This document shows positions 1 through 64,000 of a DNA stretch of 64,000 nucleotides, piece after piece. Positions within the stretch are counted from its first letter, which is position 1. Each line of letters begins with the position of its first letter. This DNA is from a bacterium. Lineage in GTDB: Bacteria; Patescibacteriota; Andersenbacteria; UBA10190. The stretch is from positions 78,895-142,894 of the forward strand of contig JAUYKA010000008.1 in assembly GCA_030698495.1 (NCBI GenBank). The letters are read 5' to 3'. The notes below the pieces were generated by a model. That model ran no database searches. It saw only the letters and a list, made by a program, of their open reading frames with translations, and was not told the origin of the DNA. The position numbers and the translations under genes were made by a program.

Positions 1-1155
1 AATCAGATACAGCCCCAAGGAGGGGCTTATTAATAACATGGCTATCGTTATATACAGCGGTACGGCTGGTCGGCCGGCACCGGCGGCGATGTTGGCCAGC
101 AGCATATAAAAGGATAAGCCGCCCAGACCAATCATTAAGACAGTCAAAACAGGGGCTGCCGGTATGTAGGTGGAGGAAAAAAAGATGATAATGAGTGATT
201 TACTAGTGGCGGCAGCCAAAGCAACGCTGGGTACAATTAAGGCGATTAAATAGCGGATAGTATCGCTTATAAACGAAGCGGCTTTGTCGTGAGCAGCGCC
301 GGGTTTGGTTAGTTTGGCAACACTGGGTAATAAGATAAAACCAAGCGCCTGGAGCATGGTGAAGGAAATACGGGACAAGGTAACAGCGGCGTTGTAATAG
401 CCGGCGCTGGTGTCACTATGCAGGATCGCTTTTACCATGAATAAATCCAAACTGATCAGAATTTGCAGTCCGACTAAAATTAACACATAGACACCGGCAA
501 AAGACAGAAACTTTTTTACCGGCAGAAGTTTGTTTTTGTGACCGCCGATATTGCGAGTGGAATACCAGCCGACCACTCCCGCGGCGATGCCGCCCAGCAT
601 AAACCCGGCAAATGCCCCGTATACGTAGATGAAGTAGATTAAAGTCAGGGCGCTGACAAGTTTTACTATAGCGTAAAAAATTGTCAGTAAGGCTTGACGA
701 TTAAACAGGTGCATGCCGCTGAAAAATTGGTTGAATATCGGATAAAAAGCCTGGGAGAAGATGACAAACGCCACAAACATAAAATACGGCGTCAGTGAAG
801 AATCTTGCAAAAGCCAAGCGATAACGGAGCTGGCGAAGAAAACCAGCACAGTTATAAGAATGGCGGCATACGCTTGCAGTCGGAGTCCCTGACGCAGTAT
901 CGATTGGGCATGCATTTCGTCTTGGGCGGCGTAGCGCGATATAGCAACGGGAATACCAAGTGTCAGAAATAAGCTGAATATTGTTTGAACTGACAGGACA
1001 ACGCCATAAATACCGTAAGGTCCGGGGCCGAGGACGCGGCCAATCCAAAGATGGGTAACATAGCCCAAAATCAGCACGACCGCTTGAGCCGTCACAAGAG
1101 ATAGAGCGCCGCTGATGCGCGATTGCGGCTTTGTTGTTGTTGCGGCAGTGGCCAT
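1..1155 (-). CDS. Wzx-like polysaccharide biosynthesis flippase (MOP superfamily), 5' part in window, C-terminus runs off window start
   Basis: Manual translation of minus strand from ATG at 1155 is open to position 1 (about 385 aa, MATAATTTKPQSRISGALSLVTAQAVVLILGYVTHLWIGRVLGPGPYGIYGVV...), polytopic, typical Wzx/RfbX N-terminal pattern. Not in ORF track because it has no stop in window. Confidence 0.6.
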   Translation of the reverse strand, partial: MATAATTTKPQSRISGALSLVTAQAVVLILGYVTHLWIGRVLGPGPYGIYGVVLSVQTIFSLFLTLGIPVAISRYAAQDEMHAQSILRQGLRLQAYAAILITVLVFFASSVIAWLLQDSSLTPYFMFVAFVIFSQAFYPIFNQFFSGMHLFNRQALLTIFYAIVKLVSALTLIYFIYVYGAFAGFMLGGIAAGVVGWYSTRNIGGHKNKLLPVKKFLSFAGVYVLILVGLQILISLDLFMVKAILHSDTSAGYYNAAVTLSRISFTMLQALGFILLPSVAKLTKPGAAHDKAASFISDTIRYLIALIVPSVALAAATSKSLIIIFFSSTYIPAAPVLTVLMIGLGGLSFYMLLANIAAGAGRPAVPLYITIAMLLISPSLGLYLI

Positions 1156-1167
1156 ATTTCTAAGATA

Positions 1168-3492
1168 TTAAGGCGTACGCGCCTGGCCCAGAGCTATGAG
1201 ATCGATAGCGATAGCAGCCTGGTCGGAGTTGATAATATTAAAAGTAATAAACCCCTGATTATCTATGGGAGCATCAATGGAATTGATTAGGATAGTGGTA
1301 CTATCTGTCGGCAAAGTCAATGACCGGCCGGTGGGGGTATCAATGGACAGATGAGACGAGGCTGACTGGAGCTCTACCATTAACTCAAGGTTGGTATCTG
1401 AATAGCCGGTGTTTTCTTTGTCCCAAAGCGCTTGGACGTAGTCGCCGATATTGAAACGAAGCGGTATAACGGGCGCTTTTGTGGAACGAAACGTTAAGCC
1501 GTTTGATTTCTGTGGAGCAGATAATCGGGTGGCACGCAAGCTGGCGGGTAGATGTTCGTACGTGTCTTCATCGTCCCCGATATCGTTGGCAATGGTATTG
1601 GAACGCAAGAGCCAGGTTATGTCATCAGGTTTTAGGTTTGATGTAACCGGAGGGAGATTGGGTATGACCGAGTAAAGAACAGTGTCGTGAGCGGCCATAA
1701 CCGGGGTTAGTATGGGGTTGGCGGCGAAAGCGCTGTCGGATGTACCGGTGATACCTGTCAGCCAGTTGATATTTTGTTTGGCAAGAAGAGATTGAATGAC
1801 GGGAGAGCTGCCCAGGGAAAATATTTTTTCCATATCCAATTGGTTCAGATACAGCTGGTAGCGCAAAGAAGATTGCCCGGCTTCTTGCATTTGTCTTTGC
1901 AGGTCGGCAGCAACCCGGCTATACGTTGGGTGTCCAGCTAAAAGCAGCCATGAGGCGGTCCGGCGGTTATAATCATCGGGCAGTATGGCCCCTGGGGTTG
2001 TTTGGCGATGCAGGTAATCAATCAGGCTGGAAATCGCTGGTGTCAGGGTTGAGTTGGTGCGTACCGATAAAGACGGTGTGAATGCCAGGGTCGTTTGCCA
2101 AACGGAAGCGCCAATGATTATGACCGTAGCAACCAGAGCGGTGATGGAGCGCGGCCAATCGCGACGAGAGAAGTTTGACCATAGGCAATACAGGAAAAAA
2201 GCGCCGGTTATACTGAAAAAGAAAGCGGCGTAGAAGAGTGTGCGCACCGGCGGAATGTCGATGAAGAAACGCGGGGCTTGCGAGAGGAAAAGTAATATTA
2301 TGGTACCGGCGGCAAAAGCGATTATCGACAGTTGTTGTTTGGGATGCCGAATAAGAGAAAGCATTACTACCAATCCGGCCAGTCCGGCGCCAAGCCAAAC
2401 AGCGCCCATAATATCGGGGTAATCCGTGATAGCGGGTAGAAGGTTGGCCAGATGCGGGCTAGACGAGAAAAGGTGAGGTATTTTGGACAATAAACCCAGC
2501 CGCCAGCCAACCAGTAAGACAGTGGCGATTACAGTAGAGATAATGGTCCAGAATAGGCGGCCGACACGGTGTTTGATAACGAGATTGATCAAAAGGAGAA
2601 GTGCGGTCGGCAATAAAATAAACGCGCCCAGAAAAAGTGAGAACTGATGACTGACGGCAAGCGCGGCTATTAATAGAAGCGCGAGAATAATATCGGACCA
2701 GCGCCAGCAACGCAAAAGGCGCAGGCCGACGAATAAAAGGCCAAATATAAATACTTCACCAAAAACATTTTGGAAGTGGTAGCCTGGTGTGGCAATGTAG
2801 CGCAGAAAGCGGAAATTAGTCAGCAGCAAAAAGACGGTGGCGGTGGAAACAAAAATAGCCGGCGGGCGGGGAAAAACAGTAATAGCGCACGCAGATGCCA
2901 AGAGAGCGATGGCGAGAGCGACGGCAATTGACGTAAATCCGACGGCGGCTAAGGGCTGGGGCGCAACGCGTATGATTAAAGCCGTGAACGCGTGCAATCC
3001 GGGAGTATAAAAATCAATCGGATCCCGATGTAGCTGCTTAATCGATGAGGAATAATCGGGAAGATGATGATTGATTAGTATCTGTTGCCCCCAATAAATA
3101 GCTTTCTGGCTGTCTCCGGTGGGTAAGCCGGCGTAACGGTAGATAAAAAATAATCCGTAACTGAAATACAGCGCGAGAATAGCAGTGATTAGAAAGATTT
3201 GAAGGTATTTTTTTTGAGTCGGCCAGTGGCCGGTTCGGCGCCAGATTCGAGAAGAATGCCTGAAGACCACATAGAGTAAAATCAAGAATGATAAAATAAA
3301 ATACCAGATAGGGTCGAGGCCGGCAGCGACTGCGCCGAGAGTGCCGAGCACGCCTGCAACCAGGCTCCAAAGTAAAACATAGGCAGTTTTAATAATGATC
3401 AAATCACGATGATATATATGCCAAATTATGATTCCGGGCGAGATAAAAAAGTATATCGGCCATAAGGCGGAGATTAAATAAGTGAAGTCCAT
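1168..3492 (-). CDS. large polytopic membrane protein (about 560 aa TM region + about 200 aa C-terminal extracytoplasmic domain), putative GT-C-type glycosyltransferase
   Basis: 774 aa ORF; >12 hydrophobic helices; architecture resembles ArnT/PMT-like GT-C enzymes; embedded in glycosyltransferase cluster. No diagnostic motif confirmed. Confidence 0.35.
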   Translation of the reverse strand: MDFTYLISALWPIYFFISPGIIIWHIYHRDLIIIKTAYVLLWSLVAGVLGTLGAVAAGLDPIWYFILSFLILLYVVFRHSSRIWRRTGHWPTQKKYLQIFLITAILALYFSYGLFFIYRYAGLPTGDSQKAIYWGQQILINHHLPDYSSSIKQLHRDPIDFYTPGLHAFTALIIRVAPQPLAAVGFTSIAVALAIALLASACAITVFPRPPAIFVSTATVFLLLTNFRFLRYIATPGYHFQNVFGEVFIFGLLFVGLRLLRCWRWSDIILALLLIAALAVSHQFSLFLGAFILLPTALLLLINLVIKHRVGRLFWTIISTVIATVLLVGWRLGLLSKIPHLFSSSPHLANLLPAITDYPDIMGAVWLGAGLAGLVVMLSLIRHPKQQLSIIAFAAGTIILLFLSQAPRFFIDIPPVRTLFYAAFFFSITGAFFLYCLWSNFSRRDWPRSITALVATVIIIGASVWQTTLAFTPSLSVRTNSTLTPAISSLIDYLHRQTTPGAILPDDYNRRTASWLLLAGHPTYSRVAADLQRQMQEAGQSSLRYQLYLNQLDMEKIFSLGSSPVIQSLLAKQNINWLTGITGTSDSAFAANPILTPVMAAHDTVLYSVIPNLPPVTSNLKPDDITWLLRSNTIANDIGDDEDTYEHLPASLRATRLSAPQKSNGLTFRSTKAPVIPLRFNIGDYVQALWDKENTGYSDTNLELMVELQSASSHLSIDTPTGRSLTLPTDSTTILINSIDAPIDNQGFITFNIINSDQAAIAIDLIALGQARTP

Positions 3493-3501
3493 ATACTATG
3501 C

Positions 3502-4665
3502 TTATTCGGATTTTATATATTTGAGATATCGAGAAGCTAACTTGCTCCAAGTATACATCTTGGCGTAATTTCTCATTGTGTCTATTTCCGCAGCTGATAA
3601 GGGGCGGTTAATGAGCTCGATAATTTTAGTTGCATAGGGCGCGGGGGAGGCAGAGGACGCAAAGAAACGTGAGTGCAGTGATGGTGGAATCAGGTATGCT
3701 CTGATGCCGACATTAGCCGTAACAACCGCGCGGCCGCAGGCGATAGCCAGGGCGACGCGATAACTGCTCTTAGCCCGCTGGGTTATGGAATTATCAATGG
3801 GGTCAATTATAATAGATGTTCTGTTGAGGGCATCGGATAATAAAGAGGGATTAAAACGACCCAGCCAAGTTACGCGGTTGCCTAGATTCTTGGAAGAGAA
3901 CGATTTTTTGAGAGCGGAGGTATCTTCGCCGTCACCGGCAATAATCAGATTCGTGTCGGGAAATTTTTCGCAAACAAGTTTTAAAATTTCAGGTAATTTA
4001 TCGATACGATGTCCGGTACTGACGGAAAGGCTGCCCAGGTAAGCTAATGTTTGGTGTTGGGTGGGGGGCGCGAGCGGCGGTAAGGGATTAACGCCGGTTG
4101 GCAAAAAAACCACTTTATCGGCATGTCCGGAGAATTGGCGGTAATGATCGGCTAGAAAGGGCGTCGCGGCAAATATGACACGGCTCATTTTAATGGCTAA
4201 ACGCTGGGAAGCGTGAAGAACGGCGCGTTCGAGGAATGATGATAGTTTGTTGGAGGTCAGCTCAAAATCGTCAGCATCTAGATAGACACGACAGTGTCTC
4301 ATTGACGGCCATAAACGAGCTAAATATGTGCCAAGAGTGTTGGCGGGAAGCGGCTTGCTGATGATAATAACTCCAGGATTAAGGCGGCATATGATGTAGG
4401 CAGTGCGTAAGGAGGAAGCGGCATTATTGAACAGTAATTTCCAGCCGGATAGTCTGGTTTTCCCCGTGGGCAAACGACGAAACGGGACAACGCCGGCATA
4501 ATGGATATGAATTTTATCTGATGTTTTAATTGGCGGACGAGTGTGATCGCGAAGACCAATATAATGAACTTCGTACGGATCAGTGAGATAGTCGGCTAAA
4601 GGAAGGATACGGCCAACGGCAGTTGAGCCGGTTACATCCTGAGCGGCGACAATGACAAGACGCAT
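3502..4665 (-). CDS. glycosyltransferase family 4 (GT-B fold)
   Basis: 387 aa; GT4-type C-terminal motif region (IIAGDGEDTSALKK...). Product class confident, specificity unknown. Confidence 0.6.
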   Translation of the reverse strand: MRLVIVAAQDVTGSTAVGRILPLADYLTDPYEVHYIGLRDHTRPPIKTSDKIHIHYAGVVPFRRLPTGKTRLSGWKLLFNNAASSLRTAYIICRLNPGVIIISKPLPANTLGTYLARLWPSMRHCRVYLDADDFELTSNKLSSFLERAVLHASQRLAIKMSRVIFAATPFLADHYRQFSGHADKVVFLPTGVNPLPPLAPPTQHQTLAYLGSLSVSTGHRIDKLPEILKLVCEKFPDTNLIIAGDGEDTSALKKSFSSKNLGNRVTWLGRFNPSLLSDALNRTSIIIDPIDNSITQRAKSSYRVALAIACGRAVVTANVGIRAYLIPPSLHSRFFASSASPAPYATKIIELINRPLSAAEIDTMRNYAKMYTWSKLASRYLKYIKSE

Positions 4666-4675
4666 AGTTTAAGAT

Positions 4676-5416
4676 TTAAGATTGGTTAATTTTACGTTCT
4701 TGTTTTTTAATGCGCCTAATGAGTGGCCAAATACGAAAAGCAGATTTTATTAAAGTCCAAGTAGACAACTTGCTGCCGTCCTGCGATGTCCAACGAATTG
4801 GAACATTGGCAACTGAATATTGACGGCGGACGGCACGGTAAGCAATTTCGGTATCAAAAAGCCAGCGGGGTTCTTGTAGGCGGTGAAATAGATCAACAGC
4901 CACATGGCGGCGATATCCCTTGAAACCGCACATAGTGTCAACCTTACCCAAGTGAAATAGCCGCATATATGTCCGGTAAGACCAGCCGCTAAGGCGACGC
5001 AGGGCGGAGTGACGTTGGGTCACGGCGCCGGGCAGCCAGCGGTTACCAACAGCAATATCGTGCGAGGCAAGCGCATTTATCATTTTAGGAAGTTCACCGA
5101 TAGGAGTAGCTCCGTCGGCATCCATGAAAACGATATAATTGCCGCGGGAGGCCGAAACACCGGTTTTGACAGCAGCGCCTTTGCCCAGGTTCACTTTGTG
5201 GGACAAGACACGCATGGGTATGCCAGACTTTTTTAAGCGATCGGGAATAGTTTTGGTTTGATCGGTTGAGCCATCATCAACGATAATTATTTCGCGTATT
5301 TGGTTTTGGTGTCGTTCGTAGTAGTGAATTACATCGCGCAAGAATTTATTGAGGCGTTTTTCTTCGTTATAGGCCGGGATTATAAGAGATATTTTGGGCT
5401 CTTTTAGCATGCTCAA
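4676..5416 (-). CDS. glycosyltransferase family 2 (dolichyl/polyprenyl-phosphate sugar synthase-like)
   Basis: 246 aa; IIPAYNEE ... VDDGSTDQT ... DADG motifs (GT-A fold DxD). Confidence 0.75.
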   Translation of the reverse strand: MSMLKEPKISLIIPAYNEEKRLNKFLRDVIHYYERHQNQIREIIIVDDGSTDQTKTIPDRLKKSGIPMRVLSHKVNLGKGAAVKTGVSASRGNYIVFMDADGATPIGELPKMINALASHDIAVGNRWLPGAVTQRHSALRRLSGWSYRTYMRLFHLGKVDTMCGFKGYRRHVAVDLFHRLQEPRWLFDTEIAYRAVRRQYSVANVPIRWTSQDGSKLSTWTLIKSAFRIWPLIRRIKKQERKINQS

Positions 5417-5523
5417 AGAGTAGCAAGGACGGCGAGTTCAGTAAATACAGTGTATACAGTAGATACGGCTCAGCGTTGCCTGTTCTTGCGTGTAAATAAT
5501 TTGCCTGTCATTATGAATTTATT

Positions 5524-7311
5524 ATGTGGTTGACAATAATTATTTTAGCTGCCGGATCACTGGCGGCGGCAGGTGTTTTATTTAAGCAGGAACGGGTGAT
5601 TGTTTGGTTGGCATGTGCCGGCGTTTTAGCGGAAGGCCAATGGATGTTGTTATCGTTAATTAAACGGACATTAGCGCCCGGCATTAACGAAGAGTGGTTC
5701 TTTTTGGCTGGTGCTATAGTGCTTACTCTTGTTTGGGGCGCCGGATGGCGGAAATTTAAGTTACCCGTCTTCGGAGTGAATTGGTGGATGAAGGAAGGGG
5801 TGGTATTGTTATTGATCCTTATTACCGGTGCCGGGGCATGGCTAGTATGGTCGGTTAATGGCTGGGATGACGGCCAATGGGTGACACATGGATTTTTAAA
5901 TGGGGATACGACTACTTTCACGGCTCTGGTTCAGCGTTCTTTCGATGAGCCTGGATTAGTGAGCGCCAACCCATTTGCGGCCGGAGAAAATTTGGAATAC
6001 CCGACCGTTTTGCACGGAGCGGTAGCGGATTTCTTATTAAGTATTAAGGCGGAAGGTAAACTGCTTGCTTATCTGAAATGGTTTACCTACGGGCAGATTG
6101 CATTAACAATACCTTGTTTTTTCTTGTTGTTAGATATTTTTAACCCGGAACCGGCGGAAAAGTGGCAGCGCTGGTATAGCTTAGTAAGCAGGCGGGCGGT
6201 TCTTCTGTTGCAGGGAGGAGTAGTCTTGTATGTTATGGCTTTGTCGTGGGACGGATTTGTTTATCCGCAAAGTCATTTCTTTTTAACTGGTCTATACATA
6301 CTGACAGCCTCACTTTTGTTGTCGGCGGAACGACAATCCGGTAGAGCGCAGTTTCTGATGGTTGCAACGGGTAGCGTGACGGCGTTACTGCTATTACTGT
6401 CTAACGCGGTTATGGGCACGGCCGCTGCAGGTTTGGTAATTATATTTTACTTAACGCGCGCCATGGACAAAAAAAGAAGTGTGCCAGAAAGAGCGACGTG
6501 GTTGATTGCGACATTGATTTGGCCGCTGGTATTTATAACAGCTACACCCGGTAATGGTTCTTTCGGCGTACCAGGGTTTTCTTATACGGCAGCTGGCGAC
6601 ATGATAAGATTGGCGCCAATACTGTTTTTGTTATTTGCCGTAGTTTTAGAAAGAATTTCACGCAATACATTAATGAGTAGCTGGGTAATGGGATTATCAT
6701 CGATCGCGTTAATAACATTTGTTTTCTCGACCAGAGATATTGTAGTAGCTAATTCGGCCCGTTTTTTTTACCAGGCTATTTTAGTAGTTTTTCCTTTGTT
6801 AATTTATAGCGTCATTAGGATTTGGTATTGGCTGAAACGAGAGTTGATATTTTCAACACGCTCTGTGGTAGAGACGGTAAGCGGATGGGCTGGGGTAACC
6901 GTGCTGGGGGTTTTAATATTAATGCCGGCGGCGGCAAGCATAGTCAGTGCCCACGATAATCTTCAGCGTAAAGATCAGCAAATTATCAGTAGAGGTCAGG
7001 TTCAGGCAAGTGCATGGCTAAAGAGTCATACGGCAACAGAAGTGGTGTGGCTGGCGCAGCCGAATGAGCCATGGATTATTCCGGCAATGACGGGAAGATC
7101 AATGCTGCGTACCGATTTTTGGCTGTCACCGGAGGATAGTACATTTTCTAGTGTTAAAGCGGCTTTGGCTGGTGATTCTCGCGCGCGTAAAGAGATTTTA
7201 GAAAAAGTTGACTATGTCTGGCTAAACAGGGAGGAAGCAAACAGGTGGGGAGGGACGACGGGGGAAAAGGTCTTTGATGACGGTGATGTTATTATTTACA
7301 AAACCAGGTGA
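5524..7311 (+). CDS. polytopic membrane protein with C-terminal soluble domain, putative membrane glycosyltransferase/polymerase
   Basis: 595 aa, many TM helices, divergent from GT2 gene; no recognised motif. Confidence 0.3.
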   Translation: MWLTIIILAAGSLAAAGVLFKQERVIVWLACAGVLAEGQWMLLSLIKRTLAPGINEEWFFLAGAIVLTLVWGAGWRKFKLPVFGVNWWMKEGVVLLLILITGAGAWLVWSVNGWDDGQWVTHGFLNGDTTTFTALVQRSFDEPGLVSANPFAAGENLEYPTVLHGAVADFLLSIKAEGKLLAYLKWFTYGQIALTIPCFFLLLDIFNPEPAEKWQRWYSLVSRRAVLLLQGGVVLYVMALSWDGFVYPQSHFFLTGLYILTASLLLSAERQSGRAQFLMVATGSVTALLLLLSNAVMGTAAAGLVIIFYLTRAMDKKRSVPERATWLIATLIWPLVFITATPGNGSFGVPGFSYTAAGDMIRLAPILFLLFAVVLERISRNTLMSSWVMGLSSIALITFVFSTRDIVVANSARFFYQAILVVFPLLIYSVIRIWYWLKRELIFSTRSVVETVSGWAGVTVLGVLILMPAAASIVSAHDNLQRKDQQIISRGQVQASAWLKSHTATEVVWLAQPNEPWIIPAMTGRSMLRTDFWLSPEDSTFSSVKAALAGDSRARKEILEKVDYVWLNREEANRWGGTTGEKVFDDGDVIIYKTR

Positions 7312-7916
7312 AGCACTACTGGGACGATTGGGTTGTTGAGACTGACCTTTACGGCGAATTGGACTTGAGTGAGTGTGCTTTAATCAAACAAGCACACGGG
7401 AACAAAATTATTGTTCGTCAAGATATTGATTCCGGTTCAGTGGGTGACGGCATTATAACCACCGGGGAATCGGCGGCTATTTATACGGCCGATTGCTTGC
7501 CGTTGGTATTACTGACCAAACAAATGGCCTTGATTCTTCATGTGAGCCGAAAATCTTTAGTTTGTGGTCTTCTGGAAAAAGCGGCGGAAAAAATAGATGG
7601 TTTGCCCGAGACGGATGTCGCGGCATATATAGGCCCCCATATATGTCGGCGGCATTTTGAGTTCGCCTATCTGGGAGAGGAAGCGAAGAGGTTTACACTA
7701 AAATATCCGGATAGTGTTTATCGCCAAAAGGGTAGCTGGTATTTTAGCTTAAGACGGGCTGTTGGCGGTTACCTGACCGGATTAGGTGTAAGCCGGGTTA
7801 TCGAGGATGGTAGATGTACTTACGAAGAAACCGCGTTAGCTTCTTACAGGCGTTCCGGATGCCTTAAAGGTAAGTCAGTAAAACAGAATATTACAGTGGT
7901 TAAACGACGCTTTTGA
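7308..7916 (+). CDS. pgeF: PgeF/YfiH family (DUF152) peptidoglycan editing factor / purine nucleoside phosphorylase-like
   Basis: 202 aa; ADCLPLVLL, HVSRKSL, GPHICRRHFEF and C-terminal CTYEETALASYRR match YfiH family conserved blocks; ATGA-type overlap with upstream gene. Confidence 0.75.
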   Translation: MKHYWDDWVVETDLYGELDLSECALIKQAHGNKIIVRQDIDSGSVGDGIITTGESAAIYTADCLPLVLLTKQMALILHVSRKSLVCGLLEKAAEKIDGLPETDVAAYIGPHICRRHFEFAYLGEEAKRFTLKYPDSVYRQKGSWYFSLRRAVGGYLTGLGVSRVIEDGRCTYEETALASYRRSGCLKGKSVKQNITVVKRRF

Positions 7917-8976
7917 TAACCGAGAGGTAATCGTTAATTTTTTGTTGCCAATTAAATTTTCTTAAAGTGAGCTCCCGGATTTGCGGAAATTGATTAATGG
8001 AAGAGAAGTGCCTGGTTAACACCTGAATCCACTGGCTGGCATTGCTAGATTCAATCAGTAGACCGTTTACACCGGACGTAATGGCATCGGTCATGCCTTC
8101 AAGATTAGCGGCGAACACTGGCCGTCGGCAGAGCGCGGCTTCGGCAAGAACAAGGCCGAATCCTTCAACGTTGCTTGGTATTTTAATATTCGGGGCAACA
8201 AATACATCGGCGGTGTTGTAGAGGATGGCTAATTGTTCATTACTTACTCGACCAAGCAATATTACCCGATCGGTCAGTTTTCCATTAGCCGCGGCCTGGC
8301 GGATATTATGTTCTTCTGGTCCGGTACCGGCAATGACATAAAGGTAATTATGATCTAAGCGGGAAAGGACGTTAGCGATAAACCATGCTTGGCCTTTACG
8401 TTTTATTAGGCGGCCGACAGTTAAAATAATTTTTTTATGGGTTAAATCACGACCAAGGAAGTGGGTAAGTTGGCCGCGGGTGATTTGATCGTTATAATAA
8501 CGGTCGCTTATGCCTGGATTAATAACGGTAATGTTTTTATTCACACCGATGCCTGGTAGTAACGAAGCAGTGTATGAGCTTATGGCTATATATGCCGATA
8601 AACGACAAAAAAATAGGTGAAGATAGGCCTGATAGAGAGGGTTTGGATAGGTAATATCTAGACCATGCACGGTTACGATGACGGGTTTATGATAGATTTT
8701 TTTAACTAACCAGCCGGCAAGGGAAAGTAGGGGATCTCCCAGGTGAATAACATCGGCTTGTTTGGCGGTAGTAATTGCGCGAGGCAGACAAAGCAGGGGA
8801 AAGAGCAATCCCAGAAAACGACCGCCTTGGTGACTAATGATTTTGATATTTACTTCGGAAGATCTGGATATGTGATTAATCATCTCCCAGCTCAACCTTT
8901 CCATTCCCCCCGCATGAGGAGAGAAAGATCTGGTAATGAACAATATATGTGTTTTACCGCTTCGTTTTTTGTTCAC
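7900..8976 (-). CDS. glycosyltransferase family 4
   Basis: 358 aa; GT-B pattern incl. EGFGLVLAEAALCRRPV motif. Confidence 0.7.
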   Translation of the reverse strand: MNKKRSGKTHILFITRSFSPHAGGMERLSWEMINHISRSSEVNIKIISHQGGRFLGLLFPLLCLPRAITTAKQADVIHLGDPLLSLAGWLVKKIYHKPVIVTVHGLDITYPNPLYQAYLHLFFCRLSAYIAISSYTASLLPGIGVNKNITVINPGISDRYYNDQITRGQLTHFLGRDLTHKKIILTVGRLIKRKGQAWFIANVLSRLDHNYLYVIAGTGPEEHNIRQAAANGKLTDRVILLGRVSNEQLAILYNTADVFVAPNIKIPSNVEGFGLVLAEAALCRRPVFAANLEGMTDAITSGVNGLLIESSNASQWIQVLTRHFSSINQFPQIRELTLRKFNWQQKINDYLSVIKSVV

Positions 8977-10042
8977 GGTAAGCTTCCTTTCTGGTATGGT
9001 ATAGAATCTCTTCGAAAATCATCCGGTTACGGTGCAGCATGTCGGCTAATAGGGATTGGAAGATAAGTAAAAATCCGACGATGATTAATACGCTGGAAAG
9101 TTGAACAAGGGAGCGGTACGGATAAGTTTGCCCGGTATAAATAAAATGAATAAGAAGAAACAGTCCGCCTATAACGCCAATAAGAAAAATAATGAGGCCG
9201 GGCAGGCCGAAAAAATATTGGGGACGATAATCACGAGCGGCGCGAAAAATAATAGTAGCCGCTTTCATACCGTAACGCCAAAGATTAGAGGCTACGCGAG
9301 ATTGGCCGTGTTCTCTTTCTCCTTTTATAATTAGCGGGATTTCCATCATGGCCATGTTTTTAAAGGCGAGATCGATAAAAGTTTCCTGCGTGTATGTAAA
9401 ATGCCCAAAAAGAGTGAGCCTTAGGGCGGCTTCTCGTGAATAAGCCCGAAATCCGCAAGAAACGTCAGTAAGGTTTTTCTTGGTAATAAAATTGATAATC
9501 CTGGTCATCCAGCGGTTGCCCCAGATTTTTATTAACGGCATGTCGGGAGTTGTGCCGGGATCGGCAAATCTGGTCGCGGTTACCAGAGAGGCTTCGCCGT
9601 GTTGGATGGGAGCAATGAGTTTGGGAATATCTTGAGGGTTAAATTGACCGTCGGCGTCCATATTGACAATAATATCGGCACCGTGATAAAGCGCCTCTTT
9701 AAGTCCGGTTTGAAAGGCTGCGCCAACCCCTAAATTATGAGTATGGCGAATAACAAAAGTGCCGGCTTGTTCGGATAAAACGGCTGTCTGGTCGGTTGAT
9801 CCGTCATCGATAACAACTACGTCAATGTCTGATATTCCGCTTAATTTTAGGGGTATGTCGCTGACTACTTTGGCAATTGTTTTTGCCTCGTTTAAGGCGG
9901 GAATTACAACAACCAGTTTGCAGCACTTAGTCTGGTATTCATTCATGGTTTCGTTCATCAGAACACCAGGTTTGGCGTTAAGCGATCGGGGACTTTTAGA
10001 GTCATGAGAGGTGGTTTCGGGGAGATATGGCATTGGATTCAT
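8954..10042 (-). CDS. glycosyltransferase family 2 with C-terminal TM helices (GtrB/DPM-synthase-like)
   Basis: 362 aa; VVIPALNEAKTI ... IDDGSTDQT ... DADGQ; two C-terminal TM segments; the real start may be the internal Met (MNETMNEY). Confidence 0.7.
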   Translation of the reverse strand: MNPMPYLPETTSHDSKSPRSLNAKPGVLMNETMNEYQTKCCKLVVVIPALNEAKTIAKVVSDIPLKLSGISDIDVVVIDDGSTDQTAVLSEQAGTFVIRHTHNLGVGAAFQTGLKEALYHGADIIVNMDADGQFNPQDIPKLIAPIQHGEASLVTATRFADPGTTPDMPLIKIWGNRWMTRIINFITKKNLTDVSCGFRAYSREAALRLTLFGHFTYTQETFIDLAFKNMAMMEIPLIIKGEREHGQSRVASNLWRYGMKAATIIFRAARDYRPQYFFGLPGLIIFLIGVIGGLFLLIHFIYTGQTYPYRSLVQLSSVLIIVGFLLIFQSLLADMLHRNRMIFEEILYHTRKEAYREQKTKR

Positions 10043-10134
10043 GGTAATACAAAAAACGAATTGATACTATAGCGCGGTAAGAAGACTGATATATATTTGG
10101 GCATTCTGGTGAAGTTTGTTATTATGGGGAGAGT

Positions 10135-11574
10135 ATGAAGAAAATTATATTTATTGGATTGGCGGCAGTGATAATGCTGTTGGTGGGGGAAGTGAGGACA
10201 GCCGATGCTGCCGGTCTTAGTGATCGGGTAAATGAAGCTTATAGGAAGATCTATAGCGTTAATCCAACACCAGCGGAAAACATCTATTGGTTGGGGCGTG
10301 TTGTTAAAGGAGAGAAAAAGACGTTTGAGGCTTTAGTTGGGGCCATTGCTTACCAAAGAGCGTTAGGCAATAAGCCGGGTGTGGCGGTGACACTAAAAAC
10401 GGGTGGTAAAGTGAATGGGGTAAAAGATGATAAACAGACAATGACTGTACAGACGCTGCCTCTGTTTGTAAAAATATACGGAAACGATCCAACGAACACA
10501 GAGAAAGCCTGGTGGCGGAAGCGGATTTCCTGTGGTGAGATAACCAGCATGAAGGCACTGGAAAATTCCATGCTTTATCATAAGAGCAAGGGTGCCCGAA
10601 AAGGGTCGGACACAATTTGTGGTCAAAAAGGAAGCAGTGGTTTATCAAGCAGCGGGGTCACAAGCCGACAGGTGGCCGGCGTGTCCACGCACCCGATGGG
10701 TGATCAAGTAAGGATTGGTATTTTTAATACTAACGGGTCCGCGATAAAAGTTACGGCGGATAATAAGTTTCAAATCAGAGAAGGGGCGTCAAAAATTTTG
10801 GCGACGTTGGGAAAAGAGGATGATGTACAAGTGAGTTGGTCGGGCGGCAAGTATCATGTACGCGGCTCGGGAATCGAGCTTGATACGACTAATATAATCA
10901 GGTTGGTTCCGCTGAATCAGGGGATTATGCAAATTAAAAGCTATAATGATAAGTCCACTACGATAGCGGGCAAAAATTATAATCGGTTCCGCGGCATTAT
11001 CGAAATACGCAAATGCGATGGCTGCAATGAACTGTGGGCGATAAATGAATTACGAACGGAATATTACTTGCGTGGTTTGGCGGAGACTTCGGGCGACGGG
11101 CCGGAAGAATACATTAAAGCGCTTGGTGTAGCGGCTAGGACTTACGTTTTGTATCATAAAGTAGTGACAGGGGGAAGAAACACGGCGAAGGGGTATGATA
11201 TCGGTAGAACACCGGATGATCAAATTTATCGCGGTTATGAATATGAAATTATTACGCCGCGCATGGCCAGTATATTTAATCAGGTAAAAGGTATTATCGC
11301 GACTGATGGTGAAGGTGATACGCCGGTATCAACGGTGTATTTTTCTGATTCTGATGGGCGTACGCGCAGCGCAAAGGAAGCTTGGCAAACAAGTCGCTTT
11401 CCTCACTTACAGAAATCCGTTGAAGATCCGTATCATGTCGCTTCGAGTTGTAATGGACACTGCGTGGGTATGAGCGCGCAAGGAGCGTATGGTTTCGCGG
11501 GGAAGGCCGGTTGGACTTGGCAAAAAATCTTAAATTATTATTACAGCGGAATTAAGCTGGTAAAGGCGTACTAG
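10135..11574 (+). CDS. secreted SpoIID/LytB-domain protein (peptidoglycan lytic transglycosylase/amidase enhancer family)
   Basis: 479 aa; signal peptide (MKKIIFIGLAAVIMLLVGEVRTADA); LRTEYYLRGLAETSGDGPEEYIKALGVAARTYVLYH matches SpoIID core; SD-like GGGGAGAG upstream. Confidence 0.65.
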   Translation: MKKIIFIGLAAVIMLLVGEVRTADAAGLSDRVNEAYRKIYSVNPTPAENIYWLGRVVKGEKKTFEALVGAIAYQRALGNKPGVAVTLKTGGKVNGVKDDKQTMTVQTLPLFVKIYGNDPTNTEKAWWRKRISCGEITSMKALENSMLYHKSKGARKGSDTICGQKGSSGLSSSGVTSRQVAGVSTHPMGDQVRIGIFNTNGSAIKVTADNKFQIREGASKILATLGKEDDVQVSWSGGKYHVRGSGIELDTTNIIRLVPLNQGIMQIKSYNDKSTTIAGKNYNRFRGIIEIRKCDGCNELWAINELRTEYYLRGLAETSGDGPEEYIKALGVAARTYVLYHKVVTGGRNTAKGYDIGRTPDDQIYRGYEYEIITPRMASIFNQVKGIIATDGEGDTPVSTVYFSDSDGRTRSAKEAWQTSRFPHLQKSVEDPYHVASSCNGHCVGMSAQGAYGFAGKAGWTWQKILNYYYSGIKLVKAY

Positions 11575-11687
11575 AGCAAGGTAGGCAGGGTAAGATATAA
11601 GCAAGGTAAGTATTATGGGAAATGCCGATAGTGTTTTTGTGCTTTATGTGTTAATAGCTAAGGTTACTTATCGGGTATAATAAAGCA

Positions 11688-12818
11688 ATGAAAATATTGT
11701 TAATCGCGGAAAATTGGCCGCCAAGACAGGGCGGAATCGAGAGGTACTTGAGTAATCTGGCCACCTGTTTGGGGCAAGATAATGACGTGACGGTTATCGC
11801 GCCGCATAGTGTTGGCGAGGAAAGTAGTTCGGTAAAAGTAATTACGAAAAGATTTTTTTGGCCGATAATAAAGCCGGCTTGGCTGCCGCTATGCATTGGT
11901 GTTTATCGCCTGGCAAAGAAAGAAAGATTTGATGTGGTTTTATGCGGGAAGGCTTTGTTTGAGGGGCAAATAGCTCGCTACTTAAAACGATATTTTCAGA
12001 TACCGTTTGTAGTTTTTACTTATGGCATGGAAATTAAGACTTGGCAGAGTCAGAGGCGAAACAGAAGAAAGTTGATGACCGTATTGCGGGCTGTTGATAT
12101 AGCGGCCTATATAAATAATGAAACAAAAGATGATTTATCCAGTTTAGGAGTAGCGGATAGCAAATTAATGAAATTGACACCGGCAGTTGGTGAGGAGTTT
12201 TTGAGATCCGTGCCGGAAAACAAGGTTGTCGGGGTGTTGGAAAAAACCAATGTGGCCAAGCCGTATGTTTTATCCGTAGGCCGGTTGGTGAAGCGTAAGG
12301 GATTTGATCAATTGATTGAAGCGTTCGCACAAGTTGAACAAACAAGATATGGCGACTGGAGCTTGGTTGTTGTCGGGGACGGACCGGAAAAAACTGATCT
12401 TGCAAACATGGCGGAAAAAAATCTGATCGGTAAAAGAGTAATCTTTACCGGCGCGATTGATGATATGTATCTGCGTTTGTTGTACGGCCAGGCGGGTTTT
12501 TTCGCGCTGACGCCTAAAAATTTGCCGAACGACATCGAGGGATTCGGTATTGTTTATCTGGAAGCGGCGGCTTGCGGCTTAGCTGTATTGGCAACTAAAA
12601 CCGGCGGTGTCACGGAGGCAGTAGTTGACGGCGAAACGGGAATACTGGTTGGGCGGGATAATATTAAGGCAATAACTGTGGGGCTGGAGAGATTAATGTT
12701 GGACGCGCAGAAGAGAAGTTGTTTGGGTGAAAACGGGAAACGGCGGGTCGAAAATGATTTCCGCTGGAGTCAGAGAGCGAGTCAATTAGTCGAAGAGATA
12801 CAAAAACGTCTAGGTTAA
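11688..12818 (+). CDS. glycosyltransferase family 4
   Basis: 376 aa; EGFGIVYLEAAACGLAVLATKTGG motif. Confidence 0.7.
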   Translation: MKILLIAENWPPRQGGIERYLSNLATCLGQDNDVTVIAPHSVGEESSSVKVITKRFFWPIIKPAWLPLCIGVYRLAKKERFDVVLCGKALFEGQIARYLKRYFQIPFVVFTYGMEIKTWQSQRRNRRKLMTVLRAVDIAAYINNETKDDLSSLGVADSKLMKLTPAVGEEFLRSVPENKVVGVLEKTNVAKPYVLSVGRLVKRKGFDQLIEAFAQVEQTRYGDWSLVVVGDGPEKTDLANMAEKNLIGKRVIFTGAIDDMYLRLLYGQAGFFALTPKNLPNDIEGFGIVYLEAAACGLAVLATKTGGVTEAVVDGETGILVGRDNIKAITVGLERLMLDAQKRSCLGENGKRRVENDFRWSQRASQLVEEIQKRLG

Positions 12819-12822
12819 CGAT

Positions 12823-15453
12823 ATGAATTTGGCAAAAATACAAGCACTGTCATTAGGCACCAAGGCGGTAACAACAGCACTCGGCATTATCCAAAGCGTA
12901 ATAGTGGTGCGGATATTGTCGCCGGCAGAATACGGTTTAGTTGGCTTGGTTATGTCGGTTGGCGGAGTGATAGGAGTAACGCAGCATTTGGGAATTGTGG
13001 ACGGAGCAATTAGAGAAATCGCCGTGTTAAAAAATAAGCGGGAAGCGGCAGCGGTGTTTTGGGTGTCGCACCTTGTACGTCAAGCGGTAACGATTCCTTT
13101 ATCAATCGGATTGATATTGCTGGCGGGGTTTGTAGCTGGCTCTATTTATCATCGGCCGGAAATTGCTTTGCTGATCCAGATATATGCCGCCGTATTGATA
13201 CTGCAGGGTTTACAGGACGTGATGGGCGCGACGCTGACGGGGTTAAAGCGTTTTGTATCGTTATATGTAGTGCAAATTGTAACGGCTGCGATTAATGTCG
13301 CGGTATTCGGCTATGCCACGTGGCGTTTTGGAACGGTTGGTTTTTTCTGGGCGATAGTGATAACGACAACGATAATGATTATTTTACTGACAATCATAGT
13401 CGCACGCAGCTTGAGAGGAGAGTTACGCTGGCCAGGGATAGTGCAAATAAACAAATATTCGCGACGGGTAATGCGGGTCGGAGCATATATGTATTTGGCC
13501 AGAATATTCTTTGTTATTTGGCAGCGTTTGCCGTTGCTGCTTTTAGGGGGAGTCCTGACGGCTGACAGTTTAGGATATTTGAACGTATCACTGACATTCG
13601 GGTCGAAACTGACTATTATTGCGATGGCATTATCGGAAGTTAACTTGTCGTGGATGAGTTCACTGTACGCTCAGCGGCAAAACGAATTTAGGCGCGTAGT
13701 TACGCGAAATATGCACCGCGTATTGCTACTGATGATGTTGTTAACACTGGTGTTGTTATACTTTGCTCCGGAAATTCTACAGTATGTTATCGGGGCCGAG
13801 TATTTGCCGGCACGACAAATCATATTAATCGTCACGGCCGCTTTTTTCCTGTACGCGTTGACGGATATAGGCACCAGCAGTGTCTTTGTGTCGGCGGATG
13901 AACCGCGCCTGCGGGCGATTATTTATGGGGCCATGACGACCGTAACGGCGGTGACGGTGGGATGGATTTTATGGCAGCGACCAGACGCATTTTGGGCATC
14001 GGGCGGAGTTTTAGGTGGTGCGGTGGTTGCTTATCTGATAACTGTTATCTTCACAAAAAAACATTTTGGCATCGCTTTGGTAACGGGGCAGTTGGGATTA
14101 TTGCTGGCAGCGTTGGGTTTGAGCGTGGGGTGGCTGCTGACGGAGCCGTTATTATTAGTGCGAACAGCCGTGTTTATTTTACTAACAGCATATGTAATTT
14201 ATGAAGCTAACCGCAGTAATTTGTTGCCAGGTTTTTTGAAAGTAAACAGACGCCAACAAGACGAGACCGGTGTTAAAATTATTTGTTTTGCCGGGGCGGT
14301 ATATAATCAGTTTTCCTGGACTAACCGACAGCAAATTATGACACGTTTAGCGCAGAAGTACCCGGTTTTTTACGTGGAGCCCCGGGTGTGGGTTCTGCGA
14401 TATGTCATCAGAAACTGGCGAAAACCACTGGTAATACTTGGTTTTTTCCAGCGCGTACTGGCCTATAAAAAAATTAACGATAATTTCTACGTAAAGGCAC
14501 AGTGGAATTTGATTCCGGGATCCAGAGAATTACGCTGGGTGGGACAGTTAAACTATTGGCTTAATAAGTTTTCCGTACTAGCTAAAGCCAAGTGGCTTGG
14601 TTTTAGGTCCGGTAAGCAAGTGATGTGGATATATGATACGGAAGCGGCGGAGTATGTGTCGTCTTTTAAAAAGGCACTGGTAGTCTATGATTGCGTTGAT
14701 GACCACGCGGCGCAGGCGGGGCCGGATCGTAATGAAGCGCGCGTAAAAGAGGAGGAAGCAATGATTTTAAAGAGAGCTGATTTAGTAACGGTAACCTCCC
14801 AAAAATTATTTCAAGAAAAGCGACGGTATAACGCTAATACGCACTTGGTTCTAAACGCCGGGGATACAAAACTATACGCTCAAGCAGAGCAAGACAAGAA
14901 GAAGGTTCCGAGCCTGGAAAGAATAGCGCACCCGATTATCGGTTCGGTGGGAGCACTGGACTCCTATAAATTGGATTTGAACTTGATTCGCAGCGCGGCC
15001 GAATTGCGTCCCGAGTGGCAGTTCGTTTTTGTGGGTGAGCCGATTGTCGACGGGAACAGGGCGCCGATAGTCGAGTTGGCCAAGAGACCGAATGTTCATT
15101 TGCTGGGAGGCGTTGACAGAAAAGACGTGCCGCGGTATGTCTCTTATTTTGACGTATGCGCCATTCCTTATCAGTCCAGCAGCTATAATAACGCCAGTTT
15201 TCCGCTAAAGTTCTGGGAATTTATGGCAACGGGCAAGCCGGTGGTTGTAACTGGCCTGCCGGAGTTAAAAAGATATGCCGATTTAATTGATTACGCGATA
15301 AGTGCCAATGATTTTATTGAGCTGATTGCCAAGAGTTTGGATAGCGATAATAGTCTCGGCAGGCAACGCCTGCAACTGGCGGAGAAACATTCGTGGGAGG
15401 CACGAGTTGCCGAGCTCGACATGTTGTTGCAAGATGTTGTTAGTCGCAAATAA
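12823..15453 (+). CDS. fusion protein: N-terminal Wzx-like MOP flippase (about 470 aa, >=12 TM) + C-terminal GT4-like glycosyltransferase (about 400 aa)
   Basis: Single uninterrupted 876-aa ORF; N-part EYGLVGLVMSVGGVIGVTQHLGIVDGAIREIA (Wzx signature region); C-part ...VYDCVDDH..., PLKFWEFMATGKPVV (GT-B E-x7-E-like region). Confidence 0.6.
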   Translation: MNLAKIQALSLGTKAVTTALGIIQSVIVVRILSPAEYGLVGLVMSVGGVIGVTQHLGIVDGAIREIAVLKNKREAAAVFWVSHLVRQAVTIPLSIGLILLAGFVAGSIYHRPEIALLIQIYAAVLILQGLQDVMGATLTGLKRFVSLYVVQIVTAAINVAVFGYATWRFGTVGFFWAIVITTTIMIILLTIIVARSLRGELRWPGIVQINKYSRRVMRVGAYMYLARIFFVIWQRLPLLLLGGVLTADSLGYLNVSLTFGSKLTIIAMALSEVNLSWMSSLYAQRQNEFRRVVTRNMHRVLLLMMLLTLVLLYFAPEILQYVIGAEYLPARQIILIVTAAFFLYALTDIGTSSVFVSADEPRLRAIIYGAMTTVTAVTVGWILWQRPDAFWASGGVLGGAVVAYLITVIFTKKHFGIALVTGQLGLLLAALGLSVGWLLTEPLLLVRTAVFILLTAYVIYEANRSNLLPGFLKVNRRQQDETGVKIICFAGAVYNQFSWTNRQQIMTRLAQKYPVFYVEPRVWVLRYVIRNWRKPLVILGFFQRVLAYKKINDNFYVKAQWNLIPGSRELRWVGQLNYWLNKFSVLAKAKWLGFRSGKQVMWIYDTEAAEYVSSFKKALVVYDCVDDHAAQAGPDRNEARVKEEEAMILKRADLVTVTSQKLFQEKRRYNANTHLVLNAGDTKLYAQAEQDKKKVPSLERIAHPIIGSVGALDSYKLDLNLIRSAAELRPEWQFVFVGEPIVDGNRAPIVELAKRPNVHLLGGVDRKDVPRYVSYFDVCAIPYQSSSYNNASFPLKFWEFMATGKPVVVTGLPELKRYADLIDYAISANDFIELIAKSLDSDNSLGRQRLQLAEKHSWEARVAELDMLLQDVVSRK

Positions 15454-15471
15454 CGAGTAATATTTCGTCTT

Positions 15472-15813
15472 ATGGGAATTCAAGTGGAATATAATCCCGA
15501 TCTGGCTTTGCGCGATTATAGTGAATATACGGCGGGGCGCCGCCAACGGGAAGAGTGTGTGCCGATAAAATTAGCGCGCGGCAAGAAGTATATTTTTTTA
15601 AAAAGGGGGCAGAGAAATTATTATCTGGACGGCGAACAGCCTTTACTGATTACGAAGGGGAATCAAATTCTATCAAAACCGATCGCCAGTATAGTTATTT
15701 TGGAAGCGACACACTTTAAACTGAAGGGGGAAACTTATACGAAGGGGGTTTATGCGGTTAAGCAGGTGTTCAATGACGGGAAGATTCATTTTGACGGGTT
15801 CGCGAAGGTATGA
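15472..15813 (+). CDS. hypothetical protein (113 aa)
   Basis: ORF between two GT genes, 4-nt overlap with downstream gene start (operon-like); no recognisable domain. Confidence 0.4.
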   Translation: MGIQVEYNPDLALRDYSEYTAGRRQREECVPIKLARGKKYIFLKRGQRNYYLDGEQPLLITKGNQILSKPIASIVILEATHFKLKGETYTKGVYAVKQVFNDGKIHFDGFAKV

Positions 15814-16910
15814 AGATAAGTTTTGACGTATCAGATTTGGGTACAAACAGAGCGGACGGTACGACTCGATATACCACCGAGTTGGCGCGTCGCTTACCGC
15901 TACTAGGAGGTGAGGATGGGTGGGTTTATCACGCGGCCAGCAACTTTGAATTAGGAGGCGAGTTAAGCAGGGTGACCAAGTCGGTGACGCCTTGGCCAAA
16001 GTATTGGACGCAATTGCGCTTGCCATTTGATTTGTATAAATACAAGCCAGATGTTTTGTTTATGCCTATTCAACAGCTGCCGTATGTCCGTCCAAGAAGC
16101 ATGAAGACGGTGGCGGTAATCCATGATTTGGCGGTTCATAAATATCCGGAACAGTTTACTTATAAGAACTGGGCGCTGCTGCATGTTTTTAGCGCCTATG
16201 TCGCCCGAGAGGCGGATGAGATAATCGCGGTGTCGCAAACCACGGCGGATGATATTGCTAGTTATTACGGGAGGACTAAGAATGTGCACGTAATTTATCA
16301 CGGGGTTGATTATGATAAGTTTTATGTTCCGGATGAATATGCGTTGGAGCAATCAAGAAAGTTTTTATCCGCCAACGATGCCAGTTTTAATAATCCTTAC
16401 CTGCTCTACGTGGGACAGATGCAGCCAAGAAAGAATCTAGTGCGATTAGTAGAAGCGTTTGAACAACTAGTGGAAGACTTACCTGATTATAATTTAGTAA
16501 TTGCCGGCGGGCATGGGTGGCTGCAAAAACCCATTCTGGAACGGATAAAAAACAGCCAGGTCAGGGGTAGGATAATTTTGCCTGGTGCGGTTGACGATGA
16601 GATGCTGCGAGCTTTGTATTGGAATGCACGAGTGTTTGTTTTACCGAGTTTGTATGAAGGCTTCGGTTTGCCGGTGTTGGAAGCTTTCGCCAGCGGTTGT
16701 CCGGTGGTGACAGCAAATGTTTCATCATTGCCGGAAGTGGCGGGCGATGCGGCGGTGTTGGTGGAACCGAAAGATGTGGCATCAATAGCGGCCGGCATCA
16801 GACAAGCACTGGAGAATCGGGAGGAATTAATAAGAAAAGGAATAGTACAGGCAAAAAAATTCACGTGGGACAAATGCGCGCAGGAGACGGGCACAGTTAT
16901 TACTAAATAG
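15810..16910 (+). CDS. glycosyltransferase family 4
   Basis: 366 aa; EGFGLPVLEAFASGCPVV motif. Confidence 0.75.
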   Translation: MKISFDVSDLGTNRADGTTRYTTELARRLPLLGGEDGWVYHAASNFELGGELSRVTKSVTPWPKYWTQLRLPFDLYKYKPDVLFMPIQQLPYVRPRSMKTVAVIHDLAVHKYPEQFTYKNWALLHVFSAYVAREADEIIAVSQTTADDIASYYGRTKNVHVIYHGVDYDKFYVPDEYALEQSRKFLSANDASFNNPYLLYVGQMQPRKNLVRLVEAFEQLVEDLPDYNLVIAGGHGWLQKPILERIKNSQVRGRIILPGAVDDEMLRALYWNARVFVLPSLYEGFGLPVLEAFASGCPVVTANVSSLPEVAGDAAVLVEPKDVASIAAGIRQALENREELIRKGIVQAKKFTWDKCAQETGTVITK

Positions 16911-16986
16911 TTTTTAAAAGAAGCAAACCCGTTTGGTAGCGGGTATAAAGACGGTGAGAAAGAAATTAAGTAGCGGGATAGTCAGT

Positions 16987-17124
16987 TTAATACTTTATAT
17001 CTTTGTACTTGTCTTTTTTGTAAGTGGCGATGCGTTTGATGGCCAGCACTATAACGGTAATAACAAAGAAAATTAAAACGGCCGCTTCAAGGCCGATTAG
17101 CGCCGCCACAAGAAAGCCGGCCAT
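16987..17124 (-). CDS. small single-TM peptide (about 45 aa)
   Basis: Internal Met of 77-aa ORF lies 5 nt after YbjQ stop; MAGFLVAALIGLEAAVLIFFVITVIVLAIKRIATYKKDKYKDIKY is one TM helix + Lys-rich tail. Confidence 0.3.
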   Translation of the reverse strand: MAGFLVAALIGLEAAVLIFFVITVIVLAIKRIATYKKDKYKDIKY

Positions 17125-17128
17125 GGGT

Positions 17129-17461
17129 TTATTCCAAAATAACGGCCGTGCCAAAGGCCAGAATTTCCGACACGCCTTGACTAACAGCGGATGAAGTGAA
17201 GCGAACACCGACAATAGCATTGGCGCCCATTTGGACGGCTTCGGCGGTCATACGATCAAGTGCTTGTTGGCGAGACTCGCCGATCAGTTTAGTGTATTCA
17301 CTAACTTCTCCCCCGACAACGTTTTTGGCCAGAGCAATAATATCTCGTCCTACGTTGCGGGCGCGGGCGGTGGAGCCTTTAACCAAGCCTAGAGTTTGTT
17401 TAATGTTGCGGCCGGGGACGTCGTCCGTGGTAGTTATAATCATGATTATAGTGTATCGCAA
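17129..17461 (-). CDS. YbjQ/UPF0145 (DUF74) family protein
   Basis: 110 aa; ...GANAIVGVRF... and overall glycine/hydrophobic pattern typical of YbjQ heavy-metal-binding-like domain. Confidence 0.6.
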   Translation of the reverse strand: MRYTIIMIITTTDDVPGRNIKQTLGLVKGSTARARNVGRDIIALAKNVVGGEVSEYTKLIGESRQQALDRMTAEAVQMGANAIVGVRFTSSAVSQGVSEILAFGTAVILE

Positions 17462-17570
17462 AATTGTCTTGTTGACTAGATAATTTATAAAGTTATACGC
17501 TGTTTGGGTGTTGTTTGGGGTTGTTTTTTTGACAATTTACATGTGTTCCCCAGTTCAAGAAGGAGCTGAT

Positions 17571-18479
17571 ATGGGTACAACGGGAGTGAATACAGCAGAT
17601 AACACTGTTGATCAGTTGGTTTTTGAGTCAGGTTCAGTTGGGGACGTGGCCGTCCATAACCTATTAATGGGCGGTCCGGGAGGCATACCTTTGTATCAGG
17701 GCACTCTGCCGTTGACGCTGTATCTGAAGCAGTTGGCGTCGCTATATGCGGGACAGGAAGAATTCAATACTGGCCTGGTGCCGTGTGGGATGAATGTTCG
17801 GGCAACGTATCAACGTTACGGAATGACTGTTTTTCTGGTTGAAGTTGCCCCCAGTACCAGAACGCTCAAGTGGATAAGGGATGATTCCCCTGCGCCGTAC
17901 GGTAATGAAGCAACTTACTGTGATGCTTGTATTTCTTTGCCGTACCAATATTTCTTTGTGACGATTGATAATATGACGATTGATAACTCGCCGAGGCTGA
18001 CTAGCCATAACAGTGTTTACTTTGCTAATCAGCCTATCACCAGTTTGGATGAGCCGTTGGGGGAGTGTCATTTTCACAACTGTTCCGTGAACGCCTATAG
18101 TTTGCATTGTTGGATTTGCACTCAGTGGTTATCCGGAGATATGGGGCTAGGCAAAAACCCTGCACCTATGCAGTTGGTGGCTGCGTTCATTGAGTGGTTC
18201 TACGCTTCTGGCTTCAATCGCAGCTCTGATTTTCACGAAGGAACCAGTTTCTGGAGCCGGAACAGACAGGAGCTGGGCGATAAGCGTTTGGAGAATATTG
18301 CCGCCTGGAAAAGGGCGTCATCTAGAAATCCTGGGTTTGTGCTGCGGGTGAAGTGGCGTCCTAGCTTAACGGCAAGGGAAGTACTTGAGGAGCTGACCAG
18401 AATACCGGACCGCCGCCCGTCGGGATTACTTGATTTGGTTAATATTTACCGCGCAGCGACGTCTAGGCGGGGAGGATAG
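17571..18479 (+). CDS. uncharacterised Cys/His-rich protein; possible UBC-like (E2-like) fold; ends in ...RRGG
   Basis: Start chosen at ATG preceded by AAGGAG (track ORF starts 17508). Segment YFFVTIDN...SHNSVYFAN...ECHFHNCSVNAYSLHCWICTQWLS...PMQLVAAFIEWF resembles the UBC HPN-loop/catalytic-Cys/helix arrangement; first gene of operon with E1-like gene. Confidence 0.3.
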   Translation: MGTTGVNTADNTVDQLVFESGSVGDVAVHNLLMGGPGGIPLYQGTLPLTLYLKQLASLYAGQEEFNTGLVPCGMNVRATYQRYGMTVFLVEVAPSTRTLKWIRDDSPAPYGNEATYCDACISLPYQYFFVTIDNMTIDNSPRLTSHNSVYFANQPITSLDEPLGECHFHNCSVNAYSLHCWICTQWLSGDMGLGKNPAPMQLVAAFIEWFYASGFNRSSDFHEGTSFWSRNRQELGDKRLENIAAWKRASSRNPGFVLRVKWRPSLTAREVLEELTRIPDRRPSGLLDLVNIYRAATSRRGG

Positions 18480-18540
18480 GAACGTTGTTTATTCAGGTTA
18501 GTGGTTGTGTCATCCACTATTAACAGTTGGAGGTAAGCTG

Positions 18541-19353
18541 ATGTTTCAGGAAAGAAACGACGACTGGCTACAGGGGGTGTTGCCGGCGGAAGCGCCGCTC
18601 GTTGGCGTTGGTTTGGGTGGAATTTGCGAAGGTTGGTTGCCTAACGTATTGCTGTACATGCAGGCGGGTGTTTTGCCGCTAAAACGTGTCATCCTTGTTG
18701 ATGGCAAGAAGTTTTCTGCCCATAATCATGGCCGCCAGAACTTTCGGAATGAGGCTAATAAGGCCGAGGAGAGAAAAGTGATGTGGGGCGCTATGTACCC
18801 CACTCTGCCGATATATGCGGTTGGCCAGTTTGTGGATGAGCACAACATTGCGCAGTTTATTCCCGAGGGCACAGTGGTGTTGCTGTCTCCAGACAATCAT
18901 CCGACACGAGCATTGTTCGCCAGGCATGTCAGCACGCTGAATAACGCTCTGTTGATTTGCGGCGGTAACGATGGTATTAATAAGGAAGGAGGGGAGGATG
19001 GTACCCAGGGTTGGGCAGCGATTTACTGCCGAAGGGCAGGAATGAACGTAACTGCACCACTAACGACGTATCATCCGGAAATCGCGGAAGCGTCTGAAAA
19101 AATGCCGTCAGTAATGAGCTGTATGGAATTGGCGCAAGCCGGACAGCCACAGCTGCTGGCAACAAATCTGCACGTTGGACAAATAATGGCATATCTGTTG
19201 CATCGTTATCTGACCATGCCTTTAGGGCAAGCGTTGGAAGTGGTGGAGCAGAGATGCAATATTGCCACAGGGGAAGTCGTTCGGTTTGGTATCCGCGAGC
19301 GTTTCGCGGATACGGTGTTTTGTCTGGGTCACGAGAAAGGAGAACCATCATGA
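18541..19353 (+). CDS. E1-like ThiF/MoeB-family adenylyltransferase (non-canonical, no CxxC zinc motifs, no rhodanese)
   Basis: Start at ATG after GGAGG. GVGLGGICEGWLPNVLLYMQAGVLPLKRVILVDGKKFSAHNHGRQNF matches the E1 nucleotide-binding loop and the D-x8-N-x2-RQ adenylation motif; LSPDNHPTRALFARHVSTLNNALLICGG matches the downstream E1 block. Confidence 0.6.
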   Translation: MFQERNDDWLQGVLPAEAPLVGVGLGGICEGWLPNVLLYMQAGVLPLKRVILVDGKKFSAHNHGRQNFRNEANKAEERKVMWGAMYPTLPIYAVGQFVDEHNIAQFIPEGTVVLLSPDNHPTRALFARHVSTLNNALLICGGNDGINKEGGEDGTQGWAAIYCRRAGMNVTAPLTTYHPEIAEASEKMPSVMSCMELAQAGQPQLLATNLHVGQIMAYLLHRYLTMPLGQALEVVEQRCNIATGEVVRFGIRERFADTVFCLGHEKGEPS

Positions 19354-19688
19354 CCAAGACACTGGCAAGCGGTGCGGTGCTGTTGAGAACGCGGCGCATC
19401 GAACGTGTGCGCCCGGGCGAAGACCACACACTCGTCGTGAAGCACGGCGGATCGAGTGCCTGCCTGCGCTTCAACGAGGCGGTCTCCGTTACGGACCTGG
19501 CCAGCTACTGCACGGGACAGCTCGGCTGGTCAGTGGAGGGCATGGCCTTCGTGGTTGACGGTCAGCGCTACGAAGCGAGCCAGGCAGACGGGATCAGGGT
19601 GGATGCCAGTACCAACAAGGTTGAGTTGGGACATCCGGTGGTGCCGAGCAACCTCGAGTTCGTGCGCAAGGTCGGCGCCAAGGGGTAG
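19350..19688 (+). CDS. small protein (112 aa), GC3-rich foreign codon usage, C-terminal Gly; candidate beta-grasp/ubiquitin-like partner of the E1-like protein
   Basis: ATGA overlap with E1-like gene; about 63% GC versus about 50% surroundings; pattern ...FVVDGQRY...DGIRVDASTNKVELGHPVV loosely ThiS/MoaD-like; ends ...VGAKG. Confidence 0.35.
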   Translation: MTKTLASGAVLLRTRRIERVRPGEDHTLVVKHGGSSACLRFNEAVSVTDLASYCTGQLGWSVEGMAFVVDGQRYEASQADGIRVDASTNKVELGHPVVPSNLEFVRKVGAKG

Positions 19689-19735
19689 TAAGCTCTGCCC
19701 TGCCGTTCTTTACAGGCTTGCAAGGCAAGCAAATT

Positions 19736-19770
19736 AACCGTTGGACACCCGTTCCAACGGTTTTTCTTTT
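19736..19770 (+). terminator. rho-independent terminator of the 17.5-19.7 kb operon
   Basis: AACCGTTGGA-cacccgt-TCCAACGGTT stem-loop followed by TTTTTCTTTT. Confidence 0.7.
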
Positions 19771-19780
19771 GTATAAGATT

Positions 19781-19807
19781 TTGACATTATCTGCTTACGG
19801 GTACAAT
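19781..19807 (+). promoter_or_regulatory. sigma-70-like promoter (TTGACA ... TACAAT) upstream of GT2 gene
   Basis: TTGACA at 19781-19786, TACAAT at 19802-19807 (15-nt spacer, slightly short), ATG at 19818. Confidence 0.3.
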
Positions 19808-19817
19808 ATCCTTAACT

Positions 19818-20714
19818 ATGTCTCAAGTTAATATAGTTATTGTTAATTGGAATACGGGAGGGTTACTGGCTAAGTGCTTGCGGTCTTTGGTGGATTCGGG
19901 TGATAGGGATTTAATCAATAAGATCTTTGTGGCGGATAACGCTTCGTCCGATAATTCGCTGGCGCAGGCCAAGCGGGTATCCGGTGAAATGAATAATGTG
20001 GCATGGATGGAGTTATCGGGAAATCTTGGTTTTGCCAAGGCCAATAATTTGGCTCTGGCTAAATCCGGTTTTAATAATCATGTATTGCTTTTAAATCCCG
20101 ATACGCAGGTCGCCCCCGGAGCGATCAGGGCTTTACTAAAAACTTTTGACGAGGATAAGAAAGCGGGTGTTGTAGGCGCCCGATTACTCAATACTGACGG
20201 GTCGATACAGCCGTCGGTGCGTTTACTGCCGACCGGGAAAATTCTGGCGGGATTAATGCTGAAGTTAAACCGCTTGAGACCTAAGGCAAAAATGTGGCGG
20301 GAGTATTTGGCCGAGGATTTTGACTACCGCAAACAACAAGAAGTGGAGCAGGTAATGGGTGCGGTTTTTTTAATTAATAAAGAATTACTGCGTCAAATAG
20401 GGGGGCTGGACGAGTGTTTTTGGATTTGGTTTGAAGAAGTTGATTATTGTTTTAATGCCAGAAAGAGGGGCTGGAGAATTGTTTATCGCCCGGACGCGCC
20501 AGTAGTCCATTTTGGAGGAGCAAGTTTAAATCAGCTGGTAGGAATTAAAAAAAGCTGGTTGTGGGCAATCGCTTCCATTAAATACGCGTCAAAAAATTTA
20601 AGAGGATTTTCGGCCGTGCTGCTCATCTTGTTATTACCGATCAGTTTAGTTCTGTCGATTCCGGCCGGACTGCATCATCGGCAATTGCGCGCTAATACAA
20701 AGGAGAAGATATGA
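19818..20714 (+). CDS. glycosyltransferase family 2 (rhamnosyltransferase-like)
   Basis: 298 aa; IVIVNWNTG ... ADNASSD ... and NPD motif. Confidence 0.7.
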   Translation: MSQVNIVIVNWNTGGLLAKCLRSLVDSGDRDLINKIFVADNASSDNSLAQAKRVSGEMNNVAWMELSGNLGFAKANNLALAKSGFNNHVLLLNPDTQVAPGAIRALLKTFDEDKKAGVVGARLLNTDGSIQPSVRLLPTGKILAGLMLKLNRLRPKAKMWREYLAEDFDYRKQQEVEQVMGAVFLINKELLRQIGGLDECFWIWFEEVDYCFNARKRGWRIVYRPDAPVVHFGGASLNQLVGIKKSWLWAIASIKYASKNLRGFSAVLLILLLPISLVLSIPAGLHHRQLRANTKEKI

Positions 20715-22117
20715 ATAAGTTTTATGTTTGGTTTTTGGCGGCAGCGGGGGGTGGTTTGACGACGGCAATACTAATAAGTACAAACGCCGGTTTATTGGTG
20801 TTACTGGCGATTGTCGGCGCGTGGTGGATATGGCAATATCCGGAATATTCTTTTTGGACGCTGATTGTAGCGGCACCTCTTTTACCGATGCTTAAAGCGA
20901 CGCAAACACTGGGCGAACTCACGTTGTTAAAAGACATGATTATTTTAGTGTTGTTTGTGAAACTTTTTGGCTGGCCGCTATTAACAAAGCGGCTCGAGTG
21001 GCGGCGTAATATCTTAGTGGCGCCGATTACTTTACTGATTGTGTGGGTGGCGATAAATACTTTGCGGGCGAATTCGCTGACGTTAGGAATTTTGCGAGCG
21101 CGGGAAATAGTTCTCTATGTTCTATTGTATTTTGCCGTTTTATATTTACCGGCAAGCGAAGGGTTTTTAAAAAAGACATGGCAATGGTTTATAGCCTCGG
21201 CGGTTGTGGTGGTGTTGCTGGGGGTATATCAGTGGTTTTGGGCCGGCGACAGCGCTGTATTGCGATTTGATCCGGCGCGAAGTATTTGGATTCCTCGAAT
21301 GTCGGCGACTTTGGGGCATCCCAGTGTGTTGGGAGAGTATTTGATTGTCGTGTGGACTCTGCTATTGGCTAGCGTCTTAGTCTTTGGGAAAAAATTATCT
21401 TGGTGGGGGTCGGTTATAGCTATGTTGTTTCTACTACCGTTTATTTATTTAACGTACTCGCGGTCGGTTTGGCTGGGACTGGGAACGGCAATAGCGGTTA
21501 TCGCAGTCGTGTGGTTGGTAAAATATGTTCGGCAAAAGCGGGTGATAAGAAAAGGTTATATGTTGGCGGGGCTAACGGCGGTAATAATTTTGTCGGCGGT
21601 ATTTATGCGTTTCACTAGTGCGGGCGTATTTTTACGCACAGCGATTGATCCGACATACGGCAGTAATCAAGATCGAATTATGTTGGTAGCTAATATTATT
21701 GGCGATACCACAAACGGGCAGGCTATCTGGGGTAAGGGGCTGGGAAACGTGGTGACACAGCAGTATGAGGGGGCAGATGCGACAGCGGAGGATATTGCGG
21801 AGCTGGATTCGCGTACGGTGCAATTAGCGAAAGCTAGTACGTTGGTTGATAATCAATATCTTAAGACGTTCGCCGAGCTCGGGCTGATAGGTATATTGAT
21901 ATATTTATGGATTTATTATCGGATCGCGCGGAAGTGTTGGCGGGTCATTGTTGGAGGCGGCGCGAAGTCGCAATTAGTTATAGGCTGGTGGGGGTTGGGC
22001 TTTTTGGCGGCGTTTGTGACGCAGGCTTTGTTTATAGATATATGGGACGTTTGGCCGACCAACGCCATTTTTTGGGTAGCGGCTGCTATGGTGTCGCGCG
22101 AGGTATTGACAAAATAA
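20711..22117 (+). CDS. O-antigen ligase/polymerase-like (Wzy_C domain) polytopic membrane protein
   Basis: 468 aa; >=10 TM; YLTYSRSVWLGLGTAIAV block typical of Wzy_C/O-antigen ligase family; overlaps upstream GT2 stop. Confidence 0.55.
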   Translation: MNKFYVWFLAAAGGGLTTAILISTNAGLLVLLAIVGAWWIWQYPEYSFWTLIVAAPLLPMLKATQTLGELTLLKDMIILVLFVKLFGWPLLTKRLEWRRNILVAPITLLIVWVAINTLRANSLTLGILRAREIVLYVLLYFAVLYLPASEGFLKKTWQWFIASAVVVVLLGVYQWFWAGDSAVLRFDPARSIWIPRMSATLGHPSVLGEYLIVVWTLLLASVLVFGKKLSWWGSVIAMLFLLPFIYLTYSRSVWLGLGTAIAVIAVVWLVKYVRQKRVIRKGYMLAGLTAVIILSAVFMRFTSAGVFLRTAIDPTYGSNQDRIMLVANIIGDTTNGQAIWGKGLGNVVTQQYEGADATAEDIAELDSRTVQLAKASTLVDNQYLKTFAELGLIGILIYLWIYYRIARKCWRVIVGGGAKSQLVIGWWGLGFLAAFVTQALFIDIWDVWPTNAIFWVAAAMVSREVLTK

Positions 22118-22366
22118 AATATTTGTTTAGGATAGTAATGTTCTTTCAGAAGCAAATACCGGCCGCCGCAGCTGTTGTGGACGAACAGCGGAGAGAAGCG
22201 GTGTGCGGCTGTGACGCGTAGTTCTCCGACATGGGGCCCTTTTTGGGGCAAGCGCGTCACGGCAACCTCCAGTATTTCGTTGATTGAGTTCCGTTAATTT
22301 TTGTCTGTTTTTCAATTGTGACAGCCAGCTGGCAAACGGGATTCTCAACAATACCGGAGGTTTTTT

Positions 22367-23380
22367 TTAAAATCCTCGTCTTATTTTACGCCAGTAGTCG
22401 ATTGCCCATAGTTGACGGTAGCGCCAAGATAGGGGCAGATCATGGGCGTGCAGGTAATCGATAGCGCGTCCGCCGAAGCCTTTTTTAAAAACAGTAATGC
22501 CGGCGAAGGGGTGATGGGGTTTATCGTCCGGAGCGATGCCCCAGAAGTTGTATAGTTCAGCCCCTCTTTTTTGGGCTTCCAGAATAGAGTGCCACTGCAG
22601 AAGCTGGGCGCCAGGAATTTTGCTTACTTTTATGGAAGCACCGTGGTGATAAAAAACTTTGTTGCCGCATTGAATAAAAATACCGGCAGCTATGTCTTTG
22701 CCTTGATAGGAAGCAATGACGGCGTAGGCGGATTTGGTGCCGGAGAATTGTTGAAATTCTTCGCGGATTGAGTCAATGGAAAAGGGGACAAAGCCATGGC
22801 GTACGGTGGTGACTTGGTATAGCGGGGCAAAGTGATCGATGGCTGATTGATCTGTGATTACAAAGCAGGTTACGCCCATTTTTTCAGCTTTATTGATTGC
22901 TTGGCGACTGGTTTTGCGCATATTGGCCAGTAATGTTTCCGCTGGCAAATTGATATCCAATATCCAAGTAAGTTCACTGTGAATATGAAGCGGGGCAGGT
23001 TTGAAACCAAGTTGTTTTAATGTATCCCGGTTTGTTTGACTATTAATTAATAGCGGAGCCAGACGCAGGGCTAACACGCGGTCTTGGCGAGCGCGGGATT
23101 TAAGGTAAGAAATTATTGCGGGAAGATACTTTAAAGTTTGTTCTTCGGATAAAAATGCCGGTCCGTGGGGAATCAGGTAGTGGCGGCCGCGGCGGGCATT
23201 GACGATTATAATTTGGGCGAGGCCGATTAGCTGGTTATCGTTAAAGATGCCGAGGCGAATAATGTTTTCGCCGGATTTATTTTGGACTTCGCCCCACTGC
23301 CAAGTTTGGAGGAAGGTGTTTGGTGATAGAGTCAGGAGAAAGGAAGTCCATTGATTTCGGTCGGTGATTTCTTGGATCAT
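22367..23380 (-). CDS. FemAB-family peptidyl/aminoacyl transferase (peptidoglycan interpeptide bridge formation)
   Basis: Start moved to internal Met (MIQEITDRNQWTSFLLTLSPNTFLQTWQWGEVQ...) because the upstream 27 codons translate a GC-rich palindromic repeat; FemAB N-terminal W..F..Q..W motif pattern. Confidence 0.6.
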   Translation of the reverse strand: MIQEITDRNQWTSFLLTLSPNTFLQTWQWGEVQNKSGENIIRLGIFNDNQLIGLAQIIIVNARRGRHYLIPHGPAFLSEEQTLKYLPAIISYLKSRARQDRVLALRLAPLLINSQTNRDTLKQLGFKPAPLHIHSELTWILDINLPAETLLANMRKTSRQAINKAEKMGVTCFVITDQSAIDHFAPLYQVTTVRHGFVPFSIDSIREEFQQFSGTKSAYAVIASYQGKDIAAGIFIQCGNKVFYHHGASIKVSKIPGAQLLQWHSILEAQKRGAELYNFWGIAPDDKPHHPFAGITVFKKGFGGRAIDYLHAHDLPLSWRYRQLWAIDYWRKIRRGF

Positions 23381-23404
23381 AGAGTAACTTGTTTTTGATA
23401 ATCC

Positions 23405-23515
23405 GATCTCCCGCGGGTCCTGCCGCGCTCGAGCCCCCGCCCGACGGCTTCCCCCGCCCAAGGGCGGGGTGCAGGCGCTCGGCGGGGGACCCCCCAGCGC
23501 GTCACCCGCGGTGAA
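23405..23515. repeat. GC-rich palindromic intergenic element (family member 1)
   Basis: CCCCGCCC-aag-GGCGGGG hairpin, CCCGCGGG palindrome; shares the CCCCGCC...GGCGGGG / GCCCGCC...GGCGGGC hairpin type with copies at 26.7 kb and 59.3 kb. Confidence 0.5.
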
Positions 23516-23569
23516 AGCTTTATAGATATAAGTAAATATTGTGTCACAGTTCTTATAACCGGTTAATAA

Positions 23570-24790
23570 TTATTGGTTACTATTCATAAACTCAATTATC
23601 CCTGTCACTTCATCTTCCGAGAGAGAAGAGTAGGTGGGGAGGTTGATGGTTTTTTGCGCCAGTTTTTCGGCTTGGGGGCAGGCGCCTTGTGTGTAGAAGG
23701 GGGTTCGGTTGGAGCTACGGGGAGCTACGGGCGAGTTGTACCAGTCGCCGAGAAGAATTCTATTTTGTTTGGCTTGGCGCAGAATTTGGGTTGGGTTTTG
23801 AACCACAACGGGGAAGCGCAGCCAGCTTGGTTCGCCGGTAAATTTGATGACTGGTTTTTGTTTTAATTCTCTTAAGTAACGACTGGCAACCCTTTGTCTG
23901 GTCTCGGTATAGCGGTTTAGCTGGTTAAGTTGGTTTAACAGAAGCGGTGCCAGAGCGGGTGAGAATTGCCAGTTGGTTAGTCGTGGACGACCCCCAGTTT
24001 TTTCCTTGGGTGTAACGGCCTTGCTTAGAAGACGTAATTTTTGGGCGGTAACAAGTAAAATTTTGCCGACGCTGTACGTGAAATAGAAACGCTTTATGAA
24101 GGACATAATGATCGGGTGTTTTAGTTGCTGGATGTTCCACCAAAATGGCGGTAAGGGGAGTTTGTTTTGTTGGGTACGGATTTTTTGCATGACGGTTGAA
24201 TTGCGGACAGCAACAGCGCCGCCGAAAACACAGGACAGAGTTTTGTCGCGGCCGAAGCTGAAAATGGCGGCGTCGCCGAAAGTACCAAGTGGTTGGTTAT
24301 TGTGGCTGGCACCAAGGGAGTGAGCGCAGTCTTCAATAAGAAGAATATTATGAGCGGCGGTAATTTTTTTTAGTTCGTCTATGGGGCCGGGAATACCAAA
24401 GGTATGTTGGATAATAATGGCTTTAGTGTGTGGTGTTATTTTCCGTTCGACATCAGTTGGATCAAAATTGTAGGTGTCGGGATTAATGTCGGCAAAAACT
24501 GCCTTGGCACCGACCCAGGATACAGAGGCGGGAACGGTGACGCAGGTAAACGCTTGGATAATTATTTCGTCGCCGGCAGTAAACCCAAGGGCTTGGAACA
24601 GGGCGTACATAGCGCTGCGCCCGGAGCTGGTTAGAATTACCGCCTGATTATTCAGATATTGAGAAAGTCTATTTTCGGCTTGTTTGACTATGTTGTTATC
24701 CCGCCATTGCCACGGCGAAAACAAAGTACGCCAGGCAGTACTGATGTCGTCTGGTTCTGTGTTTGGTGAGAGAGAGGTGAGGACTGGCAT
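23570..24790 (-). CDS. DegT/DnrJ/EryC1/StrS-family PLP-dependent sugar aminotransferase
   Basis: Start at internal Met (MPVLTS...); LIEDCAHSLGA, FSFGRDKTLS (Lys-PLP region) typical of DegT family. Confidence 0.75.
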   Translation of the reverse strand: MPVLTSLSPNTEPDDISTAWRTLFSPWQWRDNNIVKQAENRLSQYLNNQAVILTSSGRSAMYALFQALGFTAGDEIIIQAFTCVTVPASVSWVGAKAVFADINPDTYNFDPTDVERKITPHTKAIIIQHTFGIPGPIDELKKITAAHNILLIEDCAHSLGASHNNQPLGTFGDAAIFSFGRDKTLSCVFGGAVAVRNSTVMQKIRTQQNKLPLPPFWWNIQQLKHPIIMSFIKRFYFTYSVGKILLVTAQKLRLLSKAVTPKEKTGGRPRLTNWQFSPALAPLLLNQLNQLNRYTETRQRVASRYLRELKQKPVIKFTGEPSWLRFPVVVQNPTQILRQAKQNRILLGDWYNSPVAPRSSNRTPFYTQGACPQAEKLAQKTINLPTYSSLSEDEVTGIIEFMNSNQ

Positions 24791-24966
24791 GTTAAATAAA
24801 ATTATTTGATGGAATGCAAAATGCAAACTGTAAACTGCAAAATGACAATGCAAAATTAAAAAATACTTGAGATGTTAATTTGATCGTAAAACATTATTAA
24901 TTTTAATCTGTTATTTTGCAGTTTGCAGTTTGCATTTTGAATTATTGGGGTTATGCAGGACTACGA

Positions 24967-26568
24967 TTAGTTAATAATCCCTCGCCTCACAATCTCTGGT
25001 ACTCGTCCTTCAATAAGTATCACTGTGTCGGGTTTAATGGTTTTTTTGACCGCTGTCAAAAGCTTTTTGGGAGAGGACATAAATGTAATTGTATTTTGTG
25101 ATTTAGCAGATTGGAATCCTTGTAATAAGTGTTTTTGATATGCTTTGCCGCTGATAAATATATCGGCACCGGATTGACCCAGCGCTTCGCCAAGATGCCG
25201 GTGAACAGCTGGAGCATCTACTCCTAATTCAATCAATGGCGTCATAATAACAATTTTGCTGGTTCCAGCGAATAATTTGAGATGATTGATAGCATTTATG
25301 ACTCCCACTTCGTTGGCAGAGTAGCTATCGTCTACGATTTGAACCGATTGCGATTTAGTAACAAGCTGCATGGTGCGCTCTACAGGGGTAAGTTGGGTCA
25401 GGGCGGAAAATATTTTGTCGGCGGGAACGCCAAGGACATAGGCAGTGGCGATTGCGGCCAGTACATTAGATAGTTGTCCTTGGCTTAAAAGAGAAATTGC
25501 TATCTGGGCACCAGCTGCATCTATATGAATCTGTGCTTGTAATGATGTCGGTAGGACTTTAATTTGATCGGCATAAATTTCGGCCGATCTTTCTTGGGAG
25601 TACCAAATAATCTTTTGGTTGGTTGTCTGGGCCTTGTTGGCGATGATTCTATCGTCGGCGTTGAGAATGGCGGTGCCGTTGGCGGGTAAATTATCAATTA
25701 ATTCCCATTTAGCAGCGGCTAGTTTTTCCTTGGTGCCGAATAATCCCAGGTGCTGGTTGCCGATGGCAGTAACTACGCCTATCTTCGGCTGGAGCAGGCG
25801 GCATAAGGCAGTGATTTCGCCGGCGCGGTAAGCGCCTGTTTCGGCGATATAGGTGCGGGAGTTGTCGTCGAGTCGATGAAGCATATCTTGCGCGACGGAT
25901 AGTTCGGAGTTGCGATGGTTGGCGGTGATAGTGTGATGGATGCCGGCTTGCGTTAAAATTTGATCGAGAAAATGTTTGGTGGATGTTTTACCGTAGCTGC
26001 CGGTTATGGCGATGACATTTAAACTTTTTAGACGGCGTCGCCGGGCGGTGGCTTGACTAATGATTTGACGTTTGCGCCAGTAAGTTAGGGCGTTGGTTAT
26101 CACGACAGATAACGGAGTCAAGAAAATGATGGCGATAATATACGTGCTCCACTGGAGAGCGGGAAGGATGTCAGAGATAAAGAAGAAAAAGTAATACGCC
26201 AAAGACAGGGCGGCCAGGGTTGTTATAAGGAGGAAACTTTTTATGGTGGGTTTGGGGCGATAAATGCCGCGATAGATGATGCGACCAGCGTGGTGGGCGA
26301 CAAGAAAAGCCATTTCGCTCCAGCCGAAGAGGTCGGCGGTGATGAGTTGGCCGGTTAAGGCAAGCAGCCAGCCAATATTGGAAAAAACGACTACACCGAG
26401 TAGTAAGCCGCGGTAGTTAAGCCACCATTCCTGGCTGCGGACGAGAGAAAATAGGCGATCCCAGCGGTATTCTTTGCGCTGCCATAGTTCGGCTTGGGAG
26501 GAGATGCTTAAAACGAGGAGGGGAAAGCCGATGACGGCGGCGATGATGTTTGGGGTGAGGAATGCCAT
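24967..26568 (-). CDS. murF: MurF-like Mur ligase with N-terminal 4-TM membrane domain in place of canonical domain 1
   Basis: 533 aa; residues 1-185 hydrophobic (4 predicted TM); P-loop ITGSYGKTSTKHF at about 190; C-terminal VDDSYSANEVG (MurF DDSYNANP-type) motif. Confidence 0.6.
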   Translation of the reverse strand: MAFLTPNIIAAVIGFPLLVLSISSQAELWQRKEYRWDRLFSLVRSQEWWLNYRGLLLGVVVFSNIGWLLALTGQLITADLFGWSEMAFLVAHHAGRIIYRGIYRPKPTIKSFLLITTLAALSLAYYFFFFISDILPALQWSTYIIAIIFLTPLSVVITNALTYWRKRQIISQATARRRRLKSLNVIAITGSYGKTSTKHFLDQILTQAGIHHTITANHRNSELSVAQDMLHRLDDNSRTYIAETGAYRAGEITALCRLLQPKIGVVTAIGNQHLGLFGTKEKLAAAKWELIDNLPANGTAILNADDRIIANKAQTTNQKIIWYSQERSAEIYADQIKVLPTSLQAQIHIDAAGAQIAISLLSQGQLSNVLAAIATAYVLGVPADKIFSALTQLTPVERTMQLVTKSQSVQIVDDSYSANEVGVINAINHLKLFAGTSKIVIMTPLIELGVDAPAVHRHLGEALGQSGADIFISGKAYQKHLLQGFQSAKSQNTITFMSSPKKLLTAVKKTIKPDTVILIEGRVPEIVRRGIIN

Positions 26569-26650
26569 AAAACTATATTATAACAGATTGGGCCGCAGTG
26601 TAGGGTAAATAATTTTGGTGCTGCTTAGGTTATTTGCTAACTTGTGTTTT

Positions 26651-26850
26651 CTCCGGCGAGTGTCACTTTTCGCGGCACCTACTCCCGGCGACACCAGCCG
26701 TCGCTCACGAGCTATGGCCGGCAAGGCATAGTGCCCGCTCCAGCGGCGGTCGCTACTCGACTAAAAGCCTGTCATCCCCGCCTTTTAGGCGGGGATGACA
26801 GGCTATTAGACGGTCGCCGGGAGCAGGTACCACGAGTGACACTCGCCGCG
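26651..26850. repeat. GC-rich nested palindromic element (family member 2, most complete copy)
   Basis: Nested inverted repeats: CCGGCGAGTGTCAC (26653-26666) / GTGACACTCGCCG (26836-26848); CTCCCGGCGAC / GTCGCCGGGAG; central 16-bp perfect hairpin GCCTGTCATCCCCGCC-tttta-GGCGGGGATGACAGGC. Confidence 0.6.
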
Positions 26851-26971
26851 GGAGCGCCAGTGATGTGGCAATATTTAAAAAAACCAAATACGCTTTTAGA
26901 CTTTCCTGATTTACACTGCTTGAAAGACAGAAGAAAACAATTGTTGCTGATTTTTCGAGATATTAGTTAGC

Positions 26972-27937
26972 TTGCCAACGAGAATGAAGTACACTATTCA
27001 TACAGACATGGATTCAAGACTGACAGTACAAGTTTTAGGATGGAATAGCGCCGGGGATTTGCCGGCGACTTGTGCGGCTTTGGAAAAAATTCCGGCTGAT
27101 GAGGTGATTATCCGTTATATTGATAATGCTTCCAGTGATGATTCGGTTGAAGTAGTGCAGCGATTGTTGCCTAACGCGGAGATTGTTGAGCTGGCGGAAA
27201 ATAAGGGTTTTTCTAGCGGGAATAATGAGGGTTTTATGAGATGTACAACGGATTTGGTTTTGGTTTTGAATCCGGATGTGGTGGTTGATTGGGAGGGCAT
27301 AAAGAAAGTAATGCGAGTGTTTGAAGATAATAAGGTGGCGGCGGCACAGGGGTTGCTATTGCGAGATGAGTCAGTGATTGACTCTGCGGGGATTGTTTTG
27401 TCACTCGCCATGAATGGGGTGGATCGAGGAGCGGGTGAGGTTAATCCGGGACAGTACAATGTTCGGTCGGAAGTTAAGGCGGTTACCGGCGCTTGCGGTT
27501 TATATCGAATGAAATCTTTGCGAGATGTGACGCATAAAGATGGCGAGATTTTTGATAACGATTTTTTTGCTTACAAGGAAGATGTTGATTTGGGCTGGCG
27601 GTTAAATCACGCGGGATGGAAGGTTGTTTATGAGCCGGTGGTTACCGGTGTGCATAAAAGAAAGCTAGGGCGTCAGGGCGCTATGGGGTGGGGAAGTGAC
27701 CCGGCAGAGTTTTACCGACGCTTGAGGTCTAAGCGCACGCGATATTCCTTGCGCAATTGGGTCTGGATGATTGTGAAAAATATTACCTTAAAAGAGGGTT
27801 TAAAACACGAGATTTTTATTGATGCGCGGCTATTATTATTTTTCTGCTTGTCGTTTTTATATCCGCCGCTAGTGACTGTTTGGCTAGAGATTATTTGGGG
27901 ATTAACGAAGATGGCAAAAAAGAGAAAGGCTGGTTAG
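26972..27937 (+). CDS. glycosyltransferase family 2
   Basis: 321 aa; ...RYIDNASSDDS..., LNPD, GT-A pattern; start may be internal Met at 27008. Confidence 0.65.
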   Translation: MPTRMKYTIHTDMDSRLTVQVLGWNSAGDLPATCAALEKIPADEVIIRYIDNASSDDSVEVVQRLLPNAEIVELAENKGFSSGNNEGFMRCTTDLVLVLNPDVVVDWEGIKKVMRVFEDNKVAAAQGLLLRDESVIDSAGIVLSLAMNGVDRGAGEVNPGQYNVRSEVKAVTGACGLYRMKSLRDVTHKDGEIFDNDFFAYKEDVDLGWRLNHAGWKVVYEPVVTGVHKRKLGRQGAMGWGSDPAEFYRRLRSKRTRYSLRNWVWMIVKNITLKEGLKHEIFIDARLLLFFCLSFLYPPLVTVWLEIIWGLTKMAKKRKAG

Positions 27938-28169
27938 TATGAATTTCAATTTTGTATGGTTAAGGTTGAATTTTCAATCTTCAATTTCCAATTTTCATAT
28001 AATAGCCAATGACCAATTACTAAATACACCCTAGAATTGAATGTGATTTACATGGTTGAAAATTGTTAAATTGTAATTTATATGGAAATTGGAAATTGTG
28101 CATTGGAAATTTGTCGCTATTGCGACATATAGTTATATATCCTAGTCTATAGCGTTAAGCGAGTAATTT

Positions 28170-28979
28170 ATGTCTAAGCTATCAATTATAATCGTTAATT
28201 ATAACACCGGCGCTCTGACACATTCCTGTGTGGAGTCTTTGTTGGCAGACAAGCTACCGGCGGGGACAGAAATTATTGTGGTTGATAATGCTTCGTCGGA
28301 TGAGAGTGTATCGTTTTTACGTTCGGATTTTCCGGAAATAAGAGTAATTGTAAATCATAAAAATAAGGGTTTGGCTTACGGGGTGAATCGCGGTATCGCG
28401 GCGGCCAACGGTAAATATTATTTGTTTTTGAATCCGGACATTATCGCTCTGCCAGGCGGAGTGGGGACGTTAGTCGATTTTATGGATAGGAATCAAAAAG
28501 TTGGCGTGGCGGGAGGAAAACTATTGTCGCCAAACGGCAAGCTGCAGTACTCGACTTTCCGTTTTTACACGCCGCGGACAATATTGTCGCGGCGCACCTG
28601 GCTGGGACAGACAAAGCGGGGACAAGAGATTGAGGATACCTTCCTGATGAAAGATTTTGATCACGAGAGCGTGCGCGATGTGCAGTGGTTGATGGGGTCT
28701 TGTTTGATGGTGAGAGCCGAAGCGGTACGCGCGGTCGGCGGCATGGATGAGCGCTTCTTTTTGTATTTCGAGGATGTGGATTGGTGCCGGCGTTTTTGGG
28801 AGACAGGCTGGCGGGTAACTTACGTGCCGCAGGCTAACTTTTCTCATTTCCATCAGCAGAGTAGTCGGCAAAATTCCTTGTTTGGCATTATTATTAATTG
28901 GTCGACCAGGGAGCATATCTGGTCGGCAATTAAATATTTTTGGAAATACCGGGGAAAAGAGATACCGGGCGTTGATTAG
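28170..28979 (+). CDS. glycosyltransferase family 2
   Basis: 269 aa; SIIIVNYNTG ... VDNASSDES ... NPD motif. Confidence 0.7.
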   Translation: MSKLSIIIVNYNTGALTHSCVESLLADKLPAGTEIIVVDNASSDESVSFLRSDFPEIRVIVNHKNKGLAYGVNRGIAAANGKYYLFLNPDIIALPGGVGTLVDFMDRNQKVGVAGGKLLSPNGKLQYSTFRFYTPRTILSRRTWLGQTKRGQEIEDTFLMKDFDHESVRDVQWLMGSCLMVRAEAVRAVGGMDERFFLYFEDVDWCRRFWETGWRVTYVPQANFSHFHQQSSRQNSLFGIIINWSTREHIWSAIKYFWKYRGKEIPGVD

Positions 28980-29145
28980 ATAAGATTGGCATTGTGAAAA
29001 GTAAAATTTGGTTAGAGATGTGATGTTTTGCTCAAATTCCAAAATCCAAATAACAAATTTCAAATAAAAACCCAAATGTCCAATTACAAATTTATATAAA
29101 TTATAGAATATATAAGGTGGTTTTAAATGAGTTATAATATCGGAC

Positions 29146-29844
29146 ATGGTGAATAGTGCATTACCAACGATAAGGATTGAAAACTTCGAAGGCCCTTTTG
29201 ATTTATTATTGGAGCTGGCGCGTGTTAAAAAAATAGATTTGGCGCGGGTGTCGCTGATGAACGTAACAAATGATTTTTTGGCATATATAGACAGTAATCG
29301 CATCAGTCCGGCACTGCAGGCGGATTGGTTGGTGGTGGCGGCAACGTTATTGTTATTAAAATTGAAACAAGTTCTGCCCGATTTAACTGAAGAGGAGGAA
29401 GAAGAAATTGCCGAGCTGTCCGACAGGTTAAAAATTTATCAACTGTATAGAACCCAGGCTGAATGGCAGAGGGAACGCTGGAATAAGCATTGTTTGTTGC
29501 CAGGGCCGGAAAAATTAAAATGGCTGCAGAACATGGAGTGGCCGGATATGAGTGCGAACCAACTACAGCAAATTTATATGGCTTTGGTCGCTCGGATAAA
29601 GTTGCCGCCCGAACCGGTAAGACATTTGCGCCGACGGGGACGGACACTGAATGAATGCCTGCGCCTGCTGGGAGAAAGACTGAAGCGATTAGGTAAATTT
29701 ACTTTTACGGAAGTGGTTGACCGACAGGGTCGCGACACGGCGGCAGTATCCTTATTGGCCATACTAGAGATGGCCAGAACCGAGCAGATTGACTTGAGTC
29801 AGGACGATTTGTTTGGTGAAATTATTATTGAAGCCAGGGGATGA
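29146..29844 (+). CDS. scpA: segregation and condensation protein A
   Basis: IENFEGPFDLLLELARVKKIDLARVSL N-terminal signature of ScpA. Confidence 0.75.
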   Translation: MVNSALPTIRIENFEGPFDLLLELARVKKIDLARVSLMNVTNDFLAYIDSNRISPALQADWLVVAATLLLLKLKQVLPDLTEEEEEEIAELSDRLKIYQLYRTQAEWQRERWNKHCLLPGPEKLKWLQNMEWPDMSANQLQQIYMALVARIKLPPEPVRHLRRRGRTLNECLRLLGERLKRLGKFTFTEVVDRQGRDTAAVSLLAILEMARTEQIDLSQDDLFGEIIIEARG

Positions 29845-30368
29845 GAGAAGAAGCGCAAAAAATTGAGGCGTTGCTTTTTTTGGCGGGGGAGGCGGTAGCC
29901 AAAAGCGAATTAGCGCGGCTGATAAGCTGTCCCACAGATGAGGTTAATAAATTCTTGACGGAAATTCAAGAAGAGCTCATAAAGACGGGGCTGGCTTTGA
30001 CGTTAACCGATACACATGCGCAGTTGACTACCAACCCCGCGGTGTCTGATTGGTTAAATCAGTATTTACACGATGAAGCGCAGGATATATCGGGGGCGGC
30101 GGCGGAAACACTGGCGATTATCGCTTACCGCGGTCCGATTACGCGCGTGGATATTGACGCCATAAGAGGCGTGGACAACCGCCGCATGATTAGGCAGCTT
30201 CTGGCGCGCGGATTAGTGAGACGATCGGGCTTGGCTGGGCAGGCGCCGAAATATGTGATAACGGAAGAATTCTTGCAGAGGCTGGGCGTAACCGCCACTA
30301 ATCAACTGCCGGATTACGATCGCCTGTCCAGCGAGGAGAAAATTGAAAAATTTTTAACTAAGGAATAA
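29841..30368 (+). CDS. scpB: segregation and condensation protein B
   Basis: EALLFLAGEAVAKSELARL ... two winged-helix repeats; ATGA overlap with scpA. Confidence 0.7.
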   Translation: MREEAQKIEALLFLAGEAVAKSELARLISCPTDEVNKFLTEIQEELIKTGLALTLTDTHAQLTTNPAVSDWLNQYLHDEAQDISGAAAETLAIIAYRGPITRVDIDAIRGVDNRRMIRQLLARGLVRRSGLAGQAPKYVITEEFLQRLGVTATNQLPDYDRLSSEEKIEKFLTKE

Positions 30369-30370
30369 AA

Positions 30371-31270
30371 GTGATGGGTATTTTTGAAGCGGCGTGGCTG
30401 GGTCTGGCGTGCTTGATGGTACAGGCGCCAGTAGCGGCGTGTCTGTCAGTAGACGCTCCGGCGGGACCAGCGACGGAGCAAATTAAAACCGGGGGACCGG
30501 AATTCACGGGCGAGGCGGTAGATGTGGTGTTGTCCGCGCAAGCGGCGTTGGTTTGGGATCTGACTTCCGGTGATATTTTATATCAAAAGAACGCTAATAC
30601 GCGTCGGCCGATTGCCAGTTTAAGTAAATTACTTTCGGCGCTTACTATTAGACGCAGTTTGTCTTTGGACGATGAAGTTGAAATAAGTCGGTCGGTTTTG
30701 GTGGCGCAGAGAATGGGGGCTAATATATCAGTGCCGGTGGGTGAGCACGTCAGGGTAGATGATTTGCTAGCCGCGAGTATGATTGCGTCAGCCAATGATA
30801 CTATAGTAGCCTTGGCGGACGCGGTTGCCGGTTCGGAAGACGATTTTGTCCAACAGGCCAACGTGTTGGCACCGCAGTTGGGGGCCAATAATACCAGGCT
30901 GGCGAATGCGACGGGTTTGACTGGCGGAGAACAATATTCAACCGCATTTGATGTGAGACGTCTTTTAACGTTGGCTTATAATGATCCTGTGTTGGGAGGA
31001 TATTTGGCTCGCGCCGGGGGGACACTAACAACAAGAGAAGGAACTCATCGGTCGTATGAATCGACCAATAAATTACTAAAGACGTATGTGCCTATTTTAG
31101 CGGCTAAAACCGGTTATACAGTTGAAGCGGGAGAAAACTTGGCCATTATTACTCAAGGAGGTTCCGACCAAAAAATAGGGGCGGTGATACTGGGAAGTGA
31201 GGATAGATTTCAAGACATGAAAGTCCTGGTAGAATGGATTTGGCGGAATTATTCTTGGGAGAAGTTATAG
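30371..31270 (+). CDS. serine-type D-Ala-D-Ala carboxypeptidase (PBP5/6-like, S11)
   Basis: Signal peptide; SLSKL (SxxK), SAN(D) and KTG motifs all present in order. Confidence 0.75.
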   Translation: MMGIFEAAWLGLACLMVQAPVAACLSVDAPAGPATEQIKTGGPEFTGEAVDVVLSAQAALVWDLTSGDILYQKNANTRRPIASLSKLLSALTIRRSLSLDDEVEISRSVLVAQRMGANISVPVGEHVRVDDLLAASMIASANDTIVALADAVAGSEDDFVQQANVLAPQLGANNTRLANATGLTGGEQYSTAFDVRRLLTLAYNDPVLGGYLARAGGTLTTREGTHRSYESTNKLLKTYVPILAAKTGYTVEAGENLAIITQGGSDQKIGAVILGSEDRFQDMKVLVEWIWRNYSWEKL

Positions 31271-31451
31271 CTTAATGACAAAGTTCAAATGTCAAATGAC
31301 AAATTAAATCCAAAAATTTAAACGTCAAAAGATTCGTTTTTTGATATTTGTAATTTGACATTTGGATTTTGAAATTATTTGTATTTAGCTTATGGATGGC
31401 TTGAATGGCATAGTAGGAGCTGGAGTATAATTATTCGGGTATTATATAATT

Positions 31452-32534
31452 ATGTTTCAAATTAGTTTTGCGGAACCGGAGCTGGTGATTAACGTAACGC
31501 GCGTGGTAGTTATAGCCACCTTGACTTTTATTGCCGCTTTCGCGTTAACCCCCCTGTTGACACATTTCTTATATAAATACCGGTTTGGTAAAAGTATCAG
31601 GCAATCCGCGGCCACGCCCATTTATTCAAAAATGCACGCGGCGAAGGCTGGCACGCCCGTTGGCGGCGGCATAATTATTTGGGGAACGGTACTGCTATTG
31701 GCTTTGCTATTCTGGCTACTGGATGCGCTGGGGATGCCCCACGCGGGCGCTCTTAATTTTTTAACAAGGCCGCAAACTCTGTTACCGATGGGGGCGTTGG
31801 TAGCATCGGCTTTAGTGGGGCTTATTGATGACTACTTAAACGTAAGGAAGATCGGTCGTGTCGCGGGCGGCGGTTTAAATATGAGTCAGCGATTATTGCT
31901 GTATACCATTGTGGCGTCGTTTGGAGCTTATTGGTTTTTCTTCAAACTTGATTGGAGCTTAATTCACGTGCCAGCGGTGGGCGATTTTGAAATCGGCTGG
32001 TGGTATGTGCCTTTGTTTATGCTGGTGATAGTGGCAACGGCTTTTTCCGTTAATGAATCTGATGGATTGGACGGGCTGGCCGGTGGTATATTAATGTTTT
32101 CTTTCGGAGCGTATACCGCGTTGGCATTTGCGATTGGGCGGATTGAACTGGCTATGTTCTGTGCGGCGATAGTGGGAGCTTTGCTGGCTTTTTTGTGGTT
32201 TAATGTGTATCCGGCTCGATTTTTTATGGGCGACACGGGAGCGATGAGTTTGGGAACCACGCTGGGAATAATAGCGATGCTGACCAACTCGGCGCTGGTT
32301 CTGCCGATTATAGCTTTTCCCCTGGTGTTGGAATCGGTTTCGGTAATTATTCAAGTGACGGCGAGAAAAGTATTTAAACGGAAGGTATTTTTATCGGCGC
32401 CGATTCATCATCATTTTGAAGCCAAGGGTTGGCCGGAAACCAAGGTAACTATGCGTTTTTGGATTGTAGCGGCAGTATCGGCCGGAGTTGGCCTGGTAAT
32501 CGCGCTTTTGGGGCAAGGGGTGGTAGGGAAATAG
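31452..32534 (+). CDS. mraY: phospho-N-acetylmuramoyl-pentapeptide transferase
   Basis: 360 aa polytopic; typical MraY blocks (NAVNLTDGLDGLA-like SVNESDGLDGLAGG, HHHFE). Confidence 0.85.
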   Translation: MFQISFAEPELVINVTRVVVIATLTFIAAFALTPLLTHFLYKYRFGKSIRQSAATPIYSKMHAAKAGTPVGGGIIIWGTVLLLALLFWLLDALGMPHAGALNFLTRPQTLLPMGALVASALVGLIDDYLNVRKIGRVAGGGLNMSQRLLLYTIVASFGAYWFFFKLDWSLIHVPAVGDFEIGWWYVPLFMLVIVATAFSVNESDGLDGLAGGILMFSFGAYTALAFAIGRIELAMFCAAIVGALLAFLWFNVYPARFFMGDTGAMSLGTTLGIIAMLTNSALVLPIIAFPLVLESVSVIIQVTARKVFKRKVFLSAPIHHHFEAKGWPETKVTMRFWIVAAVSAGVGLVIALLGQGVVGK

Positions 32535-32611
32535 ATGGTTTCGCAAGTTGAATCGATAAGTCAATCCGTTTTGACTTTTTGATATATTAAAACCTGGGAA
32601 AAGCTATATAA

Positions 32612-34024
32612 ATGCACCACAATGGAACAATGGAGCTGAAAAATAAGAGAATAACCGTGATGGGTATAGGCAGCCATGGCGGGGGCGTAGGAAATATCAA
32701 GTGGTTGCACCAGCAAGGAGCGATTTTGACTGTAACAGATTTACGTTTAGAGGGAGAGCTGCGAGAGTCACTGGAAGAAATCGGCCTGTTGCCTGATATC
32801 AACTGGGTTTTAGGAGAGCATCGGGAAGATGACTTTACGAACGCGGATATGGTTTTGCGAAACCCGGCTGTGCCGAAGAATTCTCCGTATCTTGAGATCG
32901 CGCGCAAGTCTCATGTGCCGGTAGAGATGGACAGTAGTTTGTTTTTGAAGTTGTCACCGACCGATAATATATTCGGTGTGACCGGCTCTAAGGGTAAATC
33001 AACAACTGTTCATGTTCTGGCTAGTCTAATGAGCTTAAAGTATGCCAAGGTGGCGGCGATAGGTATTGAGGGTTCGTCGCCTTTGGCGGCGCTAACGGGA
33101 TTAACAGCGCGAGATCTAGTAGTGTTTGAATTGTCGAGTTGGAGACTGGAAGGATTAGCCGAGTGGGAATTGAGCCCGGCAACGGCGATTGTAACGTCGC
33201 TATATCGGGATCACTTAAACACATACGACTCTTTTGACGAGTACGTTGAGACAAAAAAAGCTATTGTACGCCACCAGACAATAGACGATTTGGCAATGTT
33301 GAATTTTGATGATGGCCTGATCCGACGTTGGCCGGCAGATATTCCCAGCCGAATAGCCTGGTACAGCTTGGGGATGAATATCCCTGGCGATGGCATCGGG
33401 ATTCATCGCGGGATGGTAACTATTTTTCAAAATCGAGGTAATATTCCTTTGTTTCCAGTTGAAGCGATACCTTTTTCTAGTGATCATGAGATTCGTAATG
33501 CCTTGCCGGCAATTTATTTCTCTTTTTGCAGCGGGGTCAGAGTCAGTTCGATCCGACTACGGCTAGAAAACATTAAAACTTTGGCCCACCGCATGGAAAC
33601 AGTTAGGGTTATTAATAATGTTACTTATATTAACGATTCAGCGGCGACTATTCCGGACGCGACTATAGCCGCTATAAAGTCGTTGAGTGAGCGTCATCTT
33701 GTTTTGATTTTAGGAGGAAGCGACAAGCGGTTGAATTTTGATAATTTATGCGAGGTAATAAGGGAAGCCAGAATTAGAGGACTAGTTTTTTTACCCGGCA
33801 GTGCGACGGATAGGATGTTAAAGGAAGTTGCGTCGGCTTGGCGCCATCCGCCGGAAATTCACGAGGCTGGCAGTATGGCAGAGGCGGTGAAGACAGCCGT
33901 TAAAATAGTCAAGTCGGATGACGTAGTGTTGATGTCGCCGGCGGCGGCCAGTTTTGGTTTGTTTAAGAATGAATTTGACCGCGGACGGCAGTTTAAAGAA
34001 GCGGTGATGGAATTGTTGGCATAG
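32612..34024 (+). CDS. murD: UDP-N-acetylmuramoylalanine--D-glutamate ligase
   Basis: GVTGSKGKSTT P-loop, Mur ligase three-domain layout, position between mraY and ftsW. Confidence 0.8.
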   Translation: MHHNGTMELKNKRITVMGIGSHGGGVGNIKWLHQQGAILTVTDLRLEGELRESLEEIGLLPDINWVLGEHREDDFTNADMVLRNPAVPKNSPYLEIARKSHVPVEMDSSLFLKLSPTDNIFGVTGSKGKSTTVHVLASLMSLKYAKVAAIGIEGSSPLAALTGLTARDLVVFELSSWRLEGLAEWELSPATAIVTSLYRDHLNTYDSFDEYVETKKAIVRHQTIDDLAMLNFDDGLIRRWPADIPSRIAWYSLGMNIPGDGIGIHRGMVTIFQNRGNIPLFPVEAIPFSSDHEIRNALPAIYFSFCSGVRVSSIRLRLENIKTLAHRMETVRVINNVTYINDSAATIPDATIAAIKSLSERHLVLILGGSDKRLNFDNLCEVIREARIRGLVFLPGSATDRMLKEVASAWRHPPEIHEAGSMAEAVKTAVKIVKSDDVVLMSPAAASFGLFKNEFDRGRQFKEAVMELLA

Positions 34025-34229
34025 ATTGAGCTGTGGTTGTAAAGAATATTAACTCTTGATGATTTTTTTGTGTTTATATGAATAGAATAATTTTCAATTA
34101 TTAATTTCCAATTTTCAAACCTTTACGCCACCTGCTAAGAGTTACGCTGTTGTACGTAACATTTGGAAATTGGGTAATTGGGATTTAAATGGAAATTGGA
34201 AATTGATTAATTTGGTATAGAATGTCTTT

Positions 34230-35342
34230 ATGTCTCAAGACGCACCGCCACGCCGAGGAGTTGATCCAATTCTACTTTTATGTATTGTCGGGCTGACTTT
34301 ATTCGGCTTGATGATGGTGATGTCGGCGTCGTCAGTGCTGGGAGAAAAACTGTATGGGGATGCTTATTATTATTTTAAGCATCAGATAACATTCGGCGGG
34401 CTATTCGGTTTGGTGGCTTTTTTAATCGGTATCTTTGTGCCTTATCAACAGTGGCGCTGGGTGGCCTTGCCTGGTATGCTGGTGGCGCTGGCGTTGTTGG
34501 TGCTGGTCTTTTTCCCAGCGTTTAGCGTTTCTTCCGGCGGAGCATCGCGCTGGATTGCTCTTGGTCCCATTACCGTTCAGCCAACGGAAATTACCAAATT
34601 AGCTTTTATTTTATATCTGGCGGCATTACTGGAAACTAAAGGAGCCGATCTGCATAATTGGCGCAAAGGGATAGTGCCGTTTTTGGTAATAATGACGGTG
34701 GTAGCAATATTAATAGTTCTGCAGCCTGATATTGGTACCTTGTTCAGTATTATTATCGTGGCCGGAGCGATGATTTTCGCAGCTGGTATAAAGATGAGTC
34801 ATTTAATAGCATTGTTCGGATTGGGCGTGACGGTTTTTTTGGTATTGGTTAATACCGCCAGCTATCGTTTAAACAGAATCATCGTCTATTTGCATCCGGA
34901 GCTGGATCCCCAAGGGGTGGGGTATCAAATTAATCAGGCACTGATGGCTGTCAGTACCGGCGGGTGGTGGGGGCTGGGACTGGGGCGCAGTCGGCAGAAA
35001 TATCAATATTTGCCGGAGCCGGCCGGTGATTCAATATTTGCCGTTGCGGCGGAAGAGCTGGGACTGGTTAGAACGTCTTTGTTGTTGTTGGTGTTCGCTA
35101 TTATCGGCTATCGTGGTTTTTCGGCTGCGAGACGGGCGCCTGATATGTTCGGCAGACTGGTGGCAATTGGTATTACAACATGGATTATCAGTCAGGCTTT
35201 TATTAATATCGGATCAATTATGGCGGTAACGCCGTTGACGGGCATCCCTTTGCCATTTATCAGCTACGGCGGATCGGCGTTGGTAATGCTGCTGCTGGCA
35301 GCGGGGATATTGCTTAATATATCGCGATACGCGCAGGAATAA
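34230..35342 (+). CDS. ftsW: SEDS-family peptidoglycan glycosyltransferase FtsW/RodA
   Basis: 370 aa polytopic; FtsW/RodA conserved blocks; dcw synteny. Confidence 0.8.
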   Translation: MSQDAPPRRGVDPILLLCIVGLTLFGLMMVMSASSVLGEKLYGDAYYYFKHQITFGGLFGLVAFLIGIFVPYQQWRWVALPGMLVALALLVLVFFPAFSVSSGGASRWIALGPITVQPTEITKLAFILYLAALLETKGADLHNWRKGIVPFLVIMTVVAILIVLQPDIGTLFSIIIVAGAMIFAAGIKMSHLIALFGLGVTVFLVLVNTASYRLNRIIVYLHPELDPQGVGYQINQALMAVSTGGWWGLGLGRSRQKYQYLPEPAGDSIFAVAAEELGLVRTSLLLLVFAIIGYRGFSAARRAPDMFGRLVAIGITTWIISQAFINIGSIMAVTPLTGIPLPFISYGGSALVMLLLAAGILLNISRYAQE

Positions 35343-35356
35343 GGTAATATTCAAAC

Positions 35357-36529
35357 ATGAGAATAGTGCTTACAGGCGGGGGGACGGGCGGTCATATTAT
35401 TCCTTTTGAGCCGATTATTGAGGCGCTGCGGACGGAATTTTTGGAGCAGAGAAAAACGTGGCCAAAACACTTGGAGCCGCAAGTGTTATCGTTGACTTTT
35501 TTGGGGGTGGCAGATGCAGAAATAAGAGAGTTTTTTGCCAGTTATGACGTGCCGGTGAAAAATATTCCATCAGGAAAACTACGCCGGTATGCTTCGGTGT
35601 TGACGCTGTTTGACATTCTGGCGCGCTTGCCCGCAGGAATAGTTATGGCATTGTTGGCGGTCTGGCACATTATGCCGGATGCGGTTATAAGCAAGGGCGG
35701 TTTTGGCAGTGTGCCGGTTGTGCTGGCAGCTTGGTTTTTCCGTATTCCAATTCTACTGCACGAATCGGATAGCGTGCCGGGTTTGGCAAATCGGTTTTTA
35801 GCCAGTATATGCACCGTGGTGGCGGTGGGGTTCGAAGAGACAAAAAAATCGATGCCTCGCTTTAAAAATAAAATATTAGTAACAGGAACACCGGTGCGGG
35901 CAAGTTTTGGTTTGACTAATAAAGAGGCGGCGAAGCGTTCTTTTGGGCTGGCCGCGAATGAGCTGGTGGTTTTGGTGATGGGGGGAAGCCAGGGGGCACA
36001 ACAAATTAACGAGGTGCTACTGAAAGAGCTGCCGAAACTGGTTACGGAAGCGGGAATTATTCATGTTACCGGAGCCGATAACTTTGATACGGTAACGGCG
36101 GTGGCGCGTGATTTGTTGGCGGCTTCAAGCGGCGCGGCTAATTACAAAGCGTATCCTTATTTACGGGAAAAAATAAGTGAGGCCTTTGCGGCGTCGGATG
36201 TGATTGTAAGCAGGGCGGGAGCGACAACTATGGCAGAAATTGCGCGGGTACGAGCGCCAAGTCTACTGATTCCTTTGGCCTCGGCGGCAGGAAATCATCA
36301 ACGGAAAAACGCGCAGATATTCGAGCGGGCAGGAGCGGCGAGGGTGCTAGAGGCATCTAACTTAACGGCTAATTTGTTTGCTCACAGTTTGCGAGAGTTA
36401 ATGTATGATAAGCAGGTAAGACAAGTATTGATTACTAATTTGGCGGCATTTGACCGCCCGGATGCGGCGATGATGATAGGGAACACGATATTTAAGATGG
36501 CGAGTGGTTATGCGATTGATCAAAGGTGA
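35357..36529 (+). CDS. murG: UDP-GlcNAc:lipid I GlcNAc transferase MurG
   Basis: MRIVLTGGGTGGHIIP N-terminal G-loop; GT28 layout; dcw synteny. Confidence 0.8.
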   Translation: MRIVLTGGGTGGHIIPFEPIIEALRTEFLEQRKTWPKHLEPQVLSLTFLGVADAEIREFFASYDVPVKNIPSGKLRRYASVLTLFDILARLPAGIVMALLAVWHIMPDAVISKGGFGSVPVVLAAWFFRIPILLHESDSVPGLANRFLASICTVVAVGFEETKKSMPRFKNKILVTGTPVRASFGLTNKEAAKRSFGLAANELVVLVMGGSQGAQQINEVLLKELPKLVTEAGIIHVTGADNFDTVTAVARDLLAASSGAANYKAYPYLREKISEAFAASDVIVSRAGATTMAEIARVRAPSLLIPLASAAGNHQRKNAQIFERAGAARVLEASNLTANLFAHSLRELMYDKQVRQVLITNLAAFDRPDAAMMIGNTIFKMASGYAIDQR

Positions 36530-36577
36530 ATCGCATAATTATTCAGTCATTTTTTTAAATTTACTGGGCTTGGTTCC

Positions 36578-37888
36578 ATGAATGATAATGAGGAAATAAT
36601 CGACTGGCTGAAAAATTCGAAAACGGTGGTGATGCTGGGTATTGGCGGCGTGGGTATGAGGGCGCTGGCGGCGTGGCTTAAGGCGAATGGCAAGACGGTT
36701 ATCGGCGCTGATGTTGATTGGAACTTTATTAAAGACGATCAGCGGGTGGAAGCGTATAAGTTGTGGCCGGAGGACGAAATAGCAAGGCACTGGCAGAAAG
36801 CGGAACTGGTGATTTGTTCAGATGCCATACCGCAACAACATCCACTGCGAGCGGTAGCAGTCAAAGAAGAAAAGACGGTGCTGTCTTACGCGCAGGCGCT
36901 GGGAGCGATTAGTCGGCAATATTTCACGATTGCCATAGCGGGAACGCATGGCAAGTCATCAACAACGGCGCTGTTAGCGAATATTTTTATTGATGCCGGA
37001 TTAGACCCAACCGTAATAGTCGGAGCGAGCGTGCCGGGTTGGCCGCAAGGAAATGCCCGAATAGGTCAGGGGAAATATCTGATTGCGGAAGCAGATGAGT
37101 ATATGAATCATTTTTTGGAGCTGGCGCCAAGAATGATAGTGCTGACATCGATTGATTTTGATCATCCGGACTGGTTTAATTCGGTAGATGATGTGGCGGA
37201 CAGTATGAGAAAATTTACTGGCCTATTGCCAGGGGGCGGCAAGTTGATTATTGGCGGTGACGTATGGGATAAGTATGGTGATAAGCTGGGAAAGAGAGAG
37301 TTGGCGACGGTAGTTTCTTGGCCACAGGCACATCTTGATTTGCAATTAACAGGTGAGCACATGCAGCGTAATGCTTGGCTGGCGATTACCGCAGCGAAGG
37401 AATTCACCGTAGCGGAAGATAAGGCGCGGCGAGCGGTGGAAAAGTTTGCCGGATTGGGCCGGCGACTGGAAACTATCGGGTACTGGCAAGGAATGGAAAT
37501 AATAAGTGATTACGGACACCATCCGCGGGAGCTGGAGGCAACTTGGCAAGGATTTAACGAAGCTCATAGCTATAAAAAAGTCTTGGTTGTTTTCGAACCG
37601 CATACGGCTGAAAGACTGACATCTTTTTTTAATGATTTTGTGCGTGTGCTGGCCGATATGTCCGCCGGAGTTTTGATTACACCGGTTTATCAGGCAAGAG
37701 AAACAAGCGGGCAAGGCAAAACCAGCCGAGATTTATATGAGAAGTTGCGAGGGGTAAAAAAAGATGTGCGGCTGTTGAAAGACTGGGAGAAGCTGCCGGA
37801 TACACTAAAGCAGTTGGCTGGTGATTACGATATATTATTGGCTTTCACGGCAGGCAAACTGGATCAGAAATTGAGAAAGTTGAAATAG
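36578..37888 (+). CDS. murC: UDP-N-acetylmuramate--L-alanine ligase
   Basis: AIAGTHGKSSTT P-loop; follows murG. Confidence 0.8.
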   Translation: MNDNEEIIDWLKNSKTVVMLGIGGVGMRALAAWLKANGKTVIGADVDWNFIKDDQRVEAYKLWPEDEIARHWQKAELVICSDAIPQQHPLRAVAVKEEKTVLSYAQALGAISRQYFTIAIAGTHGKSSTTALLANIFIDAGLDPTVIVGASVPGWPQGNARIGQGKYLIAEADEYMNHFLELAPRMIVLTSIDFDHPDWFNSVDDVADSMRKFTGLLPGGGKLIIGGDVWDKYGDKLGKRELATVVSWPQAHLDLQLTGEHMQRNAWLAITAAKEFTVAEDKARRAVEKFAGLGRRLETIGYWQGMEIISDYGHHPRELEATWQGFNEAHSYKKVLVVFEPHTAERLTSFFNDFVRVLADMSAGVLITPVYQARETSGQGKTSRDLYEKLRGVKKDVRLLKDWEKLPDTLKQLAGDYDILLAFTAGKLDQKLRKLK

Positions 37889-38031
37889 GGTGATTATCTG
37901 GTTGTTTTCTGCCACCCGAAAACGCCGTAGGCTGGTTTCATTTTGTCTGATTTTATTAACATTTTTTACTACTGAACCCTGGACAGATTCGGTGTAAGGG
38001 AATAAATTGGTTTGTTGGCAAGTCATCATAG

Positions 38032-38060
38032 TTGACTTTTAGTCAATGATTTGTTATACT
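38032..38060 (+). promoter_or_regulatory. sigma-70-like promoter TTGACT-17-TATACT
   Basis: TTGACT 38032-38037, 17-nt spacer, TATACT 38055-38060, about 65 nt upstream of ATG 38128. Confidence 0.4.
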
Positions 38061-38127
38061 ATTAAAAGCCTTTACAAATAGCCTACTTATGTTATACATG
38101 TAGGTTACTAATAAACACCACCGTAAT

Positions 38128-39168
38128 ATGAATGAAACAATAAAGTTTAACGAAATAACCGCTTCTTTACTGGGAGTGCTGGACGCACGCTCTCAAGACA
38201 TATTAACGCGTCGTTATGGTTTGAACAGCGAGGAGAAAGAGACGCTGGAAAGCATTGGCCGCGAGTATGGCATTACCAGAGAAAGAGTGCGCCAACTGCA
38301 AACGCAGGCGAAAAAAGTGGTTATAGAGATGAAGGAAGCATATATGCCGGTTAGTGCTGTTTTTAATGAAGTATTCTCGCGCCACGGGGGTATTATGGTG
38401 GAATATTATGCCGTGAGTGTTCTTCGAGATTCAGCGCCTAGTGAAAAGCCCCGGTCAAATGTAGTATCGTTTTATTTGGACTTACTGCCTAATTTCGAGT
38501 ATGTCAGCCGTGATGCTGATTTTGTGCCTCATTGGCGGCATAATGCGTTGGTTAATGAGCGAGGAAGAGAAGCTGTGGCATGCGTTAAAGACATACTGCA
38601 AAAAGAGAAACATCCTATTGGCGAAGATGAATTGGTGCGAAAAGTCAGACAGGAAGGGTTATGGGAGGAAAGTGTCTTACCCCAAGATCATTTAATGGCG
38701 CAGTTATCGGCCAGCAAGCTTATTCGTAAAACTCCGTTTGGCGAGTGGGGTCTGGAAGATTGGCCGGAGACAAGTCCGCGCGGTGTCGGTGATAAGGCAT
38801 ACGCGGTATTGAGACGTCACGGAGAGCCGGAGCATTTTACCAGAATTTCAGAGATGATAAACGAAGCTAATTTTGATCACAAGCGCGCGAATGCCCAGAC
38901 GGTTCATAATGAATTGATTAAGGATGATCGCTTTGTCCTGGTCGGGCGCGGGTTATATGGTTTGAAAGAGTGGGGGTATGTTCCCGGTACCGTAGCCGAC
39001 GTGATCGAATCCTTACTTAAAGAAGCGGGAAAACCGTTGTCACGGGAAGAAGTTATTGACCGCGTACTGGCTCAACGACAGGTAAAAAAGAACACTATTG
39101 TGTTGGGTTTGCAAAACAGTGACAGATTTGTCCGAACCGACGACAGCCGATATACAGCGAAAGGATAG
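38128..39168 (+). CDS. DNA-binding protein: N-terminal sigma-70 region-4-like HTH + two HARE-HTH-like winged-helix domains
   Basis: LDARSQDILTRRYGLNSEEKETLESIGREYGITRERVRQLQ (sigma r4); two repeats of the pattern A..VL...G.P.HF..I...I.........TV...L..D.RFV..GRGLYGLKEW (residues about 215-270 and about 290-340). Confidence 0.5.
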   Translation: MNETIKFNEITASLLGVLDARSQDILTRRYGLNSEEKETLESIGREYGITRERVRQLQTQAKKVVIEMKEAYMPVSAVFNEVFSRHGGIMVEYYAVSVLRDSAPSEKPRSNVVSFYLDLLPNFEYVSRDADFVPHWRHNALVNERGREAVACVKDILQKEKHPIGEDELVRKVRQEGLWEESVLPQDHLMAQLSASKLIRKTPFGEWGLEDWPETSPRGVGDKAYAVLRRHGEPEHFTRISEMINEANFDHKRANAQTVHNELIKDDRFVLVGRGLYGLKEWGYVPGTVADVIESLLKEAGKPLSREEVIDRVLAQRQVKKNTIVLGLQNSDRFVRTDDSRYTAKG

Positions 39169-39224
39169 ACATTAGTAAATAGCAAGAGACGACCAACAGA
39201 CTGCAGACTAACGGCTGCAGTCTG

Positions 39225-40517
39225 TTGTATAATACCGACATGATATTCCTTTGGACCGCATTGGCACAATTGGGCGGTGTTATTGTCGCCTGGGGATGGC
39301 TGCTATTTTTGTTTTTGGCTTTATGGGTAGCCTGGGAGACTTATTTGTTTATCAAGCACGTTGATTATACTAATGCAATTAAGTGGACCTTTCTGGAAAT
39401 AACGGTGCCGGAGGATACACCGCAGACACCGAAGGCGATGGAGAATGCTTTTGATGTGTGGGGCGGTATTCATAAAGATCCGGATTTGATTGAAAAATAT
39501 TTTGAGGGATATTTTCTGGCTTGGTATTCCTGCGAGATTCAGTGCAAGCGAGATCAAGTACGTTATATTCTGGTGGTACCGACAGTGCACGCCAAATTTT
39601 TTGAAGGAGTAGTTTACGGACAATACTCGGCGGCACATGTTACGGAAGTAGAAGATTACACGCAGGAATATTCTTTTCGCGATTTGGAAAAAAAATATGA
39701 TTTATATGGCACGGAGATTGTGCTGGTTAAAGACGATTACTATCCGATTCGAACTTACCGCGAATACGAAGACACTTTTGCGGAAGATGATAAGTACGTT
39801 GATCCGCATCAGGCCCTAATTGAGGCGTACACGAATATTGGTGAAGGAGAGCAGTTTTGGGTACAAGTGCTGGTTAAGCCGGTGGCGGGGGATGACATAC
39901 AGAAGTGGGCGGATAAGGGGCAGGATAAAATTGCGGAAATTTCCGGGCAAAAGAAAGAAGTGCCGGAAGGAATTTGGGCGCAATTAAGTGGTTTACTGAC
40001 TAAGCTGCCGGGAGAGATCCTGGGGGCGTTCGTTAACGGTCCGACAACCCCGGAGGATAAGAAGAAAGAAGCGCTGGAACTGCGTTTTCATAATCCGGCG
40101 CAAGACGCGGAAATGAAGGGGATACTGCTAAAGGTATCGCATTCGGCATATAAGACTAAGCTCCGGTTGATTTACATTGCGCCAGTGGGAAAGCTGGATA
40201 AACCCAGTATTTCTAAAGCAATCGGCGTGTTTAAACAGTTTAATACTTTTCATCTTAATTCTTTAAAGCCGGATCCGGCGACGAAAACTAACGGGCCGAA
40301 TTATGTGCTGAAACAATCGCGCCGACACTTCCGTAAAAAATCGGTGCTGCTGAACTATCAATGGCGAGATTTTTGGGGAGATGAGAGCGGACAAATGTTG
40401 GTGGCGGAAGAGTTGGCGACGTTGTATCATTTGCCGGTTAAGTACCTAAAGTCGCCGGTCGTACGTCATTCTCCTTCCGGCTTAGGCAGCCCGCCGGATA
40501 ATTTACCTTACGTCTAA
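39225..40517 (+). CDS. membrane protein (2 N-terminal TM helices + large soluble domain), partner of downstream TraD/VirD4-like ATPase
   Basis: 430 aa; MIFLWTALAQLGGVIVAWGWLLFLFLALWVAW TM hairpin; 10-nt gap to ATPase gene. Confidence 0.4.
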   Translation: MYNTDMIFLWTALAQLGGVIVAWGWLLFLFLALWVAWETYLFIKHVDYTNAIKWTFLEITVPEDTPQTPKAMENAFDVWGGIHKDPDLIEKYFEGYFLAWYSCEIQCKRDQVRYILVVPTVHAKFFEGVVYGQYSAAHVTEVEDYTQEYSFRDLEKKYDLYGTEIVLVKDDYYPIRTYREYEDTFAEDDKYVDPHQALIEAYTNIGEGEQFWVQVLVKPVAGDDIQKWADKGQDKIAEISGQKKEVPEGIWAQLSGLLTKLPGEILGAFVNGPTTPEDKKKEALELRFHNPAQDAEMKGILLKVSHSAYKTKLRLIYIAPVGKLDKPSISKAIGVFKQFNTFHLNSLKPDPATKTNGPNYVLKQSRRHFRKKSVLLNYQWRDFWGDESGQMLVAEELATLYHLPVKYLKSPVVRHSPSGLGSPPDNLPYV

Positions 40518-40527
40518 CGGTTCTTTT

Positions 40528-42267
40528 ATGCCCGAAGACAGTGAAAATGAAATAAACATTTTAGGCCAGACTAATTTTCGCGGTCAGCACCGGCAGTTTG
40601 GCATTTATCCCGATGATAGGCGCCGACATGTTTACGTGGTTGGGAAAACGGGAGTGGGCAAGTCCACCCTGTTGGAAAACATGATTGCGCAGGACATTAT
40701 TCATAACAAGGGGGTTTGTCTGGTTGATCCGCACGGGGATACGGTGGAACGTCTGCTTAACGCGGTGCCGCCGAGCCGGATTAACGACGTGGTGTATTTT
40801 GATCCGTCCGATGTGGATTGGCCGGTGGCATTTAATGTACTGGAGGCAGTAGATCCGGCTTATAAATATCTGGTGGCGTCGGGGCTAGTCAGCTCGTTGA
40901 AGAAAATGTGGGCGGATTCCTGGGGGCCGCGGCTGGAGTATATTTTGCGCAATACGATTTTAGCGTTACTGGATTATCCTTCCAGCACAATTTTGGGTAT
41001 TCTGCGCATGCTTTCCGATAAGACTTACCGCAAAAAAGTGGTTGATAAAATTTCCGATCCGGTAGTGAAGAGTTTTTGGACAAATGAATTCGCCAATTAT
41101 AACGAGCGCTTCCGCACGGAAGCTATTTCGCCTATTCAGAACAAAGTGGGTCAGTTGTTAAGCTCGGCGATTATCAGAAATATCGTGGCGCAACCCAAGA
41201 GCACTATTGATATGAAGGATATCATGGACAATGGCAAGATTTTACTGGTCAATATGTCAAAAGGAAAAATCGGTGAGGATAATTCCGGTTTGCTGGGAGC
41301 AATGATTATTAATCGGATTCAGCTGGCGGCCATGGACAGAGCCAGCATCCCCGAAGAAGAAAGGCGAGACTTTTACCTGTACGTGGATGAGTTCCAAAAC
41401 TTTGCCACGGAGTCTTTCGCGGATATTTTATCGGAAGCCAGAAAATACCGGCTGAATTTGACGGTGGCGCATCAATATATCGCGCAGATGGAAGAAGAAG
41501 TGACTGATGCCGTTTTCGGCAACGTCGGGACGATTGTCGCCTTTCGTGTAGGCGCGGCCGATGCTGAGTATTTAGAACAAGAATTCGCGCCAGTGTTTAC
41601 CCAAACCGATTTGGTTAACCTGGATAAATATAACGCTTATTTAAAATTAATGATAAACGGCATTAGCAGTAAGCCTTTTAGTATGCAGGCACTGCCGCCG
41701 GTGATGGAAAACTTCGGCAAAGGAGAAGTGGTAAGAATGGTGTCGCGCGAGCGTTTTGGCCATAAAAGGGAGATCGTGGAGGATAAGATCAGGCGCTGGA
41801 GCGGTATAGTACTGGGTGAGGCCGGAGAAGAACAAAGTGCACCGCAATATTCACCGCGATCATACAGCGGCGGCGAAAGAAGACCGGGACGCGGCCGACA
41901 AACGTCGACAGAAAGGCATGAGGCTAGGCAAGCGCCAGCGCAAATTAACAAGGAACAGTTGGCAGATGTGGTGCTGCCTATTTCGGCTAAACCAATTACG
42001 GATTTGGCGGCGGTGTTATCGCAGGGGCCGAACACAAGCAGTTCGACGCGAAGAGGCAGCGCGCGCGGTTTTGAAGTGATATGTCGCCGATGCGGCAAGA
42101 AGACCGAGGTGCCTTTTGATCCTGATCCGGCCAAGCCGGTTTATTGTAAGGAATGTTTCCAAATCGTAAGGCAAGAAAAAGCGGGGGAACGAGAGCGGAA
42201 AGTAAATACGGTTGACGCCAGGGTATCTAAACGATTTAGCGGTCCGCAACCGCCGGCATTGCCATGA
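40528..42267 (+). CDS. TraD/TraG/VirD4-like (type IV coupling-protein-like) P-loop ATPase with disordered basic linker and C-terminal CxxC...CxxC zinc ribbon
   Basis: VVGKTGVGKSTLLENMIAQDI ... LVDPHGD (Walker A + TrwB-like block); FYLYVDEFQNFAT (Walker B); RKYRLNLTVAHQYIAQM (TraG-D_C-like); C-term CRRCGKKTEVPFDPDPAKPVYCKEC. Confidence 0.55.
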   Translation: MPEDSENEINILGQTNFRGQHRQFGIYPDDRRRHVYVVGKTGVGKSTLLENMIAQDIIHNKGVCLVDPHGDTVERLLNAVPPSRINDVVYFDPSDVDWPVAFNVLEAVDPAYKYLVASGLVSSLKKMWADSWGPRLEYILRNTILALLDYPSSTILGILRMLSDKTYRKKVVDKISDPVVKSFWTNEFANYNERFRTEAISPIQNKVGQLLSSAIIRNIVAQPKSTIDMKDIMDNGKILLVNMSKGKIGEDNSGLLGAMIINRIQLAAMDRASIPEEERRDFYLYVDEFQNFATESFADILSEARKYRLNLTVAHQYIAQMEEEVTDAVFGNVGTIVAFRVGAADAEYLEQEFAPVFTQTDLVNLDKYNAYLKLMINGISSKPFSMQALPPVMENFGKGEVVRMVSRERFGHKREIVEDKIRRWSGIVLGEAGEEQSAPQYSPRSYSGGERRPGRGRQTSTERHEARQAPAQINKEQLADVVLPISAKPITDLAAVLSQGPNTSSSTRRGSARGFEVICRRCGKKTEVPFDPDPAKPVYCKECFQIVRQEKAGERERKVNTVDARVSKRFSGPQPPALP

Positions 42268-42338
42268 TTTTGGTATTGTGTATGTAGTATACTGTATTTG
42301 GTTTTTGGCAATACGCACGTTGTGTTATAATTATTTGA

Positions 42339-43025
42339 ATGAGGACAAGTAATCCTAACGAAAAATTGGTAGTTGATAAGCCGTTTGATTTTGCGGAGGA
42401 CGCTAATTGGCGAATTTTTCGTATAATGGCGGAGTTCATCGAGGGGTTTGAGTTCTTGGCGCCGTTACGCAAGGAAGTGACTTTTTTTGGATCAGCAAGG
42501 CTCAAAGAAGATTCGTATTGGTACAAACAAGCGCAACGGCTTGGTTATTTATTGGGTAAGAATGGTTTTACGGTAGTTACCGGTGGGGGGCCGGGGATAA
42601 TGGAAGCGGGTAACCGGGGCGCTTACGAAGCGGACGGACAGTCTATTGGGCTAGATATTGAACTGCCGACAGAACAAAGGCGCAATCCTTACATACGCAA
42701 AGGAATAGGTTTCCATTATTTCTTTACCAGAAAAGTAATGCTGTCGGCTTCAGCGCAAGCTTATGTGTTTTTTCCGGGAGGATTCGGTACGTTGGATGAG
42801 TTTTTCGAAATGGTGACGCTGCAGCAGACAAAGAAGATGGAGAACGTGCCAATTGTTTGCGTGGGACATGATTTTTGGGAGGGGTTAGATGACTGGGTGA
42901 AGAAAAATTTGGTTGAGAAATATAAAACGATTAATAGTGATGACAGCTCAATATATACGGTGGTAGATTCGGCAGAAGAAGCATTTGCTATTATCAAAGA
43001 CACAAAGGAGCGGAAGTATTTCTGA
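42339..43025 (+). CDS. LOG-family (TIGR00730) Rossmann-fold nucleotide-binding protein / cytokinin riboside 5'-monophosphate phosphoribohydrolase-like
   Basis: VTGGGPGIMEAGNRGA and PGGFGTLDE motifs. Confidence 0.8.
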   Translation: MRTSNPNEKLVVDKPFDFAEDANWRIFRIMAEFIEGFEFLAPLRKEVTFFGSARLKEDSYWYKQAQRLGYLLGKNGFTVVTGGGPGIMEAGNRGAYEADGQSIGLDIELPTEQRRNPYIRKGIGFHYFFTRKVMLSASAQAYVFFPGGFGTLDEFFEMVTLQQTKKMENVPIVCVGHDFWEGLDDWVKKNLVEKYKTINSDDSSIYTVVDSAEEAFAIIKDTKERKYF

Positions 43026-43121
43026 TCAGCGAGATAAGATATATAAGCCAGATAAGTCAATAAGCTGATAAGTTCTTATCTTGCTGATTTAGCTTATCTT
43101 GCTTATCTTACTGATATACAT

Positions 43122-44993
43122 ATGAGTGCAAGAATATCTAGCAACGACCTACGAACAAAATATCTGGATTTTTTTGCTAGTAAAGGGCATAAGGTAATTG
43201 CCTCGGCGCCGCTAGTGCCGGAAAATGATCCGACGACTTTGTTCACCGGTTCGGGTATGCAGCCGATGGTGCCGTATTTATTGGGACAAAGACACCCTTT
43301 GGGTAATCGGATAGTTGACGTGCAAAAATGTTTTCGGGCGGTTGATATCGATGAAATTGGCGATAATCGCCATACTTCTTTTTTCGAAATGTTAGGCAAT
43401 TGGTCTCTGGGTGATTATTTCAAAAAAGAACAAATTCCTTGGGTGCTGGAATTTTTAACGGAGGTATTGGGTTTAAATGCCAATCAGTTATACGTCACAG
43501 TTTTTCGCGGACGAGAAGATTTGAATATTCCCCGGGATGAGGTCAGTGCCGATATTTGGCGCGATGTTTTTCAGAAGAAGAGAATAGACGCTAAGGTGGT
43601 AGATTGGCCGGAAAAAGACGGGTTGCAAGGAGGGCGTATATTTTATTATGACGAAACAAAGAATTGGTGGAGCCGGTCGGGCGCACCAGCTGATATGCCG
43701 GTTAATGAGCTGGGCGGACCGGATAGCGAAATTTTTTGGGATTTTGGCGAAAATTTAGGTTTGCACGAAAAGTCGCCGTGGAAAGATAAGCCGTGTCATG
43801 TTAATTGTGATTGCGGTCGGTTTTTGGAGATTGGCAACAGTGTGTTTATGGAGTTTATTAAAACGGATAAAGGGTTCGCCGGCTTACCGCAAAAGAATAT
43901 AGATTTTGGCGGCGGTCTGGAAAGAGTGGCGGCGGCGTTAAATGATAATCCTGATATTTTTAAAATTGATTTGTTTGCCGATATCATTGCCTATGTTCAG
44001 GAGAAGAGTGGAGAAATATACGGACAAGATATTGAGTTGACAAATGCTTTTCGGGTAATTGCCGATCATGCGCGCGCAGTGACATTTTTAATTGCCGACG
44101 GGGCGGTGCCGGCTAATAAAGATCAGGGTTATTTTACACGCCGCTTGATCAGGCGAGCGGTTAGGTTTGGTTATACCCTTGGTTTGGAGGATCGTTTTCT
44201 GGCTGATATTGCCCGGATTATTAGCCGACAATACGAGAACGTATATCCGGCCATAGAGAAAAATATTGATGTTATTGCCGCCGAGATTACAAACGAAGAA
44301 AATAAATTTCGCAAAACATTAAAGTCAGGGCTGGAAAAGATCGAACAGTATTTGCAAAATACGGATAATATTAACGGGAAGCAGGCGTTTGAAATGTATG
44401 CCACTTTCGGGTTTCCGATAGAGATGTTGGTGGAAGAAGCGGTGGAGCGAGGATGCCAGGTTGATATTGACGGGTTTAAAAAAGAACTGAACAAACACAG
44501 GGATTTATCACGGACGGCCAGCGCGGGTAAATTCAAGGGCGGCTTGGCTGATCATGGCGAGATGACAGTAAAATATCATACGGCAACACATTTATTGCAC
44601 CAATCTTTGCGAACGGTACTCGGAGATCAGGTTGAGCAAAGAGGAAGCAATATCACGGCCGAGCGTTTGCGTTTTGATTTTTCTTATCCTAATAAGTTGA
44701 ACAACGATCAGTTGGCCGGGGTAGAGACTTTGGTAAACGAGAAAATTCAAGACGATTTGCCCGTTCAAAAAGAGGAGGTGACGGTAGCGGAAGCAAAAGA
44801 AGCGGGGGCGATCGGGTTGTTCGCGGCTAAATACGGAGAGAAGGTGAGTGTTTATTCAATCGGAGATTTTTCCCGGGAAATTTGTGGGGGACCGCACGTA
44901 GAGCGCACGGGGATGTTGGGACGTTTTAAGGTTATAAAGGAAGAGTCTGCCGGGGCGGGGGTACGACGGATAAAGGCAGTGCTAAAAAACTAA
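43122..44993 (+). CDS. alaS: alanine--tRNA ligase, short form (catalytic + editing domains, no C-Ala domain)
   Basis: N-terminus DLRTKYLDFFASKGHKVIASAPLVPENDPTTLFTGSGMQ; editing HTATHLLHQSLR and CGGPHVERTGMLG motifs; ends right after editing domain at 623 aa. Confidence 0.85.
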   Translation: MSARISSNDLRTKYLDFFASKGHKVIASAPLVPENDPTTLFTGSGMQPMVPYLLGQRHPLGNRIVDVQKCFRAVDIDEIGDNRHTSFFEMLGNWSLGDYFKKEQIPWVLEFLTEVLGLNANQLYVTVFRGREDLNIPRDEVSADIWRDVFQKKRIDAKVVDWPEKDGLQGGRIFYYDETKNWWSRSGAPADMPVNELGGPDSEIFWDFGENLGLHEKSPWKDKPCHVNCDCGRFLEIGNSVFMEFIKTDKGFAGLPQKNIDFGGGLERVAAALNDNPDIFKIDLFADIIAYVQEKSGEIYGQDIELTNAFRVIADHARAVTFLIADGAVPANKDQGYFTRRLIRRAVRFGYTLGLEDRFLADIARIISRQYENVYPAIEKNIDVIAAEITNEENKFRKTLKSGLEKIEQYLQNTDNINGKQAFEMYATFGFPIEMLVEEAVERGCQVDIDGFKKELNKHRDLSRTASAGKFKGGLADHGEMTVKYHTATHLLHQSLRTVLGDQVEQRGSNITAERLRFDFSYPNKLNNDQLAGVETLVNEKIQDDLPVQKEEVTVAEAKEAGAIGLFAAKYGEKVSVYSIGDFSREICGGPHVERTGMLGRFKVIKEESAGAGVRRIKAVLKN

Positions 44994-45129
44994 AAACGTA
45001 AAGCGTAAAACTCAAAACAACAACGAAAAAGTAAAAATATTCAGTGGCCGATATATGGAGTTTTTAGTGGTTATTTTAGTTTGAAGTTTTTCGTTTTAAG
45101 TTTAAGTGATTTGTCTATATACTTAGGTT

Positions 45130-46479
45130 ATGCGAGATATACGACCACAGGGGCCGCGACGGCGGCCAAACAGAATGATACCGCCCCCAGCGGGCGAAGC
45201 TATGTTTGCGGTGCCAAAGGCTAAATTGCCGGGCGCGAGAGTACCGATCGCCAATGTGCAGGTGCCCAAGCCGTCTATTAGTCGTCCGTCGATACCGGGC
45301 GGCGGCGGACCGGGCCAACTGCGCTCCAGTGGAAAGATAAGGTTGGGCCAGAGAGAGAAAACGGTGGTGGCCGTAATTGTCGGTTTGGCTATTATAGCCA
45401 GCTTGATTGGTGTTATTATTTTTTTGCCAACAGCCAGAATAGAGCTGTCGCTAAAAACGGCGCCGCTTTTAGTTGACGAGAAGATGATAATTAAGGCGCA
45501 GGCTGATAGTCAGTCTAACGAGGTTCCCGGAACGGCTTTTTTTAGAGAAGTAACGGTTGACGGTTCGAGCCCGGTGCAAAGTACGGAAGTAATAGGAAGT
45601 AAAGCGGCCGGGGAAGTATATTTAGTAAACAGAAGTTTCGACGAACAGAAGATTAAGGAGAACAGCAGGCTGGTAACCAAGGACGATCAATTATTTTACA
45701 TGAAGCAGGCAGTGACTATTCCGGCCGCTACCAGCGGCGGTCTGGCGCGCGTGCCGGTAACAGTAGAGGCGGCAGAGGCCGGGGAGGCGGGCAATATCGA
45801 AGCGCAGCGGTTGGATTTCGCGGCTCTGCCGGAGGCGGCACAAGCGCTGGTTTATGCCGAGGCAGATAAGCCGCTGGATGGCGGGAGAGGTGACGAGGTT
45901 AAAGTTATTAAAGATGCCGACCTGGAAGCGGCTAAGAAAACCGCGGGACAGCAAGCACGGGATCAGGTGGAGCAGGAAATCCGCGATCAACTACCCAAAG
46001 GATGGACAATAATGGAAGAAAGCTGGACAGTGGATCTGGAATCTTTTGATACGGAAGCAAAAACCGATAGCCGACAGGAGACCGTGTCATATCAGGCAAG
46101 AGCGGCGGTACATGTGTTTGGTTATGAAGGGGCCAAGTTAGAGAATAAATTAAAGGATGCCTTGACAGCACGCTTGGATGAACAATATATGCTGTTCCCG
46201 GGGCCAATTTCTTACACGAAAAGCGTAGAGAACATTGACTGGGAAGTTGGTGAGGCTGATATATCAGCACGCGTGACGCACACTACCGTCCCCAAAATAT
46301 CACTGGATGTTTTGCGGGAAAAGCTAGCCGGCCGATCAAAAAGTGAAACGAAACAATACCTAGAGGGATTAACGGGGGTGCAGTCGGCGCAGATTGATTT
46401 GTGGCCGTTTTGGGTGAATGTCGTGCCGAGAATAGCCAATCGAATCAATATCGATTTACAGCCAGATAGGCAACCGTAG
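45130..46479 (+). CDS. hypothetical bitopic membrane protein with Pro/Arg/Gly-rich N-terminal tail and large extracytoplasmic domain
   Basis: 449 aa; single TM (VVAVIVGLAIIASLIGVIIFL) after basic/Pro-rich segment; no recognised domain. Confidence 0.4.
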   Translation: MRDIRPQGPRRRPNRMIPPPAGEAMFAVPKAKLPGARVPIANVQVPKPSISRPSIPGGGGPGQLRSSGKIRLGQREKTVVAVIVGLAIIASLIGVIIFLPTARIELSLKTAPLLVDEKMIIKAQADSQSNEVPGTAFFREVTVDGSSPVQSTEVIGSKAAGEVYLVNRSFDEQKIKENSRLVTKDDQLFYMKQAVTIPAATSGGLARVPVTVEAAEAGEAGNIEAQRLDFAALPEAAQALVYAEADKPLDGGRGDEVKVIKDADLEAAKKTAGQQARDQVEQEIRDQLPKGWTIMEESWTVDLESFDTEAKTDSRQETVSYQARAAVHVFGYEGAKLENKLKDALTARLDEQYMLFPGPISYTKSVENIDWEVGEADISARVTHTTVPKISLDVLREKLAGRSKSETKQYLEGLTGVQSAQIDLWPFWVNVVPRIANRINIDLQPDRQP

Positions 46480-46490
46480 GGCGAAATTAA

Positions 46491-46551
46491 CTCCCGTGCC
46501 CAGCCGTCGCTAAAGCTATGGCCGGCACGGCGCGCACTAAGGCTGTTGGCC
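46491..46551. repeat. GC-rich palindromic element (family member 3, short copy)
   Basis: CTCCCGTGCCCAGCCGTCGCTAAAGCTATGGCCGGCACGG aligns to 26682-26726 (CTCCCGGCGACACCAGCCGTCGCTCACGAGCTATGGCCGGCAAGG). Confidence 0.55.
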
Positions 46552-46738
46552 TAAAAATTTGGGCAATTCGCATTCTTAAAAGAGGAGGTGAAACGAGGGA
46601 GGGATTGACAGGAAACGGGGGGTATATTATACATAAATAAGCGTGCATGGCTAGATCTCGGGAATGCAGATGCTCGGTTTTTTTAGGTATATCCCGTTCT
46701 ATCGCGCAGGCGCGCGGTTTATTTTTTATCTAGTATTT

Positions 46739-46957
46739 TTGTCAAAACAAGATTACGTGGAGATAGAGGGGGAAGTGTTGGAGAATCTTCCTAATACCCA
46801 GTTTAGGGTTAAGTTGGATTCGGGACAGGAAATAATTGCCCATTTAAGCGGGAAAATGCGGGTGCATCGGATTAGAGTTTTGCCCGGAGATAGGGTAAAA
46901 GTGGCGATGTCTCCTTATGATTTAAGCAAAGGCCGCATTGTTCTAAGAATGGAATAA
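46739..46957 (+). CDS. infA: translation initiation factor IF-1
   Basis: [69 protein letters not shown] is near-identical in pattern to bacterial IF-1; proposed TTG start at 46739 (the track ORF from 46664 adds 25 non-homologous residues). Confidence 0.8.
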
Positions 46958-46972
46958 TCTAATAAAACAGTA

Positions 46973-47086
46973 ATGAAGGTAAGAGCATCCGTTAAAAAAA
47001 TATGTGCTAAGTGCAAAGTTATTCGCCGTAAGGGGCGGGTGAGGGTTATTTGTGAAAACCCAAAACATAAACAGCGGCAAGGATAG
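46973..47086 (+). CDS. rpmJ: 50S ribosomal protein L36
   Basis: [37 protein letters not shown] (37 aa) - classic L36; below ORF-track length cutoff. Confidence 0.85.
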
Positions 47087-47133
47087 AAGATCAATTTTCA
47101 ATTATCAATTTCCAATTTCCAAACATTAAGAAT

Positions 47134-47526
47134 ATGCCAATACGTATCAGCGGAATAAATTTACCAGATCAAAAGAGAGTGGTGATAGGCTTGACCAGTG
47201 TTTATGGTATTGGACGGCCTTTAAGCGCCAGGATTTTAAAGTTGTTGGGAATTGACGAGAATACAAAAACTAAGGAGTTAACAGCTGGCGAAGAACAAAA
47301 ATTGCGTGAGTATATTGAGCGCAATGTAAAGGTGGAAGGCGAATTAAGGCGCGAAGTGAGTATGAATATCCGTCGTTTAAAGGATGTGGGCAGCTACCGA
47401 GGCAGCCGACATATCAAAAAATTACCGGTGCACGGGCAACGCACAAAAAGTAATTCACGTACTGTCCGAGGGAATGTGCGGCGTACAGCGGGCAGCGGAC
47501 GAAAATCAGCTAGCGAGAAAACATAA
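47134..47526 (+). CDS. rpsM: 30S ribosomal protein S13
   Basis: RISGINLPDQKRVVIGLTSVYGIGRPLSARILKLLGID - S13 N-terminus. Confidence 0.9.
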   Translation: MPIRISGINLPDQKRVVIGLTSVYGIGRPLSARILKLLGIDENTKTKELTAGEEQKLREYIERNVKVEGELRREVSMNIRRLKDVGSYRGSRHIKKLPVHGQRTKSNSRTVRGNVRRTAGSGRKSASEKT

Positions 47527-47529
47527 TCT

Positions 47530-47925
47530 ATGACAGCGGAAAAAACAACAACGAAGAAAAAAAGTAAAAAAATTCGCAAGGTGCGCGAAGGGAGAGTTTA
47601 TATTCGCTCAACTTATAACAATACCCAAATAAGCGTTACGGACGCGGCGGGGAATGTATTGGTTTGGAGCAGTGCCGGCCGAGCCGGTTTTAACGGCGCT
47701 AGAAAATCAACTCCTTACGCGGCACAGAGAGTTATCGCTGATGCGATGGAGCGTTTAAAGCCGTTTGGTATGGAAGAAGCAAGGATTTACGTCAAGGGGA
47801 TTGGCAGTGCACGCGAGTCGGCAGTAAGGGCACTGGCGGCAGCGGGTTTATCGATTACATCAATTCGCGACATGACGCCGATTCCGCACAATGGCGTGCG
47901 GGCACCGAAGCGGCGGCGAGTCTAA
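47530..47925 (+). CDS. rpsK: 30S ribosomal protein S11
   Basis: GRVYIRSTYNNTQISVTDAAGNVLVWSSAGRAGFNGARKSTPYAAQ - S11. Confidence 0.9.
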   Translation: MTAEKTTTKKKSKKIRKVREGRVYIRSTYNNTQISVTDAAGNVLVWSSAGRAGFNGARKSTPYAAQRVIADAMERLKPFGMEEARIYVKGIGSARESAVRALAAAGLSITSIRDMTPIPHNGVRAPKRRRV

Positions 47926-47974
47926 CGCAGCCGGATAAGTTCAATAAGGAAGATAAGTTCATAAGTTTTAAGAT

Positions 47975-48529
47975 ATGGTGGAGACAACTACAACTCAAGC
48001 TAAACAGGGATCCCGTGGTGGCATGCGCCCGCCACAGAGACGGCGGCCGCATAGCCGATATGGGCAGCAAATGGAAGAGAAGCAGAATCTAAAGAAGATT
48101 TACGGCATCAGGGAACAACAGTTGAAAAAATATTTTGTGACGGCTCACCAATCAACGGTTGAAACCGGCCCTGGCTTAATTGAAATTTTGGAAAAGCGTC
48201 TGGATAACGCGGTATATCGTGCGGGATGGTCTCCAACCAGGGCTGCGGCCAGACAGTTAGTCAGTCATCGGCTAGTGACGGTTAACGGCCGTCCGGTTGA
48301 TGTGCCTTCTTTACAGGTTAAGGTTGGGGACGTAATCAGCATTAAAGAAAGCAAGAGAAAAAAAGCAATTTTTACAAATTTTACGAAAAGCCTGCAGAAC
48401 GTGGCCGCGCCAAGCTGGATTTTATTGGACCCGGAAAACTTTTCTTTTAAAGTAACCGGATTGCCGGGGGCGGATGAAGCGGGGCTGGGGGTGGACATAA
48501 GAGCAATCGTCGAGTATTTCGCCCGTTAA
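47975..48529 (+). CDS. rpsD: 30S ribosomal protein S4
   Basis: S4 N-terminal basic region + S4 RNA-binding domain (LDNAVYRAGWSPTRAAARQLVSHRLVTVNGRPVDVPS). Confidence 0.85.
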   Translation: MVETTTTQAKQGSRGGMRPPQRRRPHSRYGQQMEEKQNLKKIYGIREQQLKKYFVTAHQSTVETGPGLIEILEKRLDNAVYRAGWSPTRAAARQLVSHRLVTVNGRPVDVPSLQVKVGDVISIKESKRKKAIFTNFTKSLQNVAAPSWILLDPENFSFKVTGLPGADEAGLGVDIRAIVEYFAR

Positions 48530-48569
48530 TCCCGCCTAAATATAAAATTTATTTATTAATAACCTTGCC

Positions 48570-49535
48570 ATGGAACCAATTTACTTACCAGAAAACGTAG
48601 ACATCAGCGACGAATCTGATAACAGCGCGATATTTTCAATTTATCCTTATTACCCGGGATACGGTCCGACGGTGGGCAACGCTTTGCGCCGGGTATTACT
48701 TTCTTCATTGCCGGGTGCTGCGATAACTCACATGAAAATCGATGGGGTTGATCATGAGTTTTCAGCTCTGCCTGGAGTGAAAGAAGATTTGGTGAGCTTG
48801 ATGTTAAACCTGAAAAAGGTAAGGGTAGCGTCGGTGAGTGATCAACCGGTAGAGATTGTGCTGGAAGCTAAAGGCGAGGGCAAAGTTAAGGCAGGAGATT
48901 TCAAAACACCTCCGGAGGTAAGCATCGGCAATCCTGATCTGGTAATCGCGAATTTGACAGACAGCAAGGCTGAATTCACTTTACGTTGTACTGTGCAACA
49001 AGGGCGCGGGTATATACCGACGGAAACAAGAGAACGCGAGCAGCGGCCGATCGGTACAATTGCTTTGGACGCTATATATACGCCCGTGGAAAGAGTAAGT
49101 TATAAGATAGAAAATATCCGTGTAGGACAGGCGACGGATTACCACAAGTTAGCGTTAACTATTAAGACAGACGGTACAATAACGCCCCGGGAAGCTTTAC
49201 AGCAGGCGGCGTCAATTTTAACCGACCACTTCAAAGAATTGACAGGAGACTTTAGCGCTAATCTTACCGCGGACAGGCCGGAGGAAATACCAGAGGTTTC
49301 GGTAGAGCCGGAGCCGACAGAGCCGGAGAACACATTAAGCTTACTCCAGTTGCCTTCGCGTGTGCATAATGCACTGGAAAGAGTGGGAATTACTACCGTA
49401 GAACAAGTGGTGGAGCTTAGTGATGAACAAATTCAGGATATTCCCGGCTTAGGACAAAAAGCGGTGGAAGATATTAAGAAAAACAGAGCTAAATATATGA
49501 CTGAACACTTAAATCAATCAGCCGATGAAGCATAA
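48570..49535 (+). CDS. rpoA: DNA-directed RNA polymerase subunit alpha
   Basis: GYGPTVGNALRRVLLSSLPGAAIT; C-terminal domain LLQLPSRVHNALERVGITTVEQVV. Confidence 0.9.
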   Translation: MEPIYLPENVDISDESDNSAIFSIYPYYPGYGPTVGNALRRVLLSSLPGAAITHMKIDGVDHEFSALPGVKEDLVSLMLNLKKVRVASVSDQPVEIVLEAKGEGKVKAGDFKTPPEVSIGNPDLVIANLTDSKAEFTLRCTVQQGRGYIPTETREREQRPIGTIALDAIYTPVERVSYKIENIRVGQATDYHKLALTIKTDGTITPREALQQAASILTDHFKELTGDFSANLTADRPEEIPEVSVEPEPTEPENTLSLLQLPSRVHNALERVGITTVEQVVELSDEQIQDIPGLGQKAVEDIKKNRAKYMTEHLNQSADEA

Positions 49536-49881
49536 GAAGGCCAACCGAATATTGGGCCGGACAGCGCAACAAAGAAAGGCGCTACTCTCGAACATGACTA
49601 GTTCGTTGTTAGAACGCGGTCATATTGTCACGACCCGGGCGCGAGCCAAACAGTTACAGCGATTCTTTGATCCGCTGGTCACTCGCGCGAAACAGGAGAT
49701 GACATTGTCTAATCGCCGTTATTTGTTGTCAAAGCTGATGAAGGCCGGTGACATAAATAAATTAATTGAAGCGGCAGAGGCTAATAAAAGCAGGCCCGGC
49801 GGTTATTTGCGGTTGACAAAGCTGCCGACCAAGCGACAAGATCAGGCTACGACCGTTAAGGTGGAAATTATTACCAAGTAA
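49525..49881 (+). CDS. rplQ: 50S ribosomal protein L17
   Basis: LGRTAQQRKALLSNMTSSLLERGHIVTTRARAKQL - L17; follows rpoA. Confidence 0.85.
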   Translation: MKHKKANRILGRTAQQRKALLSNMTSSLLERGHIVTTRARAKQLQRFFDPLVTRAKQEMTLSNRRYLLSKLMKAGDINKLIEAAEANKSRPGGYLRLTKLPTKRQDQATTVKVEIITK

Positions 49882-49889
49882 GAATTTTT

Positions 49890-50321
49890 ATGTCAAAAGA
49901 AAGAGATAAAATACACAGGGAAGAACAGGTGGGCGAATGGCATTGGCTGGATGCCCAGGGAAAAATACTGGGCAGATTAGCGGGTGAAGCGGCGGTCTTA
50001 CTGGGTGGTAAGCATAGAACGGACTGGGCTGCCAATAAAGTGGCGCCGGTTTACGTAGTGGTAACAAACACAGATCGGGTGGTGGTAACGGGTAATAAGG
50101 AGAAAGATAAGATTTATTATCGACATACGGGTTACCCGGGCGGTTTGCGAGAGCGTTCGCTGGCAGTCCAAAGGCAGAGAGATTCGCGTAAAATCGTATT
50201 AGCGGCCGTAAGCGGAATGCTGCCGAAAAACAACTTACGTAAATTGCGCTTACAGCATTTAAAGCTATATAAAGGCAGCGAGCATCCGCATGAGGCGCAA
50301 ATTAAATCTAATTCTAAATAA
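49890..50321 (+). CDS. rplM: 50S ribosomal protein L13
   Basis: EWHWLDAQGKILGRLAGEAAVLLGGKHR... L13 pattern. Confidence 0.85.
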   Translation: MSKERDKIHREEQVGEWHWLDAQGKILGRLAGEAAVLLGGKHRTDWAANKVAPVYVVVTNTDRVVVTGNKEKDKIYYRHTGYPGGLRERSLAVQRQRDSRKIVLAAVSGMLPKNNLRKLRLQHLKLYKGSEHPHEAQIKSNSK

Positions 50322-50327
50322 AAGACT

Positions 50328-50735
50328 ATGGTAGAAGATCAAGCAGAGAAGAAAGGTACGTACGGACTTGGCCGTCGAAAAACGGCAATCGCACAGGTGA
50401 TGTTGACCGATGACGTGACAGTAAGGATTGTTAATAATAAGCCGGTGGATGACTACTTTCCAACCATCGCGATGAAGAAACAGGTATTGTCGGCACTGGA
50501 GACCACGTCAAAGGCGGAAAAATCAGGATTCAAAGCGAAGATCAGGGGTGGAGGTAAGCAGGCGCAGGCGGTAGCTTTGAATTTAGCGATTGCCCGGGCG
50601 ATTGTGAAAGATGACGAGTCTTTGCGCAAACAGTTGAAAGATACGGGCAGTTTAACTCGCGATCCGCGGGTTAAGGAAAGAAAGAAGTTTGGTTTGAAAA
50701 GAGCGCGCCGAGCACCGCAGTTCTCCAAGCGATAA
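50328..50735 (+). CDS. rpsI: 30S ribosomal protein S9
   Basis: GLGRRKTAIAQV ... C-terminal GLKRARRAPQFSKR. Confidence 0.9.
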   Translation: MVEDQAEKKGTYGLGRRKTAIAQVMLTDDVTVRIVNNKPVDDYFPTIAMKKQVLSALETTSKAEKSGFKAKIRGGGKQAQAVALNLAIARAIVKDDESLRKQLKDTGSLTRDPRVKERKKFGLKRARRAPQFSKR

Positions 50736-50860
50736 GTGTCAGAAAATTTCTAATTTCTAATAACTAATTACTAATAAAATTTTAAATGTTTAACGCCAAA
50801 TTTTAAGCATTGGGCATTTTATTAGACATTAGTAATTAGGATTTAGTAATTACAGCCAAT

Positions 50861-52195
50861 CTATTGTTGTATTACTAAATCTGATTGATACAATCCGGTT
50901 TTGTTAGTAGTTTTCTTAAGGTAATAGATCATTTCTCCGTCAGTGCCGACAGCGGTTTGGGCGTTGCCGTTATTGGTGGTGGTAATTTGCTCGGAGATCG
51001 GGTGGTCACGCACATCGATTTCACTGATGATGATTTCGTCGTCTATTTGATAAATAAGGTGGCGACTGCCGGCAAACCATTGAATAGCGGTGATAGGGCG
51101 AGACAGTCTGGTAATAAATTGCAGGATCTGTTTTGGTAGGAAGCTGATTTCGTCAGTGGTGCTAAAAACATTTATGGTGTATGGATCGGTGGCAATAAAG
51201 AGAATGGCGCCGTCCGGAGACCAGCCGGCATAAGCGCTGGATGAACTGATTAATACCGGCTGATTAGATTCATTAAGATACCACACGCCGGTGTCTTTGG
51301 TTGTATAGGCAATGTTGCCTGATGGAGTAATAAGCAGTTTGACTATTTTCTTGTCGGGAGAAGGGATATTAATATTTTGCGGGCCTCCGGATAAGTTGAA
51401 GACATTGATGATATTATCCTCGCTAACGGTGTATATGTACTTATTGCTGGTAGCGAATATGTTTACTTGTTTAGCAATTATTTGCAAGGCGCCGGTAGAA
51501 GCGTTATAGGCTTTTAGACTGCCTGCGACATCAGTGAATAACAAGCGATTTGGCACAACCGGATCCCAGATGGCATCGGCGGCGCCGTTGAGGGTACTTA
51601 ATAATATAGGCGAAGAAGCGCCAAAATTATTAACCAACCAGTAGTTATTCTTGTTATGGAGAAGCAGCGAAGCGCTGTTGGGAGACCACAGGACGGTTTG
51701 GGGTATGGTTGTTAGCGCTTGGCTATCCACGATAGGGTGACTATCTTGATCGATAACGGAAAGATGAAGATTGCTTGATATATAGGCAATAAGTTTGCGG
51801 TTGGGAGACAGCGAAAAAAGAACCGCGTCTTGAGCCAAGGGATGGCTGTCTATATTGGCCGGGAATAAAACGATGTCGGACAAGTCGGCGGCCATACCCG
51901 GTTTTATGGCAATATTTTTACTCCAGGAGCGATATTCCCGCAGAGCTAGCGAAATATTAACATTGCCGGCAATCAGGTTGGGGAGAGTTTTAGGTGTCTT
52001 ACCGGCTGGTTTGTCATTAATATATATAGAGGCACGGCTTGGCTTGCTTTTAACTAGAGCGACCCCGATAGGCAGGGGGTCAATATTTTTTAAAGTGGCG
52101 CGATAACCGATAGCGTAAAGAACCACTAGAGGGGTTAGAGCGATGAAAATTACCAAGGTTATGAAAAGTAGGGCGCGCCGGTATATTTTTTGCAT
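50861..52195 (-). CDS. N-terminally membrane-anchored beta-propeller-like (TolB/PD40-like repeat) protein
   Basis: 444 aa; N-terminal TM (ALLFITLVIFIALTPLVVLYAIGY); repeated short beta-strand-rich segments with Asp/Gly turns; no catalytic motif seen. Confidence 0.4.
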   Translation of the reverse strand: MQKIYRRALLFITLVIFIALTPLVVLYAIGYRATLKNIDPLPIGVALVKSKPSRASIYINDKPAGKTPKTLPNLIAGNVNISLALREYRSWSKNIAIKPGMAADLSDIVLFPANIDSHPLAQDAVLFSLSPNRKLIAYISSNLHLSVIDQDSHPIVDSQALTTIPQTVLWSPNSASLLLHNKNNYWLVNNFGASSPILLSTLNGAADAIWDPVVPNRLLFTDVAGSLKAYNASTGALQIIAKQVNIFATSNKYIYTVSEDNIINVFNLSGGPQNINIPSPDKKIVKLLITPSGNIAYTTKDTGVWYLNESNQPVLISSSSAYAGWSPDGAILFIATDPYTINVFSTTDEISFLPKQILQFITRLSRPITAIQWFAGSRHLIYQIDDEIIISEIDVRDHPISEQITTTNNGNAQTAVGTDGEMIYYLKKTTNKTGLYQSDLVIQQ

Positions 52196-52245
52196 AGGGG
52201 GACTATGCCTTATTGTAGCATTTTTGTAAATGAGAGGGATGCGAT

Positions 52246-52357
52246 CGAGGATGGCTGCCTATTTGGTTTTGACGCCAAATTTCTCATGCTTATTTTTACG
52301 TTAAGGTATTCCGCCGGCACGGCAATGGCGTCAAAACCAAATAGGCAGCCATCCTCG
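52246..52357. repeat. 31-bp perfect inverted repeat flanking a 50-nt spacer (GC-rich palindromic element family member 4)
   Basis: CGAGGATGGCTGCCTATTTGGTTTTGACGCC (52246-52276) is the exact reverse complement of 52327-52357; spacer contains GCCGGCACGGC also present in copy 3. Confidence 0.7.
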
Positions 52358-52443
52358 GACTATGTTAATTTTACCCTTTGCATTTACGAAAATCTGGGGT
52401 GAAGAGAACGGGGGTGACTTGATTTTGGGGGTTGGTTGACGGT

Positions 52444-53706
52444 ATGCTTAAATTCATGTCGCAATTTGTCATCCAAGGCGGGCGGAAGCTATCCGGGGTT
52501 ATTCCAGTTTACGGGTCAAAGAACGCGGCGCTGCCTTTGCTGGCGGCCAGTCTTTTAACGGAAGAGGAAGTGATTTTGCATAATATTCCGGAGATATTGG
52601 ATGTTAAGAAGATGTTGGAAATTATGCAGGCGATGGGAGTGAGTGTGATTAGTGAAGGAAACGAGTGCCGGATAAAAGCGGAGAAGATTAACGAGAAGCA
52701 GGTACCGCGGGATAGGGTGGGACACCTGCGCGGTTCCGTATTGTTACTGGGTGCTTTATTGGTCCGATGTAAGCGGGTGGATCTGCCGATGCCGGGAGGA
52801 GACGTTATCGGTGCGCGACCGATTGAAGCACATTTGGATGGCCTGGCGCAGTTGGGTGCTAAAATAGACGTCAACGACAGCGGCGTGAGCGTGGACGGAT
52901 CGGACATGAAAGCCGGCGAAGTGGTGCTAAAAGAGTTTTCCGTTACGGCGACGGAAAATATTTTGTTGGCCGCGTCGCGTTTGCCGGGAAAAACAACTAT
53001 TTATATTGCGGCGGCCGAACCGCACGTGGCGGCGTTGGCGGAGCTGCTGAATCAGATGGGGGTGAAAGTTTCAGGAGCTGGAACGCATACTATTATCGTC
53101 GAGGGTAAAGAAGAATTAAGCGGAGCAGAGTTTACAAATATTCAGGATATGTTGGAAGCCGGTTCGTTTATTTTATTGGCGGCGGCGACGGGTTCAGCTG
53201 TTACCGTGCAAAACGTGCCGCTGTTTGATTTGCGCCTTTTTTTAAAGAAGCTGGCGGATATTGGGGTGGATTTTCAGATTGACGATCATAACGTAATGAT
53301 TAAGCCGTCTCGCTTGAAAGCTTTTAAGATACAGACTCTGCCGTATCCGGGCATGCCTACCGACCTACAGGCAATGTTCGCGGTAGTGGCAACGCAGGCA
53401 CATGGAGCCAGTTTGATTCACGACCCTATGTACGAAGGGCGGTTTAAATATATTGATGAGCTGATTAAAATGGGGGCCAACGCCACGATGTGTGATCCGC
53501 ATCGCGTTATAATCGAAGGGCCGACGCGATTGCGCGGACGCCATATAAAAAGTCTGGATATTCGTTCCGGCGTTACTTTGATTTTGGCCGGTCTGGCGGC
53601 GGATGGCGAAACAGTGATCGACGGTGCGGAAATTATTGACCGAGGATACGTAAATTTAGAAGAAAGGTTAAAGGATATCGGCGCGGATATTATTAGACGA
53701 GGATAA
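52444..53706 (+). CDS. murA: UDP-N-acetylglucosamine 1-carboxyvinyltransferase
   Basis: MLKFMSQFVIQGGRKLSGVIPVYGSKNAALPLLAASLLT matches MurA N-terminus; EPT-family length; ATG at 52444 preferred over upstream TTG. Confidence 0.85.
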   Translation: MLKFMSQFVIQGGRKLSGVIPVYGSKNAALPLLAASLLTEEEVILHNIPEILDVKKMLEIMQAMGVSVISEGNECRIKAEKINEKQVPRDRVGHLRGSVLLLGALLVRCKRVDLPMPGGDVIGARPIEAHLDGLAQLGAKIDVNDSGVSVDGSDMKAGEVVLKEFSVTATENILLAASRLPGKTTIYIAAAEPHVAALAELLNQMGVKVSGAGTHTIIVEGKEELSGAEFTNIQDMLEAGSFILLAAATGSAVTVQNVPLFDLRLFLKKLADIGVDFQIDDHNVMIKPSRLKAFKIQTLPYPGMPTDLQAMFAVVATQAHGASLIHDPMYEGRFKYIDELIKMGANATMCDPHRVIIEGPTRLRGRHIKSLDIRSGVTLILAGLAADGETVIDGAEIIDRGYVNLEERLKDIGADIIRRG

Positions 53707-53710
53707 CTAT

Positions 53711-54721
53711 ATGAGAGTGACTAGAAGAATAGCAATTGATTTAGGTACCACTAATACTTTAATGTATGTGCCTAAACAGGGGATTGTATTAAACGAACCG
53801 TCAGTAGTGGCGGTTTCAACGGACGAAAAAGCGGTGCTGGCGGTGGGTAATGAGGCTAAGGATATGATCGGACGCACGCCGGAATCAATTGTAGCGCATC
53901 GACCACTGCGCGACGGCGTGATTGCCGATTATCGGGTAACACAGGCGATGCTGCGTTATTTGATTCAGAAAACAGGTGCGTCGATTCGTTTCTTGCGGCC
54001 AGAGGTATTAATTTCCGTGCCGGCCGGTATTACCAGTACGGAGCGGCGAGCGGTGGTTGACGCTACTTTGTCGGCCGGAGCCAGATCGGTTTTCTTAATT
54101 AAAGAACCTATCGCCGCGGCGATAGGGGCGGGCATACCAATTGGGGAGAGCGCAGGACATATGATAGTGGATATCGGCGGCGGGACAACGGAAGCAGCCG
54201 TGATTTCTTTGGGTGGTATTGTCACCGCTCATTCCGCCAGAGTAGGAGGTAATCGATTTGATGAAGCGATTACCGATCATATCAGAAAACGCTACGGGGT
54301 AGTAATTGGCGAGCAAACGGCGGAAAAAGTTAAGATCAGTATCGGGTCGGCCATACAGCAGGAAGCACAGGAACGGTTAACTATTCGTGGTCGCGATATG
54401 GCTTCTGGCTTGCCTAAGGAAACAGTTATTTCTTCCCAGGAAGTAACCGAGGCCCTTAGGGAATCGCTGGATGAAGTGTTGCTGGTGATTAAGCACGTGC
54501 TGCAAAATACGCCGCCGGAGTTAGCGGCGGATGTTATTGATACCGGGATCGTAATTAGTGGTGGAGGAGCGTTAATGAAGAATATCGACCAGCTGATTTC
54601 CCGGGCGATTCAAGTGCCTACGTATATAGCGGACGATCCGCTGGTGTGCGTGGTGAAAGGAGCAGGCGCGGCACTGGAAAATTTGGAGCGGTATAAAAGG
54701 AGTGTTTTGTTGAGTAGGTAG
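53711..54721 (+). CDS. mreB: rod shape-determining protein MreB
   Basis: IAIDLGTTNTLMYV ... VDIGGGTTE ... actin-fold phosphate motifs. Confidence 0.9.
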   Translation: MRVTRRIAIDLGTTNTLMYVPKQGIVLNEPSVVAVSTDEKAVLAVGNEAKDMIGRTPESIVAHRPLRDGVIADYRVTQAMLRYLIQKTGASIRFLRPEVLISVPAGITSTERRAVVDATLSAGARSVFLIKEPIAAAIGAGIPIGESAGHMIVDIGGGTTEAAVISLGGIVTAHSARVGGNRFDEAITDHIRKRYGVVIGEQTAEKVKISIGSAIQQEAQERLTIRGRDMASGLPKETVISSQEVTEALRESLDEVLLVIKHVLQNTPPELAADVIDTGIVISGGGALMKNIDQLISRAIQVPTYIADDPLVCVVKGAGAALENLERYKRSVLLSR

Positions 54722-54923
54722 ACAAATATATACGTTTTTTGAGATTTAAAGGTAAAACGTAAAACGAAAAAGGCAAAACAACATCATAAAAACTAAAAAC
54801 ATAACGACAAAAATTCGTTGTTATTTTTTGCTTTTTCTTGTTGTTGTAAGTTTTACGTTTTAAGTTTTACGTTTTTGATTATTCTACTTGCTACGTGCTG
54901 CTAGTGTCAGTTATCATGCCTAG

Positions 54924-56063
54924 ATGTCTGAAATTGAGCAGCTGAAAGTGGCTTTAGTGCATGACGAGCTTACCCGCCGGGGCGGGGCGGAGATTGTACT
55001 CGAAGAGTTAGCGATGATTTTTCCGCAGGCTGATATTTATGCGCTATACGCCGGGCGGCCGATGATGAGTATTAATGGCCGCAAGAGGAGCGTGCATACT
55101 TCTTTTCTGCAGCACTGGCCGTTGTGGTGGCGCCGTCATCCTAAAAGAGTATTACCGCTTTTGCCGTACGCGGCCGAGCAATTGGATTTATCCGGATACG
55201 ATGTTGTTATAAGTTCGGCCAGCGGGTTTGTTAAAGGAATTATTACCAGGGCGGATATTCCACATGTATGCTACTGCCACACGCCGACAAGATATTTATG
55301 GGAAGACGCGGGAGCCGCCACAAGGCGGGCGCCGGTTTGGCAGAGATGGCCGGGCAGGATACTGCAACATTATTTACGTCTGGCCGATTTTGCCGCGGCC
55401 CAGCGGGTGGATTATTTTATCGCCAATTCCCGCTGGACTAAGCAGAGGATAAATACTTATTATCGGCGCGAGGCCAAGGTAATTTATCCGCCGATAGATA
55501 CGTCATTTTTCACGCCGGCATACGAGAGTGTATCCGGGCGCCGGAAAAAATATTTCTTATGCGTCGGCCGACTGACACCGAGTAAGAATTTTGATCAGGC
55601 AATTGCCGTTGGTGAGAAATTACGCTTGCCCCTGGTTATTGCCGGAAGCGGTTACGACGAGAGGCGTTTACGAAAATTGGCGGGACCATACACAACTTTT
55701 GCCGGACGGGTTGATAGAGAAGAGTTACGCGACTTATATCGTAACGCGCGGGCATTATTACAGCCAGGCGCGGAAGATTTTGGTATGGCGGCGGCCGAGG
55801 CAGCCGCTTGCGGTACACCGGTTGTTGCCTATGGTGTGGGCGGTATTAGGGAAATTGCCGGAAAGCAAACGGCACAATTGTATGCGCAACCAACGGTGGA
55901 AGCACTGGCCGAAGCGATACGTAAATTTATCGTGCGAGAAAATAAATTTCGGCCGGAGCTTTGTCAGCAGGAGGTTCTAAAGTTTGGCTACAGCCGTTTC
56001 AAGCAAGAAGTAACGCATTTTGTAAAAAATGTTATTGCTAATGGTGTTGGCAAGACGGTATAA
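54924..56063 (+). CDS. glycosyltransferase family 4
   Basis: 379 aa; EDFGMAAAEAAACGTPVVAYGVGG motif. Confidence 0.7.
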   Translation: MSEIEQLKVALVHDELTRRGGAEIVLEELAMIFPQADIYALYAGRPMMSINGRKRSVHTSFLQHWPLWWRRHPKRVLPLLPYAAEQLDLSGYDVVISSASGFVKGIITRADIPHVCYCHTPTRYLWEDAGAATRRAPVWQRWPGRILQHYLRLADFAAAQRVDYFIANSRWTKQRINTYYRREAKVIYPPIDTSFFTPAYESVSGRRKKYFLCVGRLTPSKNFDQAIAVGEKLRLPLVIAGSGYDERRLRKLAGPYTTFAGRVDREELRDLYRNARALLQPGAEDFGMAAAEAAACGTPVVAYGVGGIREIAGKQTAQLYAQPTVEALAEAIRKFIVRENKFRPELCQQEVLKFGYSRFKQEVTHFVKNVIANGVGKTV

Positions 56064-56071
56064 TATAAATA

Positions 56072-56407
56072 GTGAAATATTCTCTGCAAGCGGAAAATTT
56101 AACAGTGACAGAAGCGGACAGGCTGTTATTAGAGAAAAAGATTGGCCGTCTTAAGAAACTGCTGCAGCCACCTTATATGGCGGATATTAGGTTTTGGCAT
56201 GACACTCACCATATCAAGGGTGAGGTTGTTAACTGTGTGATGAACGTTAAAGAAGGGAAGAGAGTATTTCATAGCGAGCGCGTCGGCGACAGTATGCAGA
56301 AGGCATTGGACGAATGTTTGCAGGCGATTAAGAGCGAGATTGCAAAAAATCACGGGAAGGGCAAGAGGCGTCGGTTTTGGTGGAGTAAGTTGGCGAAAGA
56401 AACGTAA
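56072..56407 (+). CDS. hpf: ribosome hibernation promoting factor / RaiA (S30AE family)
   Basis: 111 aa; MKYSLQAENLTVTEADRLLLEKKIGRLKKLL ... HSERVGDSMQKALDECLQAIKSEIAK matches HPF beta-alpha-beta-beta-beta-alpha pattern. Confidence 0.65.
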   Translation: MKYSLQAENLTVTEADRLLLEKKIGRLKKLLQPPYMADIRFWHDTHHIKGEVVNCVMNVKEGKRVFHSERVGDSMQKALDECLQAIKSEIAKNHGKGKRRRFWWSKLAKET

Positions 56408-56570
56408 AACTGAAAGCGAAAAACTTAAAATAACAACTTAAAACTCAAAACAGTTGTCAAGCTGGCGGTGGGAATTTTTTGTTTTATACTGTTGTTTTTC
56501 GTTTTGCGCTTTACGCTTTAAGTTTTCTGTGCTTTTGACAAGCGCCTATTTAGAAGTAAGGTGTAGTATA

Positions 56571-59207
56571 ATGGCTTGGTTAAATTTTATTAATCAACGA
56601 AGCCGCCATGAAAAGGCGGTGGATAAATATAAGCCGGTAGTAGAGAGGATAAACGCTTTGGAGCCGGAATTACAATCTCTGTCGGACAGTGAGTTGAAAG
56701 CGCGCGCGCAAAAATATAAGGGTAAGGATGTTGAAGCAATAAAAAAGGATAAGGATCAGGTTTTTGCTATTGTGCGCGAGGCGGCCAAGCGAAGTTTAAA
56801 AATGCGGCATTTCGACGTGCAGTTGATGGGCGGATTGGCGTTACTCGATCAGGCGATAGCGGAGATGAAAACGGGAGAAGGAAAAACTTTGGTGGCAACC
56901 CTGCCCTTGAGCCTGCACGCCTTAACGGGCAAGGGGGCACATCTGGTGACGGTAAATGATTATTTGAGCAAGCGCGATGCCGAGTGGATGCGGCCGGTTT
57001 ACGAGTTTCTGGGATTAACCGTGGGAGTAATCAGTCCGGGACAGCTGCCGGCGGAAAAACGAGAGGCTTACGCGGCGGATATTACTTACGGTACCAACAA
57101 TGAGTTCGGGTTTGATTATTTACGCGATAATATGGCGGTGCAGGCGGAAAATATGGTGCAAAGGCCGCTCTGGTACGGAATTGTGGATGAGGTGGACAGT
57201 ATTTTGATTGATGAGGCGAGAACACCGCTGATTATTTCGGCGCCGGACATGGAGTCGACGAGAATGTACCAGCAATTCGCTTCTTTAGTCCCGCAGCTAA
57301 AGGAAAATGAAGACTATAATATTGACGAGAAGAGACGGGCGGCGACCTTAACAGATGAGGGCGTGACAAAAGTTGAAGGGTTGTTGGGAGTTGATAATAT
57401 TTACGCGGAGAACGGCATCAGGCAGGTACATCATCTGGAGCAGGCCTTGCGGGCACAGACTTTGTATCACCGCGACAAAGATTATGTGGTGCGCGAGGGG
57501 CAAGTAATAATTGTGGACGAGTTTACCGGACGATTGATGGAGGGCCGGCGCTATTCGGAAGGACTTCATCAGGCCATAGAAGCCAAGGAAAAAGTGAAGG
57601 TGAAGCAGGAGAGCCGGACACTGGCGACAATCACTTTCCAGAATTTTTTCCGTCTTTATCCGTATTTGGCGGGCATGACCGGGACGGCAGTAACATCGGC
57701 CGAGGAGTTTGAAAAAGTTTACAACTTGGATGTGCTGGTGGCGCCGACAAATAAACCGCTGGTGAGAAAAGATTTACCCGACAGAATTTATGTTAACGAA
57801 CAAGCGAAGTTCATGGCTGTTATGAACGAGATAAAACAGCGCAATCAGAAGGGACAGCCAGTGCTGGTGGGCACTATTGCTATTGAAAAGTCGGAATATT
57901 TATCAGCGCTGCTACAGCGGGAGGGAATCAGGCACGAGGTTTTAAATGCCAAACATCATCAGCGCGAAGCAGAAATTATCGCCCAGGCAGGGCAAAAAGG
58001 CGCGGTGACAATTTCTACAAATATGGCCGGACGCGGGACGGATATTAAATTGGGCGAGGGTGTGGTTGATTTAGGCGGGTTATTGGTCATAGGCACGGAG
58101 CGGCATGAAGCACGCCGTATTGACAATCAGTTGCGCGGGCGATCGGGACGGCAAGGCGATCCGGGCGAGACACGGTTTTTTGTCAGTCTGGAAGACGATG
58201 TGATGAGAGTTTTCGGCGGGGACAGGTTAAAGAAAATTATGCAGACGCTGAAGCTGCCGCCGGAAGAAGCAATTGAGAGCCGGATGGTCAATCGGGCACT
58301 GGAAGGAGCGCAGGAGCGGGTGGAAGGTTATTACTTTGATATGCGCAAACAGGTTTTGTCTTACGACGATGTGCTTAACCGCCAGCGCAACGCCATTTAT
58401 ACTTTGCGGCGAGGAGTGATGCTGGAGGGAAAATGGAAAGAAGCAAATAAAGAGGCGGAAGGATTGGCGGAGCATATCGAGTCTTTGCTGGACGAGCAGG
58501 CGCGCCAGCTGGTTTTGATTCACACGGGCGAGGGCGGGCCAGACAGCTGGGATATAGAGGAGATTGCCGAGGCAATGCATTCGCTGACAGGGATTGATAT
58601 CGCGGCGGCGCGGTTGGATTACGAAAAGATTCTAGCGGAACAAAAAATGGGTCCGGAGGAGGCGCGCGAGGCGTTGGTTGATAGGGCGGCGGAACAGCTG
58701 CGGCAAAGGCTTTCGGCGCGAAAGGAAGAATTGGGTAGCGCCACGCTGGAGCAATTGGAGCGGGCAGCAACGATTCGTTCGATTGATATTCACTGGATGG
58801 ATCATTTGGATACAATGGATTACTTGCGTACAGGGATAGGCTTGCGCGGGTACGGCCAGCGCGATCCGCTGGTGGAATACCAGAAGGAAAGCTTTCAGTT
58901 GTTTCGGAATTTGCTGGCGACAATTAAATCCTCAATAGTGGAAGTGGTGTTTAAGGCAGAAGCGGTGAAGCAGGAGGCGGAGCATGGCGTGGCGCGGCAT
59001 GACGAGACTTCGGTTTTGTCAGCGGCGCAATCATCGCCTACGCCAAGCGCCGGCGGTCAGCTGGCAGCAGCCGCGCAGGCAGCCGGTTCGCAGACACTAA
59101 AGAATCCATATAAGGGAGTGGGGAGAAACGACCCATGTCCGTGCGGAGCGACTAAACCGGATGGCACCCCCAAGAAGTTTAAACAATGCCACGGTAGGAA
59201 TACATAG
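56571..59207 (+). CDS. secA: preprotein translocase ATPase SecA (with C-terminal zinc-binding tail)
   Basis: Start at internal ATG 56571 (MAWLNFIN... aligns with SecA N-terminus); MRHFDVQLMGG, AEMKTGEGKTL (Walker A); C-terminal CPCGATKPDGTPKKFKQCHG. Confidence 0.9.
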   Translation: MAWLNFINQRSRHEKAVDKYKPVVERINALEPELQSLSDSELKARAQKYKGKDVEAIKKDKDQVFAIVREAAKRSLKMRHFDVQLMGGLALLDQAIAEMKTGEGKTLVATLPLSLHALTGKGAHLVTVNDYLSKRDAEWMRPVYEFLGLTVGVISPGQLPAEKREAYAADITYGTNNEFGFDYLRDNMAVQAENMVQRPLWYGIVDEVDSILIDEARTPLIISAPDMESTRMYQQFASLVPQLKENEDYNIDEKRRAATLTDEGVTKVEGLLGVDNIYAENGIRQVHHLEQALRAQTLYHRDKDYVVREGQVIIVDEFTGRLMEGRRYSEGLHQAIEAKEKVKVKQESRTLATITFQNFFRLYPYLAGMTGTAVTSAEEFEKVYNLDVLVAPTNKPLVRKDLPDRIYVNEQAKFMAVMNEIKQRNQKGQPVLVGTIAIEKSEYLSALLQREGIRHEVLNAKHHQREAEIIAQAGQKGAVTISTNMAGRGTDIKLGEGVVDLGGLLVIGTERHEARRIDNQLRGRSGRQGDPGETRFFVSLEDDVMRVFGGDRLKKIMQTLKLPPEEAIESRMVNRALEGAQERVEGYYFDMRKQVLSYDDVLNRQRNAIYTLRRGVMLEGKWKEANKEAEGLAEHIESLLDEQARQLVLIHTGEGGPDSWDIEEIAEAMHSLTGIDIAAARLDYEKILAEQKMGPEEAREALVDRAAEQLRQRLSARKEELGSATLEQLERAATIRSIDIHWMDHLDTMDYLRTGIGLRGYGQRDPLVEYQKESFQLFRNLLATIKSSIVEVVFKAEAVKQEAEHGVARHDETSVLSAAQSSPTPSAGGQLAAAAQAAGSQTLKNPYKGVGRNDPCPCGATKPDGTPKKFKQCHGRNT

Positions 59208-59264
59208 GGCTTAACTTATACATAGCTTACTGAATTAATCTCCGCCGGGTGAACCCTACTTAGC

Positions 59265-59408
59265 CTTACCACTCCTTCCTTCTGGCGGCACACTTGCCCG
59301 CCCCAGCGGCGGGCTGCGCTCGACTTATGGCCTTGCCACTTTGCCCATAAGGCAAAGACCAGGCTGGCAAGGCCATGAGACGGCCGCCAGAAGGAAGGAG
59401 TGGTAAGG
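59265..59408. repeat. 26-bp perfect inverted repeat enclosing 93 nt with nested palindromes (GC-rich palindromic element family member 5)
   Basis: CCTTACCACTCCTTCCTTCTGGCGGC (59265-59289... checked base by base) is the reverse complement of GCCGCCAGAAGGAAGGAGTGGTAAGG (59383-59408); interior GCCCGCCCCAGCGGCGGGCTGCGCTCGAC is homologous (24/29) to 26746-26774. Confidence 0.7.
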
Positions 59409-59539
59409 CTAGGCGCCTGCGGGCGCCACCCGCCGCGATTGTTGGCATAATATGGGTATAATTTATGTAATTAATTAGCGCGGAGCGACCAGGTGATATA
59501 ATGTAAACGTCATGATTTCTTAAATTTTTGCCTATTTTT

Positions 59540-59593
59540 AATATAAATAAAAAAGACCAGTTACCTATACGCCTTTCGACTTGGTAACTGGTT
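59540..59593 (-). terminator. orphan minus-strand rho-independent terminator
   Basis: 10-bp stem ACCAGTTACC / GGTAACTGGT (59556-59565 / 59583-59592) with 17-nt loop; on minus strand followed by TCTTTTTTATTTAT; no minus-strand CDS upstream of it. Confidence 0.55.
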
Positions 59594-59866
59594 GGGCTCA
59601 AGGTCAAGCTTCTGCGGGCGATTATTCGTCCGGAGAAGTGGTTACTTAAGCCCGGGAGCGTCTGGAAGGCCTGATCTCCCCACCGAGCTGGCCTTTGTGT
59701 GTTAGCACACAACCTCCAGGCTGGGACTTTCCCATCACTCGGCCTGTGTGAATATTTATAGATAAAATACAATTAGTCAAGTATATTGCCTAATAAACAT
59801 GGTGGTTAGTTGGGTGTTATACTTTAGCTACTGGGTTCTAATTTTTTTGACCGATTTTAAAAAGAT

Positions 59867-60280
59867 ATGCGTATAGGAATTATTGGCAGCATGAATTTTA
59901 GCGAGAAGATGATTGAAGTGGCCCGCGATTTAGAAAAACTTGGGCACGAGGTAGTGCTGTCAAATTTTGTTAATGATTTTCCCGGAAAGAGCGATGGGGA
60001 GAAAGAAGACATAAAGCTGCAACAAAAGTTTGAGGAAAATGCGATGCGGCGGGATTGGGAGAAAATGAAGGGCACTGATGCGTTGCTGGTAATTAATTTT
60101 GAGAGACACGGAATAGCCAACTACATTGGCGGCAATACTCTTTTTGAGTTGGCAGCAGGATATTTTGGTAGCAAGAAGATTTTTTTTTACAATCCAATTC
60201 CGGATATTAAGTTTTATAAGACGGAGCTGGAGGCGATAGAGCCTGTTGTTATAAATGGTGATTTGAGTAAGATAGTGTAA
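59867..60280 (+). CDS. nucleoside 2-deoxyribosyltransferase-like small Rossmann protein (tentative)
   Basis: 137 aa; MRIGIIGSM ... ALLVINFERHG...YIGGNTLFELAAGYFGSKKIFF resembles PF05014-type pattern; low certainty. Confidence 0.35.
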   Translation: MRIGIIGSMNFSEKMIEVARDLEKLGHEVVLSNFVNDFPGKSDGEKEDIKLQQKFEENAMRRDWEKMKGTDALLVINFERHGIANYIGGNTLFELAAGYFGSKKIFFYNPIPDIKFYKTELEAIEPVVINGDLSKIV

Positions 60281-60291
60281 AAGCATGACGT

Positions 60292-60750
60292 ATGAAGTCT
60301 AATAAAGCTAAATACGCGCCGAGGGATGTTTGGGAACAGATTTTGGAGTGGGCGGTTATTCCGACTTTTGATTTGGTGATTGAGTACGGCGAAAAAGGAA
60401 TTGTTATGGTTAAGAGAAAAATTGCGCCTTATAAAAATCAGTGGGCGCTGCCGGGTTTGCGTATGATGAAGGGTGAGGAAATAAACGATACTTTGGTCAG
60501 AATTGCCAGCCAGGAAGTCGGGTTAAAAATTAATCCAAGGAAAAGGATGTTTTTAGGTCAATATGTAGGAAAGTTTAAAACGGAAAAGCAGAGGCAAGAT
60601 TTGTCTACGGGGTATATGGTTAGAATAGAGGAAAGTCAGCAGATAAAAATCAACTCGGAACATTTTTCGGCTTATAAAATAGTTAAGTCAGCCCCGTCTC
60701 CAATGGGAGCGATGTATAAGTTTTATATAAAAGAGAGTAAGCCTAAATGA
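60292..60750 (+). CDS. NUDIX-family hydrolase (degenerate Nudix box)
   Basis: WALPGLRMMKGEEINDTLVRIASQEVGLKI approximates G-x5-E-x7-REUxEExGU. Confidence 0.5.
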   Translation: MKSNKAKYAPRDVWEQILEWAVIPTFDLVIEYGEKGIVMVKRKIAPYKNQWALPGLRMMKGEEINDTLVRIASQEVGLKINPRKRMFLGQYVGKFKTEKQRQDLSTGYMVRIEESQQIKINSEHFSAYKIVKSAPSPMGAMYKFYIKESKPK

Positions 60751-60956
60751 TTAAGCTGGGAAAATACAGACACTATAAAGGCAAGGAGTATGAGGTGATT
60801 GGGGTGGCTAAGCACAGTGAGACGTTGGAGGAGTTGGTAGTTTATCGGGCGCTTTATGGGGAGCACCAGATATGGGCACGACCGGTTGTGATGTTTTTGG
60901 AGGAAGTTGAGGTTTATGGTAAGAAGGTTCCTAGGTTTGAGTTTGTTGGTGAATAG
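60747..60956 (+). CDS. DUF1653-family small protein
   Basis: YRHYKGKEYEVIGVAKHSETLEELVVYRALYGEHQIWARPVVMFLEEV...RF matches DUF1653 consensus; ATGA overlap with upstream gene. Confidence 0.65.
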   Translation: MIKLGKYRHYKGKEYEVIGVAKHSETLEELVVYRALYGEHQIWARPVVMFLEEVEVYGKKVPRFEFVGE

Positions 60957-60970
60957 TTTTATATACATAT

Positions 60971-61234
60971 ATGGATAGTCTGGAACAAAGAATACGAGTA
61001 GTGGAAGAAAGAAACCAAAGGGTTGAAGCGGATAAGGCGTGGGAGACTAGCTGGGTGCGCCGGGGATTGTTGATCATATTCACCTACTTGGCGATAGGAG
61101 TGTATATGTGGGCAATTAACATAGCCAGACCATGGCTTAATGCTATTGTGCCGGCAGTGGCATTTATGATTTCGACTCTAACGATGCCGTTTTTCAAGAA
61201 GCTATGGTTAATGGCTAGAGATAGAAAAATGTGA
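60971..61234 (+). CDS. small two-TM membrane protein, hypothetical
   Basis: 87 aa; two hydrophobic helices after a charged N-terminal helix. Confidence 0.35.
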   Translation: MDSLEQRIRVVEERNQRVEADKAWETSWVRRGLLIIFTYLAIGVYMWAINIARPWLNAIVPAVAFMISTLTMPFFKKLWLMARDRKM

Positions 61235-61293
61235 GCGGAAGGGAATTTTTTGCTTTTTACGGGTAGGCCGTTATAGTAGAATAATTATAAGGT

Positions 61294-62649
61294 ATGACAC
61301 GAAATAAGAGAAACATTTTGTTTATCGGTTTTCTGGCGGTTTTGACCGGTTTGGCTGTGTGGATTGACATACCTAGTCATCCGAATTTGCGCATCGGCAG
61401 TTTTTATCGTGATTTGGATATTAAGCTAGGACTGGATTTGCTGGGTGGGACTCATTTGGTCTATCGCGCTGATGTGAAGGGGGTAGCGGATAGCGACGTG
61501 GCAGACGCGATGGCAGGGGTGCGGGATGTGATTGAGCATAGGGTAAACGCTTTTGGGGTGGCGGAGCCGGTGGTGCAAACAAACAAGGTGGGTAATGAAG
61601 AGAGGGTGATTGTGGAGTTAGCCGGAGTACATGATCCACAGGAGGCAATAAAACAGATTGGCGAGACGCCGCAATTGGACTTTCGACGGGAGGTAGCGCC
61701 CGACGAGGCGGCGCAACAATATAATATTGATAGCCAAGATGCGGAGAACGCCGGCCCTATTTTTGAGCGCACGCAGCTAACGGGGAAAAATTTAAAGCGG
61801 GCAACGGTGTCTTTTGGGTCGGTGAACGGGACACCGGAGGTCAATCTGGAGTTTGACGGCGAGGGCGCAGACTTATTCGCGCAATTAACCAAGGATAATT
61901 TGCAGAAAAGAATAGCGATTTATCTGGATGGATCGCCAATCAGCGCGCCGGTAGTGCAGTCGGAAATTACTAACGGTAAAGCGGTGATATCCGGCGGTTT
62001 TACTATAGATGAAGCGAAGCAGTTGGCGCAGGGTCTTAACGCCGGCGCCTTGCCGGTGCCGATTGAGTTAATCGGTCAGCAAATAATCGGGCCGACATTG
62101 GGGCAGCGATCTATTGAGCAAAGCGTGGTCGCCGGAGTGTTAGGCTTTATGGCAGTGGTGGTTTGGATGCTTGTTTTTTACCGTCTGCCTGGCCTGGTGG
62201 CTTCGCTAGCTTTGATTGTTTACATGTCCATATTTATGGCGATTATCAAGTTGACGGGAGTGACATTGACTCTGGCCGGAGTGGCCGGGTTTATTCTGTC
62301 TATCGGCATGGCAGTTGATGCCAATGTGCTGATATATGAGCGTTTCCGGGAAAACTTGCGCCAGGGCAAGAATATTATTTACGCAGTTGACAACGGTTTT
62401 GCCGAAGCGTGGAATTCAATCAGGGCGTCGAATATTTCCAGCCTTATTACGGCTCTGATTTTATATGTGTTCGGCACGTCAATCATCAGAGGGTTCGCGG
62501 TGACGTTTAGTATCGGAATTGTATTGTCCATGTTTACGGCTATCACGGTGACCAGTCCGATGCTGGAGACGATATTGCGCGTGAAGTACTTTTGGAAGCC
62601 CTTTTGGTTATCGGCTAAGTCACCGGGTATTAGCGGACCTAAGATATGA
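61294..62649 (+). CDS. secD: protein translocase subunit SecD
   Basis: LGLDLLGGTHLVY ... periplasmic domain ... C-terminal 6-TM SecD pattern. Confidence 0.85.
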   Translation: MTRNKRNILFIGFLAVLTGLAVWIDIPSHPNLRIGSFYRDLDIKLGLDLLGGTHLVYRADVKGVADSDVADAMAGVRDVIEHRVNAFGVAEPVVQTNKVGNEERVIVELAGVHDPQEAIKQIGETPQLDFRREVAPDEAAQQYNIDSQDAENAGPIFERTQLTGKNLKRATVSFGSVNGTPEVNLEFDGEGADLFAQLTKDNLQKRIAIYLDGSPISAPVVQSEITNGKAVISGGFTIDEAKQLAQGLNAGALPVPIELIGQQIIGPTLGQRSIEQSVVAGVLGFMAVVVWMLVFYRLPGLVASLALIVYMSIFMAIIKLTGVTLTLAGVAGFILSIGMAVDANVLIYERFRENLRQGKNIIYAVDNGFAEAWNSIRASNISSLITALILYVFGTSIIRGFAVTFSIGIVLSMFTAITVTSPMLETILRVKYFWKPFWLSAKSPGISGPKI

Positions 62650-63515
62650 TTACTAAACCTAAATTATGGTTGATGGTTGGTATAGCGACAATCGCGGCCA
62701 GTATTTTAGTCATTGTTATTCTAAGGCTTGATTGGGGGATTGATTTTACGGGAGGGTCTTTATTGGAAGTAACGGCGACAGCGGAAAACTTACCGGCAAT
62801 TCGGACGGAGCTGACCAGCTTGCTTCATGGCGAAGTGAATGTGCAGTCGACACAAAGCGGGTCGGTCATTGTCAGAACGAAAGTTTTAGATAACCAACAG
62901 CATGTAGATATTATCAATGCCCTGCAGGAGAAACAACTGATTGGCGAGGAGTTACGCTTTGAGTCTATCGGTCCGACAATGGGTTCGGAATTACGCCGCA
63001 AGGCCGGGTGGGCGATTGGGTTGGCTGTAATAGCCATGATTGCTTATTTGGCTTATGAATTCCGTCAAGCGGCTGGATTGATAAGTTCATGGAAGTTCGG
63101 AGTGGCGGCGGTGTATGCGCTGGTGCATGATTTACTAGCGGTAACAGCTCTGTTTGCTATTTTAGGACATTGGCTTGGGGTGACGGTGGATGTGTTGTTC
63201 GTGACCGCCATGCTGGCAATATTGGGTTATTCGGTAAACGACACGATTATTTTATTTAATCGCCTGAAGAGCGAGTGGTTGGCAACTAGAAGCGCGGGGT
63301 TAGTGACTGTTATGGATGGCGCGGCTAAAGCGACATTGATGCGTTCTTTAAATACGTCGCTGACAACACTACTGGTGCTGGTGACTTTACTGTTCTTTGG
63401 TGGTGAGACTATTCGTTGGTTTATTGTGGCGCTGGCGGCGGGTACGATTGTAGGGACTTACTCATCGATTTTTGTGGCATCGCCGATTTTGTATTTTTTA
63501 GCGAAGGCCAGATAG
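62646..63515 (+). CDS. secF: protein translocase subunit SecF
   Basis: IDFTGGSLLEV ... GPTMGSELRRKA ... ATGA overlap with secD. Confidence 0.85.
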   Translation: MITKPKLWLMVGIATIAASILVIVILRLDWGIDFTGGSLLEVTATAENLPAIRTELTSLLHGEVNVQSTQSGSVIVRTKVLDNQQHVDIINALQEKQLIGEELRFESIGPTMGSELRRKAGWAIGLAVIAMIAYLAYEFRQAAGLISSWKFGVAAVYALVHDLLAVTALFAILGHWLGVTVDVLFVTAMLAILGYSVNDTIILFNRLKSEWLATRSAGLVTVMDGAAKATLMRSLNTSLTTLLVLVTLLFFGGETIRWFIVALAAGTIVGTYSSIFVASPILYFLAKAR

Positions 63516-63522
63516 AAATATA

Positions 63523-64000
63523 TGGCGCAGCAAAAGGAGCAAACAAATAAGCCTTGGCTTATGGCGTCGAGGTGGCTTCTGGCAGAGGGGCAGCAGCCGC
63601 CTCTAGTGGCGGTCGGATCCAGCCGAGAGGTGTTGGATCAATTAGTTGAGGAGCTGGTCTTGCTTAATGCCTGCTCGGCTGTCACGGAGAGTTATGCTGG
63701 CGGTTTGGCGTGCCGTCAATGCGCGGACTGCGGGCGCGCACTGCGGGGGAATAGTGTTGATGTATTGCGTCTGGAAACAACTAAAAAATCAATCGGGATC
63801 GCGACGGTTCGAGAAGTGTTGCGCCAGGCAAGACAAAAATCATGGGCGAAGAGACGAATGATCGTTGTGCCTAGGGCACATCGCTTGACGGCACCGGCGG
63901 CTAATTCTTTACTTAAATTACTGGAAGAGCCGGCGGAGCAGACAAGAATTATTTTAACCACCAGATGGCCGCGGCGATTACTGTCGACTATTAAGTCACG
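63523..64000 (+). CDS. holB: DNA polymerase III delta-prime subunit (clamp loader), 5' part, runs off window end
   Basis: ANSLLKLLEEPAEQTRIILTT resembles the delta-prime ANALLKTLEEPP box; CxxC-containing N-terminal segment (CRQCADCGRAL). Confidence 0.5.

Follow-up and report, generated by a model that had tools for sequence, protein, structure and literature searches.

What is a long, perfect inverted repeat doing directly after secA in a member of the Patescibacteria (CPR), bacteria with tiny genomes in which few repeats or regulatory RNAs have been described? The repeat lies on a 64,000-nt stretch of contig JAUYKA010000008.1 (assembly GCA_030698495.1), which is referred to here as the window. 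The SecA protein encoded in the window is 100% identical to a protein of 'MAG: Candidatus Andersenbacteria bacterium'; its next-best match has about 71% identity, or 75% for a partial protein. A preliminary description of the locus had judged the repeat too long to persist by chance, and had taken it to imply either recent origin or selection, for example as an RNA hairpin, as a recombinase or transposase recognition structure or as a MITE. The explanation which fits our results best, and which we hold with moderate confidence, is that the repeat (hereafter copy B) is one copy of a small, lineage-specific and unstable family of GC-rich, noncoding nested-palindrome repeats in Candidatus Andersenbacteria (Patescibacteria).

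Structure of the inverted repeat downstream of secA

The 26-mer CCTTACCACTCCTTCCTTCTGGCGGC is found at 59264-59289 on the + strand and its exact reverse complement at 59383-59408, the arms being separated by 93 nt as originally reported; the true start is 59264 rather than 59265, and the perfect repeat extends beyond the 26 bp first recognised to 29 nt, with arms at 59261-59289 and 59383-59411. The 26-mer inverted repeat found a match in none of 100 dinucleotide-preserving shuffles of the window, and the view that it is too long for chance therefore stands. Recent origin and selection are, however, not the only ways of accounting for such arms, as a third option is ongoing correction of one arm by the other through template switching.

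The repeat is part of a nested structure of ~200 nt (59243-59437), in which an outer stem, P1, encloses the long stem P2, which in turn leads to a three-way junction with two hairpins, P3 and P4. The 5' strand of P1 (CGCCGGGTG, 59243-59251), defined from the MFE folds and the alignment with copy A (described below), is flanked by a motif, TCTCCGCCGGGTG, which according to the same alignment is common to copy A; the 3' strand of P1 (CACCCGCCGCG, 59427-59437) has a counterpart motif in copy A, CACTCGCCGCG, recognised by alignment and fold. The left and right arms of the 29-nt repeat are the 5' and 3' strands of P2, of which all 29 pairs are Watson-Crick and none G.U, and an 8-nt expansion, TTCCTTCT, is mirrored in the opposite arm. 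P3 (59296-59314) is the hairpin GCCCGCC-CCAGC-GGCGGGC, with a 17-nt core, GCCCGCYCCAGCGGCGG, that is the same in copy A save at Y. The longer P4 (59321-59382) is stacked directly on P2 and has a base, CGACU.../...AGACG, with a conserved A.A mismatch, a 7-nt bulge and the tip TTTGCC-CATAA-GGCAAA. An extra small hairpin between P2 and P1 (GCGCC-TGCG-GGCGC, 59413-59426) is absent from copy A. Both of the interior sub-hairpins noticed in the preliminary description, TATGGCCTTGCC/GGCAAGGCCATGA and TTTGCC-cataa-GGCAAA, are present inside the repeat as it had them.

The RNA folding of both strands that had been proposed gave about -141 kcal/mol for each; for 59225-59450 the values were -141.1 kcal/mol (z = -11.4) on the + strand and -142.3 kcal/mol (z = -9.9) on the - strand, so that the two fold equally well. 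As single-stranded DNA, 59238-59447 folded at -83.7 kcal/mol (z = -12.8).

A second copy and a fragment of the element

Copies A and B are homologous, with a common architecture of P1 enclosing P2 and P2 leading to the three-way junction with P3 and P4. Copy A (26650-26860), which was identified by nhmmer, covariance models and pair counts, is situated between a Mur ligase gene (-) and a GT2 gene (+) which are divergent; it has the P1/P2/P3/P4 arrangement in the same orientation as copy B, plus a 34-nt insert, and folds at -147.5 kcal/mol (z = -11.7). The link between the two was found by nhmmer with E-values of 1.9e-4 and 1.1e-3 (1.29-Mb database), and both a 147-position full covariance model (R1) and a 77-position core model (R2) matched copies A and B only, in the window and the secA loci of relatives. 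Identity is about 70-84% over the alignable parts, with near-identical blocks in P1 (TCTCCGSCGRGTG on the 5' strand and CACYCGCCGCG on the 3' strand), in the inner P2 (GGCGRCAC), in P3 (TGCCCGCYCCAGCGGCGG) and at the base of P4 (CTCGACTWA on the 5' strand, AGACGGYCGCC on the 3' strand). The motif ACC(T)ACTCC in the outer P2 is common to both copies, whose outer halves gave better alignments than shuffled sequences did (p about 0.017 and 0.0035). Among the 48 pairs common to the two folds, 34 are unchanged, one is a wobble, 13 show two-sided changes and none is broken, compared with only 33-49% paired in slid-partner controls; these counts should be considered with caution, as the set was chosen as paired in both MFE folds and the outer parts were aligned mostly by structure.

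The family has a mosaic character, since the block GGCYGGCAAGGC(C)AT.AG is found at different positions in A and B. A 30-nt module within the insert of copy A (26694-26723) is also shared, by nhmmer, with a fragment at 46494-46530 (CCAGCCGTCGCT..AGCTATGGCCGGCA.GG), a lone hairpin just past a gene end which is identical in two other assemblies (L215 and L216). The elements have a GC content of 62-64%, against about 25-36% in most other intergenic regions of the window.

The main rival explanation is that A and B are instead paralogous copies of a new structured non-coding RNA, cis-regulatory or small, in which the three-way-junction core (the inner P2, the CCAGC loop of P3 and the A.A at the base of P4) binds a protein or ligand and the pairing is under selection. 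We regard this as doubtful, albeit worth serious consideration. The 13 compensatory changes with no broken pair among the 48, the conservation of the P3 loop and P4 base between the copies, fold z-scores of about -10 to -12 and a promoter-like site upstream of copy A on the - strand all speak for such an RNA, as do the G.U pairs of copy A, which are present on both strands. Copy A folds better on the - strand (-150.0 kcal/mol, against -136.6 on the +) because three A.C mismatches of the + strand become G.U pairs, and the modelled wobble pairs hint that wobble may be tolerated at the RNA level. However, the G.U evidence as to which strand would be transcribed conflicts, P3 and the insert favouring + and the P2 of copy A favouring -, and the main stem of copy B is without any wobble pair, its two strands being indistinguishable. 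Furthermore, the conserved bases are mostly within stems whilst J2/3 and J3/4, the junction strands, show no conservation, and the placing of the GGCYGGCAAGGC(C)AT.AG module, different in each copy, likewise speaks against such an RNA.

With regard to the composition of the arms, the left arm of copy B is pyrimidine-rich at 59269-59283 (CCACUCCUUCCUUCU), resembling the anti-Shine-Dalgarno end of 16S rRNA, and the right arm contains AAGGAG at 59389-59403; the outer P2 of copy A has the same polarity (CCUACUCCC / GGGAGCAGG). This likeness could be due to chance or to common origin.

Variation among same-species assemblies

Assemblies of the same species, found by look-up of the window proteins, differ from the window at only three places in about 35 kb, and all three are within A or B. 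Of the bases compared, about 2% belong to the elements, and by our own arithmetic the chance of all three differences falling there is about 1e-5.

The first difference is in GCA_034372665.1 (L147), which matches the window at 55948-59285 and then at 59393-59679; the 109-nt segment absent is 59284-59392, or 59286-59394 through a 2-nt GG microhomology. The loss takes the whole three-way-junction core together with the inner 10 bp of P2, and the short allele which is left, TAGCCTTACCACTCCTTCC-TTCT-GGAAGGAGTGGTAAGGCTA, is a 19-bp perfect hairpin within P1 (-61.7 kcal/mol), whilst the 109-nt segment alone folds as a closed three-way-junction module with an AGAA tail. A Logan contig from run SRR26726065 (L148) ends exactly at 59285, and, as this unitig ends as at a branch, the long and short alleles of B may coexist in that sample. 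The second difference, in two further Logan contigs of the same run (L149/L150), is the absence of 49 nt from copy A (26770-26818), comprising the tip of P4 and GACGGTCGCC, with a 3-nt GCC microhomology. The third is a lone SNP in 4.1 kb, A>T at 26805, in a Logan contig of run SRR13727534 (L151) which has copy A at full length; it converts an A.A mismatch in P4 to an A-T pair and so lengthens the perfect palindrome.

The preliminary description had expected that absence from other strains without a detectable footprint would argue for a neutral, non-functional insertion. An absence was indeed found, that of the inner 109 nt in GCA_034372665.1, yet the 19-bp hairpin of the outer arms was kept, which argues that the core of B is dispensable or unstable. 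The existence of core-deleted alleles in an otherwise identical genome also counts against a structured RNA under selection. The long form must be the ancestral one, because A-B homology is found on both sides of the lost segment and the deletion in A is not module-shaped. As controls, about 20 kb of genes are identical among the same-species assemblies, and a 32-bp perfect repeat at 52246-52357 has been kept whole in the MAG that has the short B allele (L152), thus indicating that hairpins are not lost indiscriminately in that MAG. The deletions should nevertheless be considered with caution, as both trace to one run (SRR26726065), together with a MAG which is assumed to have been built from that run, and they may reflect polymerase jumping across hairpins in library preparation.

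As palindromes often break or confuse assemblers, and two contigs (L001 and L148) end within the element, it could be argued that copy B is an assembly or sequencing artefact; alternatively, perfect inverted repeats around a short intergenic segment look like those of an invertible promoter switch (inverton). We consider either of these highly improbable. The left arm is present to 59285 in L147 and L148, and L001, which comes from an independent Logan assembly, has the right half from 59345 onwards; for the interior, of which 59286-59344 is covered by the window alone, there is a diverged homologue in copy A. The artificial palindrome feared in the preliminary description is thus not supported, with the arms present in other assemblies and a diverged homologue of the interior in the window. 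Points against an inverton are an interior orientated as in the window wherever other assemblies cover it, the lack of a recombinase among the ten ORFs near the elements and a 93-nt interior that is itself all hairpin.

The short allele of L147 could also be viewed as an empty site, in which case a 105-nt module (GGCGGC...GCCGCC) would be a small mobile element that enters hairpin loops. The boundary of the indel in B coincides with the start of this autonomously folding module, and we keep a small chance for such an element for that reason, quite unlikely as it is. The short allele is moreover a clean, perfect 19-bp hairpin with a TTCT loop, and L148 stops exactly at the junction, suggesting both alleles in one sample. 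Set against this, the homology of A and B continues outside the module, where both have the P1 motifs as well as ACC(T)ACTCC in the outer P2 (alignment p about 0.02 and 0.004), the deletion in copy A from the same sample is not module-shaped, and the junctions have 2-3-nt microhomology only, without a common cleavage motif or any direct duplication of a target. Nor did a scan of ten ORFs near the elements give a candidate enzyme; the neighbouring ORFs which were scanned encode a Mur ligase, GT2 glycosyltransferases, SecA, a hypothetical protein and a NUDIX protein. The suggestion of a transposase or recombinase recognition structure likewise finds no support, there being no such enzyme among the ten ORFs beside A, B and the repeat at 52246-52357. 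If the mobile element were real, its gain or loss would flip both the secA 3' end and the leaders of cell-envelope genes from one structural state to another within a population. That the 105-nt core (GGCGRC / P3 CCAGC loop / P4 A.A / GYCGCC) is an undescribed functional unit of the Patescibacteria, be it a protein-recognised RNA or a mobile module that targets hairpin loops, seems to us unlikely.

Proposed origin of the perfect arms

For the unstable repeat family which we favour, perfect complementarity would be upheld at the level of the DNA. Replication would stall at the hairpin and the nascent strand would copy the opposite arm, as in quasipalindrome template switching, so that a change in one arm would be mirrored in the other; the same hairpins would favour slippage between 2-3-nt microhomologies and hence internal deletions. 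Perfect arms, mirrored changes, a hairpin-perfecting SNP and microhomology deletions are known signatures of DNA palindromes. It is established that quasipalindromes grow more perfect via replication template switching (PMC7202029), and the promotion by stable hairpins of slippage deletions and SbcCD-type processing has been discussed for REP dimers (PMC3733652, section 14). As a counterpoint, compensated stems, a CCAGC loop and an A.A mismatch at the base of P4 would also be expected of a functional RNA or a protein-recognised hairpin.

Distribution of the family

From related Patescibacteria, 80 secA loci totalling 1.22 Mb were sampled, and no copy of the element was found in them by nhmmer, R1 or R2; a weak match in one locus (L134, E = 0.47) is within an ORF and unstructured, and was attributed to chance. 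Among the Andersenbacteria-like loci, the 23 closest encode SecA proteins of 63-72% identity; in these, [379-aa gene]-HPF-secA is the gene order wherever the contig extends, and in 20 of the 23 secA is followed by secD-secF; none of these carries B. Given this absence from the syntenic loci of relatives, B is a lineage-specific insertion in a variable gap and not a conserved feature of secA. The lack of a copy in 1.2 Mb of relatives, and of an Rfam match, also weakens the case for a structured RNA.

The gap between secA and secD in Andersenbacteria-like genomes (L065-L134, compared with 59208-61293 of the window) is a variable hotspot: its length lies between about 40 nt and 4.5 kb, and what it contains differs, the 137-aa protein and DUF1653 being among the occupants along with other genes.

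Perfect repeats of at least 18 nt number three in the 64-kb window, as against 18 in the 1.22 Mb of relatives, where none of the repeats with arms of at least 25 nt is above 30% GC; GC-rich perfect repeats of this length are unusual for the clade. Beyond these relatives, an exact search of a genome contig collection with the 26-nt arm and blastn of B against phage and plasmid collections gave no match. Matches to the core motif at 63 loci in metagenome contigs were put down to chance, being from genomes of 54-77% GC with the remainder of the element missing, and none of the matches at 60 loci in viral contigs fits model R2. When the whole window was compared with Rfam 15 at gathering thresholds, no RNA family was matched, and permissive scans of B and A gave only sub-threshold matches to generic miRNA-precursor hairpins. 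The window contains no tRNA or tmRNA genes.

Genomic setting and transcription

The secA gene, with SecA domains and a zinc-finger C-terminus, has its stop codon at 59207 and the next + strand ORF begins at 59867. Copy B starts 31-54 nt past the secA stop codon, between convergent transcription units. A terminator scan of 59150-59900 found no terminator-like sites, and the 3' flank of B is GATTGTTGGCATAA; as there is no terminator between the secA stop and the element, B is probably transcribed as the 3' end of secA. That transcript end would probably fold to a hairpin of about -140 kcal/mol, which could block 3' exonucleases or undergo RNase III cleavage, and could insulate secA from a convergent small-RNA gene and the next promoter. 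Any such effect on secA would arise incidentally from a structural or selfish repeat and would not be a dedicated function. A role at the 3' end of an RNA cannot hold for the whole family, since copy A is between divergent genes; this difference in context, A between divergent genes and B after secA, is also at odds with paralogous copies of a single RNA.

It is very unlikely that B is simply a terminator, Rho-independent or bidirectional, serving secA and the convergent small-RNA gene. Its position, 31-54 nt past the secA stop between convergent units, would suit a terminator, and long inverted repeats are found after many genes in the window. However, no U-tract follows B and none was found by the terminator scan, the element at ~200 nt and branched is far larger than terminators, its homologue A is between divergent genes, and the small-RNA gene has a canonical terminator of its own.

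A coding function was considered and rejected, as the - strand ORF across B (59266-59772) is without a Pfam match and neither it nor the ORF spanning copy A is called as a gene in other assemblies. In those assemblies no gene is called downstream of secA (L147) or upstream of the 137-aa gene (L001).

Two further features were observed in this region. A putative + strand promoter, TTAGCG-16-TGATATAAT, was read by eye at about 59476-59508, where the promoter scan did not report one. The small-RNA-like gene, at 59550-59790 on the - strand and antisense to secA, has a promoter-like TTGACT-18-AATATT (59780->59751). Its body, about 200 nt long, is structured (z = -4.3), and the terminator consists of ACCAGTTACC-17 nt-GGTAACTGGT with a T-run behind it. 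Directly after secA in a relative there is a homologue (L080, 12716-12858; SecA 66% identical; nhmmer 2.5e-12), in which the terminator hairpin including its loop is near-identical to that of the window; there was no Rfam match.

Other repeats in the window

The 52246-52357 repeat is a 32-nt perfect inverted repeat of 53% GC with a 48-nt spacer forming two small hairpins, located between murA and a PEGA-domain gene which are divergent; it resembles neither A nor B in sequence, and two Logan contigs break within its arm. Long imperfect inverted repeats that are AT-rich occur at 27969-28111, 34089-34207 and 47093-47124, and further ones at 44994-45103 / 54755-54875 and 29035-29091 / 31345-31377. 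These are built of short tandem motifs (e.g., AATTTTCAAT..TTCCAATTTTCA / TGGAAATTGGAAATT) and recur in co-directional intergenic regions, just behind the first gene and ahead of the second; they might serve as terminators or operators, or form a further repeat family.

A GC-rich segment at 22160-22270, with the inverted repeats GTGACGCGT...GCGCGTCAC and CCGCAGCTGTT...AACAGCGG, is in the convergent gap between 20711-22117 (+) and 22367-23461 (-), and by blastn has no similarity to A or B. A small ORF at 19350-19688 lies in an unusually GC-rich (58%) stretch, possibly foreign DNA, and is followed by a canonical terminator, CCGTTGGA-CACCCG-TTCCAACGG, with a T-run.

Significance and comparison with known systems

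A family which holds all of the strain-level variation observed here would be a concrete case of DNA secondary structure driving micro-evolution in the CPR. It also carries the practical warning that such elements break or shorten MAG assemblies. Should the core turn out to be an RNA or mobile module, the phylum would gain a new class of non-coding element; otherwise the element is an ordinary, though unusually large, palindromic repeat.

Of the suggestions made in the preliminary description, that of a MITE or repeat element is nearest to our result, because a diverged second copy and a fragment are found in the same 64 kb. The terminal inverted repeats of a MITE are there, with the P1 strands TCTCCGSCGRGTG / CACYCGCCGCG bounding both A and B. 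The part which found no support concerns insertion and copy identity: the two copies seen in the 64 kb are not near-identical and target-site duplications are lacking, the flanks searched for direct repeats at A (GTGTTTT / CGCCAGT) and B (AATTAAT / ATTGTTG) containing none. A retron msr-msd was rejected, with no reverse transcriptase among the scanned neighbours and a topology which is nested and not side-by-side.

In the REP/BIME/REPIN elements of Proteobacteria, as in our family, GC-rich intergenic palindromes form larger nested or dimeric hairpins with structured spacers (PMC3733652); these too are often found after genes, are transcribed as RNA hairpins and are prone to deletion at a frequency set by stem stability (PMC3733652, section 14). 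REP units are 20-40 bp long, with stems of about 8-9 bp or somewhat more, an unpaired GTAG/CGTC tag and a CCA tail, and are present in tens to hundreds of copies, often with a RAYT gene (PMC3733652). Unlike them, our elements have stems of 17-35 bp and no unpaired tag, and are seen as two copies and a fragment in 64 kb, with no RAYT seen. Membership of the GTAG/CGTC REPs is ruled out by stem size and tag, the - strand CGTC at the foot of P4 being base-paired.

In 3'-UTR hairpins, such as the REP mRNA stabilisers and the RNase III retroregulation of lambda sib, a long duplex after the coding region sets the stability of the upstream mRNA. Copy B resembles these in having a long perfect duplex right after a coding region, with a predicted block to exonucleases or RNase III cut; the family differs in that copy A is not in a 3' UTR.

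In mutational behaviour there is a likeness to quasipalindrome hotspots, where intramolecular template switching turns imperfect inverted repeats into perfect ones (PMC7202029); the SNP at 26805 which perfects the hairpin of A and the changes mirrored in both arms fit this. That work describes a mutational process in reporter genes and no element family, and thus explains the perfect arms and not the origin of the family (PMC7202029). Our elements share with the GC clusters of organelles strain polymorphism, a structure which is kept more than the sequence, and the lack of an associated enzyme. The GC clusters of yeast mitochondria and the double-hairpin elements of organelles are usually 30-100 nt long and present in many copies. 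In both cases GC-rich hairpin modules are scattered through AT-rich intergenic DNA (cf. PMC2800124), whereas the elements described here are bacterial (CPR), about 200 nt long and built of three nesting levels with a three-way junction. The kind of element is therefore already known, namely a palindromic intergenic repeat with hairpin-driven instability, whilst the family itself is undescribed and unusually elaborate.
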